Shown: positions 1-64,000 of the stretch, in pieces
How positions within the stretch are numbered: the stretch's first letter is position 1
Layout: each line of letters starts with the position of its first letter
Assembly (NCBI GenBank): GCA_963805855.1
Contig: CAWDVW010000007.1
Span: 32,001-96,000, forward strand
Reading direction: 5' to 3'
Source: Candidatus Dadabacteria bacterium
GTDB taxonomy: Bacteria > Desulfobacterota_D > UBA1144 > Nemesobacterales > CSP1-2
DNA length: 64,000 bases
Position numbers and translations under genes: made by a program
The notes under the pieces: model-generated
What the model was told of the DNA's origin: nothing
Databases searched by the model: none
What the model saw: the letters and a program-made list of their open reading frames with translations, nothing else

Positions 1-98
1 TGGAATCCCATATGAGTTAATCTAGTCGCAACCATTCTCGCTAGGGTTGATTTTCCGGAACTGGGTAGCCCAGTAAACCATAAAGTATAACCTTTCAA
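1..98 (-). CDS. cysC: Adenylyl-sulfate (APS) kinase, N-terminal part; runs off the window start
   Basis: Manual translation from TTG at 98 (AGGAG RBS at 106-110) gives MKGYTLWFTGLPSSGKSTLARMVA, the APS kinase P-loop N-terminus. Not in the ORF track. Confidence 0.8.
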   Translation of the reverse strand, partial: MKGYTLWFTGLPSSGKSTLARMVATRLTHMGF

Positions 99-196
99 AG
101 CTATTCTCCTTTTAATTGACTCGGATTGTTTGTTGATTCAAATGCCGAAAATGGCGCTTCAGTAGGAATTCTAATTATGCTATATCCATTTCCGGT

Positions 197-1807
197 CTAT
201 GCTGCTTTTTTCTTTAAGGCGGAGTTGGCAAGTTTTTCTGCCTTTTCTATTCCATCTGTTGAGGCTGATATTAAATTCAAGGATTTTTCACCTATCTCTA
301 AAGTTAAGTTGAAGTCGTTGCCAATTTCCTTCTCATAATCTGCGATTGGATTTATTATTTTTTCTAAATATCTTTTAAAGGAATCCAATGTCCTTCTCCT
401 TACTTTTCCATAACCCTTTACCATGCTTCCACTCTTTGCAACTAGGCATCCCAGTGCATAGTTTGTTTTGGAGTATCTCTCCACATAGGCTACATATGTT
501 TTTATGTATGAATGTTCTTTCTTGAATCTGTAAGAATAAGGTCTAAATTTTTTGAGTTTCGTCAGCACCCATAGTCTCAAACTCCCAAAAAATGAAGATG
601 TCGTAGGAGATTGGGCAAAGGTTATCTTATTACTACTAGACCAAATCTTTTTGAACAACCCAGTATCTGTTAGTTTTACCATCGGTGACACCAAGAAATT
701 TGGTAGTAGTCCGTAAATCTCTTCGGCATCCGGATTGAGGTAATCTATTACATGAAAAACTTGATCGTCGCGCAATTGCATTTCCTTCTGTATGCGTTTA
801 AATCTTTCCGGGTTAATCTTAAGCTCTGCCACCCGAATTCCATCTTCATAACTCATCCAAAGGGCTAGGTTCTTTGCAAATGATTCGGTGAGCAAAAAGC
901 TGTTAAAGCCCGAGTTTTTATCTATTTGGTAAATATTCTTCAATGTATCTAAATACTTTTCTGCGTACCATACGTCTTGATAATCAGTAAGACGATATAG
1001 AGACTCTGCGAGAATTTCTCTTAGCCTTTCGGGATATTCATTTTCAACTTTTAGTAATAAGGAGAATAGGCCCTCTTTCTTGCTAGGATCTACCCTGGCT
1101 AATCTGTCACTTTTTAGGTCATCCCACTTTAAGTCTGATTTTACTAAAGATATTTTATACTTATTTGACTTGATGTAGTCCCACCCTATTCTAAAAGCTT
1201 TGATGTTATTTTCAACTGCTATCCCTACTTGTGATATAGCTTTGAGAAAGCTAGCTTCTGCGATTGGTAAAGCTGCTGACGCACCCAGGGCCCCCAGGAG
1301 AATTGCGTTTATAGCTAGTTCATCCATTCCATGCTCTTTTGCTAGTGCAAGGGCGTCCAGACCAACAAATCTTGAAGAGAACGCGGTTGCTAACTTGTGC
1401 AGGTTCTCGTCAGAGTAGATACCGCTAGAGAGGGGCATTTTTTCGAGAGTTGAGTAAATCCTATGTGTGCTAGAGACGATCTTTGTTTTATCTGATCCGT
1501 ATCCGAGTTCTAACACTCTTCCGAGTTCCAAGAACTCCTGGGCCAAAATAATATCAATATCCCCCGGCAAAGGGTATTGAGAAAAAATTATTGGTTTTGG
1601 ATCGGGTTTTACATTTGAATAAGATTCGAGATAGTACATTGTTGACCCGCCACGCTGCGAGAGCCCGGGGAGTCCGACTCCTTGCACCTCAAATCCCTCA
1701 ATCAGAAATAGTTGGACGAGCCATTCTGTGAGAACTCCTCCACCCTGACCTCCGACTGCGGGAATTAGGATCTTTATTAATTTGTTATTTCTATCCATTA
1801 TTTTCAC
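197..1807 (-). CDS. iorB: Indolepyruvate ferredoxin oxidoreductase beta-subunit family protein (long form)
   Basis: AVGGQGGGVL and GLSQRGGST motifs; C-terminal LALWMSYED and VKGYGKVR; directly downstream of the alpha subunit. Confidence 0.85.
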   Translation of the reverse strand: MKIMDRNNKLIKILIPAVGGQGGGVLTEWLVQLFLIEGFEVQGVGLPGLSQRGGSTMYYLESYSNVKPDPKPIIFSQYPLPGDIDIILAQEFLELGRVLELGYGSDKTKIVSSTHRIYSTLEKMPLSSGIYSDENLHKLATAFSSRFVGLDALALAKEHGMDELAINAILLGALGASAALPIAEASFLKAISQVGIAVENNIKAFRIGWDYIKSNKYKISLVKSDLKWDDLKSDRLARVDPSKKEGLFSLLLKVENEYPERLREILAESLYRLTDYQDVWYAEKYLDTLKNIYQIDKNSGFNSFLLTESFAKNLALWMSYEDGIRVAELKINPERFKRIQKEMQLRDDQVFHVIDYLNPDAEEIYGLLPNFLVSPMVKLTDTGLFKKIWSSSNKITFAQSPTTSSFFGSLRLWVLTKLKKFRPYSYRFKKEHSYIKTYVAYVERYSKTNYALGCLVAKSGSMVKGYGKVRRRTLDSFKRYLEKIINPIADYEKEIGNDFNLTLEIGEKSLNLISASTDGIEKAEKLANSALKKKAA

Positions 1808-1878
1808 GCTTAAGATCAGGCAGATCGCCCTAAATCAAATTCAAAGTAGAAGGTACAATTGATTGCAATAGTGTGTCT

Positions 1879-4014
1879 TCAGTTTGCCATTACGTTTTTT
1901 GAAATTAAGTGCAGCAGCATGCCGTTAACCTTAGACTCAAACTTATCGACTAATGAGGGGTTATCTATTATTTCTACCTTGTAAAATGATGGACATAATA
2001 CAGCAGCGTGAGCTATTTCTCCACATAGACCACATCCAACACAAGACTGCTCAATGTGTGCGATTGGATCGTCCCTCAGGATCGAGGGACTTTCTTTTAA
2101 TGTAAGCGACGGACAACCGTTATATCTCATACAGGAGTGATCACCGGTGCAGACATCAGGGTCCACACCGAGTTTTGCCTGCACCAATCTTTTTCCTGAC
2201 TTTATCCTCTTACTTATTAATTTTCTCTCTTTTCTGGTCTTCTCAAGTTGGCACTCGCCCTTTGAGATAATCACTTTAAGACCTTCATTAGTTTCATATG
2301 CTTTTCGAAGAACATTCAAAGATTCCTTTAAATCGTAGGGATCAACCTTTTTTATCCATTTAACGCCCGCCCCCTTTAATGCTTTTTCAATATCCATTCC
2401 TACTTCTTCCTGCCTCATATTTTTTCCAGAGGCTGGATTTTCATGATGTCCTGTCATTGACGTCCAGAAATTTTCTAATATGACTAATATAGCATCCTGC
2501 TTATTATAAACAGCATTTATTATGCTTGTCGTAAGACCACTGTGCCAGAAGGTCCCGTCACCCATAAAGGAAATTATTCTTTTGTTTGCCATGCGAGATA
2601 GTGCTCCTGCGGAAGCAAGTCCGATGCCCATTCCTGTGATGGAGTTACTAAGATCAAATGGGGGGAGACCACTCATTGAATAGCAACCAATATCAGATGC
2701 ATAATAAGATTTACCGTAATCCTCTTCCAATATTTTTATAGCTGTGAATATCGGCCGTTCGGGACAACCGGTGCAAAATACAGGGTTTCTCTTTGTAACT
2801 GGTTCGTCCAAAAAGTGGGCGGCCTTTTCTTTGTGTTTTGCAACAAATTCGCTTTGCTCCTGTATTTTCTGCTTTTCTTGTCTTGAAAGGGTGTTTTCGA
2901 TAATAAAGGTGCCAATTCCCTTTGTAATGTGATCAGGTGTATATTCTCCTTCCTGAGGAAGAATGTCTTTGCCAAAAATCTCAAGATCGAGTTTCGATCT
3001 TTGCGCTATCGACCTGATCTGCTCTTCAATTAGGTTTGGCATCCCCTCTTCCACTATTAAGACCGCTTTTTTGCCCTTAAGAAAATTAATGATTTCTTCG
3101 GGAACAATTGGATTAGTTACGTTCAAATTCAATATTGGGAACCTACATTCCCCATTGAGATTGGATTCACCTAAATTGTATAAACATCTTATCAAAGAGT
3201 TAAATATCATCCCGTGTGTAATTATTCCGATACTGTTATCTTCGCCCTGAAAAACCTCGTTCAAGTTGTTGTCTATTATAAATTTTCTTGCGGCAGGTAT
3301 CCTTTCATGAAACTTTTTTCTTTCGTGTTCGAAAGTAAATGGCGGAAGAGGGATCTTTTCCAGATCCGTGATCAAGTCGTTGAGCGGGGTTAAGGTGCTA
3401 ATTTTTGGCAAAACGTTATTTTTACACTTAATCTTATTCCTGATGTGTGCGATCCTCGTAGATAAAAGAAACATCACCGGCATGTTAGAGGATTCTGATA
3501 ATCCGAACCCGTATTCGACCATCTTGGCAACATGTTGCAGGTCACCCCTCGGATCGATCACGGCCATGGTGGATTTTAGAGCCAACGGAAGCGCTTTTTC
3601 TGCAACACATGTGCTGTCACAACCGTAGTCTTCTCCAACAACTATCATTGCACCACCGACTACACCCGACGAGGATATATGGGCTAGCGCATCGGAGGCG
3701 ACATTAGTTCCAACTATTTTCCAGTTTGCAGATCCACGAATCGGGTAACTTATTGAAGCGGATAGTAGCGCAGCTGCAGACGCTTCGTTACCAGAGCTGT
3801 CAAAGTAGATTCCCCTATTCTTTAATACAGGTTCGTATGCATCAGAAATTGCGTCGATTATTCCGGCGGTTGGGGAGCCGGGGTATCCTCCTAGATAGCT
3901 CACGCCAGATTGAAGGAATGCCTTTAATATTACGAGGGGAGTGTCACCATAAAGTATTTTCCCTTCGCCAAGGTTTAATTGTTCTATTATCTCTTTTGAG
4001 TAGACACTTCCCAT
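1879..4014 (-). CDS. iorA: Indolepyruvate ferredoxin oxidoreductase alpha subunit
   Basis: GGYPGSP, FCTGCPERP, DIGC, TPP-binding MGDGTFWHSG, C-terminal ferredoxin CVGCGLC. Confidence 0.9.
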   Translation of the reverse strand: MGSVYSKEIIEQLNLGEGKILYGDTPLVILKAFLQSGVSYLGGYPGSPTAGIIDAISDAYEPVLKNRGIYFDSSGNEASAAALLSASISYPIRGSANWKIVGTNVASDALAHISSSGVVGGAMIVVGEDYGCDSTCVAEKALPLALKSTMAVIDPRGDLQHVAKMVEYGFGLSESSNMPVMFLLSTRIAHIRNKIKCKNNVLPKISTLTPLNDLITDLEKIPLPPFTFEHERKKFHERIPAARKFIIDNNLNEVFQGEDNSIGIITHGMIFNSLIRCLYNLGESNLNGECRFPILNLNVTNPIVPEEIINFLKGKKAVLIVEEGMPNLIEEQIRSIAQRSKLDLEIFGKDILPQEGEYTPDHITKGIGTFIIENTLSRQEKQKIQEQSEFVAKHKEKAAHFLDEPVTKRNPVFCTGCPERPIFTAIKILEEDYGKSYYASDIGCYSMSGLPPFDLSNSITGMGIGLASAGALSRMANKRIISFMGDGTFWHSGLTTSIINAVYNKQDAILVILENFWTSMTGHHENPASGKNMRQEEVGMDIEKALKGAGVKWIKKVDPYDLKESLNVLRKAYETNEGLKVIISKGECQLEKTRKERKLISKRIKSGKRLVQAKLGVDPDVCTGDHSCMRYNGCPSLTLKESPSILRDDPIAHIEQSCVGCGLCGEIAHAAVLCPSFYKVEIIDNPSLVDKFESKVNGMLLHLISKNVMAN

Positions 4015-4104
4015 TTCTAATCTTGCCTAATTAGCTCTCGCCACCTATTAGTTATCTTGCAAAGTCTACCAGAAAACGCTTGGAGATACTAGGGCAGTTG
4101 ATTC

Positions 4105-4818
4105 TCAAGGTTTTGTCATAGCGTCCTGCATCTTTCTCTTTAACTCTGCCACAAACATATCTGCCTGTCTTGTTGGTCCGGGTATTCTAAAGCCATTTGC
4201 GCATCGAAGTGTCACTCTTATCGAGGTCTTGAGATCGATTCTGTGTCCGATAGAAACAAAGACCGGCCTTGTATTATTTCTCGTTCTTAACACGGCGCCT
4301 ATTGATTTCCCATTGTGTGAGCTGAGTTCCGTCCAGTCTCCTCGCATCTCTCCCGGCTCATCGAAACTGCCATAGAGCCGTTTTTTCGCCACCCCAATTG
4401 ATGGCATGTCCAGTATTACCCCTACATGGCTGGCAATCCCACACCCTCTTGGGTGAGCAATTCCCTGCCCATCTACCATTAGCATGTCGGGCTTCGTTTT
4501 AAGTTGTTTGACAGTCCCAATTATCGCTGGGCCTTCTCTGAAAGCAAGGAGTCCGGGAATGTAAGGAAATACTACCCTTACGATAGCAGAACATCTTTCA
4601 ATCTCTATAAGCTCAGGAAATGAGTACACCAGGATGCCACATATAAGTTGTTCCCCTCCCTGAATTTGTGCGAGGTCTACTCCGGCAATCGTATTTATTT
4701 CTCGAAAACCATTCTGTGCTATAACCCTTTTCTGAAGCTCCCGCTGAATTGCCAATGCCTCTTCATAAAGGGGTTTATACTCAGGGTCGGTTATCCTTTC
4801 GAGATTAATGCGCTCCAT
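4105..4818 (-). CDS. nfi: Endonuclease V (deoxyinosine 3' endonuclease)
   Basis: AGVD, FPYIPGLLAFRE, VDGQGIAHPRGCGIASH, SIGVAK, PTRQAD motifs; ATG at 4818 preferred. Confidence 0.95.
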   Translation of the reverse strand: MERINLERITDPEYKPLYEEALAIQRELQKRVIAQNGFREINTIAGVDLAQIQGGEQLICGILVYSFPELIEIERCSAIVRVVFPYIPGLLAFREGPAIIGTVKQLKTKPDMLMVDGQGIAHPRGCGIASHVGVILDMPSIGVAKKRLYGSFDEPGEMRGDWTELSSHNGKSIGAVLRTRNNTRPVFVSIGHRIDLKTSIRVTLRCANGFRIPGPTRQADMFVAELKRKMQDAMTKP

Positions 4819-5056
4819 ATTTTTCACTAATCAATCTTTTGAATCTAGGGGCATAAATAATTTCGAACGCGTCTTCCTTGCCGGGAAAGAGCCTCAATGC
4901 GTAGTTTTTGACTTTAACATAATGCTCCAGGGCTTCTTCTCGAGTCATGTTCGCCTGGTATATCAAAGAAAGGGTGAGATCAACCATAAACCTCAGTCTT
5001 CTGATCTTCTTATTTTCTTCTTTTATTTCCTCTGGAGAAGGTCCTTGCAGTTTCAT
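4805..5056 (-). CDS. Small hypothetical protein (83 aa) overlapping the nfi start
   Basis: ATG-started helical ORF, 3' end overlaps nfi, suggesting translational coupling. Confidence 0.7.
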   Translation of the reverse strand: MKLQGPSPEEIKEENKKIRRLRFMVDLTLSLIYQANMTREEALEHYVKVKNYALRLFPGKEDAFEIIYAPRFKRLISEKYGAH

Positions 5057-5265
5057 TTATCCGAGTTTTTTAAAACCTGAGATATCTATCCATTATTATA
5101 TATTTAGGAAGATTATATTCAAAACCTAGCGTTTTAAATTTTACAGTTTTTTGACTGCTACATCTGGCTCTGGTAATAAGATTAACAAGCCAGAGATAGC
5201 ATTTTGAGATTGCATGTCTTTGGTTTTTCTTGAACAACGAGCAAGTGTTAGATAGATTTAAGGGC

Positions 5266-6243
5266 ATGAGTCTCCGAATGGCCTTCATCATGGATCCGAT
5301 TCATACGATTAATATCGACAAAGATACTACGTTTGTCTTTATGCTCGAGTCACAAGAGAGAGGCCATGAGGTCTGGTATACTGAGCTTAAGGATATCTTC
5401 GTACGAGATGGCAGGGTTTGGGGGACTGTTTCGGAGATCAGTTTAAATCGGTCTGCTGATTATTATAAATTGGGTAGAGTAGATACTGCTCCTCTTGAGA
5501 GCTTTCACGTTGTTTGGATGAGGAAAGACCCTCCCTTCAATTTAGACTACATATACGCTACATATTTTCTCAGCTTGATTGATCCCGGCTCGACGCTTGT
5601 TATAAATAATCCAAGGGGAATAAGGGAATCGAACGAGAAGTTATATACACTCTACTTTCCGGATATTATTCCACCGAGTCTTGTTGCTAAGGATATAGAT
5701 CGCTTAGGGAATTTTGTTAGTGAAGTTGGGGGGGAGATAGTTGTAAAACCACTGGATGGCCACGGTGGCGAGGGGGTTTTCTATGTGAGGGAAGGTGATA
5801 AAAACGCTAACGTTATTCTTGAGACAGTAACTGAGTTTGGGAGTCGATATATACTCGCTCAAAAGTTTATAAAAGAGGTGTCAGAGGGTGACAAGAGGAT
5901 TGTTTTATTGAACGGCGAACCCCTTGGGGCTGTTCTTAGGCTTTCCAAACCGGGTGGTGAGTTTAGATGCAATTTTCACTCAGGAGGAAGTCCCCATAAA
6001 TCGAAGATTGACGAGAGAGATTTACTAATTTGCGAAGCCTTAGCTCCCAGGTTGAGGGATGATGGGCTCTATTTTGTAGGCATTGATATTGTTGGAGGTT
6101 ATCTGACGGAAATAAACACTACCAGTCCTACAGGGGTACAGGAAATAAATAGATTAGATGGGGCTAAGCTGGAAGCTCAGGTCTTAGATTTTGTTGAGAG
6201 GAAATGTCAAAGTTCTAACCACGAAATTGGTTATAACAATTGA
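5266..6243 (+). CDS. gshB: Glutathione synthetase
   Basis: AFIMDP, MRKDPPF, NEKL, VVKPLDGHGG, GDKRI, EINTTSPTG; ATG at 5266. Confidence 0.95.
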   Translation: MSLRMAFIMDPIHTINIDKDTTFVFMLESQERGHEVWYTELKDIFVRDGRVWGTVSEISLNRSADYYKLGRVDTAPLESFHVVWMRKDPPFNLDYIYATYFLSLIDPGSTLVINNPRGIRESNEKLYTLYFPDIIPPSLVAKDIDRLGNFVSEVGGEIVVKPLDGHGGEGVFYVREGDKNANVILETVTEFGSRYILAQKFIKEVSEGDKRIVLLNGEPLGAVLRLSKPGGEFRCNFHSGGSPHKSKIDERDLLICEALAPRLRDDGLYFVGIDIVGGYLTEINTTSPTGVQEINRLDGAKLEAQVLDFVERKCQSSNHEIGYNN

Positions 6244-6376
6244 AATGTAGTGAAACTATATTTTTATAGATGTGATGGCCGATCCTCAGTGTTAAATTTA
6301 TATTAAGGTCAATTAGCCGGTTGAGAATTCATCTCGGTGAAGTCATATACTCTTACATGACTCAAGGAGCAAAAAG

Positions 6377-6667
6377 ATGAGAATCTCGAGAGAAACTGTC
6401 TTACATGTTGCTGAACTGGCAAGGTTGGAGTTCCAGGAGAATGAGCTTGATAAGTTTCGAGAACAACTAGAAAATATTCTTGGTTATATAGAAAATCTCA
6501 ATAAGCTAGACACCTCCGGCGTAGAACCAACTTATCACGTATTAGAGATTAATACTCCCCTAAGAAGGGATATAGTCGAACCATGGCTTAGCGTCGATCA
6601 GGCTTTAGAGAATTCTCCAGATAGAGAGCATGATTTCTTTGCCGTTCCCAAGGTAATAGAAGGATAA
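6377..6667 (+). CDS. gatC: Asp/Glu-tRNA amidotransferase subunit C
   Basis: [26 protein letters not shown]; directly upstream of gatA. Confidence 0.95.
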
Positions 6668-6677
6668 GGAGAAGCAA

Positions 6678-8180
6678 ATGGATCTGCCGTTTCTTACGAT
6701 ACGAGAGACTTCTGATTTGATTAGGCGGAGAGAAGTTTCATCCCTTGATCTTACACAATCGTTACTGAGTCGGATAGAGAAGCTCGATAGCAGGCTGAAT
6801 TCATACATAACTGTTCTCAAAGATCAATCGGCTGAGTCCGCAAAGGAGGCTGATAGAGAAATTGCTTCCGGCAATTACCGGAGTCCGCTGCATGGGATAC
6901 CAATTAGTCTTAAGGATATATTCGTTATGATGGGTGTGCGAACAACATGTGGCTCGAAGATATTGGAGAACTTTGTGTCTCCCTATGACTCGACCGTTGC
7001 GAAAAAACTCAAAGCTGCGGGAGCAATAATATTGGGGAAAAGCAATATGGATGAATTCGCCATGGGATCATCTACGGAAACTTCATATTTTGGTCCCACG
7101 ATGAACCCATGGGATTTGGAAAGGGTTCCAGGCGGCTCTAGCGGGGGTTCTGCTTCCGCGGTTGCGGCTTCACTTTGCTTTGCTTCGGTCGGAACCGATA
7201 CAGGGGGCTCAATCAGGCAGCCTGCAGCCCTTTGTGGCGTCGTCGGCATGAAACCCACTTATGGTAGGGTGAGCAGATTTGGTATGATTGCGTTTGCTTC
7301 GTCTCTCGATCAGGGGGGGCCTATAGCCAAATCGGTCGAGGATGCTGCAATTATGCTGAAATTAATCTCAGGGGGCGATTCTAGGGATTCGACCTCCCTA
7401 AATATTTCTGTTCCCGATTACAGGGAATGCCTTAAAGAAGGTATCAGGGGTATCAGGATAGGGGTTCCTCAAGAATATTTTGTTAAGGGAATAGATAGCG
7501 AGGTCGAGCAAGCAATACGAGGTGCTATAGCTTTGGTTGAAGATCTTGGTGGCGATGTAGAAGAAATTTCACTTCCCCACACTGAGTATGCAGTTTCAGC
7601 TTACTACATCATTGCCCCTTCCGAGGCTAGCTCAAACCTGGCAAGGTATGATGGGGTCCGTTATGGCCTTCGAATGACCGAAGCTAAGAGCCTTTTTGAT
7701 ATGTATAGGGAAACCAGAGCTGCCGGATTTGGTGACGAGGTTAAAAGAAGAATAATGATAGGTACTTATGGACTATCTGCCGGTTATTATGATGCCTACT
7801 ATTTGAAGGCCCAGCGTGTTAGGACTCTCATAAAAAGGGATTTTGAGGAAGCCTTTAAAAAAGTCGACGTAATCGTGACACCGACAACCCCGGAACCTGC
7901 CTTTAGGATCGGTGAGAAAAGTGATGATCCACTTAAGATGTATCTTTCAGATATTTTTACGATTCCTTGTAACCTCGCAGGGCTTCCCGGCATATCCATA
8001 CCGTGTGGGTTTACGACAAATGGTCTTCCCATAGGACTTCAGATTCTTGGGAAGCCATTCGATGAAGAAACGATATTAAGGGTAGCCTACGCCTATGAAC
8101 AGCACACAAATTGGGGGAAAGAAGACCCTCAATTTGATCAGAATGCAGGATTCATGATGCAAGATACAGGATACAATTAA
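6678..8180 (+). CDS. gatA: Asp/Glu-tRNA amidotransferase subunit A
   Basis: Amidase signature [39 protein letters not shown]. Confidence 0.97.
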
Positions 8181-8218
8181 AACGATTGCTTTATCATGCA
8201 TCATGTATCGTGTATCGT
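8142..8218. repeat. Heptamer-periodic inverted repeat, copy A
   Basis: AATGCAG GATTCAT GATGCAA GATACAG GATACAA, spacer, then ATCATGC ATCATGT ATCGTGT ATCGT. Confidence 0.8.
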
Positions 8219-8272
8219 TATGTTAGACTCTGAGGTTGGCGATTGTTTCTTGTGAAAAAGGGAGGTCGAGAT

Positions 8273-8452
8273 ATGTCCGAAAAGAAAAAGGTGTGTATGA
8301 TTTGTGGAAGGCCGTCCGAAGTTACAATCTGTGACGCGTGTAAAGCCCAGATTCAGGGTGAAGCAATTGATAAAAAGAAAAAAATGGAAAAGGACGTCAG
8401 GGTAGGCGACGAAATTGAGAAAGACAGGAAAATAAAACATAAGGGTGAGTAG
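8273..8452 (+). CDS. Small Cys-rich hypothetical protein (CxxC...CxxC, putative zinc finger)
   Basis: GGAGG RBS before ATG 8273; CMIC and CDAC motifs. Confidence 0.7.
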   Translation: MSEKKKVCMICGRPSEVTICDACKAQIQGEAIDKKKKMEKDVRVGDEIEKDRKIKHKGE

Positions 8453-8476
8453 AATTCTGGTGGGGTATCTTTAAAA

Positions 8477-9313
8477 TCACCTGTTCCAAATTTTTAAAGC
8501 TTCTCTGTACAGTTGGTTTTTGGGTAATTTTGATTTTATAGCAAGCTCTTCGACTGCATTTTTCAGACTAAATCCTCTATCCTTATAAGATCTTATATCT
8601 CGTTCCAATTTTTCGATTGAAAATTCTCTATGTTCATCTTTGTTCCCTTCGATCACAAATGTAAATTCGCCCTTTAGTTCTTTTTTTTCTCTTAATCTCT
8701 CAATCACATCGGAAATCTTCCCCGTAATGGTTTCTTCAAACATTTTTGTTAGCTCTCGGCTTACCGATATCTGCCTGTCTCCAAATACTTCTATGATTGA
8801 TGCGAGTGTGTCTATAATCCTTCTGGATGATTCATAAAATATGAGGGTTTGTTCCAGGTCCTTGATTTCTCTTAAAAACTGCCCTTTCTTATTCTTCGTC
8901 TTTGGAAGAAAGCCAAAAAAGCTGAAACTTGATGTGGGAAGCCCGGATATACTCAACGCTGCAACTGCCGCGGAAGGTCCCGGAACGCTGATTACATCTA
9001 TTCCGTTTTCAGAGGCAGTTTTGACGAGTCTAAATCCTGGGTCAGAGATGCCTGGGGTGCCGGCATCAGAAACCAGCGCGATGTTCATGCCAGCTTCTAA
9101 CTGGCTTAGGAGATCTTTCGCTTTCTCCCTCTCATTGTGCTCGTGATAACTCGTAAGTGGTTTTCTGATCTGATAGTGAGAAAGGAGCTTTCGGGTATTT
9201 CTAGTGTCTTCACAGGCGATGAGATCGACTTCCTTCAGAATCCTGATGGCCCTGAGAGAGATATCCTCAAGATTTCCAATAGGCGTTGATACAACATACA
9301 GCTTTCCTTTCAT
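8477..9313 (-). CDS. rsmI: 16S rRNA C1402 2'-O-methyltransferase
   Basis: LYVVSTPIGNLEDIS, CEDTR, VSDAGTPGISDPG, RELTKMFE. Confidence 0.95.
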   Translation of the reverse strand: MKGKLYVVSTPIGNLEDISLRAIRILKEVDLIACEDTRNTRKLLSHYQIRKPLTSYHEHNEREKAKDLLSQLEAGMNIALVSDAGTPGISDPGFRLVKTASENGIDVISVPGPSAAVAALSISGLPTSSFSFFGFLPKTKNKKGQFLREIKDLEQTLIFYESSRRIIDTLASIIEVFGDRQISVSRELTKMFEETITGKISDVIERLREKKELKGEFTFVIEGNKDEHREFSIEKLERDIRSYKDRGFSLKNAVEELAIKSKLPKNQLYREALKIWNR

Positions 9314-9323
9314 TTAGAAAAAG

Positions 9324-9425
9324 AATACAAGATGCTCAATGCAGGATGCAAGATGAAACTGTTAAAATGAATGAAACGACGTAAATCCTATATCGTGCAT
9401 CGTGCATCATGTATCCTGCATCGTG
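9324..9425. repeat. Heptamer-periodic inverted repeat, copy B
   Basis: GATGCAA-type units, spacer, then ATCGTGC/ATCATGT/ATCCTGC units; abuts the tRNA-Ser 3' end. Confidence 0.8.
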
Positions 9426-9428
9426 AGA

Positions 9429-9514
<86 letters not shown>

Positions 9515-9678
9515 AAACCAATTCAATCTAGGAAAGATTATACATAAATGGTAGTTGAATTGTAGGGATGGCCTTCAATCCGATCAGGCTGAGTACGTCG
9601 ACTGAACTCAGTACAGGCCGTGTCGAAGTGTGACCGGACGTATTGACTATCCGACGGTTGCGGGTGTACGCAGAAAAA

Positions 9679-10284
9679 TTACGCCGCTAATTCGAGGATT
9701 CTTTTGATATGATTCTTGGGTATTTCGATAGGCTCTATTCTATCGTCTATATTCTCTCTCCACCGTTTAAACTCATATCCGTAGACAGCGCATCTGAGCA
9801 ATGATCTGATGTGTTTATGCAAGACGATGAGGATTGTTTCGTTTGGATAAGACAGGGCTATTTCTTTAATGGTTTTTAATATCCTTTTCTGGGCCGACTG
9901 TATCGTCTCTGTGCCATCGGGGATGGGTATAGATGAGGGGTCTTCTTCAAACCACTTTTTGAAATCTGAATCATGTAATAATTCCTGAATCTTTTTCCCG
10001 TTCCAACTTCCGTGATCAATTTCCTTAAGTCCAGGATTTATATGAAGGGGTATACCAAGATGATCTGCATAGGTTTTGGCTGTTTCATATGCTCTTTTCA
10101 ATGGACTGCTAATGATCCTCTGCACGCCTAAACTCTCTATTAGGGGTAAGTTAGCGTGCGCTTCGTCTCTGCCCTCTTGGCATAAAGGTATATCGGATGT
10201 TCCGACAAGCCGCTTTTCTAAGTTCCATTGTGTTTTACAATGACGCGCCAGGAAGATTTTCGGAGGATTATCTGGGATGAGCAT
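9679..10284 (-). CDS. Histidine phosphatase (phosphoglycerate mutase-like) family protein
   Basis: FLARHCKT, SSPLKRAYETA, LKEIDHGSW, IVLH. Confidence 0.85.
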   Translation of the reverse strand: MLIPDNPPKIFLARHCKTQWNLEKRLVGTSDIPLCQEGRDEAHANLPLIESLGVQRIISSPLKRAYETAKTYADHLGIPLHINPGLKEIDHGSWNGKKIQELLHDSDFKKWFEEDPSSIPIPDGTETIQSAQKRILKTIKEIALSYPNETILIVLHKHIRSLLRCAVYGYEFKRWRENIDDRIEPIEIPKNHIKRILELAA

Positions 10285-10415
10285 TGGCGATTAAAATTAT
10301 TTTGCCTATCAAGTGAAAACTATAGAATAATCATTGATATTAAACACGTTAAGAGGTTAGAACAGAGATTTTCGAGTTTATTTAATAGGGGCTCGTACCA
10401 TTGAACGTGTTTGAA

Positions 10416-12050
10416 TTAATTTTTGACCCCCTTAAGCTGAGGGAGAAATCGGCCACCTAGCATAATGGAACCCTGTTCTATGCCTTCCTTTAATCTTGAA
10501 ATTAAATATTCTTCGCTGGGTCCTAAGATGTTTACACCATGATCAGATTCTACTAAACAAAGTAATTTCATGTCTGAGCCATTTTGGTTCGCCAACTCAT
10601 AAACACAAGAATAGTTTAAAAGTGCGGCTTCCACAGTTCCACAGGGCATGGATGGGTTAGTCTCACCTGCGTGATATTCATTTTGTTTGAACCATCCCGG
10701 GTCAGGGTATCCGTGAAAGTGAAGGATTGGCATCCCGTCTTTGATCATATCAGGAGTATAGAGTGCTGCTGAAAGTGCCTGGGCAAGAATTACATATGTA
10801 TCAAAAGAAGGCCTGATATCCCTTCTGTTCAGATCAATCCCGACAGGTGTTTGAAGAAATAGCTTCCCTTGAACTAATCCGATTCTGACTACATCTGAGC
10901 TAGGGTCAAGGTTCGTCTTATCACATCCCGATCTGGAAGTTAAAATCCAAATATCAGGCACCTGCTGATAGTCTACTTTTTCCCTCATAACGGTTTTTAT
11001 GTATAATCTGCCGTTTTCGTTTTGCCTTACTATTTCACTGTTAACTCCGTCCAGCTTTGATAATTTATCCCATTCTTCAAATGTTAACTGTTTGGCACCT
11101 TCATATTTGGGGGCTTCTGCAATAGCGATAAATCCATATGATACGCCTGTCCTACCTTCGAAAATCTTTTCGACGACATCTCTATGAGATAGTCTGGTAA
11201 TTTTGTCGCTGAAACTTGAACCCTTCGGGAATAGGTCGGTGTGTTTTAAGTTTCTTCCCAGGTTTGCTAATTGATGTGCATATTCGGATTCACGCGGGTC
11301 AAATTCTCCCTTTATAAAACGATTTAGGACCGGAGGTTTAATTGGTGCATAAATTTTAGGGATGAATGAATTCAATATGAAATCGTCAAGTTGGGTTATC
11401 GGGAATGTGGAATCGGAAAGGTTCATATTAATTATCGAAATTCTATCTGCGGAGACACCAATAACTACCTCTGACATTGTTCGAATTATGTTCTTTAGTC
11501 CGATACTGATCTTTCGCTCATAAGGGGTATTGCTATCTGCAAATTCATCATCTAATGACATTAGTGTTACGACCTGAGTATTAAAGGGATCTTGAACATG
11601 CTTTTTTGTTAAGTCATCAGCCCATCCACTTGTCTTAATAATCTCAGTAACTGACTTATTAGGAGAGCGCAAAACGTAATATATCTTTTCCGCAAGATTA
11701 GTCATCAACCATCTGAACTTGGAATACGGTCTATCTACGTCAATCACAGCATTAATATTTCTTTTGACCTTCCTTATTCTGAACATTCTTGAGATCAGGC
11801 TCTCTTGCTGAATATCTGAAGCCCTGTTCCATTGTATTACATGAACACCGCATTGGGATAGCTTCTCATATAATCTGTATCGAAAGTCAATGATGGTTTT
11901 GTTGGCATAACCCTTGGGAAGAGGTCTAAAGGTAACTCTGACCTTCTCTGCCATCTGTTTTGGATCGCGAGGATTGACCAATTCCTTTTGTACGGGCATC
12001 CCCCCGAGACTTATTATGGTTTCCAGGTCCAGATCCGCCAATTCGGCCAT
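10416..12050 (-). CDS. Hypothetical 544-aa protein with a probable C-terminal class II aldolase-like domain
   Basis: Long ORF with GGAGG RBS; TSRSG, RPS, HFH, PCGT, DHG occur in class II aldolase order. Function is inference. Confidence 0.6.
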   Translation of the reverse strand: MAELADLDLETIISLGGMPVQKELVNPRDPKQMAEKVRVTFRPLPKGYANKTIIDFRYRLYEKLSQCGVHVIQWNRASDIQQESLISRMFRIRKVKRNINAVIDVDRPYSKFRWLMTNLAEKIYYVLRSPNKSVTEIIKTSGWADDLTKKHVQDPFNTQVVTLMSLDDEFADSNTPYERKISIGLKNIIRTMSEVVIGVSADRISIINMNLSDSTFPITQLDDFILNSFIPKIYAPIKPPVLNRFIKGEFDPRESEYAHQLANLGRNLKHTDLFPKGSSFSDKITRLSHRDVVEKIFEGRTGVSYGFIAIAEAPKYEGAKQLTFEEWDKLSKLDGVNSEIVRQNENGRLYIKTVMREKVDYQQVPDIWILTSRSGCDKTNLDPSSDVVRIGLVQGKLFLQTPVGIDLNRRDIRPSFDTYVILAQALSAALYTPDMIKDGMPILHFHGYPDPGWFKQNEYHAGETNPSMPCGTVEAALLNYSCVYELANQNGSDMKLLCLVESDHGVNILGPSEEYLISRLKEGIEQGSIMLGGRFLPQLKGVKN

Positions 12051-12273
12051 TCTAAGTTATCCTCCAAAACATCACCTGCTTGAGTATACCAATCTCTCCA
12101 ATAATTTTGAGAAAACCTTAAACTAATTAACTCTAAACGATTTTTTTTGCATCATCAACTTACTAAGAAAACTTTTAACGCTTCTCAATTGGCGAAAGAT
12201 GCATTAACACGGATGTGAATTAAATAAACCTTCGGATTGTAGTTAAGTTGCGCTCAGTTATTCTTGGCAAAAG

Positions 12274-13014
12274 CTAGGACGCGATTCGCATTGTGTCATA
12301 TTCACCTAACCCTTTCAACATACAATCTCGAACAAGGCTTTCAAGTTCTTCTCTCCCAGCTTTCCCTTGGGGCAGATTCTTTACATCTATGGGAGGAAAA
12401 ATTTTCATTGACATCGTACCAGGTTTTATCCACAGTGAACCTTTTGGCATAATTTCATGCCCTCCAGATATTACGACAGGCACAACGGGTACTCTAGCGA
12501 GCAACGCTATAACAAATCCACCTTTTTGGAATGGAAGGAGCTTTCCATCGGGGCTTCTTGTTCCCTCAGGAGCTAATATCAGAGGTGGCCCGTTTCTGAT
12601 TTGTTTTGCGATATTTTTGACTTGTTCAGTATCCCTCTTCGATCCATCCCGTGCAACGAAGTATTGACCGCTGAGTTTTGAAACCCACCCAACAAAAGGT
12701 ATCTTTGCCACCTCATCTTTCAAAATGGCCCTCCATTCTATGGGAAGGAAGCCGCAATAAAACGGTATATCAAGGGCACTTTGGTGATTGTACATGATTA
12801 CAGAGGGTCCATCGGGAATGTTATCGAGCCCTTCGATTCTGACCCTGATCCCGCAGCCCTTTATAAGACAATATCCCCAAGGTCTGGTTCCGTATCTTAT
12901 CACGTACTTTGGGGCTAGTATGGAAAGAATAACGCCGATACTACCTATGATAACTGTTACTAGAAAGGCTACAATCCAGCAATATATTGTTGTTATTAAC
13001 CGATATGCTTTCAT
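12274..13014 (-). CDS. plsC: 1-acyl-sn-glycerol-3-phosphate acyltransferase
   Basis: NHQSALD and PEGTRS motifs; N-terminal TM segment. Confidence 0.9.
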   Translation of the reverse strand: MKAYRLITTIYCWIVAFLVTVIIGSIGVILSILAPKYVIRYGTRPWGYCLIKGCGIRVRIEGLDNIPDGPSVIMYNHQSALDIPFYCGFLPIEWRAILKDEVAKIPFVGWVSKLSGQYFVARDGSKRDTEQVKNIAKQIRNGPPLILAPEGTRSPDGKLLPFQKGGFVIALLARVPVVPVVISGGHEIMPKGSLWIKPGTMSMKIFPPIDVKNLPQGKAGREELESLVRDCMLKGLGEYDTMRIAS

Positions 13015-13223
13015 TAAGTAATTATTGAAAAGTAACCACTATTGAGGTCGGTTTGTCAAGATTTTTACGGCAATTACTCTTTATTCTATGGTATTGTCAA
13101 TTATCAAATTCTTAGGGTGAGACCAAAAAAAATTTTTATTGACAAAGATTAGTATAGATGATAGTCGTAATTGAATAAAATTGAGAATTAGAATCTGTAA
13201 TTTTTCCTGTTCAATTTCAATCT

Positions 13224-14126
13224 ATGAAAAAGCTCGGACATTCTAAATTTGAATCGCTTTCGTGCATAAATTATTACATACTGATATTGATTATTTTTTT
13301 TACCGTGGCGTGTGCGCAGGGCTTCCCGGAGTTAAATCCCTCCAAGGAGACATCAACAGTTTCAGGTAAAGAGTGGAAGCCTCGCACCGGAGAGTATTCT
13401 GAGTTTTTCCGGACTGAGGAATTGGCCGGGGTTCCTTCAGAATTAGAGGACGTCATCAAGGAGCTAACGCTTTCCCAGTTGGTTGACGTAGCTCTTGTTA
13501 ACAATCCGACTACCTTACAGGCGTGGGAGCATGCAAAAGCCGCTGCCGCTGCTTGGGCGGTAGCCCGTGGGATATATTATCCCCAGATTGGCGGCTCTGC
13601 AGCTTATGCCTATTCAAAGAGTGGCGGTTCCACTCAAGGTCTGAATCAATTCCAAGAGCAGTACGGCCAGGTTGGTGCCACGCTCAACTATCTCCTCCTC
13701 GATTTCGGTGGGCGTAGCGCTCAGTCCGAGGCTGCGCGCCAAGCGCTATTTAGTGCAAACTGGAATCATAATCAGGCGATACAGGATGTCTGGAATGCAT
13801 ACTACAACTTCCGAACAGCAGCCCAGCAGCTGGAGGCAAGCGGGGTACTTGTGGCCAGTGCTAAGGAGTCTTACGATGCCTCTCTTACACGCTTCCGCTC
13901 TGGGGTAGGGGATATTGTGGAATTACTGAATGCTCAAACCTTGCTGGCTGAGGCGCGAGCAGAAATGGTTCAGTCTCGAACGAACACGTTTACTTCCTAT
14001 GCGGAGCTGGTACATGCAATTGGCGCTGAACTACCTTCAATAAATAATGGCAATTCTATTACCGAGCCTGAGAGTACCTCTGGAGCTGAAAATGAGGAGC
14101 ACTTGAGTCAGGTGAACTCGCCGTAG
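13224..14126 (+). CDS. TolC/outer membrane efflux protein with only one structural repeat (in-frame internal deletion; possibly a pseudogene)
   Basis: Lipobox-like TVAC, LTLSQLVDVALVNNP, YLLLDFGGR, then directly the C-terminal helices RFRSGVGDIVELLNAQ; 300 aa versus about 450-500 typical. Confidence 0.75.
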   Translation: MKKLGHSKFESLSCINYYILILIIFFTVACAQGFPELNPSKETSTVSGKEWKPRTGEYSEFFRTEELAGVPSELEDVIKELTLSQLVDVALVNNPTTLQAWEHAKAAAAAWAVARGIYYPQIGGSAAYAYSKSGGSTQGLNQFQEQYGQVGATLNYLLLDFGGRSAQSEAARQALFSANWNHNQAIQDVWNAYYNFRTAAQQLEASGVLVASAKESYDASLTRFRSGVGDIVELLNAQTLLAEARAEMVQSRTNTFTSYAELVHAIGAELPSINNGNSITEPESTSGAENEEHLSQVNSP

Positions 14127-14175
14127 TTGTTGCACCCAAGTAGGTCATGGGCTCCGAGAGGTTCAATCGATCTAG

Positions 14176-15468
14176 ATGCTTATATCGAGGCAATCAATCT
14201 TAATCTTATTCCCGCTGATTCTTGTTATCATAACCATGACAGTTAACTCCAGCGCCGAGAATCATCTTGATCGGACTGGTAACAACAATCGTAGTTTCAC
14301 AAATTTCCTCGGTTCATGGTCGAAGCAAGACTATTTAACGGGGAATTGGGGGGGTTACCGAGAAAAACTTAAAGATAAAGGTATCGACATATTTGGTTTC
14401 TATTATGCTACCGTTCTTGGAAATTCGATCGGAGGCAGATCTAAAGGGGTCTCTCACGCCGGTTTACTGGATCTATTTGTAAACTTAGATTTGGAAAAAT
14501 TAATCGGGGTCAAAGGATCGAGTTTTCGTATCTCCGGCTACTGGTCCTCGGGGCGTAGTCTGACCGAAAATTTTATCGGAAACTTTTTCAATGTCTCGAG
14601 CGCATTTAATGGAGATTCCGTAGGACTTTATCAGCTTTACTTCGAGCAATCTCTATTTGACGACATTTTAAACATTGCACTGGGCCGAATGGCTACCGGT
14701 GATGATTTTATGACCTCTCCCATTTTCTATAACTTTGTGAGCCTCGCATTCGATCAAAACCCTGTAAGTATCTTCTTCAACATTCCGTCTTTTACGGCCG
14801 ATCCGACTTCAACTTGGGGGGTCAGGGCTAAAGTTGCTCCAGTAAAGGAGTTTTATGCGATGTTTGGATTGTATGACTCCAATCCTGCTACCGGAAGAAT
14901 TAGTTTTAGGAATTTCGAGCCTTCGTTTAACGGAGAAGGCTTAATAATAGGCGAGGTGGGTTTTTCAGTTAACAATGACCGAGACTTGAAAGGGCTTTCT
15001 GGAAATTATAAGATTGGGGGATATTACGATACCAGTAACTTCCCTTTGTTATCAGCCCCAGAGGCTAAGAGGAGTGGAAATTATGGATTTTATTTACTCA
15101 TGGATCAGATGATTTATCGTGAGGGTGCGCCGGGGAGCGATCAGGGACTTACGCCCTTCGTAACATTTACCTTAGCTCCTTCAAATGACATAAATACTTT
15201 TCCATTTTTCTTCTCGACTGGAATGGTTTACGAGGGATTATTCCCCAGCAGGGATACTGACACAACCTCATTTGGTTTTTCTTACGGAAAGGTCAGTAAA
15301 GACCTGATTGGACAAGACTTTGAAATCCTCATGGAGTTAACCCACATCTTTAATATAACTCCTTGGTTAAGTGTTCAGCCCGATATACAGTATGTTATAC
15401 ACCCGGGTGGCTCAAGTGAGATACCGAACGCATTTGTGATTGGATTTGCCTTGGACGTAAAATTGTAA
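14176..15468 (+). CDS. Carbohydrate-selective porin, OprB family
   Basis: DYLTGNWGG N-terminal motif, QPDIQYVIHPGG C-terminal motif, signal peptide. Confidence 0.9.
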   Translation: MLISRQSILILFPLILVIITMTVNSSAENHLDRTGNNNRSFTNFLGSWSKQDYLTGNWGGYREKLKDKGIDIFGFYYATVLGNSIGGRSKGVSHAGLLDLFVNLDLEKLIGVKGSSFRISGYWSSGRSLTENFIGNFFNVSSAFNGDSVGLYQLYFEQSLFDDILNIALGRMATGDDFMTSPIFYNFVSLAFDQNPVSIFFNIPSFTADPTSTWGVRAKVAPVKEFYAMFGLYDSNPATGRISFRNFEPSFNGEGLIIGEVGFSVNNDRDLKGLSGNYKIGGYYDTSNFPLLSAPEAKRSGNYGFYLLMDQMIYREGAPGSDQGLTPFVTFTLAPSNDINTFPFFFSTGMVYEGLFPSRDTDTTSFGFSYGKVSKDLIGQDFEILMELTHIFNITPWLSVQPDIQYVIHPGGSSEIPNAFVIGFALDVKL

Positions 15469-15623
15469 CATCTGCTGCTTTTCCAAAGATTACGCTTTTA
15501 ATACTCGGCCCCCTAGACGAAGAATCTGCAATTCTGACCCATCTTTTATTGAAATCGATATTCCCCTGTGTGATAATGACAGATTATTAATATCCCTTAC
15601 GCGATTTTTAGGAGGAAATTCAG

Positions 15624-16439
15624 ATGGTGATCAATAATGACGGCGTATTGAAAGGGCAGCGAGCGCTCGTAACCGGATCCAGCTCAGGTATAGGAAGGGA
15701 AGTGGCAATTGAGCTTGCCAAGGCTGGAGCCTCTGTTGTTATTAACTATAGGGCAGGCGGTGATAAGGCTAGACAGGTGGTCCAAGAGATTAAGGATTCG
15801 GGAGGAGAGGCTATAGGGCTGCAGGCCGACGTCAGTAAAGAGGATGACGTTCAGCGTATGTTTAAGGAAATGGTCGATGCGTATGGAAGCATCGATATAC
15901 TGGTTAACAATGCAGGGATGCAAAGAGATGCCCCATTTCAAGAAATGACCCTCGAGCAATGGTATGCAGTAATCTCCGTGGATTTAACGGGTCAGTTCCT
16001 CTGTTCCAGAGAGGCTGTTAGAGAATTTTTAAGAAGGGGGATCGTTCCGGAATTGTCGAGCGCAATGGGGAAAATCATATGTATGTCCTCGGTGCATGAT
16101 GCCATCCCATGGGCCGGTCATGCGAATTATGCTGCCTCTAAAGGTGGGGTCAGTATGCTGATGAAAACACTTGCCCAGGAGCTTGCTCCTAATCGTATCC
16201 GTGTGAATGCCATTTCTCCCGGTGCCATTAAGACCGATATAAATAAATCTGTATGGGGTACTCCGGAGGGCATGCAGGGATTGCTCGAGTTAATTCCGTA
16301 TGGCCGTATTGGAGAGGTTTCCGATATTGCGAGGGCCGCAGTATGGCTGGCTTCTGATGATTCAGACTATGTAACTGGAGCCACACTTTATGTGGACGGT
16401 GGTATGACTCTTTATCCTAGTTTTCGAACCGGTGGTTGA
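15624..16439 (+). CDS. Glucose 1-dehydrogenase-like SDR
   Basis: TGSSSGIG, NNAG, SSVH..IPW, YAASKGG, YVDGGMTLYP. Confidence 0.85.
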   Translation: MVINNDGVLKGQRALVTGSSSGIGREVAIELAKAGASVVINYRAGGDKARQVVQEIKDSGGEAIGLQADVSKEDDVQRMFKEMVDAYGSIDILVNNAGMQRDAPFQEMTLEQWYAVISVDLTGQFLCSREAVREFLRRGIVPELSSAMGKIICMSSVHDAIPWAGHANYAASKGGVSMLMKTLAQELAPNRIRVNAISPGAIKTDINKSVWGTPEGMQGLLELIPYGRIGEVSDIARAAVWLASDDSDYVTGATLYVDGGMTLYPSFRTGG

Positions 16440-16504
16440 CGCATCGGATTAAGAGTTAGACATTGATCTATCGATCTCGAGTATCAACATTTCAATTGGG
16501 AAAC

Positions 16505-17401
16505 ATGAGTGATAAAATTCGGAAACTCGAGGCTGTTCTGGCATTACGGGCAGATGCGATTGTTGGTGAGTCGCCTGTTTGGAGTGCCAGTGAGAATTTA
16601 TTGTATTGGGTCGACATTACTAGAGGATTGATTCACCGTTATAATCCAAGTAGTGGTCTTGATGAGAAATTTAAGGTTCCGCAGCCAGTTTCTGCGCTTG
16701 CGTTGCGAGAAAAAGGGGGATTAGTGTTGGCTTTAAGGGACGGGTTTGCGTTTTTTGATCCCACAAGTGGCGAATTAGAGACGATTGGCGATCCTGAAGA
16801 GAATCTTCCAGACAACCGATTCAATGATGCAAAATGCGATCCTCAGGGTCGTTTCTGGGGTGGAACGATGTCGAATACGCGTTGGAACGAACCTTCGGGG
16901 AGTCTTTATCGGCTTGACCCGGATCTTAAAATCGCGAAGATGAGGGGAGAAGTTGTCTGTTCCAATGGCATGGGTTGGAGTCCCGGTGGCAAAACAATGT
17001 ATCACACGGAGAGCTTTCGCTACGCTATTTATGCTTATGATTTCGCCCCGTCTAGCGGCGATATTTCTAATCGCAGGGTGTTCGCGACCGTCGATCAGAA
17101 CACCGGGGGTTTCCCGGACGGGTTGACTGTTGATCAGGACGGTTTTGTGTGGAGCGTCCATAATGCTGTGGCAAAGGTCGTGCGCTACAATCCTCTCGGC
17201 GTGATCGTGGAGGAGATCGAGGTTCCGGTTCCCCGCCCGTGCGGTTGCACCTTTGGCGGAGAGCACTTTGATAGGCTTTACATAACGACTGCGAGAGAGA
17301 CCTTAACTGATGAAACGCTCAGGGAGATACCACTCTGTGGAAGTATTTTTGTAGTTGACCCTGGGGTGAAAGGGTTTCCTGAGCCACTTTTTAAAGGTTA
17401 G
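16505..17401 (+). CDS. SMP-30/gluconolactonase/LRE family protein
   Basis: GESPVW, RFNDAKCDPQGR, SNGMGWSP, PDGLTVD, LYITTA. Confidence 0.9.
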   Translation: MSDKIRKLEAVLALRADAIVGESPVWSASENLLYWVDITRGLIHRYNPSSGLDEKFKVPQPVSALALREKGGLVLALRDGFAFFDPTSGELETIGDPEENLPDNRFNDAKCDPQGRFWGGTMSNTRWNEPSGSLYRLDPDLKIAKMRGEVVCSNGMGWSPGGKTMYHTESFRYAIYAYDFAPSSGDISNRRVFATVDQNTGGFPDGLTVDQDGFVWSVHNAVAKVVRYNPLGVIVEEIEVPVPRPCGCTFGGEHFDRLYITTARETLTDETLREIPLCGSIFVVDPGVKGFPEPLFKG

Positions 17402-17430
17402 GGTTCCTCTTAGATGCTAAAGGGATCCGA

Positions 17431-17520
17431 CCGTGCTGAGCTCGTCGAAGCACGGAGTCGAAGCTTGGACTTACGCTTTCTCATCCTTCGACGCTTCGAT
17501 TGTACTTCGGGCTCAGCATG
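17431..17520. repeat. REP-like element (CTGAG...TCGAAG / CTTCGA...CTCAG family)
   Basis: CCGTGCTGAGCTCGTCGAAGCACGG and CCTTCGAC...GGGCTCAGC. Confidence 0.6.
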
Positions 17521-17571
17521 TATGGGTCATTAGGTAGACATTCGAGAAAAATGGGACAGCAGATGTAAACC

Positions 17572-18342
17572 ATGGACATCTTATATTTTAAAATCATTGC
17601 GATAGTAGTTGTCTTCGCAGTAGGTCTTTCAAGCGGACTATTGCCTTTAAAATTCGAGCTGTCAGAAAAAAACCGGGTGTTCTTCTCGGTTGGGAATTCA
17701 TTTGCTGGCGGAATATTTTTGGGAGTCGGTTTGCTACACATGCTCCCCGATGGTTTGTTGCTATTGAGCGGTGTTAGCAAATACCCCTTTGCATTACTTT
17801 TGTGCGGTGTAAGCCTTGGCGTGTTGCTTTTTCTGGAGAAGGTTCTACTTATTCAGCATGAACTACATGACCTAGATAGAATTAATAGAAGTAATTCCAT
17901 GTATCCATATTTATTGGCTGTAGTCCTTTCGATACATTCATTTATCGCTGGTGTTGCACTTGGAATAGAAACAACGATTTTTGCTACAATCGTCATATTC
18001 ATCGCAATCATTGCCCATAAGGGTTCGGCGGCACTTGCGCTTGGAATCAGCATGAGAAAAGCCGGCTTCATAAAACCATTACACCTCAAGGTTGTAGCAC
18101 TTTTTACTATCATGACACCGTCTGGAATAATTATTGGCTCGATACTTTCGAACATCTTCTCAGATTCAATAAGTCGCGAGTTAGAAGGCGTGTTCGATTC
18201 ACTTGCAGCCGGTACATTTCTCTATGTTTCTGTACTTGATATAATTGAGGAGGAATTTTCAATCCCGGGCAATGAGTGGCTAAAATTCTCGTCGATTATA
18301 GTGGGGTTTCTATTGATGTCGACCCTAGCTTTATGGTCCTAA
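17572..18342 (+). CDS. ZIP family metal transporter
   Basis: FAGGIFLGVGLLHMLPD, SIHSFIAG, IIAHKG, AAGTFLYV; multiple TM segments. Confidence 0.9.
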   Translation: MDILYFKIIAIVVVFAVGLSSGLLPLKFELSEKNRVFFSVGNSFAGGIFLGVGLLHMLPDGLLLLSGVSKYPFALLLCGVSLGVLLFLEKVLLIQHELHDLDRINRSNSMYPYLLAVVLSIHSFIAGVALGIETTIFATIVIFIAIIAHKGSAALALGISMRKAGFIKPLHLKVVALFTIMTPSGIIIGSILSNIFSDSISRELEGVFDSLAAGTFLYVSVLDIIEEEFSIPGNEWLKFSSIIVGFLLMSTLALWS

Positions 18343-18351
18343 AGCCAGACG

Positions 18352-19452
18352 CTAACTGAACAGATTATTGATGTCATCTATTGAAGCAGGCGGTAGTTTT
18401 GCGACCCGCATGTTTTCTTCGACATGGTTAATTTTGCTCATGCCTACGAGTGCTGACGTAATCCCAGGGGTCGAGCGGACGAATTGTACCGCCCTCTGCG
18501 CATCGGTATCCAGATCTCTTAAGTGTTTCCCTATAAAGTCTGGAAGATTTTGTGTTAGTTGTTTTTGTAATAGAGACGAACTTGCTATAACAGTCACGCC
18601 CAGCCTGCGGGCAGACTCGAGAACAGTCAGCATCTCTCCATCCAGACTCTGATTTCTCAATATCAGAGGTTCCGTCATTGCCAAGTTAAATGGTAGTTGT
18701 ATGACTTTAAAGTGATGCTCTTTCCCAGCAATCTTTTCAGCTAAATGAACGAACTCTGGTAGGGATAAACCGCTATCATGTTTCACTTCCTGTCTATAAC
18801 CGTTCCATGTGGCAGTACCATACATCGTAATTTTTCCATCCGAGACTTTCCTTTCCAAGAGTTCAAAAACATTAACTATGCATTTATTAAATTCTTCCTT
18901 CGAGAGTTCTCGTAGTTGTTCTTCGGGATTATGCAGATAATAAATATCTATCGATTCGAGGCCTAAATTTTCAAGGCTTGTTTCAAGCTGATTGGCGATG
19001 TATGTTGGGGTCATACAATGCATTCCGGATACTATATCATCAAGCGTAGCAATTCCTGGTTCTAAGAAGTTTTCATCGAAGTATTTTCGGATGTCTGGGG
19101 GAGGTTCGGAGTCAAAGGGAATATAACCACCTTTCGTTGCAAGAATCAGTTCATCTCTATGAACGTTCCCCTCATTAAATACAGTTTCAAGGGCGGACCC
19201 TATTGCACGTTCACTCCTTTGGAATCTGTAATTTATTGCGGTGTCGATGTGATTACAACCCAGACCTATTGCATGTTTTAATGCATTTTGATAACTGATG
19301 TCGGTTGCATCGTCATGGTTTCCAAGGTACGAGCCAAAGCCAATGGATGATATCCATAGATCCTGAATCTCTCTAAAGTGGTCATGGCTGACGCGGTCCC
19401 CTAACTTTTCCCTATAGCGAAGAGTCCCCTCTTTCGTAGCGTATTCTTTCAT
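18352..19452 (-). CDS. Aldo/keto reductase
   Basis: IDTAINYR, ILATKGG, IDIYYLHNPE, IQLPFN, VGMS. Confidence 0.9.
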   Translation of the reverse strand: MKEYATKEGTLRYREKLGDRVSHDHFREIQDLWISSIGFGSYLGNHDDATDISYQNALKHAIGLGCNHIDTAINYRFQRSERAIGSALETVFNEGNVHRDELILATKGGYIPFDSEPPPDIRKYFDENFLEPGIATLDDIVSGMHCMTPTYIANQLETSLENLGLESIDIYYLHNPEEQLRELSKEEFNKCIVNVFELLERKVSDGKITMYGTATWNGYRQEVKHDSGLSLPEFVHLAEKIAGKEHHFKVIQLPFNLAMTEPLILRNQSLDGEMLTVLESARRLGVTVIASSSLLQKQLTQNLPDFIGKHLRDLDTDAQRAVQFVRSTPGITSALVGMSKINHVEENMRVAKLPPASIDDINNLFS

Positions 19453-19733
19453 TGTGTCTATTTCATAAAAATTATGAGTCTAAATGAATTGTCAAAGATT
19501 TTTACCAATCTCACGAGATACGACAATATTTATTTCTACATCACCCTACTAACCCATTACCCATTTACAATTTTACAGGAAATTCATAAGGATGAACCTT
19601 TCCCATCTAGATTAGTTTCTTAATCTAGTAACAGTACCATAGGATAGGGCTGATTCTTAAGTTACTTCGCTTTTAAGATGGATTAACCTGATGGAAGTTT
19701 ATGGGTTTTCCCAGCGAGGAACTTCTTAAAGCT

Positions 19734-19937
19734 TCAGTTAACCTTAGTAACGTTGCTGGCTTGGAGTCCTTTTGGGCCTTGAGTCACTTCAAACTCAACC
19801 TCATCGCCTTCAACTAGGGACTTGAATCCGGATGACTGAATTTCGCTGTAATGAACGAAAACATCATCACCGCCGTCCTGCTCTATAAATCCAAAGCCTT
19901 TGGATTCGTTAAACCACTTGACTTTACCTTTACTCAA
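19734..19937 (-). CDS. Cold-shock protein (CspA family)
   Basis: [32 protein letters not shown] before a TTG start. Confidence 0.95.
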
Positions 19938-20120
19938 AATAATGTCTCCTTAAAATGAATCTGATAAAGCATACATCTCTTTATAAGTTTGTCAAATTAT
20001 TGATCTCGTGGGAGCAAGTATGACGTCGTAATTTCTATTGACAGATAAACTACGACTATATAGCCTAATTAACACTTAAAGTTTTATTTGAGATCTTAAA
20101 TCCGAGGAGGTATTCGAATT

Positions 20121-20642
20121 ATGGCACAGGAAAGGCCTGGAGCTGTAAAAATGAAAGGAAATCCTGTTACTTTATTGGGTCCAGAAATAAAGGTTGGTGA
20201 CAAGGCTCCGGAGTTCAATGCGATTGAAGCCTTGGGTTCTCCCCCGGTCACATTGGATAGTCTGAAGGGAAAGGTAAAAGTATTTAATGTTGTAGTGTCG
20301 GTTGACACACCTGTCTGTGATGTTCAAACAAAACGCTTCAATCAAGAGGCGGCAAGCCTTCCGGGAGATGTGGAAATTCTTACAGTCAGTGTGGATCTTC
20401 CATTTGCACTGAAGCGTTATTGCGGGGCGGCAGGAATTGATAAGGTAAGAACAATTTCCGATTATCGCGATGCGAATTTTGGGGAGGCTTATGGAGTATT
20501 GATGAAGGAAAATCGGCTTCTAGCTAGAGCCGTCTTTGTAGTAGATAAGAATGATACAGTTCAGTATGCCGAATATGTTGATGAAGTGACGCACGAGCCA
20601 AACTACGACGGAGCGCTTGCCGCGATCAAGAAGGTCGCTTAG
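20121..20642 (+). CDS. tpx: Thiol peroxidase (atypical 2-Cys peroxiredoxin)
   Basis: SVDTPVC, DLPFALKRYC, RLLARAVFVVD, EPNYD. Confidence 0.93.
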   Translation: MAQERPGAVKMKGNPVTLLGPEIKVGDKAPEFNAIEALGSPPVTLDSLKGKVKVFNVVVSVDTPVCDVQTKRFNQEAASLPGDVEILTVSVDLPFALKRYCGAAGIDKVRTISDYRDANFGEAYGVLMKENRLLARAVFVVDKNDTVQYAEYVDEVTHEPNYDGALAAIKKVA

Positions 20643-20793
20643 CATTCGCTCATTATTTATCACCGTGACCCCCTGCATCTAAGGGTTCAATCGATCCTCT
20701 TTCAAATGTAGGATTATGCTCGGGGCTTTTTAATTTATTAATTCTTGGTGTATCATTAAAAGAGATAAATGAGCATACAAAGGAGAGAATGTC

Positions 20794-21360
20794 ATGGGAC
20801 TTGGAGACATGTTGTCAAAGATATTTAATACTGAAGGTGTTAAAGATCCAAAATCTGGGGAACGGGACACTTCCGTACCTCACGATGAAAATATCGGCGA
20901 TAAGAAAGGCGGGCCCTCAGAAGAAATTGATTTAAAAGGCGGACCCGTCGTGAGTAATGAGGGAAACCTGAGTTCCTCGGCAAACGTAAAAAACGAAGGT
21001 GGATCCGTGAGCGAATCCGAAGGGTCCAAGGGGGATTCGACTGATCAAGGTTCAACTCCTGCCGAGGTTACCGAGGAAACTGTCTTAGAGGTGCTGAGTG
21101 GCGTATACGACCCAGAGATTCCCATAGATATTGTAAATTTGGGCCTTATATATGGTGTCGATTTAGAAGATGGAAATGTTCATGTAAAAATGACGATGAC
21201 TGCTCCCGGATGTCCATCTTCTGCAGAAATAGCGGCAGAAGCAAAGATTCTTATCGAAGAGCTACCGGGAGTGAAATCCGCTAGTATTGAGATTGTTTGG
21301 GATCCGCCATGGGACCCCAGCAGGATGAGTGAAGACGCAAGGCAGAGTATGGGTTTTTAG
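20794..21360 (+). CDS. Fe-S cluster assembly protein, SufT/DUF59 family, with an acidic low-complexity N-terminal extension
   Basis: VYDPEIPIDIVNLGLIY, MTMTAPGCP, VWDPPW..RMSE. Confidence 0.85.
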   Translation: MGLGDMLSKIFNTEGVKDPKSGERDTSVPHDENIGDKKGGPSEEIDLKGGPVVSNEGNLSSSANVKNEGGSVSESEGSKGDSTDQGSTPAEVTEETVLEVLSGVYDPEIPIDIVNLGLIYGVDLEDGNVHVKMTMTAPGCPSSAEIAAEAKILIEELPGVKSASIEIVWDPPWDPSRMSEDARQSMGF

Positions 21361-21361
21361 T

Positions 21362-21450
21362 CATGATGCATGATACACGATGCATGATCCATGATGAAAA
21401 ACGGAAGTAGAGACTTTAATTGCGCATCCTGCATCGTGAATCCTGTATCC
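21362..21450. repeat. Heptamer-periodic inverted repeat, copy C
   Basis: GATGCAT GATACAC GATGCAT GATCCAT, spacer, ATCCTGC ATCGTGA ATCCTGT ATCC. Confidence 0.8.
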
Positions 21451-21521
21451 GTGTTGTAAATCATGCGTAAGTTCCTAAACGCAATCTAGCGTTTCTTACT
21501 AATTGGTTGTAATCTCTCAAA

Positions 21522-22259
21522 ATGTCCAATTCCCCGAAAGGAATCTTTGTTACCGGAACAGATACCGGCGTTGGTAAGACTGTGGTGTCAGCGATAATCG
21601 CCTGGACGCTGCAGCAATCCGGTAAAAGGGTTGCGGTGATGAAGTCAGTCCAAACGGGTGCTGGCGAAGATGGACTATTGGATATAGAGTTTATCCAAAA
21701 AGTTATGGGGACTAACTATTCACTGGACGTGGTTTGTCCGTACAGATTTCCACTTCCACTCGCACCTCTGGTTGCCGCGAAATTAGCGGGAGAACGAATT
21801 GACGTTGACAGAATCAAGTCCGCTTATTTTGATCTAAGCTCACTGAACGATATAGTGATTGTGGAGGGAGCCGGCGGTTTACTTGTTCCTATAACAGAGA
21901 GCTATTTCATGTCTGATTTAGCAAATGATTTAGAGCTTGGTCTCATAATCGTAACTAGGCCGGGGCTTGGAACCTTGAACCACACTCTCCTTACCCTTGA
22001 GCATGCGAGATCGCGTGGCCTAAACATATTGGGACTTGTTATCAATAACTTTCCTGATAGTCCTACCCTGGCAGAAAGAAAGAATCCTGAGTTACTACTT
22101 ATACTTACAGGGGAGAAGATTTTAGGTGTAATTCATCATGATCAGGAGATCAGCGTAGAAAGGGGAAATATAGGTAATCTCATCGAGATGTCAGGAACCG
22201 CGTTAACAGACGATCTTGGGGGGACATTCTTAGTAGAGGATTTTATCTCAAGGCTTTGA
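21522..22259 (+). CDS. bioD: Dethiobiotin synthase
   Basis: FVTGTDTGVGKT, VEGAGGLLVP, LGTLNHTLLT. Confidence 0.95.
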   Translation: MSNSPKGIFVTGTDTGVGKTVVSAIIAWTLQQSGKRVAVMKSVQTGAGEDGLLDIEFIQKVMGTNYSLDVVCPYRFPLPLAPLVAAKLAGERIDVDRIKSAYFDLSSLNDIVIVEGAGGLLVPITESYFMSDLANDLELGLIIVTRPGLGTLNHTLLTLEHARSRGLNILGLVINNFPDSPTLAERKNPELLLILTGEKILGVIHHDQEISVERGNIGNLIEMSGTALTDDLGGTFLVEDFISRL

Positions 22260-22542
22260 TTTTTTCTCTATTGGATTACGCAAAAAATAAATAAGCCATA
22301 GGCGATCGTTCAGGCGTCTCAAAATTCATTTGACAGGGATAAGGACGAAAACCGCATACTGCAAAAATGTTATCGCAGTTGTTTTGTGTTTAGATCAATA
22401 TTTTGTTTATAGTTACCACCTTGCAATGATTTCCTCTCGAAAAAACTTGACAGAATATGTCGATATGATATACATACTATCCGTTTGTTTAATTCTAGCT
22501 CTTAACTTTCCATCGAAAACGTTTCAGAATTAAGGCAAACAG

Positions 22543-23109
22543 ATGAAAAAATGGCTCAATTTTACATCCGTTCCTATACTTGCAGTTGTCATGCTGCTAA
22601 TCTTTTGCCATTATTCTGCTGAGAGCAGGGCTCAGGGGCCATCTCAACCTATATTTTTTAGTCATAAAATCCATGCCGGAGATAACGAGATTCCTTGCCA
22701 GTACTGTCATAGCTATGTTGAAATTTCAACTATTCCCGGCATTCCTTCGGATCAAAAGTGCATTGGATGCCACCTTTTTATCATAGGTAAGGATGAGGAT
22801 TATAAGTATGATGGTGGATCGATTAATATTAAGAATGAGATCGAAAAGGTAAAGGGTTACTGGGATCGAAATGAACCGATTCCATGGGTGAAAGTCACAT
22901 TTGTGCCAGACTTTGTTCATTTTAATCATAAGCGCCATATACGCCGTGAAATAGAATGCAAGGTTTGTCATGGTGAGGTTCAAACTATGGATGTACTTTA
23001 TCAGGCGTACAAGTTTAGCATGGGTTTTTGTATAACTTGTCATGTGGAAAAGGCTAAAGACGCTCAGGAATTGACTATGCTTAAGGATTGTTTGACCTGT
23101 CATTATTAA
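22543..23109 (+). CDS. actA: Alternative complex III pentaheme cytochrome c
   Basis: QPIFFSHKIHAG; five CxxCH motifs (CQYCH, CIGCH, CKVCH, CITCH, CLTCH). Confidence 0.9.
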   Translation: MKKWLNFTSVPILAVVMLLIFCHYSAESRAQGPSQPIFFSHKIHAGDNEIPCQYCHSYVEISTIPGIPSDQKCIGCHLFIIGKDEDYKYDGGSINIKNEIEKVKGYWDRNEPIPWVKVTFVPDFVHFNHKRHIRREIECKVCHGEVQTMDVLYQAYKFSMGFCITCHVEKAKDAQELTMLKDCLTCHY

Positions 23110-23121
23110 TTTGGAGGAAAA

Positions 23122-26097
23122 ATGCCGGAGAAGAAAGAGGGAGGCAATAGCGGTATTAAAAGAAGGGATTTTCTAAAGATAATTGGCGTTGCGGGAGGAA
23201 CGGCGGCTGCTACAGGTTGCTCGTCTGACCCCGTCGAACAGTTAATCCCGTTTGTTATTCCCCCATATGGCATAATTCCGGGTGTTCCCAACTGGTATGC
23301 TACAACCTGTAGAGAATGCCCAGCGGGTTGTGGAGCCCTTGTCAAAAATCGTGAAGGGAGAGCGATCAAGGTCGAAGGAAATCCCAAGAGCACTATTAGT
23401 TACGGTAAAACATGTGCAAGAGGTCAAGCTGCTCTTCAAGGGCTTTACGATCCTGACCGTATTCGTTCGCCCCTTTTGAAGAACTCTTCGGGCAAGCTGC
23501 AACCCTTGGGGTGGGAACAAGCTGAAAAGGTTTTGCTGGATAAAATTCAAGAGCTGCTTGATCAGGGCAGGGCTAACAAGATCGTTTTTATGACAAACAA
23601 TATTTCAGGGACTCTTAACGATCTCATAGATGAATGGATGAATGCGCTTGGCGGGGGCAAACATATAGTTTATGAAACCTTTGCCCATGAACCTATTAAA
23701 GAAGCAAATAGGATTACATTCGGGATCGAGAGTATCCCATCCTACCAGATTGAGAGAGCTAATTACCTGCTTTCATTTGGCTCAGACTTCATTGAGACAT
23801 GGCTTTCACCTGTAGAGTTTGCCAATAAGTTTAGTCAGGTGCACAGCTACAAGGATAAAAGCAAGAGTATGGGCAAGTTTGTTCAAGTTGAACCGAGATC
23901 CTCGATAACAGCATCGAGTGCCGATCATTGGGTAGCCATCAAGCCGGGGACTGAGGGATTGCTTGCCCTAGGGATTGCAAATTTGATCTTAGATAGTGGC
24001 AGGGCCTCGATATCGGGTGGAGAAGCCACCAGGCTTAAAAATCTCGTTGGCTCCTATACTCTTGATAAAGTTTCTACAATTTGCGATATACCGAAAGATA
24101 CCATAGTTGAAATTGCAAAGGATTTTGTTGACTTAACTCCCAGCCTTGCGATCGGAGGAGGGGCTGCGTATACAACTACTAATGCAACACAGACCATTTG
24201 CGCAATAAATATACTAAACTATGTTGGGGGTAACATAGGTAATACGGTTAACTTTGGAGATACTCTTACCATCGCTAATGCGAATTCATTCGGCGAGATT
24301 ACATCCCTCGTGGAGTCGATGAAGAACGGAGATGTTGAGCTTCTTTTTGTTTACAATGTTAACCCCGTATTTACCTTGCCCGAAGTTTTGGAGTTCGAAG
24401 AAGCAATAAAGAAAGTTCCCTTTGTCGCGAGTTTTTCGAGCTTTATGGATGAAACAACAGAGCATGCCAATATTATTCTTCCTGACAACACACCGCTCGA
24501 AAGCTGGGGTGACTACGTTCCGAAGAAAAGTGTTTATGGATTGATCCAGCCGACAATGAGTCCCGTTTTTAATACTAAATCCACCGGAGACTCGATTATA
24601 TCTATTACGAAAAAAGTCAACGGACTTGAGACTCATTTCACCGCGAATAACTTCTATGAATACCTGAAAGAGTCGTGGAAGAAGATTCATTCAGGGGTTG
24701 CTCCACCAAAGGATTTCGAAACGTTCTGGGTTGAAGCCTTACAGAATGGAGGGGTTTTTAGGGAGCTTCCTGCATCGCAGGTTACATTGACCGATGAGGC
24801 TTATAGCACGGATTTCTCGGATCTTGAGCAAGAGATAGAAGGCGATGGAGAATTGTATTTTATACCTTTCCCGTCATATAGATATTATGATGGACGGGGG
24901 GCAAATAAGCCTTGGTTACAGGAGCTTCCTGATGCCCTAACGACCGCAGTGTGGGATTCATGGGTTGAAATCCATCCTGATACTGCCGGTAAAATGGGGA
25001 TAAGGGAGGGTGACTTTATCTCAGTTGAATCAGCATACGGTAGGATTGATACTCAAGCCTATATATATAAAGGTATCAGGCCCGATACAATTGCCGTTCC
25101 GCTTGGGTTAGGTCACAAGAGCTACGGCAGATATGCGAAAGGCCGTGGCGTGAGTCCCCTCAAGATCCTGCCCGCTGCTAAAGATAAGGACTCTGGAGGA
25201 TTTGCATGGCTCTCCACAAAGGTCGATGTGTCCAAAACCGGAAAGAGGCAGCAGTTGGTAAGGACGCAATACACTACTACTCAACATGACCGCAATATAG
25301 CATTGGCGGCCACCCTATCCGGGCTTAGGACGAACGGCGGAGAGCATCATCAAGGGCATGATGATGTGGATCTGTATCCACCCCGGAAATATCTAGCCCA
25401 CCGCTGGGGAATGTCAATCGACCTATCGAAGTGTACTGGTTGTGGGGCATGTGTTACCGCCTGTTACGCGGAAAATAATGTGCCTTTTGTTGGCAAGGAA
25501 CAGGTTGCAAGAAGGCGTGAGATGTCCTGGATCAGGATCGAAAGATATTATGAGGAAAAGGATATCAATCAGGGGTTCAATACCAGATTCATACCGATGC
25601 TATGTCAGCAATGCGGCAACGCGCCGTGTGAGCCTGTATGCCCGGTCTATGCTACCTACCATAACCCTGAAGGTTTAAACGCAATGATATACAACCGCTG
25701 TGTAGGTACTCGGTACTGTTCGAATAACTGTACTTATTCTGTCAGGAGGTTTAATTGGTTTACTTACCAGTGGCCACAGCCCCTGAACTGGCAGCTTAAC
25801 CCGGACGTCACTGTTCGCACGAAGGGGGTTATGGAGAAGTGCACTTTTTGTGTCCAGAGAATTAAATACGTAGAAAATATTGCCAAGGATGAGAATAGGG
25901 ATGTCAGGGATGGTGAGATAACCCCGGCATGTGCACAGGCTTGTCCTACTGAAGCCATCGTATTTGGTGATCTGAAAGATGATAACAGCAGGGTATCTCA
26001 ACTCTCAAATGAGGCGAGGGGTTATAAGGTGTTGTCGCATCTAAATACACAACCATCGATAACATATCTAAAAAAGGTTTACTGGGACAAAGCATAA
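23122..26097 (+). CDS. actB: Alternative complex III subunit B (molybdopterin-oxidoreductase-like domain fused to Fe-S domain)
   Basis: TAT motif KRRDFLK, lipobox-like AATGC, NKPWLQELPD, CTGCGACVTAC, CQQC, CVGTRYCSNNC, MEKCTFC. Confidence 0.92.
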   Translation: MPEKKEGGNSGIKRRDFLKIIGVAGGTAAATGCSSDPVEQLIPFVIPPYGIIPGVPNWYATTCRECPAGCGALVKNREGRAIKVEGNPKSTISYGKTCARGQAALQGLYDPDRIRSPLLKNSSGKLQPLGWEQAEKVLLDKIQELLDQGRANKIVFMTNNISGTLNDLIDEWMNALGGGKHIVYETFAHEPIKEANRITFGIESIPSYQIERANYLLSFGSDFIETWLSPVEFANKFSQVHSYKDKSKSMGKFVQVEPRSSITASSADHWVAIKPGTEGLLALGIANLILDSGRASISGGEATRLKNLVGSYTLDKVSTICDIPKDTIVEIAKDFVDLTPSLAIGGGAAYTTTNATQTICAINILNYVGGNIGNTVNFGDTLTIANANSFGEITSLVESMKNGDVELLFVYNVNPVFTLPEVLEFEEAIKKVPFVASFSSFMDETTEHANIILPDNTPLESWGDYVPKKSVYGLIQPTMSPVFNTKSTGDSIISITKKVNGLETHFTANNFYEYLKESWKKIHSGVAPPKDFETFWVEALQNGGVFRELPASQVTLTDEAYSTDFSDLEQEIEGDGELYFIPFPSYRYYDGRGANKPWLQELPDALTTAVWDSWVEIHPDTAGKMGIREGDFISVESAYGRIDTQAYIYKGIRPDTIAVPLGLGHKSYGRYAKGRGVSPLKILPAAKDKDSGGFAWLSTKVDVSKTGKRQQLVRTQYTTTQHDRNIALAATLSGLRTNGGEHHQGHDDVDLYPPRKYLAHRWGMSIDLSKCTGCGACVTACYAENNVPFVGKEQVARRREMSWIRIERYYEEKDINQGFNTRFIPMLCQQCGNAPCEPVCPVYATYHNPEGLNAMIYNRCVGTRYCSNNCTYSVRRFNWFTYQWPQPLNWQLNPDVTVRTKGVMEKCTFCVQRIKYVENIAKDENRDVRDGEITPACAQACPTEAIVFGDLKDDNSRVSQLSNEARGYKVLSHLNTQPSITYLKKVYWDKA

Positions 26098-27431
26098 TGA
26101 GCCGTGAATCAACCTTAACTTATTCAAAGGTAAATGAAGACATAATCAGGATGCTTGATAAGCCCACCTTTAAGTGGGTCGCTTTATTTATTCCCACATT
26201 GGGGTGCGTTGGTTTTGGCCTATTCTGTTTTCTTTACCAGGTTTATAGCGGACTGGGAGTTGCTGGCTACAGACATCCGGTATTTTGGGGAGTCTATATA
26301 ACGAATTTTGTCTTTTGGGTTGGAATCGCACATTCTGGAACCCTTATATCCGCGATCCTCTATTTATTCCGAGCAAGATTCAGGATGTCAATTTATCGAA
26401 TAGCAGAGGCGATGACAGTTTTTGCAGTTCTCACGGCAGGTCTCTTTCCAATAATTCACCTAGGACGTGCCTGGAATTTTTACTGGCTCTTTCCTTATCC
26501 GAATCAGCGGGAACTCTGGATCAATTTTAAGTCTCCATTGATCTGGGATGTCTTTGCTGTCAGCACATATTTGACAGTGAGCGCTATTTTCTTTTTTGTG
26601 GGAATGATACCGGACATAGCGGCAATCAGGGATAGGGTAAGAGAAGTTCCTCGAAAAATTATCTACACTATCTTATCGCTGGGATGGAAGGGTTCCAACT
26701 GGGAGTGGTTACACTACACCAGGGCTTATCTGTTTTTCGCGGCTTTTGCTACGCCCCTCGTTCTTTCGGTTCATAGCGTCGTGTCCTGGGACTTCGCGAT
26801 GGCGGACCTTCCGGGTTGGCATACAACAATCTTTGCCCCATATTTCGTTGCAGGTGCTATTTTTTCAGGTCTTGCACTCGTAATTTCTCTGGCAGTTCCC
26901 ATAAGAAAGCTATTTCATCTAGAGGAGTACATTACCCTAGATAATTTTGAAGGAATGGCAAAACTTATCATTTTTACGTCGATGATTGTTACCTATGCAT
27001 ATGCTGCAGAATTTTTACTGGCCTGGTACAGTGGGAATCCTGCTGAATGGGGACAGTTTAAATACAGGGCAACCGGTGATTATGCGCTTTTCTACTGGAT
27101 TATGGTCTTTTGTAATTCTGCTGTACCAATCCTTCTCTGGTTTAAGGGTATAAGGAGAAATATTAAAGCCCTGTTTGTAATCTCGTTATTCATTAATATT
27201 GGCATGTGGTTTGAAAGGTTCAATATAATAGTGATCTCACTATCGCATGGGTTCGAGCCGGGTGCCTGGGGTATTTATAAGCCTACTTGGGTTGAAATGG
27301 GAATCACCGTCGGCAGCTTTGCCTGGTTTTTCATGTTCTTCCTTATTTTCATAAAAACACTACCTGCTATCTCTATTGCCGAGATGAAAGAAATACTTCC
27401 AGTCCCAAAGAAGGAGGCAGGACCACGATGA
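26097..27431 (+). CDS. actC: Alternative complex III subunit C (NrfD/PsrC family)
   Basis: FWVGIAHSGTLISA, HLGRAW, SVHSVVSWDFA, GWHTTIFAPYF. Confidence 0.93.
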   Translation: MSRESTLTYSKVNEDIIRMLDKPTFKWVALFIPTLGCVGFGLFCFLYQVYSGLGVAGYRHPVFWGVYITNFVFWVGIAHSGTLISAILYLFRARFRMSIYRIAEAMTVFAVLTAGLFPIIHLGRAWNFYWLFPYPNQRELWINFKSPLIWDVFAVSTYLTVSAIFFFVGMIPDIAAIRDRVREVPRKIIYTILSLGWKGSNWEWLHYTRAYLFFAAFATPLVLSVHSVVSWDFAMADLPGWHTTIFAPYFVAGAIFSGLALVISLAVPIRKLFHLEEYITLDNFEGMAKLIIFTSMIVTYAYAAEFLLAWYSGNPAEWGQFKYRATGDYALFYWIMVFCNSAVPILLWFKGIRRNIKALFVISLFINIGMWFERFNIIVISLSHGFEPGAWGIYKPTWVEMGITVGSFAWFFMFFLIFIKTLPAISIAEMKEILPVPKKEAGPR

Positions 27432-27940
27432 AGCCTGATCAGGGTGTGGTTGGAATTTATAGCTATTTGGATACAACTATCGAAACTGTAAAGAACCTTC
27501 GGACAGCAGGTTTTAAGAACTTTCGTGTTTTTTCACCATTCCCTTGTCATGAGTTGGAGGAGGCACTTGACCAACCGGAGAGTATAGTTCGCTTCTTTAC
27601 ATTGGGTGGTGCCTTGCTTGGTGCTATCTGTGGTTTTTCATTTACCATACTCACATCGACGGCTTGGCCGTTAAGTGTAAGCGCAAAACCCATCGTATCT
27701 ATTCCTCCATACATGGTTATTGTTTTCGAACTTACGGTCTTAATTGGGGCTCTTTCAACTTTATTAGGTCTCCTGATAAATTCCCGATTGAGGCGTAACG
27801 TACCAAGGGGTGTTTATGACTCGAGATTCTCGGAGGACAAGTTTGGGGTTGTGGTGGCTTGTTATAAGCATAATATACCGAAAGTCGAAGAGATTATGAA
27901 ATCATCGGGGGCGGAAGAAATTCGACTCGAGGGTATATGA
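27428..27940 (+). CDS. actD: Alternative complex III subunit D (DUF3341)
   Basis: FSPFP, two TM segments, VFELTVL, DSRFSEDKF; operon position. Confidence 0.9.
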   Translation: MKPDQGVVGIYSYLDTTIETVKNLRTAGFKNFRVFSPFPCHELEEALDQPESIVRFFTLGGALLGAICGFSFTILTSTAWPLSVSAKPIVSIPPYMVIVFELTVLIGALSTLLGLLINSRLRRNVPRGVYDSRFSEDKFGVVVACYKHNIPKVEEIMKSSGAEEIRLEGI

Positions 27941-27973
27941 AATAGGTTATAAGTTGTTGGAGGTGATTCTGTT

Positions 27974-28489
27974 TTGTTTGATGGTTTAAAGTTTTATTTT
28001 TTACCAATAATCCTGCTGATCGTTGTTTCCGCAACGGAACCAGTATTTGGTTGGCCATGGTCGACGGATATGATGTATCAACCCTCCATTAAACCCTATG
28101 AAGAGCCACTTCCCTATCCTGACCTGTCAATTACGAGTAAAGGAATAAGGGTGGACCCGCTAGTCCCAAGAGAGGTATTTGAAGAAATGACTGTGAATCC
28201 GGTAAGCCCCGATAAGGCTTCGCTGGAAAAAGGCGGGCTGCTTTTTAAGAACTTCTGCGCACCCTGTCATGGACCGGAGGGGAAGGGCGATGGTCCGGTG
28301 GTGAAAAAGGGGTTTTACCCCGTCAACCTTACAGCGCCACTTACCCAGGGCAGAACGGATGGCTATATATATGCTCAAATTAGGTTTGGCGGCAAGGTGA
28401 TGATGCCAAGTTATCGTGAAAGCGTCAGCGAGCAGGACGCATGGGACGCAGTAAATTATGTGAGAAAACTTCAGGGGAAACTTAAATAG
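27974..28489 (+). CDS. actE: Alternative complex III monoheme cytochrome c
   Basis: DMMYQPS, CAPCH, MMPSY, WDAVNYVR. Confidence 0.88.
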   Translation: MFDGLKFYFLPIILLIVVSATEPVFGWPWSTDMMYQPSIKPYEEPLPYPDLSITSKGIRVDPLVPREVFEEMTVNPVSPDKASLEKGGLLFKNFCAPCHGPEGKGDGPVVKKGFYPVNLTAPLTQGRTDGYIYAQIRFGGKVMMPSYRESVSEQDAWDAVNYVRKLQGKLK

Positions 28490-28511
28490 CGTAGAGGAGA
28501 ATTTCCTATTA

Positions 28512-29765
28512 ATGGATGATTTAGTAAGAGACGATGTTTTATCCAGGAGGCTCCAAACTCCTAAGTCGGTCACATTAATACTGTTGCTGCTGGTGATCAT
28601 AGGAATAGCGGCCTTTATCTCGCGGATATTGGGCCCAAATCCAGACGGTGCGTGGCAGATTTATCTCGTTAATTTCCTGTTTTGGACTGGTCTTGCTCAG
28701 GCCGGAATAATTTTTTCATGTGCACTTCGTATAACAAATGCAAGGTTTGGGAGGCCTCTAATTCGAATTAGCGAGGGTTTTGGTTCATTTATTCCTGTTT
28801 CTTTCATCTTATTGATTATCCTGTTTCTAGGTAAGGATCATATATTTCCTTATGCAACTGAGCATTTTCACCCCCCCAAGGATGTTTGGCTTAATTTCCC
28901 GTTTGTAATATCCCGGAATCTTGGCGGATTCTTTATTCTGATTATCCTAAGCTTATTCTACGTTTACTATTCATTGAGAATGGATCTGGGCGGGTTTGGA
29001 GATAAGCTGCATGGTATAAGTTCATGGGTAGCTTCTGGTTGGAAGGGAGATGGTGAGAGGGATAGGATCTGGCCTAAGATTAAAAAACTGGCCCCAGCAG
29101 TAGTGCTGGTTTATGCAATTGTATTCAGCCTTTTTGCGTGGGACCTTATGATGTCCCTTGATCCTGAGTGGTATAGCACTCTTTTCGGGCCCTTTTATTT
29201 TGTTGGAAACTTTGTAGCCGCTATCGGTGGTACCATAATCATTTCTTCATTTGTGAGAAAGTACGCTGGTCTTCAGACCTACATTACAAGATCTCAGTAT
29301 CATGACATGGGGAAACTTCTATTGGGCTTCTCCCTATTCTGGGTTTATCTGTTCTTTTCTCAATTTCTACCAATTTGGTATGGTAATATGCCAGAAGAAG
29401 CAGGATTTGTTTACGAGCGTGCGCGTGTTGAGCCGTTCACGACTTTCGGATGGGTTGTTCTATCCTGTTGTTTCATATTTCCTTTTATAACCCTGTTTTC
29501 AAAGACAAACAAGATTGTCATACCCATACTTGTTTTTATAGCGTCCGTTTCCCTTATCGGCTTTTGGCTGGTTGAATATATTCTCGTGATTCCATCCTTT
29601 ACAGATCATATAACCTTCGGGTTGATCCAGATTCTAATTACGCTTGGCTTCCTTTCCGGTTTCCTTCTCACATTCCTTTGGTTTGTAAGGTCGTTTCCAA
29701 TAATACCTTATGGGGATCCTTATTTTATTGGAGGGGCTCATTCACATAATGCTGGAGGACATTGA
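28512..29765 (+). CDS. actF: Alternative complex III subunit F
   Basis: DLMMSLDPEWYSTLFG, HDMGK, FSQFLPIWYGNMPEE. Confidence 0.9.
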   Translation: MDDLVRDDVLSRRLQTPKSVTLILLLLVIIGIAAFISRILGPNPDGAWQIYLVNFLFWTGLAQAGIIFSCALRITNARFGRPLIRISEGFGSFIPVSFILLIILFLGKDHIFPYATEHFHPPKDVWLNFPFVISRNLGGFFILIILSLFYVYYSLRMDLGGFGDKLHGISSWVASGWKGDGERDRIWPKIKKLAPAVVLVYAIVFSLFAWDLMMSLDPEWYSTLFGPFYFVGNFVAAIGGTIIISSFVRKYAGLQTYITRSQYHDMGKLLLGFSLFWVYLFFSQFLPIWYGNMPEEAGFVYERARVEPFTTFGWVVLSCCFIFPFITLFSKTNKIVIPILVFIASVSLIGFWLVEYILVIPSFTDHITFGLIQILITLGFLSGFLLTFLWFVRSFPIIPYGDPYFIGGAHSHNAGGH

Positions 29766-29905
29766 TGGAAGAGCATATTGACGTTGTTACTCAATTTGTT
29801 GTGGCGGCACTTTGTATTGGGGTTTTAGGAGCGATTTCAACTATTGCAGCAGTTGCCCTATTCGGCCCCATAATCGCCCCATTGATGAACTATCTCCCCT
29901 GGTAA
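29765..29905 (+). CDS. Uncalled 46-aa membrane peptide coupled to actF
   Basis: TGATG stop/start overlap, GGAGG RBS within the actF 3' end; MEEHIDVVTQFVVAALCIGVLGAISTIAAVALFGPIIAPLMNYLPW. Confidence 0.7.
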   Translation: MEEHIDVVTQFVVAALCIGVLGAISTIAAVALFGPIIAPLMNYLPW

Positions 29906-29961
29906 ACTCGCTCGATCCCCCAACCCTGCATTGATTTAGATTCATGGTGTAATGTACAATG

Positions 29962-29989
29962 GTAGAGACGCAAGATTTTGCGTCTCTAC
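29962..29989. repeat. GTAG-type REP palindrome, copy 1
   Basis: GTAGAGACGCAAGATTTTGCGTCTCTAC. Confidence 0.9.
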
Positions 29990-30019
29990 ATAATCCTCAT
30001 ATATAGAGTAGGTAAATTT

Positions 30020-31045
30020 ATGTTGCGAACAAGACTATGCGATCTGTTAGGTATTGAATATCCAATTCTTGCCGCTCCGATGGGATTTGTGACCGGGCCC
30101 GAGCTTGCTGCGGCGGTGAGCAATGCAGGAGGCTTCGGCATTCTTTCTTTTAGCGGAAATCCACCCATCGCGCTTCGAGAGAGGATACGTCGTCTACGTG
30201 GCTTAACCGATAAGCCTTTCGGTGTAAACCTGCTTCAGCACTATCCGATTGAGGAACATTTAAAAGTCTGCCTTGAAGAGGGAGTGCCCGTATTATCATT
30301 TTTCTGGGGGGATCCATCGCCATACATTCAGATGGCTCATGACGAAGGGATAAAGATTATTAACCAGGTTGGTTCTGTAGGTGAGGCAATTAAATCATCC
30401 AGGTCAGGCGTTGATATTATCATAGCGCAGGGTGTCGAGGCCGGTGGTCACATTGCGGGTGAGGTTGCTACTATATCTCTTGTACCTCGTGTGGTTGATG
30501 CTGTTTCACCGGTTCCGGTAGTCGCTGCGGGCGGGATCGCTGATGCCCGGGGACTCGTCGCCGCGCTGGCACTGGGCGCCGAGGGTGTTATGCTCGGCAC
30601 ACGTTTTTTAGCGACCCCTGAATCTTCAGCACATCCAATTTACAAACAAAAGGTCATTGAGGCCACGGAAGGGGATACCGTAAAAACCACTCTTTTTGGG
30701 TATGGCTGGCCTAACGCGCCACATCGCACGCTAAGGACGCCTTTCGTAGAAAAGTGGATAGCACAGGAATCTCGTGGCAACGAGTCACGACCGGATGAGC
30801 CTGTTATCGGAGAGACTAAAATTGGAGATCAGTCAGTTCCGGTGCTCCGTTTTATGGGCTTTCCCCCGAGCATTGACGCTAGTGGTGATATCGAGTCGAT
30901 GAATCTTCTCGCTGGCCAGAGCGCAGGACTGGTCAATGAAATTAAACCGGCGGCCGTAATCGTTCAGGAATTGGTGGAAGGGGCGGAGAAGATTATAAAG
31001 GGGATGAACAGATTTCTGACCAATATGCAAAGTTATACTTACTGA
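30020..31045 (+). CDS. Nitronate monooxygenase / FabK-like flavoprotein
   Basis: LAAAVSNAGGFG, PFGVNL, QGVEAGGH, AAGGIAD, GTRFLAT, AGQSAG. Confidence 0.9.
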   Translation: MLRTRLCDLLGIEYPILAAPMGFVTGPELAAAVSNAGGFGILSFSGNPPIALRERIRRLRGLTDKPFGVNLLQHYPIEEHLKVCLEEGVPVLSFFWGDPSPYIQMAHDEGIKIINQVGSVGEAIKSSRSGVDIIIAQGVEAGGHIAGEVATISLVPRVVDAVSPVPVVAAGGIADARGLVAALALGAEGVMLGTRFLATPESSAHPIYKQKVIEATEGDTVKTTLFGYGWPNAPHRTLRTPFVEKWIAQESRGNESRPDEPVIGETKIGDQSVPVLRFMGFPPSIDASGDIESMNLLAGQSAGLVNEIKPAAVIVQELVEGAEKIIKGMNRFLTNMQSYTY

Positions 31046-31212
31046 GAATCATTTCTTACATCATTCGATAATAAAATAGGAGACTTCGAAAGTCGTCGTG
31101 TTGCTTATTAATGAATTTTTTTGTGTGACTGAATATCCCTCTAAAGGATTAATTACTTACATAGACCTAATTATATAGCCTAAAATGGTCATTTATGGTG
31201 TAGAATTAGTAT

Positions 31213-31240
31213 GTAGAGACGCAAGATTTTGCGTCTCTAC
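31213..31240. repeat. GTAG-type REP palindrome, copy 2
   Basis: Identical to copy 1; 31 nt upstream of the RAYT start. Confidence 0.9.
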
Positions 31241-31271
31241 GATCAAAAGAATCTAAGGTGTTTTCATTGCA

Positions 31272-31814
31272 ATGAAATTATATAAAAATAAATTTAGGAT
31301 CGATTCTACTCGTTTAAAAGATTGGGATTATAGTTCTACTGGATATTATTTTGTTACCATTTGTACCAAGACCAAGGAAAAATGTTTTGGCGACGCGGTA
31401 AATGGCGAATTGAATTTAACTCACCTAGGAAAGGTTGCGTGCAAATATTGGCAAGAAATACCTCATCATTTCCCGCATGTAAAATTAGATGCATTTGTTG
31501 TGATGCCTAATCACATTCACGGAATTATTATCATTGAAAATGATGATCAAGTGGTAGAGACGCAAAATTTTGCGTCTCTACAAGAGTTCCAACCAAACAA
31601 ATTCGGCCCACAATCGAAAAATATGGCATCAATAGTTAGAGGTTACAAAATTGGTGTTAAAAAATGGGCAACTATAAACAATATTGCATTTGCTTGGCAA
31701 GAAAGATTTTACGATCATATTATACGCAATGAGGATGATTTAAGTGACATACGCGAATATATCGTCAACAATCCTTTGAATTGGGAGAAAGACGAAGAAA
31801 ATAAGGAAAAATAA
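31272..31814 (+). CDS. REP-associated tyrosine transposase (RAYT, Y1 HUH family)
   Basis: RLKDWDYS, YFVTICT, HUH motif MPNHIHGII, WQERFYDHIIR, catalytic YIVNNP; flanked by REPs. Confidence 0.92.
   Translation: MKLYKNKFRIDSTRLKDWDYSSTGYYFVTICTKTKEKCFGDAVNGELNLTHLGKVACKYWQEIPHHFPHVKLDAFVVMPNHIHGIIIIENDDQVVETQNFASLQEFQPNKFGPQSKNMASIVRGYKIGVKKWATINNIAFAWQERFYDHIIRNEDDLSDIREYIVNNPLNWEKDEENKEK
31554..31581. repeat. GTAG-type REP palindrome, copy 3 (inside the RAYT gene)
   Basis: Perfect palindrome GTAGAGACGCAAAATTTTGCGTCTCTAC, read in frame as VETQNFASL. Confidence 0.9.
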
Positions 31815-31819
31815 AATCC

Positions 31820-31847
31820 GTGGAGACGCAAGATTTTGCGTCTCTAC
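31820..31847. repeat. GTAG-type REP palindrome, copy 4
   Basis: GTGGAGACGCAAGATTTTGCGTCTCTAC just after the RAYT stop. Confidence 0.9.
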
Positions 31848-31865
31848 AGAACCAAGGAGGTCAAA

Positions 31866-32714
31866 ATGGCAAAGGCTAAATCATCAAAGTCGATGCAAAA
31901 AGAAAAGAGTTCTAAGAAGAAGGGCTCATCCCTTAAATTTCAAAACATTCTCTATGAGAAGAAAAAGCGCATAGCACGCGTCACGATTAACCGTGCCGAG
32001 GTCAGAAATGCACTTAATTCTGCGACGAGAGAGGAGCTTGCAATCGCCATCGAGGATGCGTGGGTAGACGACAATATCGGAGTAATAGTTCTCACGGGGG
32101 CAGGGGATAAGGCATTTTCGGCCGGTGGCGATCTGTCCTGGATTGTTGATCCTAAAAAGAAGGTTGACGCAAAATTCATGCTTGTTCACTACCGGCTTGC
32201 GAATGCAATGAGAAATTGCGGGAAGCCGATTATTGCCAGGGTGAATGGTTATTGTGTCGGTGGCGGGAATGAGCTTAACATGCTATGCGACCTGACAATC
32301 GCATCTGAGGATTCAATCTTTGCACAAGCTGGTCCTTTGGTGGGTAGTGCCCCTATATGGTATGGATTGCAGCAGCTCCAACATTCCGTCGGTGACAAAA
32401 AAGCCAGAGAGGTTGTTTATCTATGTAATCGATATTCCGCCAAAGAGGCTATGGAAATGGGTTGGGTCAACACGGTTGTTCCAAAGGAAAAGCTCGATGA
32501 GGAGGTTGATGCCTGGTGCGAGAGGCTGCTTCAGATGAGCAGGCAGTCGCTGAGGATCGCAAAGTTTCAGATTAACTTTGCTTCTGATATGGCACACCCT
32601 CAAATCACGCACGGTCTGGAGCTCGCACGATTCTTTATGAAGGCTCCAGAGATGGTCGAGGGGGCCAAAGCATTCTTGGAGAAGCGCAAGCCGGATTTCT
32701 GGAACGTCGACTGA
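31866..32714 (+). CDS. Crotonase-family enzyme (MenB/BadI-like enoyl-CoA hydratase)
   Basis: INRAEVRNA, AFSAGGD, YCVGGG, AQAGPLVGS, AFLEKRKPDF; AGGAGG RBS. Confidence 0.85.
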   Translation: MAKAKSSKSMQKEKSSKKKGSSLKFQNILYEKKKRIARVTINRAEVRNALNSATREELAIAIEDAWVDDNIGVIVLTGAGDKAFSAGGDLSWIVDPKKKVDAKFMLVHYRLANAMRNCGKPIIARVNGYCVGGGNELNMLCDLTIASEDSIFAQAGPLVGSAPIWYGLQQLQHSVGDKKAREVVYLCNRYSAKEAMEMGWVNTVVPKEKLDEEVDAWCERLLQMSRQSLRIAKFQINFASDMAHPQITHGLELARFFMKAPEMVEGAKAFLEKRKPDFWNVD

Positions 32715-32726
32715 AGAATTATTCCA

Positions 32727-32806
32727 GATGCAAGATTTAAGGGAGCGGATACTATCCTGCATCTTGCATCCTGCATCATGTATCGTGCATCATGTATCGT
32801 GCATCA
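32727..32806. repeat. Heptamer-periodic inverted repeat, copy D
   Basis: GATGCAA GAT, spacer, then seven ATC(C/T/A/G)TG(C/T) units; between convergent genes. Confidence 0.8.
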
Positions 32807-32807
32807 T

Positions 32808-33740
32808 TCATTTGAATGCCGGGATAACTTCTTTAGCAAACAAGCGTAGCGTATCAGGGTTCATATAGTCTGAAAAGAATATAGTATATTTGACTATTCC
32901 CCTATTGGCGTTATCTTCGATCTTTTTTATACACTGGTCCGGGGTTCCTATAATTCCAAATTTTTCAATATCTCCGAAGAATCCATATCTTTTTTTGGCA
33001 ATTGGGATTTTTTCTTCTAGCTCCTTTTTATCTTTAGCAATTACGCAAATTGTCTGCTGAGATATCTTAATGTTATTTATGTCTCGACCTATGTCAGAGC
33101 AGCGTTTCTTTAGTGCGGCAAGCTTACGATCATACTCAAGGGCATTTGTGCCGGGGCAATTCCACTCATCCGCCAGCTCAGCGGCAGCACGAAGCAAATA
33201 CTTCTCGCCTCCCCCGCCAATTATAATAGGGGGATGTGGTTTTTGAACGGGTTTTGGGTTGCAATATGCATCAACGATTTGATAGTGTTTACCATTGAAT
33301 GTGGCTTTTTCTTCTGTCCACATAGATCTTATTATCTTTACCGATTCTTTCATTTGTTCGATCCTGGTTTTCGTATCCGGGAAATCATAGCCGTAGGCTT
33401 TGTATTCGGGTTCAAACCAACCGGCTCCAACTGCAAACTCTAGTCTTCCATTGCTAATTACATCAAGTGTCGCTCCCATCTTTGCAAGAAGCGAAGGATG
33501 TCTAAATGAGTTGCACAATACCAAAGTTCCGATTCTCACCTGTGAGGTAACGGTTGAGAGAGCGGACATCATAGTCCATGCCTCATAGATATCGAGGTCT
33601 ATGGCCCCCATTCCGAGAATGTGATCATAGAACCAAATCGAGTGGAAACCGAGCTGATCACACAGCTCGGCAGCCTCTCTAATTTTTGAGAAATCAATTT
33701 TCTGCTGTCGTAGCATAACTCCGAAATCAATTTTAGCCAT
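32808..33740 (-). CDS. LLM-class (luciferase-like) flavin- or F420-dependent oxidoreductase
   Basis: WFYDH, FRHPSLLAKMGATLDVISNGR, GAGW, PKPVQKPHPPIIIGGGGEK. Confidence 0.88.
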   Translation of the reverse strand: MAKIDFGVMLRQQKIDFSKIREAAELCDQLGFHSIWFYDHILGMGAIDLDIYEAWTMMSALSTVTSQVRIGTLVLCNSFRHPSLLAKMGATLDVISNGRLEFAVGAGWFEPEYKAYGYDFPDTKTRIEQMKESVKIIRSMWTEEKATFNGKHYQIVDAYCNPKPVQKPHPPIIIGGGGEKYLLRAAAELADEWNCPGTNALEYDRKLAALKKRCSDIGRDINNIKISQQTICVIAKDKKELEEKIPIAKKRYGFFGDIEKFGIIGTPDQCIKKIEDNANRGIVKYTIFFSDYMNPDTLRLFAKEVIPAFK

Positions 33741-33903
33741 TCTAAGTCACCCTATCCTTTATGCTAGTTGACGAGACCTTTCACTTTAACAGAGTGATAC
33801 AGTTCAATCAACATCTCGAGTAAAATGGATCAATATATGAGTTTGACACATTGAACAATATGGATTAATTTTACAGGCAATTCATTCTGAAACGGGAGAG
33901 AAT

Positions 33904-34629
33904 ATGCACAAAAAGGATCATCTGAAAAGAACCTTATCACCCCTTTCTATAATGTTTGGTATCCCTCATTTTAAAATCGTGATTGCATTGTTTTTAGTCC
34001 CGGCTCTCATGTTTGTCGCGGGTTGTGAAAGAAAGGGATCGGATAAGGGTGAACCGGAACAGGGTACACAGGGTCAGGAAGCAAAAGGAGAGAATAGCAC
34101 AAAAACCACCAGTACTAAGGGAGGTAATCCTATGGTCCTGATGTCTACGTCAATGGGCGATATTAAGATTGAACTCTATCCTGATAAGGCACCTATCACT
34201 GTAGAGAATCTTCTGGGCTATGTAAGGGATGGCTTTTATGATGGAACAATATTTCATCGCGTCATCCCAGGTTTTATGGTTCAGGGGGGCGGTTTTACCC
34301 CTGATATGAATCAGAAGCCGACAAAAGCCCCAATTAAAAACGAAGCGGATAATAGGCTGAAGAATGACAAGGGTACCATTGCAATGGCGCGGACAAACGT
34401 TGTTGACAGCGCGACTTCACAGTTTTTTATAAACCAGGCTAACAATGATTTTCTGAACCATAGCTCAAGAGACTTTGGTTATACCGTGTTTGGAAAGGTT
34501 GTTGAAGGAATGGATGTTGTCGACAGTATAGCCGCGGCAAGAACGGGATCGGTCGGGATGTTCCAGGATGTACCCGAAGAGGCAATCGTGATAAAATCCG
34601 TGAAGGTTGTGGGACCTGAAGCCCAATAA
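33904..34629 (+). CDS. Cyclophilin-type peptidyl-prolyl isomerase, probably a lipoprotein
   Basis: [39 protein letters not shown] lipobox-like motif. Confidence 0.92.
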
Positions 34630-34709
34630 TTACCGATATGAATCCCGTCACCGTTCGTCAAATTATGTTCTAGACTGACAGGTGTCGTCAGGTAATATTC
34701 CAATCAGTA

Positions 34710-35750
34710 ATGGCAAAACTTACATATAAGACAGCGGGCGTCGACATCGATGCCGGAAACTCTTTTGTCGAGTTAATTAAGCCGCTTGCTAAAAAGACGT
34801 ATAAATCCAATGTTATTGGGAAGATTGGCGATTTTTCGGGGTCATACGTTTTCCCGATAGATAGGTATAAGAACCCCGTTCTTGTCGCGTCTACCGATGG
34901 TGTTGGAACGAAGCTCAAAATCGCTATATTGGCTGGAAAACTTGATACCATTGGAATAGATCTCGTTGCAATGAATGTAAACGATATAGTTACCAGCGGG
35001 GCTGAGCCACTCTTTTTCCTCGATTATTTGGCTACATCAAAGCTCAATCCAGATGACGGGGTCGAGATTATCAAAGGCATAGTTAAGGGCTGTAATGAAG
35101 CTGGGTGTGTTCTTCTTGGCGGTGAGACAGCTGAGATGCCTGGATTCTACAAGAAGAGTGAGTTTGATTTGGCGGGGTTCGCGATCGGAGTGGTAGAGAG
35201 AGACGAAATAGTAGATGGCTCGAGGGTAAGGCCGGGAGATATTGTAATCGGGATGTCTTCTAGTGGTCTCCATTCAAACGGATATTCGTTAGCAAGAAAG
35301 GTTCTTCTCGACAAGAAGAAGCTTAGTCTAACAGATAGACCTAGACCCCTGAAGGATCGTGTTGGAGATGAACTATTAAAACCTACACGGATTTACGTAA
35401 AAGCAGTGCTCAGCCTTAAAAAAAATCACGATATTCACGCAATTGCCCATATTACCGGAGGGGGACTCATAGAGAATGTTCCGAGGGTTGTTCCCAAAGA
35501 TTGTGCGGTAGTTATAGATTCCTCCCTTTGGAAGCTCCCCCCAATTTTTGAGTTGATTAAGGAATTTGGTCATATAGAAAGAGACGAAATGTTTAGAACC
35601 TTTAACTGTGGAATCGGTATGGTACTGGTCGTATTAAAAGAGCAAGCAGATGGGGTCTTAAGAAAACTCAAAAGGTTCGGAGGAGAATCTATGGTTATTG
35701 GCGAGATCAAAAAGTTGAAAAGGGGACAGTCTCAAATCGTAATAACCTAG
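34710..35750 (+). CDS. purM: Phosphoribosylformylglycinamidine cyclo-ligase (AIR synthetase)
   Basis: TDGVGTK, GGETAEMPG, GLHSNGYSL, HITGGG, TFNCGIGM. Confidence 0.97.
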   Translation: MAKLTYKTAGVDIDAGNSFVELIKPLAKKTYKSNVIGKIGDFSGSYVFPIDRYKNPVLVASTDGVGTKLKIAILAGKLDTIGIDLVAMNVNDIVTSGAEPLFFLDYLATSKLNPDDGVEIIKGIVKGCNEAGCVLLGGETAEMPGFYKKSEFDLAGFAIGVVERDEIVDGSRVRPGDIVIGMSSSGLHSNGYSLARKVLLDKKKLSLTDRPRPLKDRVGDELLKPTRIYVKAVLSLKKNHDIHAIAHITGGGLIENVPRVVPKDCAVVIDSSLWKLPPIFELIKEFGHIERDEMFRTFNCGIGMVLVVLKEQADGVLRKLKRFGGESMVIGEIKKLKRGQSQIVIT

Positions 35751-35779
35751 GATCATAGTATTAAATTCCGATGAAACTA

Positions 35780-36700
35780 TTATCTAATACTCCATCCAAA
35801 GCTGTATCTGAATATCGCCCTTATATTTAATCTTTCCAATTGCCAGCTTTGCGGAAATGGACTAAAGGGTGCGGCTACCCTTATTGCCCTTATGGCCTCG
35901 TCATCCAGTCGCCTGAAGCCCGATGTATCTAATAATTTTACGTCTTCAAGATATCCGTCGCTTCTGATCGTGAATACGAGCAGTAACTCTCCCTGTTCTC
36001 CCTTCATGCGAGATGCTTCAGGGTAATTCCAGACTCCCTCGATTTGCCTTTTAAGCTTTAGGAAATAAGAAAGGTACCTGAATTCCGTTGTGTTTAAGTC
36101 AACTGTATCCTCTTTCTTATTTACGTCCCGGGCTCCAAAAAAATCCCTAGAGCTCTTTCGCTCTTGTGCGAATTGGCTCGGAGAAGAGTTAAAAAGCTGT
36201 TCTTTGGAAATCTCAGGGGTTTTGTTTTGCTCTAACTCCTTTTTGGGCATCTCCGACTCCTTTAATATCTCTTTAGGAGCAGATGCAATCTTAGTCGATT
36301 TCTTTCTGGGCTCTTGTTTTTTTGGTTTCTCTTGTTTTTTCTCTACCTGTGGTTGCTTTCGCTGCGGCGCCTGCTGGGGCTGGGGTATTTGGGCGGTGCT
36401 TCCCCTTTTTGTGAAATCATCCCTGGTCTTTTCCTCAACTGCTTCATGCGATCTTTCCGCTAAGCGTTTTAGCTCCTTTGGCGGTTTGGTCTCCTTCTCC
36501 TTTGGTACAGGTAATTCGGTTATCTCTATGAACTTAGGTTTTTCTTTCAGGGCTTCTACTTGTTTATTTTGTATGTAGACCTGGGAGATAGCTACAATCA
36601 GAAAAATGAGGATATGAAGGACGATAGATGCTATAATGAAAGTTATAGTTAATCTTTTTGAACGTCTCCCCCTTGAGCGTTTTTTGTCAACAGAATTCAC
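35780..36700 (-). CDS. TonB-family energy transducer
   Basis: N-terminal TM with SIVLH, Lys/Glu/Pro linker, TonB C-terminal WNYP...SGFRRLD. Confidence 0.85.
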   Translation of the reverse strand: MNSVDKKRSRGRRSKRLTITFIIASIVLHILIFLIVAISQVYIQNKQVEALKEKPKFIEITELPVPKEKETKPPKELKRLAERSHEAVEEKTRDDFTKRGSTAQIPQPQQAPQRKQPQVEKKQEKPKKQEPRKKSTKIASAPKEILKESEMPKKELEQNKTPEISKEQLFNSSPSQFAQERKSSRDFFGARDVNKKEDTVDLNTTEFRYLSYFLKLKRQIEGVWNYPEASRMKGEQGELLLVFTIRSDGYLEDVKLLDTSGFRRLDDEAIRAIRVAAPFSPFPQSWQLERLNIRAIFRYSFGWSIR

Positions 36701-36904
36701 GCCTTATATAATAACATCCTGGCAACCTGATTGCTATCTTTTACTACGATTATTATAAGTTTCATCTTTAATTGTGCGCCTATACCCACTGCTTTCTGTA
36801 GGCTTATTCATCAAGTGTAGGTCGGAGATCGCTTCGATATCCTCGTGATGACACCCAGACCTACCGTCCTGATGTTATTCGCTTTCCTCCGTGCAGTGTC
36901 AACA

Positions 36905-37000
36905 TTTTCTACTAAGAGTCTCAACATAAACCCGATCGCACTGAGTTTATCGAAGTGCGAGTAATGGCCCTTCGACTGGGCTCAGGGCACACGGGTTCAG
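36905..37000. repeat. REP-like cluster (CACTGAG-TTTA-TCGAAGTG subfamily)
   Basis: CAACATAAACCCGATCGCACTGAGTTTATCGAAGTGCG followed by CCCTTCGACTGGGCTCAGGG. Confidence 0.7.
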
Positions 37001-37163
37001 GGTTTCCAATGTTAGGGCAATCGAATTTATGACAGCTCTCAAATGACTGCTTTTTCCTGCTTTGAGATTGCTTCGCCTCCTTCGACCTAGTTTAGTACTC
37101 CTCGCGGCAGCTTAAGAGAGTATCTGTTTGTGTGCTGATACCATGAAGCCTGCTGCAGGGTTA

Positions 37164-37982
37164 TTAATCTTCAATTCCAAGTAGCTCTAACACTGAACGA
37201 TTCCAACCGACGGGTCCTACACCATCAGCATAAATCAAATTATCAAGCACTATTCTTTGATCGTATTTCCCATCAGGTTTCTGAACTAAGATGGGTATGT
37301 CGACAACCTCAAGCATTGGAAAATCATTCAAGCTATCTCCCAATCCCGCGCAGTTTAGGTCAGAAAATCGGTTTTTGAATATTTGTAATAATATCTTGAC
37401 CGCCTTTCCCTTGTCATTCTTGCCCATAATGTGATGAAATATAGCACCCTGGGTGTAATTAAAACCCCTTCCAGTTATCTCTTCTCTTATGGTTTCAGCT
37501 ACTTTATCATTTCCGAATATGATGAACGGCTCATCGTATTCTCGCATCTTCGATAGCTTTGCCAACCTGGGATCGAGGCCCGTATATTCGGAAATTTCGG
37601 ATATCTTCATCTCTGAAAAGGACTTGAGTTTTATGCCGGTGTCATTCCTTATCGATTTTAATACTTCAACTAGCGTATCGTACTTTGTCCCAAGCACTAT
37701 AACCTTGTAGTCATTCGTCTTTGTATCATAGTCAAAACTGTTAGTATCGTAATCTCGAGGAACGTAGATTCCGCCTCCATTTTCTGAAATGAATGGATGG
37801 CGGTTGCCGGTGAGCTCCCTGTATATTTCTATCTCGGGCCTGGTTTTACTCGAGCAGAATATCAGGGGGATATTTCTCAGCTTAAGGGCATTCAAGGCAG
37901 GTTTTGCCGCTTCGAATGAATATGTTTTATGGTCGAGTAAGGTCCCGTCCAGGTCGGAAAATATTAAGAACTGTCTATTCAT
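37164..37982 (-). CDS. gpgP: Glucosyl/mannosyl-3-phosphoglycerate phosphatase (HAD IIB)
   Basis: FSDLDGTLLD, CSSKT, ISENGG, REYDEPF, GDSLND; overlaps the synthase stop. Confidence 0.85.
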   Translation of the reverse strand: MNRQFLIFSDLDGTLLDHKTYSFEAAKPALNALKLRNIPLIFCSSKTRPEIEIYRELTGNRHPFISENGGGIYVPRDYDTNSFDYDTKTNDYKVIVLGTKYDTLVEVLKSIRNDTGIKLKSFSEMKISEISEYTGLDPRLAKLSKMREYDEPFIIFGNDKVAETIREEITGRGFNYTQGAIFHHIMGKNDKGKAVKILLQIFKNRFSDLNCAGLGDSLNDFPMLEVVDIPILVQKPDGKYDQRIVLDNLIYADGVGPVGWNRSVLELLGIED

Positions 37983-39183
37983 TATCTTCATCAACTGCCA
38001 TACGCAGCTGGTCAAGAATATCTGGAATAGCAGAGGTCACCCTATTCCAATTTGGTATCAATGGAGAACCCAGCGGATCCTCAACGAAACTTTTGCTTGC
38101 AGTTCTCAATCCTCTTACAAAGGTCTCCACTGCTGATCCTTCGTCATGTCTATCAAATAATAGGTCATTAATTATTGCATCATCGCTATACCTTTTTATC
38201 GCGTCCTGCGCGGTCCTTAAATAGGTCGAGAGTAAGGCGCTGAAAAAGCCATCTGAGAAAATCACGCCCTCTGATGCAAGCATCCTGAAAAGGCTTTTCG
38301 ATATATCTATGCACATCTTCAACAGACCGCCTTCCGGGTTATCCGAGGAGAGGTTCTGGTGTTTATGCTCATAATTGTCGCATAGATCAGCTTGACAAAT
38401 TCTTTTGGGAGACACGTTTCTAAATACCTCTGCCAACACTCCAACCTCCAAACCCCAGTCCGACGGTATACGGTTTACCCTCGCCAGGTCAACGTCCATT
38501 GAGAATTCTCCTGCTAGCGGATATCTGAAACTGTCAAGGTATACCAAAAATGGCAAATAGCCGAGAATCTTTTGCAAGGACCTTATTATTGGAGTTATAA
38601 ACAGCCTTGTTACTCTACCATACATTCTGTCTGTCACCCTCTGATAGTAACCTTTGCAAAATTCATATCCGAGGTTTGGGTTTGCTACAGGATAGCAGAG
38701 CCTCGCCAATAGTTCCCTGCTGTAACTCAGTATATCGCAGTCGTGAAGGGTTATCACTTCGCTCGATTCCTCAGCTAGTACATATCCGTAGGCGATCCAG
38801 GCTGCCCTCCCTTTGCCCGCCTCACCCAAAAAGAGACCGTTCTCTTCTAAAAGTGTAAAAATGGATTTTATTCTGTCACCGTCGTTCCATAATATTTTAA
38901 TTTTTTGAGGAAGAACCGAAAAAAATTCCTTTGCATGCTTGAACTCGTCCTCATTAGCATTGCCAAGGGTCACCACTACCTCATTCAGGTAATTCACCTG
39001 CCCGAGTTCCCTGACAATCTTTTTCAGCGCCTTCCCCTGCAATTCAGAATATAAGCTTGGTAGTATAAGGGCGATCGGACTGTGTCTAGAATATTCTTTT
39101 AGTTCCTCTTCCAGCGTTTCAACATTGTTTTTCCTCAGCCTGTGAAGGGTAGAAATTGCTTCTGTCTGGTAGAAATCTCCCAT
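37975..39183 (-). CDS. gpgS: Glucosyl-3-phosphoglycerate synthase
   Basis: MGDFYQ start, GKGRAAW, LHDCDI, GRVTRL, YPLAGEF, DWGLEVG, YEHKHQ. Confidence 0.85.
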   Translation of the reverse strand: MGDFYQTEAISTLHRLRKNNVETLEEELKEYSRHSPIALILPSLYSELQGKALKKIVRELGQVNYLNEVVVTLGNANEDEFKHAKEFFSVLPQKIKILWNDGDRIKSIFTLLEENGLFLGEAGKGRAAWIAYGYVLAEESSEVITLHDCDILSYSRELLARLCYPVANPNLGYEFCKGYYQRVTDRMYGRVTRLFITPIIRSLQKILGYLPFLVYLDSFRYPLAGEFSMDVDLARVNRIPSDWGLEVGVLAEVFRNVSPKRICQADLCDNYEHKHQNLSSDNPEGGLLKMCIDISKSLFRMLASEGVIFSDGFFSALLSTYLRTAQDAIKRYSDDAIINDLLFDRHDEGSAVETFVRGLRTASKSFVEDPLGSPLIPNWNRVTSAIPDILDQLRMAVDEDNE

Positions 39184-39410
39184 CTTAGTACCCCGTTCTT
39201 TTATTAGGTTATTAAATAAGCTAAATCAACATCGGAAGGTTTAAATCTAACATAATAAGTTTCTAAGAGTCAATTAACCGCATCAGACTCCGTTTGGGTA
39301 AATGATTAAAATCCGGTACTCAGGCAAAATGAATTGTTATTTTAGAAACGACAGGTTAACTAGTGAATTCCCTGCAGCTTGATGCAGGATTTCCCGTGGC
39401 TTGTGATTGC

Positions 39411-39855
39411 TGTAGATGTTACATAATTCGGGAAAAGTATCTTAGGTCTTAAATGGGCATTCAAAAAATTTCCAAAATCAATTCCGGAAGCGTTAAAAAA
39501 AGTGACAAAGATTACTGTCAAACTCGAAGGAATCCTTCGACGGAATACGGGCTCGATGAAAACTCAATCTTCAGACCGCCTATTGTCATTTCGAGCGGAG
39601 CGAGAAATCTTTCCGTTGTCTTTGTTTTTGCCAACCTAACTACAAGATCTCTCACATGCGTTCGAGATGACACCTTTTTTTTTGTCAGCCCTTGTCCTGA
39701 GCACAGTCGAAGGGTTGTGTCTTTGTATCAAGACAAAGAAAATAAAAAATTAAACCATGGATCCCTGATAAAAAAGTTCGAGGATGACGGAAGAGTAAAT
39801 TTCCAGGAAATTATCTATTTTTAGGATTTTGTCAACTAAATATCTAACATCTACA
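39411..39855. mobile_element. Non-autonomous TGT...ACA element (MITE), copy 1, with internal REP cargo
   Basis: Ends TGTAGATGTT...AACATCTACA; both terminal segments closely match the reverse complement of 56219-56561; no transposase. Confidence 0.75.
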
Positions 39856-39922
39856 GCGATGACATCTGAGTGTTTCATTTTCAATTGTGATAAGCAGCAG
39901 CTTGCTGCAGGGAGTTTCATCA

Positions 39923-40510
39923 TCAAATAAGATACTTGATAATTATGAAGCCAACTAAAAGCAGTATGAAAAACAGTGTAACCAGAATATTAAAATATCG
40001 ATCGATAAATGTTTTGATTTGTTCACCGTAGAAGTAGATTAAGACTGCCTCTAAGAAAAACCTTCCCGATCTCCCGATAACAGATGCTAAAATTAGTATC
40101 ATTAAATTAATCTTGAAAACACCGGCTGTTATTGTAAACACTTTAAAGGGAATAGGTGTAAGTGCAGCGCCGAGAATTGCGATAAAGGCGTTTTGTTCGT
40201 ATTTTCCGCTGACGTACAGAAAGGCATTATGGCTGAAAACATAGGTAAAAAAAAAGTTATCAACAATTTCCCATAGACCCCATCCGATCATGTAACCAAA
40301 TATAGCGCCGAGGACAGACACTATGGAACATATTGCCGCATACCATAATGACCGCCTTGGCTTACCGAGGCAGAGTGCCATGAGGAGCGGGTCAGGAGGG
40401 ATAGGGAAAACGGATGCCTCCAGAAATGAAACGAGAGACATGGCAGGTACACCGTATTTAGTGTCTGCCCAGTGGAGGACCCAGTTATAAAGCTTCTTAA
40501 GCATGGGCAA
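39923..40510 (-). CDS. YqaA/DedA family membrane protein
   Basis: FLEASVFPIPPD, TPIPFKVFTITAG, GRSGRF. Confidence 0.9.
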   Translation of the reverse strand: MPMLKKLYNWVLHWADTKYGVPAMSLVSFLEASVFPIPPDPLLMALCLGKPRRSLWYAAICSIVSVLGAIFGYMIGWGLWEIVDNFFFTYVFSHNAFLYVSGKYEQNAFIAILGAALTPIPFKVFTITAGVFKINLMILILASVIGRSGRFFLEAVLIYFYGEQIKTFIDRYFNILVTLFFILLLVGFIIIKYLI

Positions 40511-41264
40511 GGTTTTTGGTTATATCTTTGGTTAGGTTTTCAAGAAATTCATTGTCTGTAAGGTCTAATTTTATGGGCGTAACCGAGACAAAGCCCTCGC
40601 TAACTGCGACGAGATCAGAGTCCTCAATGCTTAAAAAACGGAGTTCATTCCCACCTATCCAGTAATACTTTCTTCCCCTTGGATCGATTTTCTCAACTAT
40701 TGGTTCTCCATATACACGCTTGCCCTGCTTAGTTACCCTGATTCCCTTAATGTTATCTTTGGGGAGATTGGGAACGTTTACATTCAGGAGTGTTCCAACC
40801 GGTAGGCCGTTCAGGATGACATATTTTGTCAATAAGTGGGCATAATAGGAGGCGGTGTCAAAGAGAAAATTTTGTTTGCTCGTCAGGGATATTGCTATTG
40901 ATGGAATTCCAAGAAGCGTTCCCTCCATGGCAGCGCTGACGGTACCTGAATATGTTATGTCGTCTCCAAGATTTTCCCCTTTGTTTATTCCGGAGACTAT
41001 TATGTTGGGCTTGTTTTCTTTAAGTAGACCGTTAATAGCGACATTAATGCAATCTGTCGGAGTTCCATCGACGCTGTATATATTCGCGCTGATCTCATCT
41101 ATTCTGAGTGGGCGATGTAGGGACAGCGCGTGACTTGCCGCGCTCTGTTCTCGATCGGGGGCAACAACGAAAATCTCTCCTAGCGCTTTAAGGCTATCGG
41201 CGAGTACATGGAGGCCTTCGGAGTTAATCCCGTCGTCATTAGATATAAGAATCCTTACTGACAT
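40497..41264 (-). CDS. surE: 5'/3'-nucleotidase SurE
   Basis: ISNDDG, GTPTDC, SGINKGENLG, YSGTVSAAMEG; ATG at 41264. Confidence 0.96.
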   Translation of the reverse strand: MSVRILISNDDGINSEGLHVLADSLKALGEIFVVAPDREQSAASHALSLHRPLRIDEISANIYSVDGTPTDCINVAINGLLKENKPNIIVSGINKGENLGDDITYSGTVSAAMEGTLLGIPSIAISLTSKQNFLFDTASYYAHLLTKYVILNGLPVGTLLNVNVPNLPKDNIKGIRVTKQGKRVYGEPIVEKIDPRGRKYYWIGGNELRFLSIEDSDLVAVSEGFVSVTPIKLDLTDNEFLENLTKDITKNLAHA

Positions 41265-41309
41265 ATAACTGTTTAGCCACAAATAAACGGCGACGTGCAA
41301 AAGTAAAAT

Positions 41310-41399
41310 GATGCACGATACATGATACATGATACACGATTTAAGGAAACAGATTTTATGCTGAATCCTGCATCATGCATCCTGCATACTGTATCATGC
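41310..41399. repeat. Heptamer-periodic inverted repeat, copy E
   Basis: GATGCAC GATACAT GATACAT GATACAC GAT, spacer, ATCCTGC ATCATGC ATCCTGC ATACTGT ATCATGC. Confidence 0.8.
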
Positions 41400-41459
41400 T
41401 TCTATATTCGTATTCTTGTTTCTTAATTTCGGGTGGACAGGTATCTTGATTTTGATGAA

Positions 41460-41535
41460 TGGTCGGGGTGACTGGATTCGAACCAGCGACCCCCGGCCCC
41501 CCAGGCCGGTGCGCTACCAACTACGCTACACCCCG
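41460..41535 (-). tRNA. tRNA-Pro (anticodon GGG)
   Basis: Minus strand CGGGGTGTAGCGTAGTTGGTAGCGCA-CCGGC-CT-GGG-GG-GCCGG...GGTTCGAATCC...CCCCGACCA. Confidence 0.95.
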
Positions 41536-41580
41536 ATTCGATTGATTTAATCTGATGGTTAGAAATGAACCCCGGGTGAA

Positions 41581-41925
41581 TTATTCAGTGATTCGCTTGA
41601 TTGATTTTAACTCACTCAGGACTTCATGTAATAAAACGTTTACTTTTGTGCTTACTTTCTTTTGATTTTCCTCTTCTTTTAACTTTTTCTTAGCTCCTGC
41701 AATCGTAAAATTCTGCTCATAAAGCATGTGCTTTATTTTCATGATCAGGTGAATTGTCTCCCTGTCATAGAGCCTTTGGGATTTTCTTCTTATAGGTTTA
41801 ATGTCAGGAAACTCGCTTTCCCAGTAGCGAAGAACATAAGGCTTGATTCTGGTGAAATCACTAACTTCACCTATTCTGAAGTAGATTTTGTCGGGAAGTA
41901 CAATTTCAGCCCTGTCGTCTAACAT
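41581..41925 (-). CDS. MerR-family transcriptional regulator
   Basis: KIYFRIGEVS, VLRYWESEF, FTIAGAKK; merR/tRNA-Pro/surE synteny. Confidence 0.9.
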   Translation of the reverse strand: MLDDRAEIVLPDKIYFRIGEVSDFTRIKPYVLRYWESEFPDIKPIRRKSQRLYDRETIHLIMKIKHMLYEQNFTIAGAKKKLKEEENQKKVSTKVNVLLHEVLSELKSIKRITE

Positions 41926-41988
41926 ACTTAACAAATTAGTTTAAAGTTTCTAAAATGTCAAGATGATTTAAAAATATATATAAAATTT

Positions 41989-42591
41989 CTAAACTTGCAA
42001 AACTCCCTTAAAGGTTTTTCTATGGATCGGGGAGGGGCCGAATTTTCTTATTGCTTCGAGGTGTTCCTTCGTTGGATAACCTTTGTGTCGTTTGAAGTTA
42101 TATTGCGGATATAGTAAGTGGTAATCTCCCATGATTGCATCCCGGGTAACCTTAGCGAGGATTGAGGCAGCGGCAATTGAGCAGCATTTGGCGTCACCCT
42201 TTATGATTGTTTCCTGTCGAATCTGGATTCGAATGGGGTTGTTCCCGTCGATCAATATATAATCGGGCTGAGTATTCAACTTCTCAACTGCTTGCTTCAT
42301 TGCTAATAATGATGCTCGAAGTATATTAATTTGATCGATTATCTCCGGTTTTATGATGGCGATAGCGGTAGTTAGGGCAAATTTCTCGATTTCACAAAAG
42401 AGTTCCTCTCTTCTTTTGGGGGAAAGCTTCTTTGAATCTTTGATGCCATCCAGACTGCACCCTCGAGGAAAGATTACAGCCGCGGCTACTACCGGTCCCG
42501 CAAGCGGACCTCTTCCAGCTTCATCAACCCCGGCCGGGAGTTTACCACTCATCCATAGTCTTTTTTCAAAAGAATAGTCTGGAAGACTCAA
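41989..42591 (-). CDS. rnhB: Ribonuclease HII
   Basis: GVDEAGRGPLAGPV, DSKKL, SIAAASILAKVTRD, HKGYPT. Confidence 0.96.
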   Translation of the reverse strand: MSLPDYSFEKRLWMSGKLPAGVDEAGRGPLAGPVVAAAVIFPRGCSLDGIKDSKKLSPKRREELFCEIEKFALTTAIAIIKPEIIDQINILRASLLAMKQAVEKLNTQPDYILIDGNNPIRIQIRQETIIKGDAKCCSIAAASILAKVTRDAIMGDYHLLYPQYNFKRHKGYPTKEHLEAIRKFGPSPIHRKTFKGVLQV

Positions 42592-42723
42592 TGTTCTTAA
42601 ATAGTCTTTTAGGAGATATTTTTACTCACCCCATCCAATCCTTCCCCCTAAAATGGGGTAGGATCAAGGTGGGGGTTACATTATTTCTCTCAATCCTCAT
42701 ATTTTATCAGTCAAACTTATCTC

Positions 42724-43599
42724 TCAAATCAATCCATACTCTTTTATTGCGGCCCTAAGGCGCTTCAAATTCCCGGGTGACATCGGCGAGAGCGGTAGCC
42801 TAAATTCATTGTTGATTTTTCCCATTAGACCCAGTCCTGTCTTAACAGGGATCGGATTGGTTTCAAGGAACATAGCCTCGTTTAGCGGATGTAGCTTATA
42901 ATGATATTCCCTTGATTGATTGAACTTCTCATCGACGAATGTGTTGTAAAGCTCGGAAACATCCCTTGGGGCAATGTTTGCAGTAACGGTTATAAAACCT
43001 TTTGCGCCAATGGCTAGAAGTGGGAAATTAAGGGAATCTTCACCAGAGAGCACGATGAAATCCAATCCACAAAGGTAGAGGATCTTACTTGCCTGTTGGA
43101 TTGAACCCGAGGCCTCCTTCACTCCAACGATGTTTTTATGATTCCTTGCTAGCCTGGCAATGGTATCTGGGTTCATGTTCACCCCAGACCTTCCAGGTAT
43201 ATTGTAGAGGATTAGAGGGATATTTACCTCAGATGCTATTTTCTTAAAGTGTAGAAAAAGCCCCTCCTGAGTTGGTTTATTGTAATATGGAACAACTAAT
43301 AGGGCTGCGTCGGCTCCAACCTTCTCAGAAAATTTTGTAAGCCTGATCGCCTCTTCAGTACTGTTGGATCCGGTACCCGCTATGACGGGTATCCTCTTTT
43401 TTACCGTTTTGACTGTTAGTTCAATAACATGTTCGTGTTCTTCATGAGAAAGGGTAGGGGATTCACCGGTCGTACCGCATGGAACGATGCCGTGTGTCCC
43501 GTTTTCGATCTGGAATTCGATCAGTTCTCTCAGGGCCTTTTCGTCTACAGCTCCATCCTTAAAGGGGGTAACTATCGCAACGATCGAACCATGAATCAC
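42724..43599 (-). CDS. dapA: 4-hydroxy-tetrahydrodipicolinate synthase
   Basis: GTTGESPTL, PYYNKP, YNIPGR, GVKEASG, ETNPIPVK. Confidence 0.96.
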   Translation of the reverse strand: MIHGSIVAIVTPFKDGAVDEKALRELIEFQIENGTHGIVPCGTTGESPTLSHEEHEHVIELTVKTVKKRIPVIAGTGSNSTEEAIRLTKFSEKVGADAALLVVPYYNKPTQEGLFLHFKKIASEVNIPLILYNIPGRSGVNMNPDTIARLARNHKNIVGVKEASGSIQQASKILYLCGLDFIVLSGEDSLNFPLLAIGAKGFITVTANIAPRDVSELYNTFVDEKFNQSREYHYKLHPLNEAMFLETNPIPVKTGLGLMGKINNEFRLPLSPMSPGNLKRLRAAIKEYGLI

Positions 43600-43789
43600 T
43601 TATAATGCCTCCAAATCCAATTGCTCTGTCTTCATTATATTAGAGATGAATTGGAAATCAAGAAATATATCATATGGGCTTGACGAGCAAGTTCCCGTTA
43701 GCTTACTACAAGGTTGCCATTACCGTTGCTTGGCCCCTTTTGGGTAGGTCACGAGTCCCTTCGGCCTTGCTCAGGACAGGTGTGCGGAT

Positions 43790-43934
43790 GGGGGTCAGGC
43801 TTTGTTTATTCGATTATTTCTTATCAAGTTCTTATATCTTGCGCCTCATTTGTTCTTGTAATCCCACGTCTTATTCAATCTCCTCTTAATTTAACTAACT
43901 CCGATATTAATCAAATAAACAAAGCCTGACCCCC
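43790..43934. mobile_element. 145-bp non-autonomous derivative of the GGGTCAGG-ended HUH element
   Basis: GGGGGTCAGGCTTTGTTTATT...AATAAACAAAGCCTGACCCCC; interior colinear with 47771-47888. Confidence 0.75.
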
Positions 43935-43939
43935 ATAAT

Positions 43940-44506
43940 TTACGTTTTCAGCGATGTTCCACATTCGGGACAAAAGTTGCTTTTCCTTGGGATCTTGCTC
44001 CCGCAATTAGGGCAATGCATGGTGTCCTTTTCCGTGGAGAGCTGAGATTTATCCTTATTTCTTTCCAGAGCCTCATTCACCTTCTTGCCAATGTCCTCAC
44101 AGTGTTTTGTGACTTCGCTGACAAATTCAATTCTATCCTCTTTTCCCGGGCTGACAATAGTAATACGGGGATCCAGTTTTTCCATTTCGTAAAGGGTTCT
44201 GCTGACTTCGTCAAGTGCTATATCTCGGAACAGCTTGAATGATGATGAATTTCTTAGTATGAGAATTCTCTGATCTGTGAGTATAAACCAGGAGTTAAAG
44301 TACGTGTTGCTGTCAATCCATTGTGGCGCCTTGTAAATTGCCCTGTAATTTCTTAAAGTGAGCAGTATCTCCTCGCCAGGTGATAGATAACTCGATAGAC
44401 TACCGTTCAATTCCGGGGGCAGTTCGGTGAAGTTTTTCGATTCCAGCTTATTTATTAACCCTTGAATAGATTCAATAAGCGGGGTTATAAATGGGATTTT
44501 AGACAT
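43940..44506 (-). CDS. Hypothetical protein with a bacterial PH-like domain and C-terminal zinc ribbon
   Basis: YLSPGEEI, ILTDQRILI; CPNCG...FCPECG; overlaps the asd stop. Confidence 0.75.
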   Translation of the reverse strand: MSKIPFITPLIESIQGLINKLESKNFTELPPELNGSLSSYLSPGEEILLTLRNYRAIYKAPQWIDSNTYFNSWFILTDQRILILRNSSSFKLFRDIALDEVSRTLYEMEKLDPRITIVSPGKEDRIEFVSEVTKHCEDIGKKVNEALERNKDKSQLSTEKDTMHCPNCGSKIPRKSNFCPECGTSLKT

Positions 44507-45521
44507 ATTTGCTTATCAGGACTTCTGCTATTTGAACTGCATTTAGGGCTGCCCCTTTCCTTAACTGATCTCCGACTACCCATAGGCTGATTCCTGAGGG
44601 AACCGTGTAGTCTTCTCTTATCCGGCCGACCAGGCATTCATCCTTGCCCGCCGCTTCGATTGGCATCGGGTATCTGAGGTTCTGGGGTTCATCCACTACC
44701 CTGACACCCGGGAAATTTTTGAGGGCGTTTTTTGCTTCACCTACGGAGACTTTTCTCTCAGTCTCTATATTCAGTGCAACAGAATGGGCGCGAAAGACAG
44801 GTACCCTCACGGTCGTGGCAGTTAACTGCATTGAGTCGTCCTCCAGGATTTTCCTCGTTTCATTGTGGAGTTTCATCTCCTCTTTCGTATATCCGTTTTC
44901 TAAGAACGTGTCTATGTGTGGCAGGAGATTAAAGGCAATTTGATGGGGAAAGACCCTTGAATCAAATGACTTTCCTTCCATTATAGCCTTTGTTTGGATA
45001 CGTAATTCCTCCATGGCCTGCGCCCCGGCGCCGGATACGGCCTGATAAGAGGCAGCGACCACTCTTTTTATTTTAGCAATATCATGTATGGGTTTCAGAG
45101 CCATAATCGCGACTGCAGTAGTGCAATTTGGGTTGGCAATTATTCCTCTTTTAGTATAATCGGCGATTCTATTAGGATTTATCTCGGGGATTATAAGAGG
45201 AACATCCTCCTCCATACGGAAGGCTGAGCTATTGTCAATCACAACTGCTCCTGCTTGAACGGCAATCTGAGCAAACTCCCGGCTTCTTGACGCACCTGCG
45301 GAAAAAAGCGCAATGTCAATGTCCTTAAAGGAGGTTTTATCCAGTTTGGACACCTGAAATTTGCTGCCAGCGAATTCGATTTCCTTCCCATGGGATCTTT
45401 CGGATGCGAGTGCTTTAAGCTCCCCGATAGGGAAATTTCTTTCCTGGAGGATTGAGATCATTTCCTGCCCGACCGCCCCCGTAGCCCCGACGACTGCAAC
45501 GTTATAACTTTCTTTTTTCAT
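44499..45521 (-). CDS. asd: Aspartate-semialdehyde dehydrogenase
   Basis: VGATGAVG, IDNSSAFRM, ANPNCTT, YQAVSGAG, LRKGAALNAVQIAE. Confidence 0.96.
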   Translation of the reverse strand: MKKESYNVAVVGATGAVGQEMISILQERNFPIGELKALASERSHGKEIEFAGSKFQVSKLDKTSFKDIDIALFSAGASRSREFAQIAVQAGAVVIDNSSAFRMEEDVPLIIPEINPNRIADYTKRGIIANPNCTTAVAIMALKPIHDIAKIKRVVAASYQAVSGAGAQAMEELRIQTKAIMEGKSFDSRVFPHQIAFNLLPHIDTFLENGYTKEEMKLHNETRKILEDDSMQLTATTVRVPVFRAHSVALNIETERKVSVGEAKNALKNFPGVRVVDEPQNLRYPMPIEAAGKDECLVGRIREDYTVPSGISLWVVGDQLRKGAALNAVQIAEVLISKYV

Positions 45522-45622
45522 ACTCACTCCCAATAAATTGCAAAACCGCCTCAGTATTTTAATTAAAAATGTACAGGTAGCCAAGTTTGGAGGCGCTATA
45601 GGGGTCTGGCGATTCAAAACAA

Positions 45623-45945
45623 CCGCTCACACTGAGTTCATCGAAGTGTGGGACATCTTCTATTAAGAGTTACAACATAAACCCGTTAACACTGATCATG
45701 TCGACGTGTGAAAACATATCCTGTAGGAAGTTCTAAATAAACCCGATCATACTAAGCCCTGAGCCTGCCCTGGGTTCATCGATGGGCCCGTCCTGAGTAC
45801 TTCGGCCCTGCTCAGTAAAGGTTTATCGAAGGATCGTGCGCCGCTTCTAAGGATCTAATTTGTAGAGACGCAAAATTTTGCGTCTCTACCACACAGCCCG
45901 ACAGTTGTTGATCTCACTCCCGCGCCATGCGCTTGTCGAAGGGTC
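45623..45945. repeat. Mixed REP cluster: roughly 60-bp tandem units, CTGAG/TCGAAG REPs and a GTAG REP at 45862-45889
   Basis: CACACTGAGTTCATCGAAGTGTG at 45628; ATAAACCCG leader recurs near 45677 and 45737; perfect GTAGAGACGCAAAATTTTGCGTCTCTAC. Confidence 0.7.
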
Positions 45946-46020
45946 AAACTAAAGGTTTTTGTTGATAACTCACCCTACCTATTTTATACTTTAGAACGTT
46001 TCATTTGTTTCCTATGTCTT

Positions 46021-47142
46021 TTGAGAGAGGATAGAGGAATAGAGATTGTAATAGAGTATTTTAGAAAGAAATCCAGCGTATTCATATTGGGCCTGGGATT
46101 TGTTTGTACTGTTACTGGGGATTATCGATTACTTAACAGGTCCCTGGCTTTCTTTCTCAATTTTCTATTTAATTCCCATCGCGATGGTCACCTGGTTCGT
46201 CAACAGACGGGCCGGGATTCTAATATCATTGATCGGCGCTATTGCCTGGCTTATAGCTGATTTGATTTCTGATGTGGACTACTCGAGTCTTGCCATTCCT
46301 TATTGGAATGCTGCCGTGAGATTAGGCTTCTTCCTCATTGTCGTTTTTTTTATATCCGCATTAAGAGAATGTGAAGGGACATTTAGAAAAAAAGGTAGTA
46401 GAGCGAACCGCTACACTTGAGGCAGAGATCACCGAGCGCAAACGAGTGGAGGGGGACCTAAAAGTTTCACGTGAACAGTTACGCGCACTTGCTGCCCGTC
46501 TAGAACACATGCGGGAAGAGGAAGGAAAACGAATTGCCCGCGAGGTTCACGATAACTTGGGGCAGGCTTTGACCGTGTTAAATATGAATCTTTTCGAGCT
46601 GGACAGCGAAATATCTGAATTGGGCAATGAAACTCGACGAGATCTGCTTCTGAATAAGATTCGATCGATGTCTAATCTTATTGACACGACCGTACATCAG
46701 GTACGTCAGATTGCGACAGAATTACGACCGAGAATGTTAGATGACCTGGGTCTTACAGCAGCCATGGAGTGGCAGGCTCGTGATTTTCAAGAACGAACGG
46801 GAATTCAGTGCAAGTTCGTCTCAGACGACATAAATTTGGACCAGGAGTGCTCTACGGGATTATTCCGCATCTTTCAGGAAATTATGACTAATGTAGCTCG
46901 TCATGCCAAAGCCACGAGAGTCAGCATAAGATTGAAGGAGGATACTGATAAGATTATACTGGAAGTGGAAGATAATGGCAGTGGAATTACGGAAGAGGAG
47001 ATTTCTAACCCCCGATCTCTTGGGCTACTCGGAATGAGAAGAGCGCGCCCTGCTTTTCGAAGGAAATATTAACATTAGCGGTGGTCAAGGAAGAGGGACG
47101 ACAGTCACAGTAAATGTTGCTGTTAAGAGGAAAGAACAATGA
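46021..47142 (+). pseudogene. Membrane sensor histidine kinase (HisKA_3/NarX-UhpB type) broken by three frameshifts
   Basis: Fragments join into TM sensor, RIAREVHDNLGQ, QEIMTNVARHA, EDNGSG, GLLGMR-ER; the last frame ends in ATGA overlapping the regulator start. Confidence 0.8.
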
Positions 47143-47768
47143 TCAAAATTCTTATCGCGGATGATCACCCGATTGTGCGGAGTGGCCTGAAACAAATGTT
47201 GATTAAGGAACCCGGTCTGGTGGTAGAGGGCGAGGCAGAGAGTGCTCGCGAGCTTATCGCGCTTGTTCGCAAACAGGCCTGGGATGTAGTGGTTTTAGAC
47301 ATAAACCTGCCCGACAGAGTCGGAATGGATGTCTTAATACAATTGAAGAAGGAATTTCCGAGGCTGCCTGTGCTTATCTTGAGTGTGCAGCCTGAGGAGC
47401 AATATGCGGTGCGAGCCCTCAAATCGGGTGCGGCTGGATGTTTGGACAAACATAGCGCGCCAGTGGAGTTGGTAAAAGCGATAAGAAAAGCCGTTTCGGG
47501 GGGAAAATACATCAGTTCTTCTCTGGCGGAGAGGTTAGCTCTTGATTTGGAAAGTGGTGAGAGGCCGCCACACGAAATTCTGTCGGGTAGAGAGTTTGCG
47601 GTGATGTGTATGATTGCGTCAGGTAAGAGGTTAAATGAGATTGCCGAGAAACTATTTATCAGTCCAAAGACAGTGACCACATTTAGGACGCGGATCTTGG
47701 AGAAAATGGGAATGAAGACGAATGCAGATTTAACTCATTACGTGATAAAAAATAAGCTGGTGGATTAA
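47139..47768 (+). CDS. NarL/UvrY(GacA)-type response regulator
   Basis: ADDHPIVRSG, LDINLP, LuxR HTH LSGRE...IAEKLFISPKTV. Confidence 0.92.
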   Translation: MIKILIADDHPIVRSGLKQMLIKEPGLVVEGEAESARELIALVRKQAWDVVVLDINLPDRVGMDVLIQLKKEFPRLPVLILSVQPEEQYAVRALKSGAAGCLDKHSAPVELVKAIRKAVSGGKYISSSLAERLALDLESGERPPHEILSGREFAVMCMIASGKRLNEIAEKLFISPKTVTTFRTRILEKMGMKTNADLTHYVIKNKLVD

Positions 47769-47771
47769 CCG

Positions 47772-48795
47772 GGGTCAGCCTTTGTTTATTTGCTTATTTG
47801 TTTCTGAAGCTCTTTTGTGATGCTACTGATTTGTTCTCGTAAACCCGGGTTTTTTTTCATCTCTTCCCTAATCCGACTAACTCCGATGCTCAGGGTTGAT
47901 GGATTTCTTCTCACGATTCTCCCATAGCGCTCAAAGTCCCGTCCGCATACTTCGATACCAAAAACCCTATAATACTTCTAACTCTCGACAATTTCCTTTG
48001 CCTACTGAATGAAGTCAACTCTTCTATAGTAACTCTCCATTTTTTGCATACTGAATTTATTATATCTTCCATCCTGTATCTCCTCTCCTCCTTCTTATTG
48101 GTCTTTCTAACACCTCTTCTATAAATTTATCGTTTCCCAGTAATCTTCCCTCTGCTGACCCATGGTGGAACTCCCTTCTGTACTCCTCGTTCAATCCCTC
48201 CAAGACAAATTTCTTATATCGTCTTTGTGCTGTGCTTTCTCCCTTTGAATATTGTGAAAGAACATATTCCACGGTTAGCCAACTTTTACGAGTTATCCCT
48301 AAATAACATTGGTGCCCACTCCATTTATAGTCCTGTGGGTTTCTTGCTACTCCGGCTCTTACGGGATTTAGATGAATGTATCTCACTAATTCATGTAGGT
48401 AATTTTCAGCATCTACCAGAATTGCTTTATATCTTCCTTGAAATAAATGGCCTTTTCTTGACAGCTTTTTATTTATGTAGCTCGCATGGCGAAAAGATAG
48501 GTTCTGTATTAATTTTGAAAGAGGTACCTCAGACACCTGAATCAGCATGTGAACATGATTGCTCATCCAGCAATAGGCATGGATTCTATGTTTAAATCGA
48601 TCTGTTCCATCCTGAACTAGGGTTTCCAAGTGCTCTCGATCTTGATCTGAAAAAAAGATATCTTGACCATCGTTGCCTCGGAGAATTACATGATAAAATC
48701 CACCCGGTATGTGAATTCTGGGTTTCCTGGCCATACAAGATAAAGTATAAGGCCAATTACGATAAACAAATAAGCAAATAAACAAAGCCTGACCC
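47772..48795. mobile_element. HUH/RAYT-type transposase element bounded by 32-bp inverted repeats
   Basis: 47772-47803 matches the reverse complement of 48764-48795 at 31 of 32 positions and encloses only the transposase gene. Confidence 0.8.
47786..48734 (-). pseudogene. Y1/RAYT-type transposase with a C-terminal DnaA-domain-IV-like HTH; two apparent frameshifts
   Basis: MARKPR, YHVILRGN, HUH MSNHVH, GHLFQGRY, RYIHLNPVRAG; shifted frames continue EDIINSVCKKW...RQRKLSRVR...RNPSTLS to a stop at 47786. Confidence 0.8.
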
Positions 48796-48805
48796 GCCTT
48801 TTTTG

Positions 48806-48843
48806 TGTAGGGGGACCCCTACAAAAAATTCAGGTTTTCCTGA
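48806..48843. promoter_or_regulatory. Paired palindromes, putative NarL/GacA-family regulator sites
   Basis: TGTAGG-N6-CCTACA (48806-48823) then TCAGG-N4-CCTGA (48830-48843), upstream of the receiver gene. Confidence 0.5.
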
Positions 48844-48884
48844 TTGTAATCGAAAGTCTTAACCCATACTATTTACAATAGCTA

Positions 48885-49281
48885 ATGGAATTTATGAGAA
48901 TATTTATTGCAGATGATTCATCAGTTGTGCGCGAGAGGTTAACAGCCATGCTTTCTAATCTTGAAGAGATTGAGACGATAGGCCAGGCACAAGACGTTGA
49001 CGAAGCGATCAGCTCCATCGAAGAGCTGAAACCTGATGCTGTGATATTGGATATTCAGATGCCCGGTGGGACTGGGATTGACGTAATGAAAGCGTATCAA
49101 AAAAGAGCAACCGGCTACTGTCGTTATCGTACTGACCAACTATCCCTTTTCTCAATACCGTGACGAATGCATCGCGGAGGGAGCGGATTACTTTTTTGAT
49201 AAGTCCCTTGAATTTGAAAAGGCTATAGAGGTATGCAAGGGATTGGTAAGAAATGGTACGTATGGTTTTAACCAGCAGTAA
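48885..49281 (+). pseudogene. Single-domain response regulator receiver with one frameshift
   Basis: IADDSSVVRE, ILDIQMPGGTG; removing one A near 49088-49090 continues KRIKKEQPATVVIVLTNY...ADYFFDKS to TAA at 49281. Confidence 0.8.
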
Positions 49282-49347
49282 TAGTTTTGTTTATTAAGAT
49301 TTAGGTGGACTTAAAATATAGAATACATAATTAAGGAGAATAGGAAA

Positions 49348-51369
49348 ATGCGTAACACAATGCAGGTGTTAGTAATTGCGCTGGGATTATTTGCTATTAC
49401 GTTTTTTTTGGTTACTTCCCCTGTAACCTCGCAGGCAAACGCTGCTACTGTGACGACTGATAAAGACGACTATGTGCCTGGAGAGACAGTAATTATTACA
49501 GGATCAGGATGGCAGCCTTGGGAAACTGTGGAGCTTTATATACTTGAGGAGCCTGAAATTCATCCCGGCGAGACTTTATACGCAGATGCCGACGGTGCAG
49601 GCGAGATTTCCAACAACGAATACGTTATCCAAGACCATGACCTTGGGCAGACTTTTACATTAACGGCCACGGGGCTGACATCTGGCATGATCGCACAGAC
49701 GACGTTTACGGATGCCGCCAACTGCACCGTCGCGGCCGACTGCGATGCTGCGAAGGAATGCGAAACAGGCCCCTTCTGTGTGGCTGGCAAGTGCCAATAC
49801 GGGAATGCGGCAGCCGGGATAGCTTGCACTGCTGACGCCAAATTATGTACCCTCGACCAGTGCGACGGCGCTGGTAAGTGTGATCACCCAACAGCGAGTA
49901 GTGGCACCTTGTGCAGAGCGTCTGCGGGCACATGCGACGTAGTTGAGACCTGCGATGGGTCGAGCAAAGACTGTCCTGCGGATGCTGTAGCCGGGACTGG
50001 TGTTGTTTGTAATGCTGCTAACGGGGTATGTGACGTGGCAGAGAATTGCGATGGGACGAATAAGACGTGTCCTGCCGATGCTGTAGCCGGGACTGGTGTT
50101 GTTTGTAATGCTGCTAACGGGGTATGTGACGTGGCAGAGAATTGCGATGGGACGAATAAGACGTGTCCTGCCGATGCTGTAGCCGGGACTGGTGTTGTTT
50201 GTAATGCTGCTAACGGGGTATGTGACGTGGCAGAGAATTGCGATGGGACGAATAAGACGTGTCCTGCCGATGCAAAGAGCTCGGCAGAGTGCCGCGCATC
50301 GGAAGGGGCTTGTGATCCGGCCGAGAGTTGTGATGGAGTGGGCAATGACTGTCCTGCAGATGCAAAGAGCTCGGCAGAGTGCCGCGCATCGGAAGGGGCT
50401 TGTGATCCGGCCGAGAGTTGTGATGGAGTGGGCAATGACTGTCCTTCAGATGCAAAGAGCTCGGCAGAGTGCCGCGCATCGGAAGGGGCTTGTGATCCGG
50501 CCGAGAGTTGTGATGGAGTGGGCAATGACTGTCCTGCAGATGAGCTAGACGATTCATTCTGTGACGATAGTGATATATGTACTGACGATATGTGCGAACC
50601 ATCTAATTCGGAGAGTGATTCTGACGGATGTTTGATTACTTCTAACCCTTCAAATGATCCCTCTTGTGAAAATGACCTTATATGTAAAGGGCCGGGGTTC
50701 TACAGTACACATGGTGGAAGTGAAAAATCTGGGAAGAGTGCACGCGCGGCTGTTAATGTAACTCAGATGATTATTGATGCCGCGGGAGGATGTGTCGAGA
50801 TTTGTGGTGAGAAAATCAACGCAACCGACACCGACAACGCCGACTCAGCTCTGGAGGGTTTATGTGTTAGTCCGAAGAGCGATCCCAAAATTAAGGTATA
50901 TCGAATGCTTATTACAACGGCATTGAACTGCATAGTAAGTGGTTTCGGACCTGACTGTATGGATGCTCCTGAAGATATCGCCATGTTGTTCGATGAGTGT
51001 AATATGGCGTGTATAAACGGCGACACGACAATGATTAAAAGCTGTGTTGATGAACTTGATTGCGTCAACAATGGTGGGGCCTACGACAACGGCTTCTGCC
51101 AGACAGGTGAATGCTCTGACAATATGCAGCCCTGTAATGAATCAGACCACTCAAACTGTGGAGTCGGTGCTGTATGCGTACAAACTGATGGTTGCGATGA
51201 TCTGCCGCTCGTGAATGAAGACCTTAGTCTCTACTTTGATCCAGAGCCAGCTGCAAGTAGCCCAAAGGCTTGCAACGCGGCGACCAAGAGCTCATGCACT
51301 GGGGTTGGATCGGATGAAGATGAATGTAACACTGGTACGATGTCTTTGACCGCTGAAACTTGTCCGTAA
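49348..51369 (+). CDS. Secreted cysteine-rich repeat protein with disintegrin-like repeats
   Basis: Signal peptide, TDKDDYVPGETV Ig-like domain, repeated CR...CD..E.CDG....CP.D units. Confidence 0.8.
   Translation: MRNTMQVLVIALGLFAITFFLVTSPVTSQANAATVTTDKDDYVPGETVIITGSGWQPWETVELYILEEPEIHPGETLYADADGAGEISNNEYVIQDHDLGQTFTLTATGLTSGMIAQTTFTDAANCTVAADCDAAKECETGPFCVAGKCQYGNAAAGIACTADAKLCTLDQCDGAGKCDHPTASSGTLCRASAGTCDVVETCDGSSKDCPADAVAGTGVVCNAANGVCDVAENCDGTNKTCPADAVAGTGVVCNAANGVCDVAENCDGTNKTCPADAVAGTGVVCNAANGVCDVAENCDGTNKTCPADAKSSAECRASEGACDPAESCDGVGNDCPADAKSSAECRASEGACDPAESCDGVGNDCPSDAKSSAECRASEGACDPAESCDGVGNDCPADELDDSFCDDSDICTDDMCEPSNSESDSDGCLITSNPSNDPSCENDLICKGPGFYSTHGGSEKSGKSARAAVNVTQMIIDAAGGCVEICGEKINATDTDNADSALEGLCVSPKSDPKIKVYRMLITTALNCIVSGFGPDCMDAPEDIAMLFDECNMACINGDTTMIKSCVDELDCVNNGGAYDNGFCQTGECSDNMQPCNESDHSNCGVGAVCVQTDGCDDLPLVNEDLSLYFDPEPAASSPKACNAATKSSCTGVGSDEDECNTGTMSLTAETCP
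49972..50541 (+). repeat. Intragenic tandem repeats: 3 x 96 bp then 3 x 90 bp
   Basis: Units start at 49972, 50068, 50164 (32 aa) and 50260, 50350, 50440 (30 aa); near-identical DNA. Confidence 0.92.
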
Positions 51370-51381
51370 AACTTAAACAAT

Positions 51382-51413
51382 TAGGGCGCCCTGTCATTTG
51401 ACGGAGCGCCCTA
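51382..51413 (+). terminator. GC-rich hairpin after the Cys-rich gene
   Basis: TAGGGCGC...TGTCA-TT-TGACG...GCGCCCTA; weak U tract. Confidence 0.5.
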
Positions 51414-51562
51414 CTTGAATCGTATGAGTAGTGTAAGGACCGGGGGGACCCATTAGCCAGTCCCTGTCAATAGGGTAAAGAAATTCTTTTGATGTTTTTT
51501 ATTCATATCATCTTCTCTTGCTAGTTTATCCAACACGCGCCCGTTATTTTTGTCTTTGTGGT

Positions 51563-51609
51563 CCGGGGCCAGGCTTTGTTTATTTGCTTATTTATTTCTG
51601 AAGCTCTTT
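51563..51609. repeat. Extra copy of the HUH element left end
   Basis: 44 of 47 nt identical to 47769-47815 in direct orientation. Confidence 0.75.
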
Positions 51610-51950
51610 CGTCTTATTCCTAGTTTATTCTGGTATGAGTCCTTTCCTGGCGACCTGAAGGTCTCCGCTACAATTAAAACACCCCATCCTAGCCCCTCCG
51701 ATGTCACTCAGGACAGGCTTAGTGCGGACGGGTTTAATACATAAGTCGCCAGTCCGGGAATCCCCATTCGTTCACACTTCTATAGTTCGACGGGCTCACC
51801 ACTCGGTGCGAACGGATTAAAAAGGCTTATGAGGTGGGTCAGGCTTCGTTAATCAGTTTATGAAGCTCCTTCATTACATTGGAGATTTGTCCTTTTCCAG
51901 AAGGTCCTTATAATACATATAAAATTTTAGAAATATGAGGAGAATAATTC

Positions 51951-52727
51951 ATGAGAAAGAATCTGATAATTGTACTTCCATTGCTATTTCTATTTATTGC
52001 TATTTGTACTCAAATTGGTTGCCAGAGCCCGGACGTAAGTGGGATACGGGAAGAGTTAAAAGAGCTAATAGAGCTTGAGAAGGCAAATCAAAAAGAGCTC
52101 CAGGAGATTAAGAAACTCTTAGGATCAAGGGGTGCGCCCGCGCCTTCGCAACCGGATAACGTGGTATTGAACATAGATAAGAGTCCTTTCAAAGGTGAAA
52201 AAGAGGCGAAGGTTACTTTAATTGAGTTTTCAGATTTTCAGTGCCCGTTTTGCGGGAGACACGCGCGGGACACTATGCCGCAGCTAGACTCTGAATACAT
52301 CAAGACCGGCAAGGTGAAGTACGTCTTTAAGGACTTCCCTTTGGAGTCTATACATAAAAATGCGTTTAAGGCGGCTGAAGCAGCCGATTGCGCGGGTGAC
52401 CAGGGTAAGTATTGGGAGATGCATGATAAACTCTTTGAAAATCAACGGGCCCTCAGCAATGAGGATTTTCTCAAGTACGCCGGGGAATTAAATTTGGATA
52501 AGGCAAAGTTTGAAAAATGTCTCGATAGCGGGACTTACGCGAGTAAGGTTCGTGAAAATATTTCAGAAGGACAAAAAGCAGGGGTCACCGGAACGCCAGC
52601 ATTTTTTCTGGCAATTAATGAGGGAAATGATTCGAGTGTAAAGACTTCGAAAAGGATAACGGGTGCCCAACCCTATGCTAATTTTAAGGGGGCTATAGAC
52701 GACCTTCTTTCGTCACAGGGTAAATAG
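51951..52727 (+). CDS. DsbA/thioredoxin-like lipoprotein
   Basis: QIGC lipobox-like motif, EFSDFQCPFC, GVTGTPAF, GAQP. Confidence 0.9.
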   Translation: MRKNLIIVLPLLFLFIAICTQIGCQSPDVSGIREELKELIELEKANQKELQEIKKLLGSRGAPAPSQPDNVVLNIDKSPFKGEKEAKVTLIEFSDFQCPFCGRHARDTMPQLDSEYIKTGKVKYVFKDFPLESIHKNAFKAAEAADCAGDQGKYWEMHDKLFENQRALSNEDFLKYAGELNLDKAKFEKCLDSGTYASKVRENISEGQKAGVTGTPAFFLAINEGNDSSVKTSKRITGAQPYANFKGAIDDLLSSQGK

Positions 52728-52745
52728 GAGAATAAAAACTAAAAC

Positions 52746-53040
52746 CTCGTTCACACTGAGTTTATCGAAGTGTGAGCATCAGCCATTCGGCCATCCTCAG
52801 TACGGCCCTTCGACCAGGCAGGCTTTCCCCTTGATAAGGGGAAGGGAAAAGGTTGATTTTTATCGAAAGGAATGGGTAGTGTTTCGCGTATTTGAATTTG
52901 CTTTCGGTTGATAGCGTGTTGGATAGAAGTAAAAACATGGATTCCCAATTACTGATTTTGGGAATGACAGACCGGGGGGGATACGCGCTTACGCTTGTCC
53001 CCGTGTGTTTCTAGCGGGGATTCTGTGGGAATGACAATCG
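52746..53040. repeat. REP cluster between convergent genes
   Basis: CACACTGAGTTTATCGAAGTGTG (52752), CCCTTCGAC, two GGGAATGAC tails, GCTTGTCCCCG...GCGGGGA (inverted relative at about 56302-56330). Confidence 0.65.
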
Positions 53041-53059
53041 GGACAGATTAGCCTATATA

Positions 53060-53503
53060 TTAGCGCTTATATTTTTTTTCAATCTCTTTGACTTTTTCTA
53101 TGTTCGCTTTTTCTTCTTCTTCGGGTGAGGAATTGAACCAGGCTTCCAAAATTTCTTTAGCCACTATCGGGGAGGTCATTCTAAGACTCATGGCAAGCAC
53201 ATTAGCGTCATTCCATTTTCTAGCTCCCTCTGCGGTTTTGGCATCGGCGCAGAGTGCCGCCCTGATACCGGGCACCTTATTTGCCGCCATACTGACCCCT
53301 GTGCCCGTCCAGCAAAAGAGTATTCCCTGATCGCAGTCAGTGTTCGAAACCCTTTCAGCTACCTTCTCAGCCACTTCGGCCCACTGAATGGTCTCACCGG
53401 CAAGTGGACCATAAAGTTCAAGTTCAATGCCCTTCTTTTTCAATTCCTTTATAACGAAGTCTGTTAAATGAGTCTTTTCGTCGCTTCCCACTGCGATTTT
53501 CAT
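53060..53503 (-). CDS. RpiB/LacAB family sugar-phosphate isomerase
   Basis: IAVGSD, CWTGTGVSMAANKVPGIRAA, WNDANVL. Confidence 0.9.
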   Translation of the reverse strand: MKIAVGSDEKTHLTDFVIKELKKKGIELELYGPLAGETIQWAEVAEKVAERVSNTDCDQGILFCWTGTGVSMAANKVPGIRAALCADAKTAEGARKWNDANVLAMSLRMTSPIVAKEILEAWFNSSPEEEEKANIEKVKEIEKKYKR

Positions 53504-53646
53504 ATTTTTTAGTCCTTACATGACTTCCCTGTCAAATTGTATGTATAATTTTAAATAACTTGCTGTTTTGGAGCAAGTAATAATGCATAGTAATATTATA
53601 AGTACCCATAACTCTTTAAATTTATTGCAGAATAAAATAAAAATGC

Positions 53647-53676
53647 TTGACCTTGATGTAATTTTTGGACTATAAT
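53647..53676 (+). promoter_or_regulatory. Putative sigma70 promoter
   Basis: TTGACC-18 nt-TATAAT upstream of the 53731 ORF. Confidence 0.5.
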
Positions 53677-53730
53677 ATATAGCTCCGATCTTTATTTGTA
53701 AGATCGTGGGGGGATAGAGATATTAATTTC

Positions 53731-54183
53731 TTGCCGATTGATTACTCCGAGCTGGAAATACAGTTAGCTAGGGATTTAAACACGCAAGAGGGTTCCCTTT
53801 TTGTTCTTGTTAATGATGAGAATAATAATATACTGGAGTTCGTATACCCGACGAAACTCAGGGGCAACCTTGTACCGGTAAACTCCAAGAGTCTAGTTGG
53901 AAAAGCCGTTGTGACCAAGAAATCATCTATTGTAAATGACCTGAAGAAAGAGAAAAATGTAGTTGTGCTTGATTGGCTTTTGCGTATGGGAATGGAGCCT
54001 GTCCAAAAGGTAATCACGTATCCTCTAATGCTTGGGGAACGGATAGTAGCAGCCTTGATGGTGGTAAGAAGGGGTGACGCCTTGACTCAGGCGCCGGACT
54101 TCAGTCAAGAGGATATAGAAAGGTTGAAGAGTCTCTTAGATAACAAGTTTTCGATTCGTTTAGCAGCCGAGATGGGGGAGTGA
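53731..54183 (+). CDS. Stand-alone GAF-like domain protein
   Basis: GSLFV, SLVGKAV, IVND, ITYPL, FSQED pattern typical of GAF domains. Confidence 0.6.
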   Translation: MPIDYSELEIQLARDLNTQEGSLFVLVNDENNNILEFVYPTKLRGNLVPVNSKSLVGKAVVTKKSSIVNDLKKEKNVVVLDWLLRMGMEPVQKVITYPLMLGERIVAALMVVRRGDALTQAPDFSQEDIERLKSLLDNKFSIRLAAEMGE

Positions 54184-54319
54184 TAGTAGAGGGGGTCAGG
54201 ATTTTTTTGACTAATTTCACTAGCTAATCGTTGACAACTTCCTACATGGATCGGGGCGAGGGATGCAAATTGACCTGATCCAAGAATGCATTCCCTTCCT
54301 AGTGCCTAACTGGGTCACA

Positions 54320-54495
54320 ATTCGATCCGTCGATGAACTCAGGATAGGCTTGTCGAAATGTAAAATAGATTTCCAGCAATAGGCTCAACATAAACCCGTT
54401 TACACTGAGTTCATCGAAGTGTGAATATCGGCCCTTCGATCGTTCGACTCGGCTCACGACAGGCCGTTCGACAGGCTCACGGCTCAGGGGACACA
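54320..54495. repeat. REP cluster (CACTGAG/TCGAAG family)
   Basis: CAACATAAACCCGTTTACACTGAGTTCATCGAAGTGTG plus nested TTCGAC...GCTCAC/GCTCAG units. Confidence 0.7.
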
Positions 54496-54760
54496 ATGTT
54501 TGGATTTGCACTCAAATTTAATATTAATAGCAATCCCCAGATAGATAGCCGGGGTTTTCCAACATCGGATTTAGAGAAAATTATTCCATTAGAATGCGGA
54601 ACAAGTATGTCCCGCCTATCGCTTTAGAAACGTGTAGCGAGCTGTGGGCATATGCGAGTTAAACATTAGGGTTGATAAAGATTGACACTGTCCAGGTTTA
54701 TCAATATCATTGATTTCAAGTTAGTGAAGAGAAATATCTCTCAGAAGAGGGTTACATTTT

Positions 54761-56101
54761 GTGAATAGGAATTCGCTTCCGCCCGGTCCCAGAGGATTGC
54801 CCATCGCAGGGTCTCTTTTCGATTATTTCCTTGATATGCTTGGGTTTTTGCTGAGGACCGCTCAGGCCTATGGAGATATCGCATATTTCAGGCTTGGCTC
54901 AAGGCAGGTATATCTCCTAAGTCATCCCGACCATATCAAAGACGTCCTTGTAACAAACCACAGGAATTTTCACAAGAGCAGGGCGCTCCAGAGGTCTAAG
55001 ATCGTTCTGGGTGAGGGCCTTCTTACCAGCGAGGGTGAGACCCATCTGAGGGAGCGGAGAATCATACAGCCTGTATTTCACCATAAGAGGATTAAAGCCT
55101 ATGCCAATGTGATGACTGATTTCGCATCAAGGATTGGAGAGAATTGGGAAAACGGTGAAGTGGTTGACCTACACAGGGAGACGATGCGCCTCACACTTGC
55201 AATCGTTGCAAAGTCCCTTTTTGGAGCTGAAATTAGATCGGGGGCGGACGACATTGGTAAATCTCTAACAACAATTGTCAATCAATTCCCGCGTATGCTT
55301 TTCCCGCTTTCGGAATATCTGGATAAAATTCCCCTACCGAGTACACGCAAGTTTTTTAACGCCCTTGAGACACTCGATAAAACTGTCTACCACTTAATCG
55401 AAGAGGGAAGAAAAAGTAAAGAAGATAGGGATGACCTTCTCTCGATGTTACTTTCGGCTCAGGACGAAGAGGGCGGAGCGGGTCTGACCGATCTGCAGGT
55501 TCGGGATGAGGTAATGACACTTTTCCTGGCGGGACAGGAAAGCACTGCGAATTCTCTTGTGTGGGCATGGTACTTAATATCACAACATCGTGATGTGGAA
55601 GAAAAGCTTCACGATGAGCTCGATTCTGTTTTGGGTGGGCGTTTGCCAGAAGTAGACGATCTAAAAAAGCTTGTTTTTACAAGAATGGTCTTCTCAGAAT
55701 CCTTACGCCTTTATCCCCCTGCCTGGACAGTTGTTCGCCGCGCGATCGAAGATTATCAGGTAGATGGATACGTTGTTCCGAGCGGAGCAGACATTTATAT
55801 GAGCCAATATGTAGTTCATCACGATCCCAGGTTCTTCCCCGATCCTTTCAAGTTTGATCCGGAGCGCTGGAATCAGGACCAGGCTTCTTCGCTTCCACAA
55901 TTTGCGTACTTCCCATTTGGCGGAGGCCCCAGAGTATGCATAGGAGAATCATTCGCATGGATGGAGGGAATTATGCTGATAGCTGCAATCGCTTCAAAAT
56001 GGAAAATGCACCTTGTGCCAGGCCAGCACATCGTACCCAAACCCCTTATTACAATCCGCCCAAAGCGGGGAATGAAGATGATAATGGAAAAAAGAAGTTA
56101 G
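54761..56101 (+). CDS. Cytochrome P450
   Basis: PPGPRG, I-helix AGQEST, ESLRLYPP, FDPERW, heme motif FGGGPRVCIG. Confidence 0.95.
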   Translation: MNRNSLPPGPRGLPIAGSLFDYFLDMLGFLLRTAQAYGDIAYFRLGSRQVYLLSHPDHIKDVLVTNHRNFHKSRALQRSKIVLGEGLLTSEGETHLRERRIIQPVFHHKRIKAYANVMTDFASRIGENWENGEVVDLHRETMRLTLAIVAKSLFGAEIRSGADDIGKSLTTIVNQFPRMLFPLSEYLDKIPLPSTRKFFNALETLDKTVYHLIEEGRKSKEDRDDLLSMLLSAQDEEGGAGLTDLQVRDEVMTLFLAGQESTANSLVWAWYLISQHRDVEEKLHDELDSVLGGRLPEVDDLKKLVFTRMVFSESLRLYPPAWTVVRRAIEDYQVDGYVVPSGADIYMSQYVVHHDPRFFPDPFKFDPERWNQDQASSLPQFAYFPFGGGPRVCIGESFAWMEGIMLIAAIASKWKMHLVPGQHIVPKPLITIRPKRGMKMIMEKRS

Positions 56102-56218
56102 CGAGTTGTCTCGAGCGTCGTGATACCCCAGTCCGTCATTTCGAACAAATGTAAGAGATCTTGTAGTTAAGTCGGTAAATATAAAGACTAAGGAAAGATT
56201 TCTCTCTTCGTTCGAAAT

Positions 56219-56561
56219 TGTAGATGTTAGATATTTCGTGGACAAAATCCAAAAAATAATAAATTCCCTGGAAATTTGCACATCCGTCATCCTCGAAGGT
56301 TCCCCGCCAGCTACATGCGGGGGACAAGCTTTATCGGGGATCCATCGTTCAATTTTTTATTTTCTTTGTCTTGATACAAAGAAACAAAAATCAAGGGCTG
56401 ACAAAAAATTAGGAATTATTAAATCAATTCCTACAGCTAAAAATATTTAATCCAACCACAACCCCAAATCTTTTTATAACGCTTCCGGAATTGATTTTGG
56501 CAATTTTTTGAATGCCCATTTAAAATCTAAGATACTATCCTCGAATTACTTGACATCTACA
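56219..56561. mobile_element. Non-autonomous TGT...ACA element (MITE), copy 2, with a 5-bp target duplication
   Basis: GAAAT|TGTAGATGTT...GACATCTACA|GAAAT; interrupts the TTCGAAATGAC tail of a REP doublet starting near 56134. Confidence 0.8.
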
Positions 56562-56628
56562 GAAATGACAAAAGGCGCTTGGAAGATGGAATTCACTAGT
56601 TAAATAATCTCACCATAAAGACTAATTT

Positions 56629-59358
56629 TTATAGAGCCTTCCTGAGATATCTGCCTGTGTATGATTCTTTTACTCTAGAAATTTCTTCCGGCGTGCCTTC
56701 TGCGACTATGTAGCCTCCCTCTTCGCCGCCTTCTGGTCCGAGGTCTATCACATGGTCAGCGGATTTAATAACATCAAGGTTGTGCTCAATAACTATTACT
56801 GTGTTACCCGTGTCCACAAGCTTATTCAAAACCTTCAGGAGCTTTTTTATATCATCGGTGTGTAATCCTACTGTTGGTTCATCCAGTATATAAATGATGC
56901 CTTTTCCACTCTTTCTGCCGAGTTCCCTCGCTATCTTTATCCTCTGCGCCTCTCCTCCGGAGAGTGTGGGCGCAGGCTGTCCAAGCTTTAGGTACCCGAG
57001 GCCAACATCCTGAAGGATCTTTAGTTTTCTGAGAAGTGCCGGCACGCCGGTGAAGAAACTTATAGAGTGGTCGATTGTCATGTCGAGGACCTGATCAATG
57101 TTCATGGATTTATACATTACCTCCAGCACTTCCTTCCTGAATCTCTTTCCATTACATTCCTCACAGGTTACATAGACATCCGCCAAAAAGTGCATCTCGA
57201 CCCTTTGTCGTCCCTCTCCCTCACATTTTTCGCACCGCCCTCCAGAAACATTAAATGAAAAGTACGACGGGGAGAATCTTTTTCTTCTCGCATCCCACGT
57301 GTTTGCCATGATATTTCTTATTTCATCGTATGCCTTAATGTAGGTGGCAGGATTTGACCTCGAGCTTTTGCCAATTGGCGATTGATCAAGCATTACGACG
57401 TTTGATATATATGAGATGCCTTTAATCTCTTTAAATCTGCCAATCTTCTCAATTTCCCCATTGAATTTTCTGGCAAGTGCGGAGTAGAGAACATCATTTA
57501 TAAGCGAACTCTTTCCAGAGCCTGAAACGCCGGTTACGCAAATCATAGTCCCGAGCGGGAAAGAAACTGTTAGATCCTTCAGGTTATTCTCAGACGCGCC
57601 AATCACAGTTAATTGTTTGGCGCCGGTTTTTCTCCTTTTTCCAGGCACAGGAATGGATAATTCATTTTGCATGTACAGTTTCGTAATGGAGTTATTGGAT
57701 TTATTGAGAAACTCTTCCAGAGAACCAGTACCTACGATTGTACCTCCATCTTTTCCCGATAAGGGACCAAGCTCAATGATGTAATCAGCAGACCTTATCA
57801 TCTCAAAATCATGTTCCACCACAACAACCGTATTGTCTCGATCCCTTAACTCCCTGATTATTGAAATCAGTCGGTTGATGTCTCTCGGGTGAAGACCTAT
57901 GGACGGTTCGTCCATTATATACAGGGTTTCCGTAAGGCTTGACCCCAGCTGGCAAGCGAGACTGACCCTTTGCGCTTCACCGCCGGAAAGCGTTTTGGTC
58001 ATTCTGGATAACGTTATATACTCCAGCCCGACTTTGATTAGAAAATCAATTCTCGATCTTATTTGTTTTAGTATTTCATCTGAGATATGCTGCTCATATT
58101 CTGTGAGTTTAATGCTGTCAAAGAAAGATTTCAGTTGTTTTATGGGCAGATCTGTAAGGTCTGAAATGGTTTTGCCGGTTATTCTTACCGACATTGCTTC
58201 TTTCTTCAGCCTACTACCGTTGCAGCTATTGCAGTTAAAGGCAGATCTATATTTGCTCAGAAATACTCTCACATGGAGCTTGTAGTTTTTCTCTTCCAGC
58301 CTTCGAAAGTATCCGAATATGCCAGGGAAGTAGCCGTTCCCGTTAAATAGTAGTTCTTTCCCCGAATTGGATATTTTTTTGTAGGGTGCGTTTATATCAA
58401 TCCCATTTTCCCTGGCAAATTGCAATAACTTTCTCATACGATTCTGAAATGAAGGTTTTGTAAACGGCTCGATGGCCCCTTCTGCAAGGCTCCTTTCAGG
58501 ATCTGGAACAACGAGATCTGGATCAACCTGAAGTATGTTTCCAAATCCCCTACACTCGGAGCAGGCTCCTTGAGGACTGTTAAATGAGAAGAGCAGGGGG
58601 GTTGGATCGTTAAAACGAATTTTACAGTAAGGGCATTCGAGTCCTTTTGAGTATTTCAGAGCATCACCGTTGAGTATATTGATGTTGACATTCTTATTTT
58701 CACGAAGTGCTAGCTCAAGTGAGTCTATAATCCTGGATCTGTATTCTTCTCTCATCTCTACTCTATCTACAACTATTTCCGATTCGTCAGGTATTATTTT
58801 TAGGTTCTCAACGTCAAATATTTCCCCATCGTGAGCTATCCTGATAAAGCCCTTCATGAGTAGATCGCCAGGAGTGAAATCAATCTTTCCTCCCAGCGGA
58901 AGTGTTATCGTGGCTCTTTTGCCTTCGTATTTTTCAAGAAGTTCACCTACTATTGCTTGTGGAGAATGATCCTTTACCTCTCTCCCGCAATCAGGGCAGT
59001 AGATCTTTCCAATCTTTGCGAAGAGGAGTCTGAGGTAGTCGTAGATTTCAGTCGTTGTACCCACAGTGGAGCGCGAGCTTTTGATCTGGTTCCTACTCTC
59101 AATCGCAATTGACGGAGGAAGTCCCCTGATGTCGTCCATATCTGGCCTGTCGACTCGCTCGAGGAATTGCCTGGCATAGGTGGATAGACATTCAACGTAT
59201 CTTCTGAGGCCCTCGGCATAGATCGTATCGAGTGCCAAAGATGACTTTCCCGAGCCGCTTAGACCTGTAATCACGGTGTAGCTATGCCAGGGGATTGACA
59301 CATTGATATCTTTTAGATTATTTTCCCTTGCTCCGATAACAGTGATCTCGCCTTTCAT
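56629..59358 (-). CDS. uvrA: Excinuclease ABC subunit A
   Basis: GARENNLK, two Walker A motifs (GLSGSGKS, GVSGSGKS), LSGGEAQR twice, zinc fingers, DEPSIGLH. Confidence 0.95.
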   Translation of the reverse strand: MKGEITVIGARENNLKDINVSIPWHSYTVITGLSGSGKSSLALDTIYAEGLRRYVECLSTYARQFLERVDRPDMDDIRGLPPSIAIESRNQIKSSRSTVGTTTEIYDYLRLLFAKIGKIYCPDCGREVKDHSPQAIVGELLEKYEGKRATITLPLGGKIDFTPGDLLMKGFIRIAHDGEIFDVENLKIIPDESEIVVDRVEMREEYRSRIIDSLELALRENKNVNINILNGDALKYSKGLECPYCKIRFNDPTPLLFSFNSPQGACSECRGFGNILQVDPDLVVPDPERSLAEGAIEPFTKPSFQNRMRKLLQFARENGIDINAPYKKISNSGKELLFNGNGYFPGIFGYFRRLEEKNYKLHVRVFLSKYRSAFNCNSCNGSRLKKEAMSVRITGKTISDLTDLPIKQLKSFFDSIKLTEYEQHISDEILKQIRSRIDFLIKVGLEYITLSRMTKTLSGGEAQRVSLACQLGSSLTETLYIMDEPSIGLHPRDINRLISIIRELRDRDNTVVVVEHDFEMIRSADYIIELGPLSGKDGGTIVGTGSLEEFLNKSNNSITKLYMQNELSIPVPGKRRKTGAKQLTVIGASENNLKDLTVSFPLGTMICVTGVSGSGKSSLINDVLYSALARKFNGEIEKIGRFKEIKGISYISNVVMLDQSPIGKSSRSNPATYIKAYDEIRNIMANTWDARRKRFSPSYFSFNVSGGRCEKCEGEGRQRVEMHFLADVYVTCEECNGKRFRKEVLEVMYKSMNIDQVLDMTIDHSISFFTGVPALLRKLKILQDVGLGYLKLGQPAPTLSGGEAQRIKIARELGRKSGKGIIYILDEPTVGLHTDDIKKLLKVLNKLVDTGNTVIVIEHNLDVIKSADHVIDLGPEGGEEGGYIVAEGTPEEISRVKESYTGRYLRKAL

Positions 59359-59373
59359 AATACGGTTGTTGAC

Positions 59374-59420
59374 ACGATGCAGGATTCACGATGCAGGATG
59401 CAGGATACATGATCCACGAT
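59374..59420. repeat. Heptamer repeat, copy F (one arm only)
   Basis: GATGCAG GATTCAC GATGCAG GATGCAG GATACAT GATCCAC GAT. Confidence 0.8.
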
Positions 59421-59508
59421 GTACGTTAAGTCATGAACCCTTAAGCCTGGTTATTGAACAGTCAAAGTTGTATGCAATATTTCTCAGATCCGGGGAATTG
59501 CTGAGCAT

Positions 59509-60225
59509 TTAAGCCTGTAGTTGCGCTATGATTTCTGATAGGCTTTTGACCTCTAATATCTGAGTGCCGTCTAGCCTCTGGATCCGTCTTTTGTTTAACC
59601 ATATTACATCCAATCCGGCATTTAGTCCTCCAAGCACGTCTGAGCCGTATAAATCACCGATATGCAGCGCCTCCGATGATGAGATATTCAGCTTTTCGAG
59701 TACAAATTGAAAAATACGTGAATCAGGTTTAACAAAACCGAGATTTGTGGAGTCTGCTATTATATCGAAATAGTTCTTTATCCCCACTTCTTCGCATTTC
59801 TCTTGAGTTGTCCCGTCATTATTGGAGATAACACCAAGGATCAATCCCCTATCTTTTAGTAGCTCAATTAGTTCAATAGCCCCCGGAAGGGCAGACCTTG
59901 TATAGTCTATCCCTCTCAGGGCCGTCCTTATTCTCTCCCGAATGATTCTACTCTCCCCTTCGAGCGACAGGTGTTTGCATAGTTTAGGGAAAAACCATTC
60001 TCTGTATTCCAGAGGAGAGATTGTCCCTCTTTCCATATACTTTTTCTGTACTTCGTAATCGGTTTTCAGATATGCACTCTCGAAATCATCATCCGAAACA
60101 TGGTATCCACAATCTCTGAACGCCAAGGCGAGCCTGATCAAGTAAGGAGGATTTGTTGAGGCTAATGTGTCTCCAAAGTCAAAGAAAATCGCCTTCTTGA
60201 GATTTGATTGAATCGTTTTGAACAT
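59509..60225 (-). CDS. HAD-family hydrolase (class IA)
   Basis: FFDFGDTL, VISN, KPDSRIF, HIGDLYGSDV. Confidence 0.88.
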   Translation of the reverse strand: MFKTIQSNLKKAIFFDFGDTLASTNPPYLIRLALAFRDCGYHVSDDDFESAYLKTDYEVQKKYMERGTISPLEYREWFFPKLCKHLSLEGESRIIRERIRTALRGIDYTRSALPGAIELIELLKDRGLILGVISNNDGTTQEKCEEVGIKNYFDIIADSTNLGFVKPDSRIFQFVLEKLNISSSEALHIGDLYGSDVLGGLNAGLDVIWLNKRRIQRLDGTQILEVKSLSEIIAQLQA

Positions 60226-60329
60226 TTAAGTTTGTTACATTATTGATACATGTTTTTATTATTTTTACCAGCTTGAATAAGATTGTAAATTGATATACCA
60301 TGTACTGGAACTGTTGGAGAAAGATTTAA

Positions 60330-61607
60330 ATGTTACACCTAAAAATCGTAGATCCGGAAATCGCTGATGCAATCCAGCGTGAAATTGAACGTCAAGAATG
60401 GAAACTGGAGCTTATTGCTTCTGAAAACTATGTTAGCGATGCGGTGCTGGAGGCGATGGGGTCTGTTCTTACAAACAAGTATGCCGAGGGCCTTCCCGGA
60501 AAGAGATATTACGGCGGCTGCGAGTACGTTGATGTTGCCGAATCGCTGGCTATAGAGCGGGCAAAGAAGCTCTTTGGAGCCGATGCGGTGAATGTGCAAC
60601 CCCATTCTGGTGCCCAGGCAAATATGGCCGTCTATTTTGCTGCCTTAGAGCCTGGCGACACTATCCTTGGAATGAATTTATCGCATGGTGGCCACCTAAC
60701 GCACGGGAGCCCGGTGAATTTCTCTGGCAGGCTTTATAATGCAATCCCTTATGGTGTTAGGGAAGATAACAATCTAATAGACTATGATGAGGTAAGGGAT
60801 CTAGCCATCAAAAACAAGCCAAAGCTTATCATAGCCGGTTGGAGTGCCTATCCTAGGGATGTCGATTTCAAGAGGTTTCGCGAAATAGCAGATGAGTGCG
60901 GGTCATTACTTTTGGCTGATATAGCTCATCCCGCAGGCCTCGTAGTTGCGGGACTCTACTCAAGTCCGATTCCACATTGCGATTTCGTTACGACTACCAC
61001 GCATAAAACACTTAGAGGGCCGAGGGGTGGGATGGTTATGATGAAAAAGGAGCACGAAAAAGTCATAAACAGCCGGGTTTTTCCAGGAACACAGGGTGGT
61101 CCATTGATGCATATCATAGCGGCAAAAGCGGTGGCTTTCAAAGAAGCGCTGCGACCAGAGTTTATTGACTATCAAAAGCAAGTCGTTAAAAATGCGAAGA
61201 AATTGGGTGAATGCCTGTCGAGGGATGGGTTCAGATTGGTTTCTGGCGGCACAGACACGCACCTTGTGCTGGTAGATCTGAGGGAAACTGAGCTGACAGG
61301 TAAATTGGCTGAGGAAACCCTAGAATCTGCCGGTATAACGGTAAATAAAAATGCTGTGCCGTTTGATCCGAGGCCACCTGCAATTTCCAGCGGAATCCGG
61401 ATTGGCACACCCGCCGTGACCACGAGGGGTATGAAGGAGGGTGAGATGGAAGTTATCGCAGGATTGATAAAAGAGGCTCTAAATAATACGGGTAATGCGA
61501 GAGTGTTAACAAGAATTGAGGGGCGCGTGAAGGAGCTTTGTAGTGATTTCCCAATATATAGACATAAACTGAATGAAATGCCCTTACTGCACAGGTCAAA
61601 GAAATAA
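60330..61607 (+). CDS. glyA: Serine hydroxymethyltransferase
   Basis: [40 protein letters not shown]. Confidence 0.97.
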
Positions 61608-62118
61608 GGTTATAGACTCTCGATTAAACAGGGAAGGTGGGTCTATAAGGAGACGCAGGGAATGCCTTGATTGCGGGAGGCGCTTTACTACCTATGAGAA
61701 GGTAGAAGACTTCAGCCTGATGGTAATAAAGAAAGATGGCAGTAGGGAATCATTCGATAAGAATAAGATTACGATGGGGATGATCAAGGCATGTGAAAAG
61801 AGACCGATAAGTATTAATGTCATTGAGGATTTCATATCCGAGTTAGAACGGGAGCTTCACGAAAGGGGAGAAAGAGAAGTGGAAAGCCAGGAGATTGGAG
61901 AGAGGGTAATAAAGAAACTTTATGAGATTGATGAAGTCGCATACGTAAGATTTGCCTCAGTTTACAGATCATTTAAAGATGTGAACCAATTTATGGATGA
62001 GTTACGGGATCTTCTTAAAGACAAGGAGAGAGCGACGGACGATCAAAAGTTAGGCACAGAGAAAGGAAAGACTTCAAAACCCACTCTCGAGCTTTTGAAG
62101 ACAGAGGATGACAAATAG
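61573..62118 (+). CDS. nrdR: Transcriptional repressor NrdR
   Basis: [27 protein letters not shown] cone, [10 protein letters not shown]. Confidence 0.96.
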
Positions 62119-62887
62119 GGCTGTTTTAGTCGATACCCATGCCCATCTGGAAGTCGTTGAGTCTATTTCAGAGGTTATAGATAGGGCATTTGAAAATGGT
62201 GTCGAAACTGTGGTTGCCGTTTCCTCAGACCTGGATTCCTCGAGACGAACCATCGAAATTTCTCATTCCTTCCAAACAGTTTATTCTGCAGTTGGGATCC
62301 ACCCGCATGAGGCTTCGAGTTTTAACGAGAGTGCGCTTGCTCAATTGGCGAGTTTCGTCAGTGAAAAAAGGGTCAGGGCTATAGGAGAGACCGGACTTGA
62401 TTACCATTACTCGCATTCAAACCGGGAATCCCAGATTATGTCTTTCACTAATCAGATAGGGCTATCAATACAATCCGATCTGCCTTTGATTATACATATC
62501 AGGGAAGCCTTCTCGGATGTCTTAAATATCCTACGTAGGCCAGATTTTTCAAATGCCCGGGGGGTTATTCATTGTTTTACGGGTGATTATGAGACTGCGA
62601 AAGGGTTTATCGACCTCGGATTTTTTATTTCATTTTCCGGAATTGTTACTTTTAAGAATGCGGAAAATGTGCGAGATGCAGCAAAAAGGATTCCCCTTGA
62701 TAGAATGCTGATTGAAACCGACTCACCGTACCTGGCTCCTGTTCCTTTCAGGGGTAAGCGAAATGAACCTGCCTATGTCATACATGTCGCTCAAAAAATA
62801 GCTGAATTAAGAGGGACCTCATACGAGAAGATAGCCGAGATAACAACTATTAACGCGAAAGAGCTCTTTAGGCTCGATGACAAGTAG
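62108..62887 (+). CDS. TatD-family nuclease
   Basis: [33 protein letters not shown]. Confidence 0.93.
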
Positions 62888-63020
62888 ACATCGGAATAAT
62901 GATCTGGCAGATAAGAGTAGGCCATATTCAATCACCATGTATCGTCGGACTAATGGGTGTTCGTTGCCAAATTTGAAGCCCAGTTGAGATTTATCTTCAG
63001 AGTAATAAACTTCTAGTAAC

Positions 63021-64000
63021 ATGCAGAAAAAAAGAGTCACTGGATCAGGTGGTAAGACGACAATTGGAATCACCATGGGTGATCCATTTGGCATAGGTCC
63101 AGAAATAATTTTAAAGGCTCTCTTTTGTAGCGAGATTCAAAGCATTTGTTCGTTCGTCATTTACGGTGATGCGGAGATATTAAATGAGGCAAAAAAGCTA
63201 ACCGGAATAAAAAATGAATTGAAAATTATAAGCGTTACCAATTTAGACAAAAATGATCTGAGCATTGGAAGCCCAAGCGCAGAGGGAGGCCGAGCCAGTA
63301 TTTTATACATAAGAGAGGCTGTTAAGCATGCATTGGAAGGGACAATAGATGCGATCGTGACTGCACCTATAAGTAAGGAGTCTATTCACCTTGCGGGTTC
63401 GACTTATCCTGGACATACGGAAATGCTAAAAGACCTTACAGGTGCTCGTAATGTGGCGATGTTGTTTGAAGGAGGAGAATTTCGTGTGGTGCTGGTTACG
63501 ATACATTGTGCATTGTCGGAGGTTCCGGCATTGATTACACAGGATCGGGTGTTCAATGCAATTGAATTGACTCATAATTCTTTGGTTGAGTTATTCAATA
63601 TACGGAGTCCCAAAATCGTTGTCTGCGGCTTGAATCCACACGCTGGCGAGTCGGGCATCTTTGGGAATGAGGAAACGGAACATATAATACCTGCTGTAAG
63701 AAGGGCGACGGACTTCGGAATAGATGTAACGGGACCACTACCCGCGGACACTATTTTTTATAGGGCACGGAAGGGAATTTGGGACGCGGTCATCTCCATG
63801 TACCATGACCAGGGTTTGATACCCTTCAAGATGCTTTCGTTCGACGAGGGTGTAAATGTGACACTGGGTCTTCCGATAATAAGGACTTCGCCGGACCATG
63901 GAACGGCTTTTGACATTGCGTGGGAGGGGAAAGCCAACCCTTCGAGCATGATAGCGGCAATCAAGGTTGCTGCGAGGCTCGCTGGAAATAGGGTCTCGAA
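63021..64000 (+). CDS. pdxA: 4-hydroxythreonine-4-phosphate dehydrogenase; runs off the window end
   Basis: Manual translation: ITMGDPFGIGPE, TAPISKE, GHTE, GLNPHAGE, MYHDQGL, RTSPDHGTAFDIA; no stop before 64000. Not in the ORF track. Confidence 0.93.
   Translation, partial: MQKKRVTGSGGKTTIGITMGDPFGIGPEIILKALFCSEIQSICSFVIYGDAEILNEAKKLTGIKNELKIISVTNLDKNDLSIGSPSAEGGRASILYIREAVKHALEGTIDAIVTAPISKESIHLAGSTYPGHTEMLKDLTGARNVAMLFEGGEFRVVLVTIHCALSEVPALITQDRVFNAIELTHNSLVELFNIRSPKIVVCGLNPHAGESGIFGNEETEHIIPAVRRATDFGIDVTGPLPADTIFYRARKGIWDAVISMYHDQGLIPFKMLSFDEGVNVTLGLPIIRTSPDHGTAFDIAWEGKANPSSMIAAIKVAARLAGNRVS

Follow-up and report, generated by a model that had tools for sequence, protein, structure and literature searches.

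The 64,000-nucleotide window analysed here, from a Candidatus Dadabacteria bacterium (G000:C7:32001-96000, in a 3.11-Mb assembly of 9 contigs), carries a cassette of about 1,025 bp that starts at 47771 and in which terminal inverted repeats (TIRs) that are not palindromes enclose a gene for a RAYT-like protein. We consider it very probable that this locus is a TIRYT gene in a TIRtron, of subclass 2.1.2 by domain content, and that the gene is a resident, RAYT-like one which acts mainly on derivatives of its own ends. The features that speak for the class are a RAYT-type Y1 HUH protein with its tyrosine, long TIRs, a GGGGWSAS terminus and dispersed copies of the TIR; those of the subclass come down to a C-terminal extension resembling Bac_DnaA_C.

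The class itself is already in print, and the copy described here is therefore ordinary as a genome feature. RAYT-like genes flanked by long TIRs and not by REPs were named TIRYT by Di Nocera, De Gregorio and Rocco in 2013 (BMC Genomics 14:522, PMC3733652). The text of that paper names the units TIRtrons and reports that many share the sequence GGGGWSAS, that in some cases the TIR overlaps the gene at its 3' end, and that certain TIRs make up moderately abundant families whose copies occur singly, in pairs or in groups. Quentin, Siguier, Chandler and Fichant in 2018 (BMC Genomics 19:475, PMC6006769) placed 20 of 26 TIRYT proteins in subclass 2.1, and according to their text group 2.1.2 is characterized by a C-terminal Bac_DnaA_C, HTH_23 or HTH_28 domain. 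A preliminary description of this DNA had proposed a distinct new mobile unit; given that the class was named in 2013 and tied to the Bac_DnaA_C subclass in 2018, as the texts of these two papers state, this claim to novelty is not borne out. In the literature searched, the name TIRYT turned up in these two papers only, and bench work on binding, nicking or transposition by any member of the class was not found.

Results and discussion

The ends of the cassette

A search of positions 47400-49200 returned a sole inverted-repeat pair, with arms of 32 nt at 47772-47803 and 48764-48795 that are complementary at 31/32 positions (97%) and separated by 960 nt. With up to 3 mismatches allowed, the 32-mer occurs 3 times in the 3.11-Mb genome compared to 0 times for a reversed control pattern, which excludes a chance origin of the repeat. 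The 32-bp repeats that the preliminary description had drawn around the gene are thus confirmed both by the inverted-repeat search and by the genome-wide counts. A fourth G at 47771 precedes the left arm, so that the left terminus reads GGGGTCAG and fits the published GGGGWSAS. The boundaries proposed earlier were correct to within one base. At the other end the right arm finishes with CTGACCC followed by a G at 48796, and the right terminus reads CGGGTCAG, corresponding to 7/8 of GGGGWSAS.

Relative to the gene, the left end is the 3' TIR (47771..47804, plus strand), and homology to a copy in another genus, G012, begins at 47771. This end is made of a terminal part, GGGGTCAGCC (47771-47780, plus strand), which corresponds to the family-wide terminus, followed on the same strand by three tandem 8-nt units, TTTGTTTA (47781-47788), TTTGCTTA (47789-47796) and TTTGTTTC (47797-47804), in line with a family-wide 8-nt periodicity. 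The stop codon of the gene (47786-47788) is located inside the first of these units, in agreement with the earlier observation that it falls within the left repeat. The right end is the 5' TIR (48764..48795, minus strand), the reverse complement of the left arm at 31 of its 32 positions; the ATG at 48734 comes 61 nt downstream of its outer end. Metagenome contigs have their loose ends clustered at this right TIR, on its outer side at 48793-48795 and on its inner side at 48761-48764. The arms are non-palindromic and carry no GTAG tag; folded as single-stranded DNA, a single arm reaches a structure no better than chance (z of 0.26, 0.30, 1.09 and -0.12).

The surroundings are those given in the preliminary description, with a NarL/LuxR-type response regulator gene that ends at 47768, beside the left end, and a palindrome, GTAGGGGGACCCCTAC (48807-48822), upstream of the next regulator gene. 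A GTAGGGG..CCCCTAC hairpin adjoins the right end, and hairpins of that type occur only 5 times in the genome. Searching 43000-53500 against Rfam identified no family.

A nuclease domain joined to a DnaA-type tail

The gene is read on the minus strand and is found in three pieces. The first (48060..48734, minus strand) encodes a RAYT-like Y1 HUH nuclease domain and a linker (PF01797 Y1_Tnp, E 4.9e-17), with the HUH motif in MSNHVH and the catalytic tyrosine in RYIHLNP. Its score against the NCBIfam model NF047646 REP_Tyr_transpos is 79.4 bits, just under the cut-off of 80, and it is 94% identical over residues 1-214 to the intact orthologue of G001, a sister species in the same genus. The second piece (47911..48072, minus strand, second frame) contains the first part of a DnaA domain IV-like HTH (PF08299 Bac_DnaA_C, E 6.4e-9), and the third (47786..47914, minus strand, third frame) contains the rest of the HTH and a C-terminal helix, aligning with residues 271-316 of the same orthologue. 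Across 54 sequences the HUH and Tyr columns show no or almost no variation, and a search with the family profile matched DnaA chains at E 2.3e-12.

We modelled the intact G001 orthologue with AlphaFold2 (pLDDT 95.4, pTM 0.83) and compared the model to known structures. The PDB entry that it matches best is 4er8_A, the REP-associated transposase of E. coli (E 2.1e-7, target TM 0.76). The N-terminal half resembles this REP-bound RAYT most, followed by the TnpA proteins of IS608 and ISDra2. The C-terminal 95 residues superpose on the DNA-bound domain IV of DnaA (3pvp_A and 1j1v_A, with target TM of 0.87 and 0.86 and rmsd of 1.7 and 1.5 A respectively). As modelled, the protein is a RAYT-like Y1 HUH single-strand nuclease followed by a folded helical linker and a complete DnaA domain IV HTH. 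Both domain calls made earlier from the letters alone hold up, the first through Pfam Y1_Tnp and the fold match to 4er8_A, and the second through the profile search and the structure comparison, which identify the tail as a true domain IV fold.

The interrupted reading frame

The three pieces are the result of two frameshifts. At 48104..48105 the window is short of a single G that G001, G012 and a G001-like metagenome contig all have, and at 47926..47927 it is short of a single T that both G001 and G012 have. These two events may be assembly indels or recent decay.

Being spread over three frames, the gene may be dead in this copy. The deletions would then be real, the protein would not be made, and the TIRs and their derivatives would be either fossils or served in trans by intact paralogues; we regard this as a serious possibility, to which we nonetheless give clearly less than even weight. 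Consistent with decay, the gene occupies three frames through two 1-nt deletions relative to both G001 and G012, neither of which falls in a long homopolymer. The frameshifts furthermore cluster here, as 12 further syntenic genes in about 20 kb are intact compared to G001, and the abundance of 3'-end remnants shows decay to be a common event in this family. Arguing the other way, the frames are open outside both deletions and retain the 94% identity to the intact orthologue. The kinase and the second regulator next to the element are also frameshifted in the window, and for both of these checkable neighbours near-identical short-read contigs contradict the assembly: the extra base of the window at 46371 (kinase) and that at 49088 (regulator, in an A run) are absent from them. 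This stretch of the assembly therefore carries indel errors.

The contigs used for this comparison were assembled from four public runs and are all short, and no near-identical contig among them spans either frameshift of the transposase gene; coverage at 48104 comes only from the G001-like strain, in which the G is present. Among the public sequencing runs the best match reached at most 0.16 of the sampled words, and no RNA run was among those listed. A recurrent break in the 3' remnants near 47927 was considered as a possible counterpart of the second frameshift and dropped, the alignment being ambiguous and the remnants continuing into another repeat family.

The locus in related genomes

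The gene order around the element is equal in G001, with a histidine kinase, a NarL-type regulator, the element and a second regulator. The window and G001 are 89% identical over 3.1 kb and 92.7% over the element alone, and the G001 gene is an intact reading frame of 316-323 aa. The copy of G012, which belongs to another genus, has 74% nucleotide identity and different neighbours, and it aligns to the window only from GGGGTCAG to CTGACCCC. What is homologous between genera is the cassette as a unit. Since this cross-genus homology starts with GGGGTCAG and ends with CTGACCC(C), the unit is delimited by genuine, non-palindromic TIRs, as had been supposed.

To each genome corresponds one full-length copy of each type, with several divergent types per genome, and near-identical multiple full-length copies were absent from all 41 genomes searched, the source genome included in both counts. 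The source genome has three other full-length paralogues (L005, L006 and L007). L005 and L007, which are 48% and 33% identical to the G001 orthologue, possess their own TIRs with the terminus GGGGTCA in common and different inner parts; a TIR search around L006 found none. Two intact paralogues of the source genome are located at C5:690.3-691.4 kb and C6:168.6-169.6 kb.

No clean pair of filled and empty sites for the full element was identified among the sister and related genomes compared. The G002 assembly is without the locus, and in G004, G013 and G008 the kinase and regulator are kept with unrelated DNA downstream. The same search for the second-type miniature and two solo ends, described below, gave no clean empty site in the sister genomes, where the copy is kept, the position holds unrelated sequence or the contig breaks at repeat-rich spacers; one miniature-copy site is filled by unrelated sequence in G002. 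The preliminary description had listed, as grounds for abandoning its proposal, a gene kept at one locus in relatives with no empty sites together with repeats of variable boundaries. The first part is what we observe, since the gene occupies this locus in G001 as well and no clean empty site turned up, and the second part is contradicted by boundaries that are constant.

Conservation of the architecture across phyla

TIRYTs are widespread, with at least 598 candidate stretches confirmed as relatives in one-genome-per-species contigs. From the matches listed we fetched 80 loci, which come from many phyla and of which 21 were dropped on account of a match that started outside query residues 1-8 or left residue 280 unreached, and 8 more on account of short flanks, resulting in 51 loci tested. 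Among these 51 loci from the matches listed, 43 are flanked by an inverted repeat whose score exceeds that of each of 10 shuffles, and 8 have no inverted repeat above the shuffles. The pattern G[GT]GTC[AT] is found in both arms of 36 loci, leaving 15/51 without the terminus motif on both arms, and the strict GGGGWSAS is found in both arms of 22, again out of the 51 tested from the matches listed.

In the 36 motif loci the median span is 1,013 bp and the stop codon is in or touching the 3' TIR in 34/36, and the 3' TIR extends beyond the stop by 12 nt (median). On the other side of the gene, the median distance from the outer end of the 5' TIR down to the start codon is 53 nt. The flank just outside the TIRs is A-rich, with a T before GGGG. 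A target duplication of at least 3 bp was found in 0/36 of these loci at the four offsets checked. The TIR architecture is conserved across phyla.

The preliminary description likened this packaging to that of a DDE insertion sequence. The likeness is superficial: target duplications number 0/36, there is one full copy per genome, the locus is the same in G001, and the only gene of the cassette encodes a Y1 HUH protein. An unrecognised autonomous IS-like element, with a HUH transposase between DDE-style TIRs, would account for the long non-palindromic TIRs bounding the unit, for the miniature derivatives that have both TIRs and for the different gene context of this element type in G012. We nevertheless judge this reading very improbable, since the class is already in print as TIRYT/TIRtron in the 2013 and 2018 texts, the 41 genomes, source genome included, yield no near-identical multiple full-length copies, and the gene sits at an equal locus in the sister species with no target duplication at any of the 36 loci.

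Another explanation would take the repeats as operator or terminator sites through which the HTH regulates its own gene, the dispersed copies being the places where a DNA-binding protein domesticated for some host function attaches. The proximity of the 5' TIR to the start codon (the median of 53 nt given above) fits such a role, as do the TTGACA-like hexamers of its inner part in many relatives, and the gene is single-copy with a stable position within the genus. Bertels et al. 2017 (PMC5581495) argue in their text that RAYTs have been domesticated; among the RAYT groups of that study, TIRYTs perhaps fall in Group 1. We find autoregulation unlikely all the same: the catalytic HUH and Tyr are invariant or nearly so in the 54 sequences, the sequence of the 5' TIR recurs inverted at the 3' end, over the stop codon, in 34/36 loci, the cassette is the homology unit between genera and miniatures with both ends have multiplied. 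In addition, the promoter scan of this copy called no sigma-70-like promoter for the gene on the minus strand. The resident TIRYT that acts mainly on its derivatives is the reading we retain.

Miniature copies, solo ends and dispersed repeats

The repeat search identified a miniature derivative of about 146 bp in the window (43790..43935, plus strand), which retains both TIRs together with about 115 nt from the 3' end of the gene. In single-stranded form, pairing between the two TIRs of this miniature gives a long hairpin of 28 pairs (-24.75 kcal/mol, z -7.65). The same search found a solo 3' end (51565..51635, plus strand) with the TIR, at 2 mismatches, and the first 40 nt or so of the end of the gene; a second, more diverged remnant starts at 51836. 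A degenerate miniature is present on another contig of the source genome, together with several solo ends.

The TIR type of the window occurs at about 10 further sites in the source genome, including two inverted pairs. A second TIR type has about 12 copies there, one of them a 262-bp miniature, and tens of matches in the two sister genomes. The positions of the remnants differ between the three genomes of the genus. Relaxing the terminus to the loose pattern GGGTCA[GA][GAC][CT] gave no genome-wide enrichment (212 occurrences compared to 191 for the reversed control); only the full TIR families are repeats. A low-depth contig that joins 47798 to 48761, skipping 962 nt, was considered as an excision product; we read it as a TIR pair located elsewhere.

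Tandem 8-nt units and a possible role for the HTH

The inner part of the TIRs (26 nt, 36 loci) matches itself best at an offset of 8, with values of 0.364 and 0.394 at the two ends compared to a shuffle mean of 0.275 (sd 0.015). The corresponding z-scores are 5.8 and 7.7, followed by offset 7 (3.5 and 3.4) with all other offsets at or below chance, and they overstate independence because the 36 loci are related and were chosen by their terminus motif. Over the loci, the position profile reads GGGTCAGGC-yTgCA...TTG...TT, with YTG at +9 to +11 and TTG at +17 to +19. The second element of the source genome has its own inner units, ATGAATAA and ATGAATTA.

We also compared the similarity of the inner TIR to that of the two protein domains with partial Mantel tests on 32 loci. 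With the N-terminal domain controlled for, the inner TIR correlates with the C-terminal domain (r 0.24, p 0.0005), and the converse test, of the inner TIR with the N-terminal domain when the C-terminal domain is controlled for, yields r 0.08 and p 0.065. The first correlation is only a hint, because a faster-evolving C-terminal domain could track fast-evolving TIRs.

The preliminary description had suggested that the HTH recognises repeated motifs in the ends. The family-wide tandem 8-nt units and the Mantel correlation lend this reasonable suggestion some indirect, comparative support, and the units are candidate sites for the DNA-binding tail. On the other side, the text of Quentin et al. 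(PMC6006769) describes the terminus as unlike a DnaA box and leaves open whether the HTH binds the ends. A word search of the main texts of the 2013 and 2018 papers gave no mention of 8-nt units, of a missing target duplication or of derivatives that keep the 3' end, and the terms 'direct repeat', 'iteron' and 'target site duplication' are absent from both main texts; Figure 9 or Additional file 5 of the 2013 paper may show the units. The tandem 8-nt units of the inner repeat are thus possibly a new detail.

How such an element might work can be outlined from these observations. Each TIR combines the family-wide terminus, (T)GGGGTCAGGC, with an element-specific inner part of two or three tandem 8-nt units. 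The HTH domain would bind these units on duplex DNA, in a manner analogous to the binding of iterons by HUH Rep proteins, and would by doing so set the HUH/Tyr centre at the conserved terminus. Once the DNA becomes locally single-stranded, this centre would nick one strand. In the short derivatives the two TIRs could pair as a hairpin, as in a REPIN. The gene follows the pattern of a RAYT and not that of an insertion sequence that multiplies: it behaves as a single-copy resident that acts mainly on the dispersed TIR derivatives and relocates only rarely. The element-specific units would keep coexisting TIRtrons apart.

We hypothesize, tentatively and with more doubt than confidence, that TIRYTs form a mechanistically separate branch of Y1 enzymes in which the HTH reads the 8-nt units on duplex DNA and the HUH centre nicks at the (T)GGGGTCAGGC terminus. 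If so, recognition of the ends through 8-nt units would be independent of hairpins, unlike that of IS200/IS605 elements and of RAYTs bound to REPs. Co-evolution of the HTH with its units, if real, would in turn allow several TIRtrons to reside in one genome without cross-talk.

TIRYTs represent the one branch of the IS200/RAYT superfamily that fuses a single-strand nuclease to a duplex-binding domain from a replication initiator, and they are bounded by inverted repeats of classical appearance. This locus, two intact sister elements and the intact G001 orthologue make up a compact set for studying whether the HTH determines the end specificity, as it offers three proteins and three TIR types with a terminus in common and different 8-nt units. 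Interest in the locus grows only if the duplex-guided, iteron-like recognition of the ends is true.

Comparison with known systems

HUH Rep initiators of geminiviruses, plasmids and AAV bind iterons next to the nick site. The parallel with the putative reading of the 8-nt units by the HTH is a functional analogy only: these proteins belong to another lineage of the superfamily, and the elements described here are without a replication origin.

With the TnpA proteins of the IS200/IS605 family, such as those of IS608 and ISDra2, the protein shares the Y1 HUH fold, and the elements have the lack of a target duplication in common. IS608 inserts without duplicating its target. The ends set the two apart, IS200/IS605 elements having non-equivalent subterminal hairpins and IS200 being multi-copy, whereas the element described here is single-copy with equivalent, hairpin-free inverted repeats. 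TnpA_IS200 is without an HTH domain, the element here is without tnpB, and the score against NF033573 is 23.6 bits compared to a cut-off of 55.

Classical RAYTs, represented by E. coli YafM (PDB 4ER8), are closer. They have in common with the gene described here the catalytic fold, the single copy, the flanking by their own inverted repeat and the dispersed non-autonomous copies, and in both cases a pair of repeats can form a hairpin (REP, BIME or REPIN). They differ in that the repeats here are non-palindromic without GTAG and that the protein here has the extra DnaA-type HTH. No GTAG-tagged, highly abundant palindromic REPs flank the gene as they do in a REPtron; each TIR family here amounts to about ten copies in the source genome, with tens of matches in two sister genomes.

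We see no defining difference between the locus described here and the published TIRYT/TIRtron units. Both have a RAYT-like Y1 HUH protein with a Bac_DnaA_C-type tail, long TIRs that are not REPs, the GGGGWSAS terminus and the overlap with the 3' end of the gene. Both also have further TIR copies in the genome, solitary, paired or grouped, and several TIRYT genes with different TIRs in the same genome.

Further TIRtrons in the source genome

The source genome carries TIRtrons of other types besides that of the window. A second type is found on contig C5 (690329-691352 and 697422-697683) and at about 8 further sites, and its TIRYT gene has an intact reading frame of 325 aa. The TIR of this type, GGGGTCAGGCATGAATAAATGAATTATT, occurs in about 12 copies, one 262-bp miniature among them, and gives tens of matches in the two same-genus genomes G001 and G002. 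When the copies of the source genome are compared with those of G001, the flanks immediately beside the TIR ends are distinguished by short indels. The third type (C6:168616-169630, C4:78039, C6:108143 and C7:891) likewise has an intact gene, of 319 aa, with the TIR AGGGGTCAAATCTTTTGTTTA and a few solo copies. A fourth TIRYT paralogue, at C2:518659, encodes 283 aa with a shorter HTH tail, and the TIR scan found no TIR at this locus.

The window itself contains a 146-bp miniature copy (43790-43935), for which G001 has a counterpart (8874-9021 of the retrieved stretch L033) at the identical site. Because the inner part is reversed in orientation in G001 and the left-hand flank also differs, the comparison suggests either an inversion between the TIRs or a re-insertion.

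Sequence context of the window element

Relative to the intact G001 genes, the histidine kinase of the window has two frame breaks (46371 and about 47040) and the second response regulator has one, in an A run (49085-49090). Since near-identical short-read contigs lack the extra bases at 46371 and 49088, these two indels are assembly errors and the genes are not pseudogenes on their account.

Between the second regulator and an rpiB-like gene (49300-53060), the content varies across the three genomes of the genus. In the window this stretch carries a DsbA-like gene as well as two TIRYT 3' remnants, and it encodes a 673-aa Cys-rich protein with tandem repeats of about 32 aa. In G001 their place is taken by two different remnants together with a repeat protein rich in Gly. 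Further short repeat families (51770-51815 and 52745-52785; 1281-1412 of the retrieved stretch L018) share these spacers, for instance GTTCACACTGAGTTTATCGAAGTGTGAGC-like palindromes. Several TIRYT 3' remnants, from G001, G002 and a metagenome contig, run into a related sequence directly past the point corresponding to window position 47927.

Palindromes and a related Y1 gene

GTAG-tagged palindromes (GTAGGGG...CCCCTAC) form a small family in the source genome, with 5 occurrences compared to 0 for three control patterns. Four are at C2:452992, C2:618567, C5:490164 and C5:1029657; the window copy (48807-48822) lies 8 nt beyond the right TIR of the window TIRtron. A similar palindrome is located about 20 nt beyond the 3' TIR of the copy in G012, a genome of another genus (about 1450-1480 of L024).

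The 4,096-bp contig C8 carries one more Y1 transposase homologue, with 32-37 % identity; the perfect 23-nt palindrome TTAAAGGGGACGCAACCCTTTAA flanks it on both sides (L008 1410-1432 and 2142-2164). This arrangement is REP- or IS200-like, and its palindromic flanks differ from the TIRtron arrangement.
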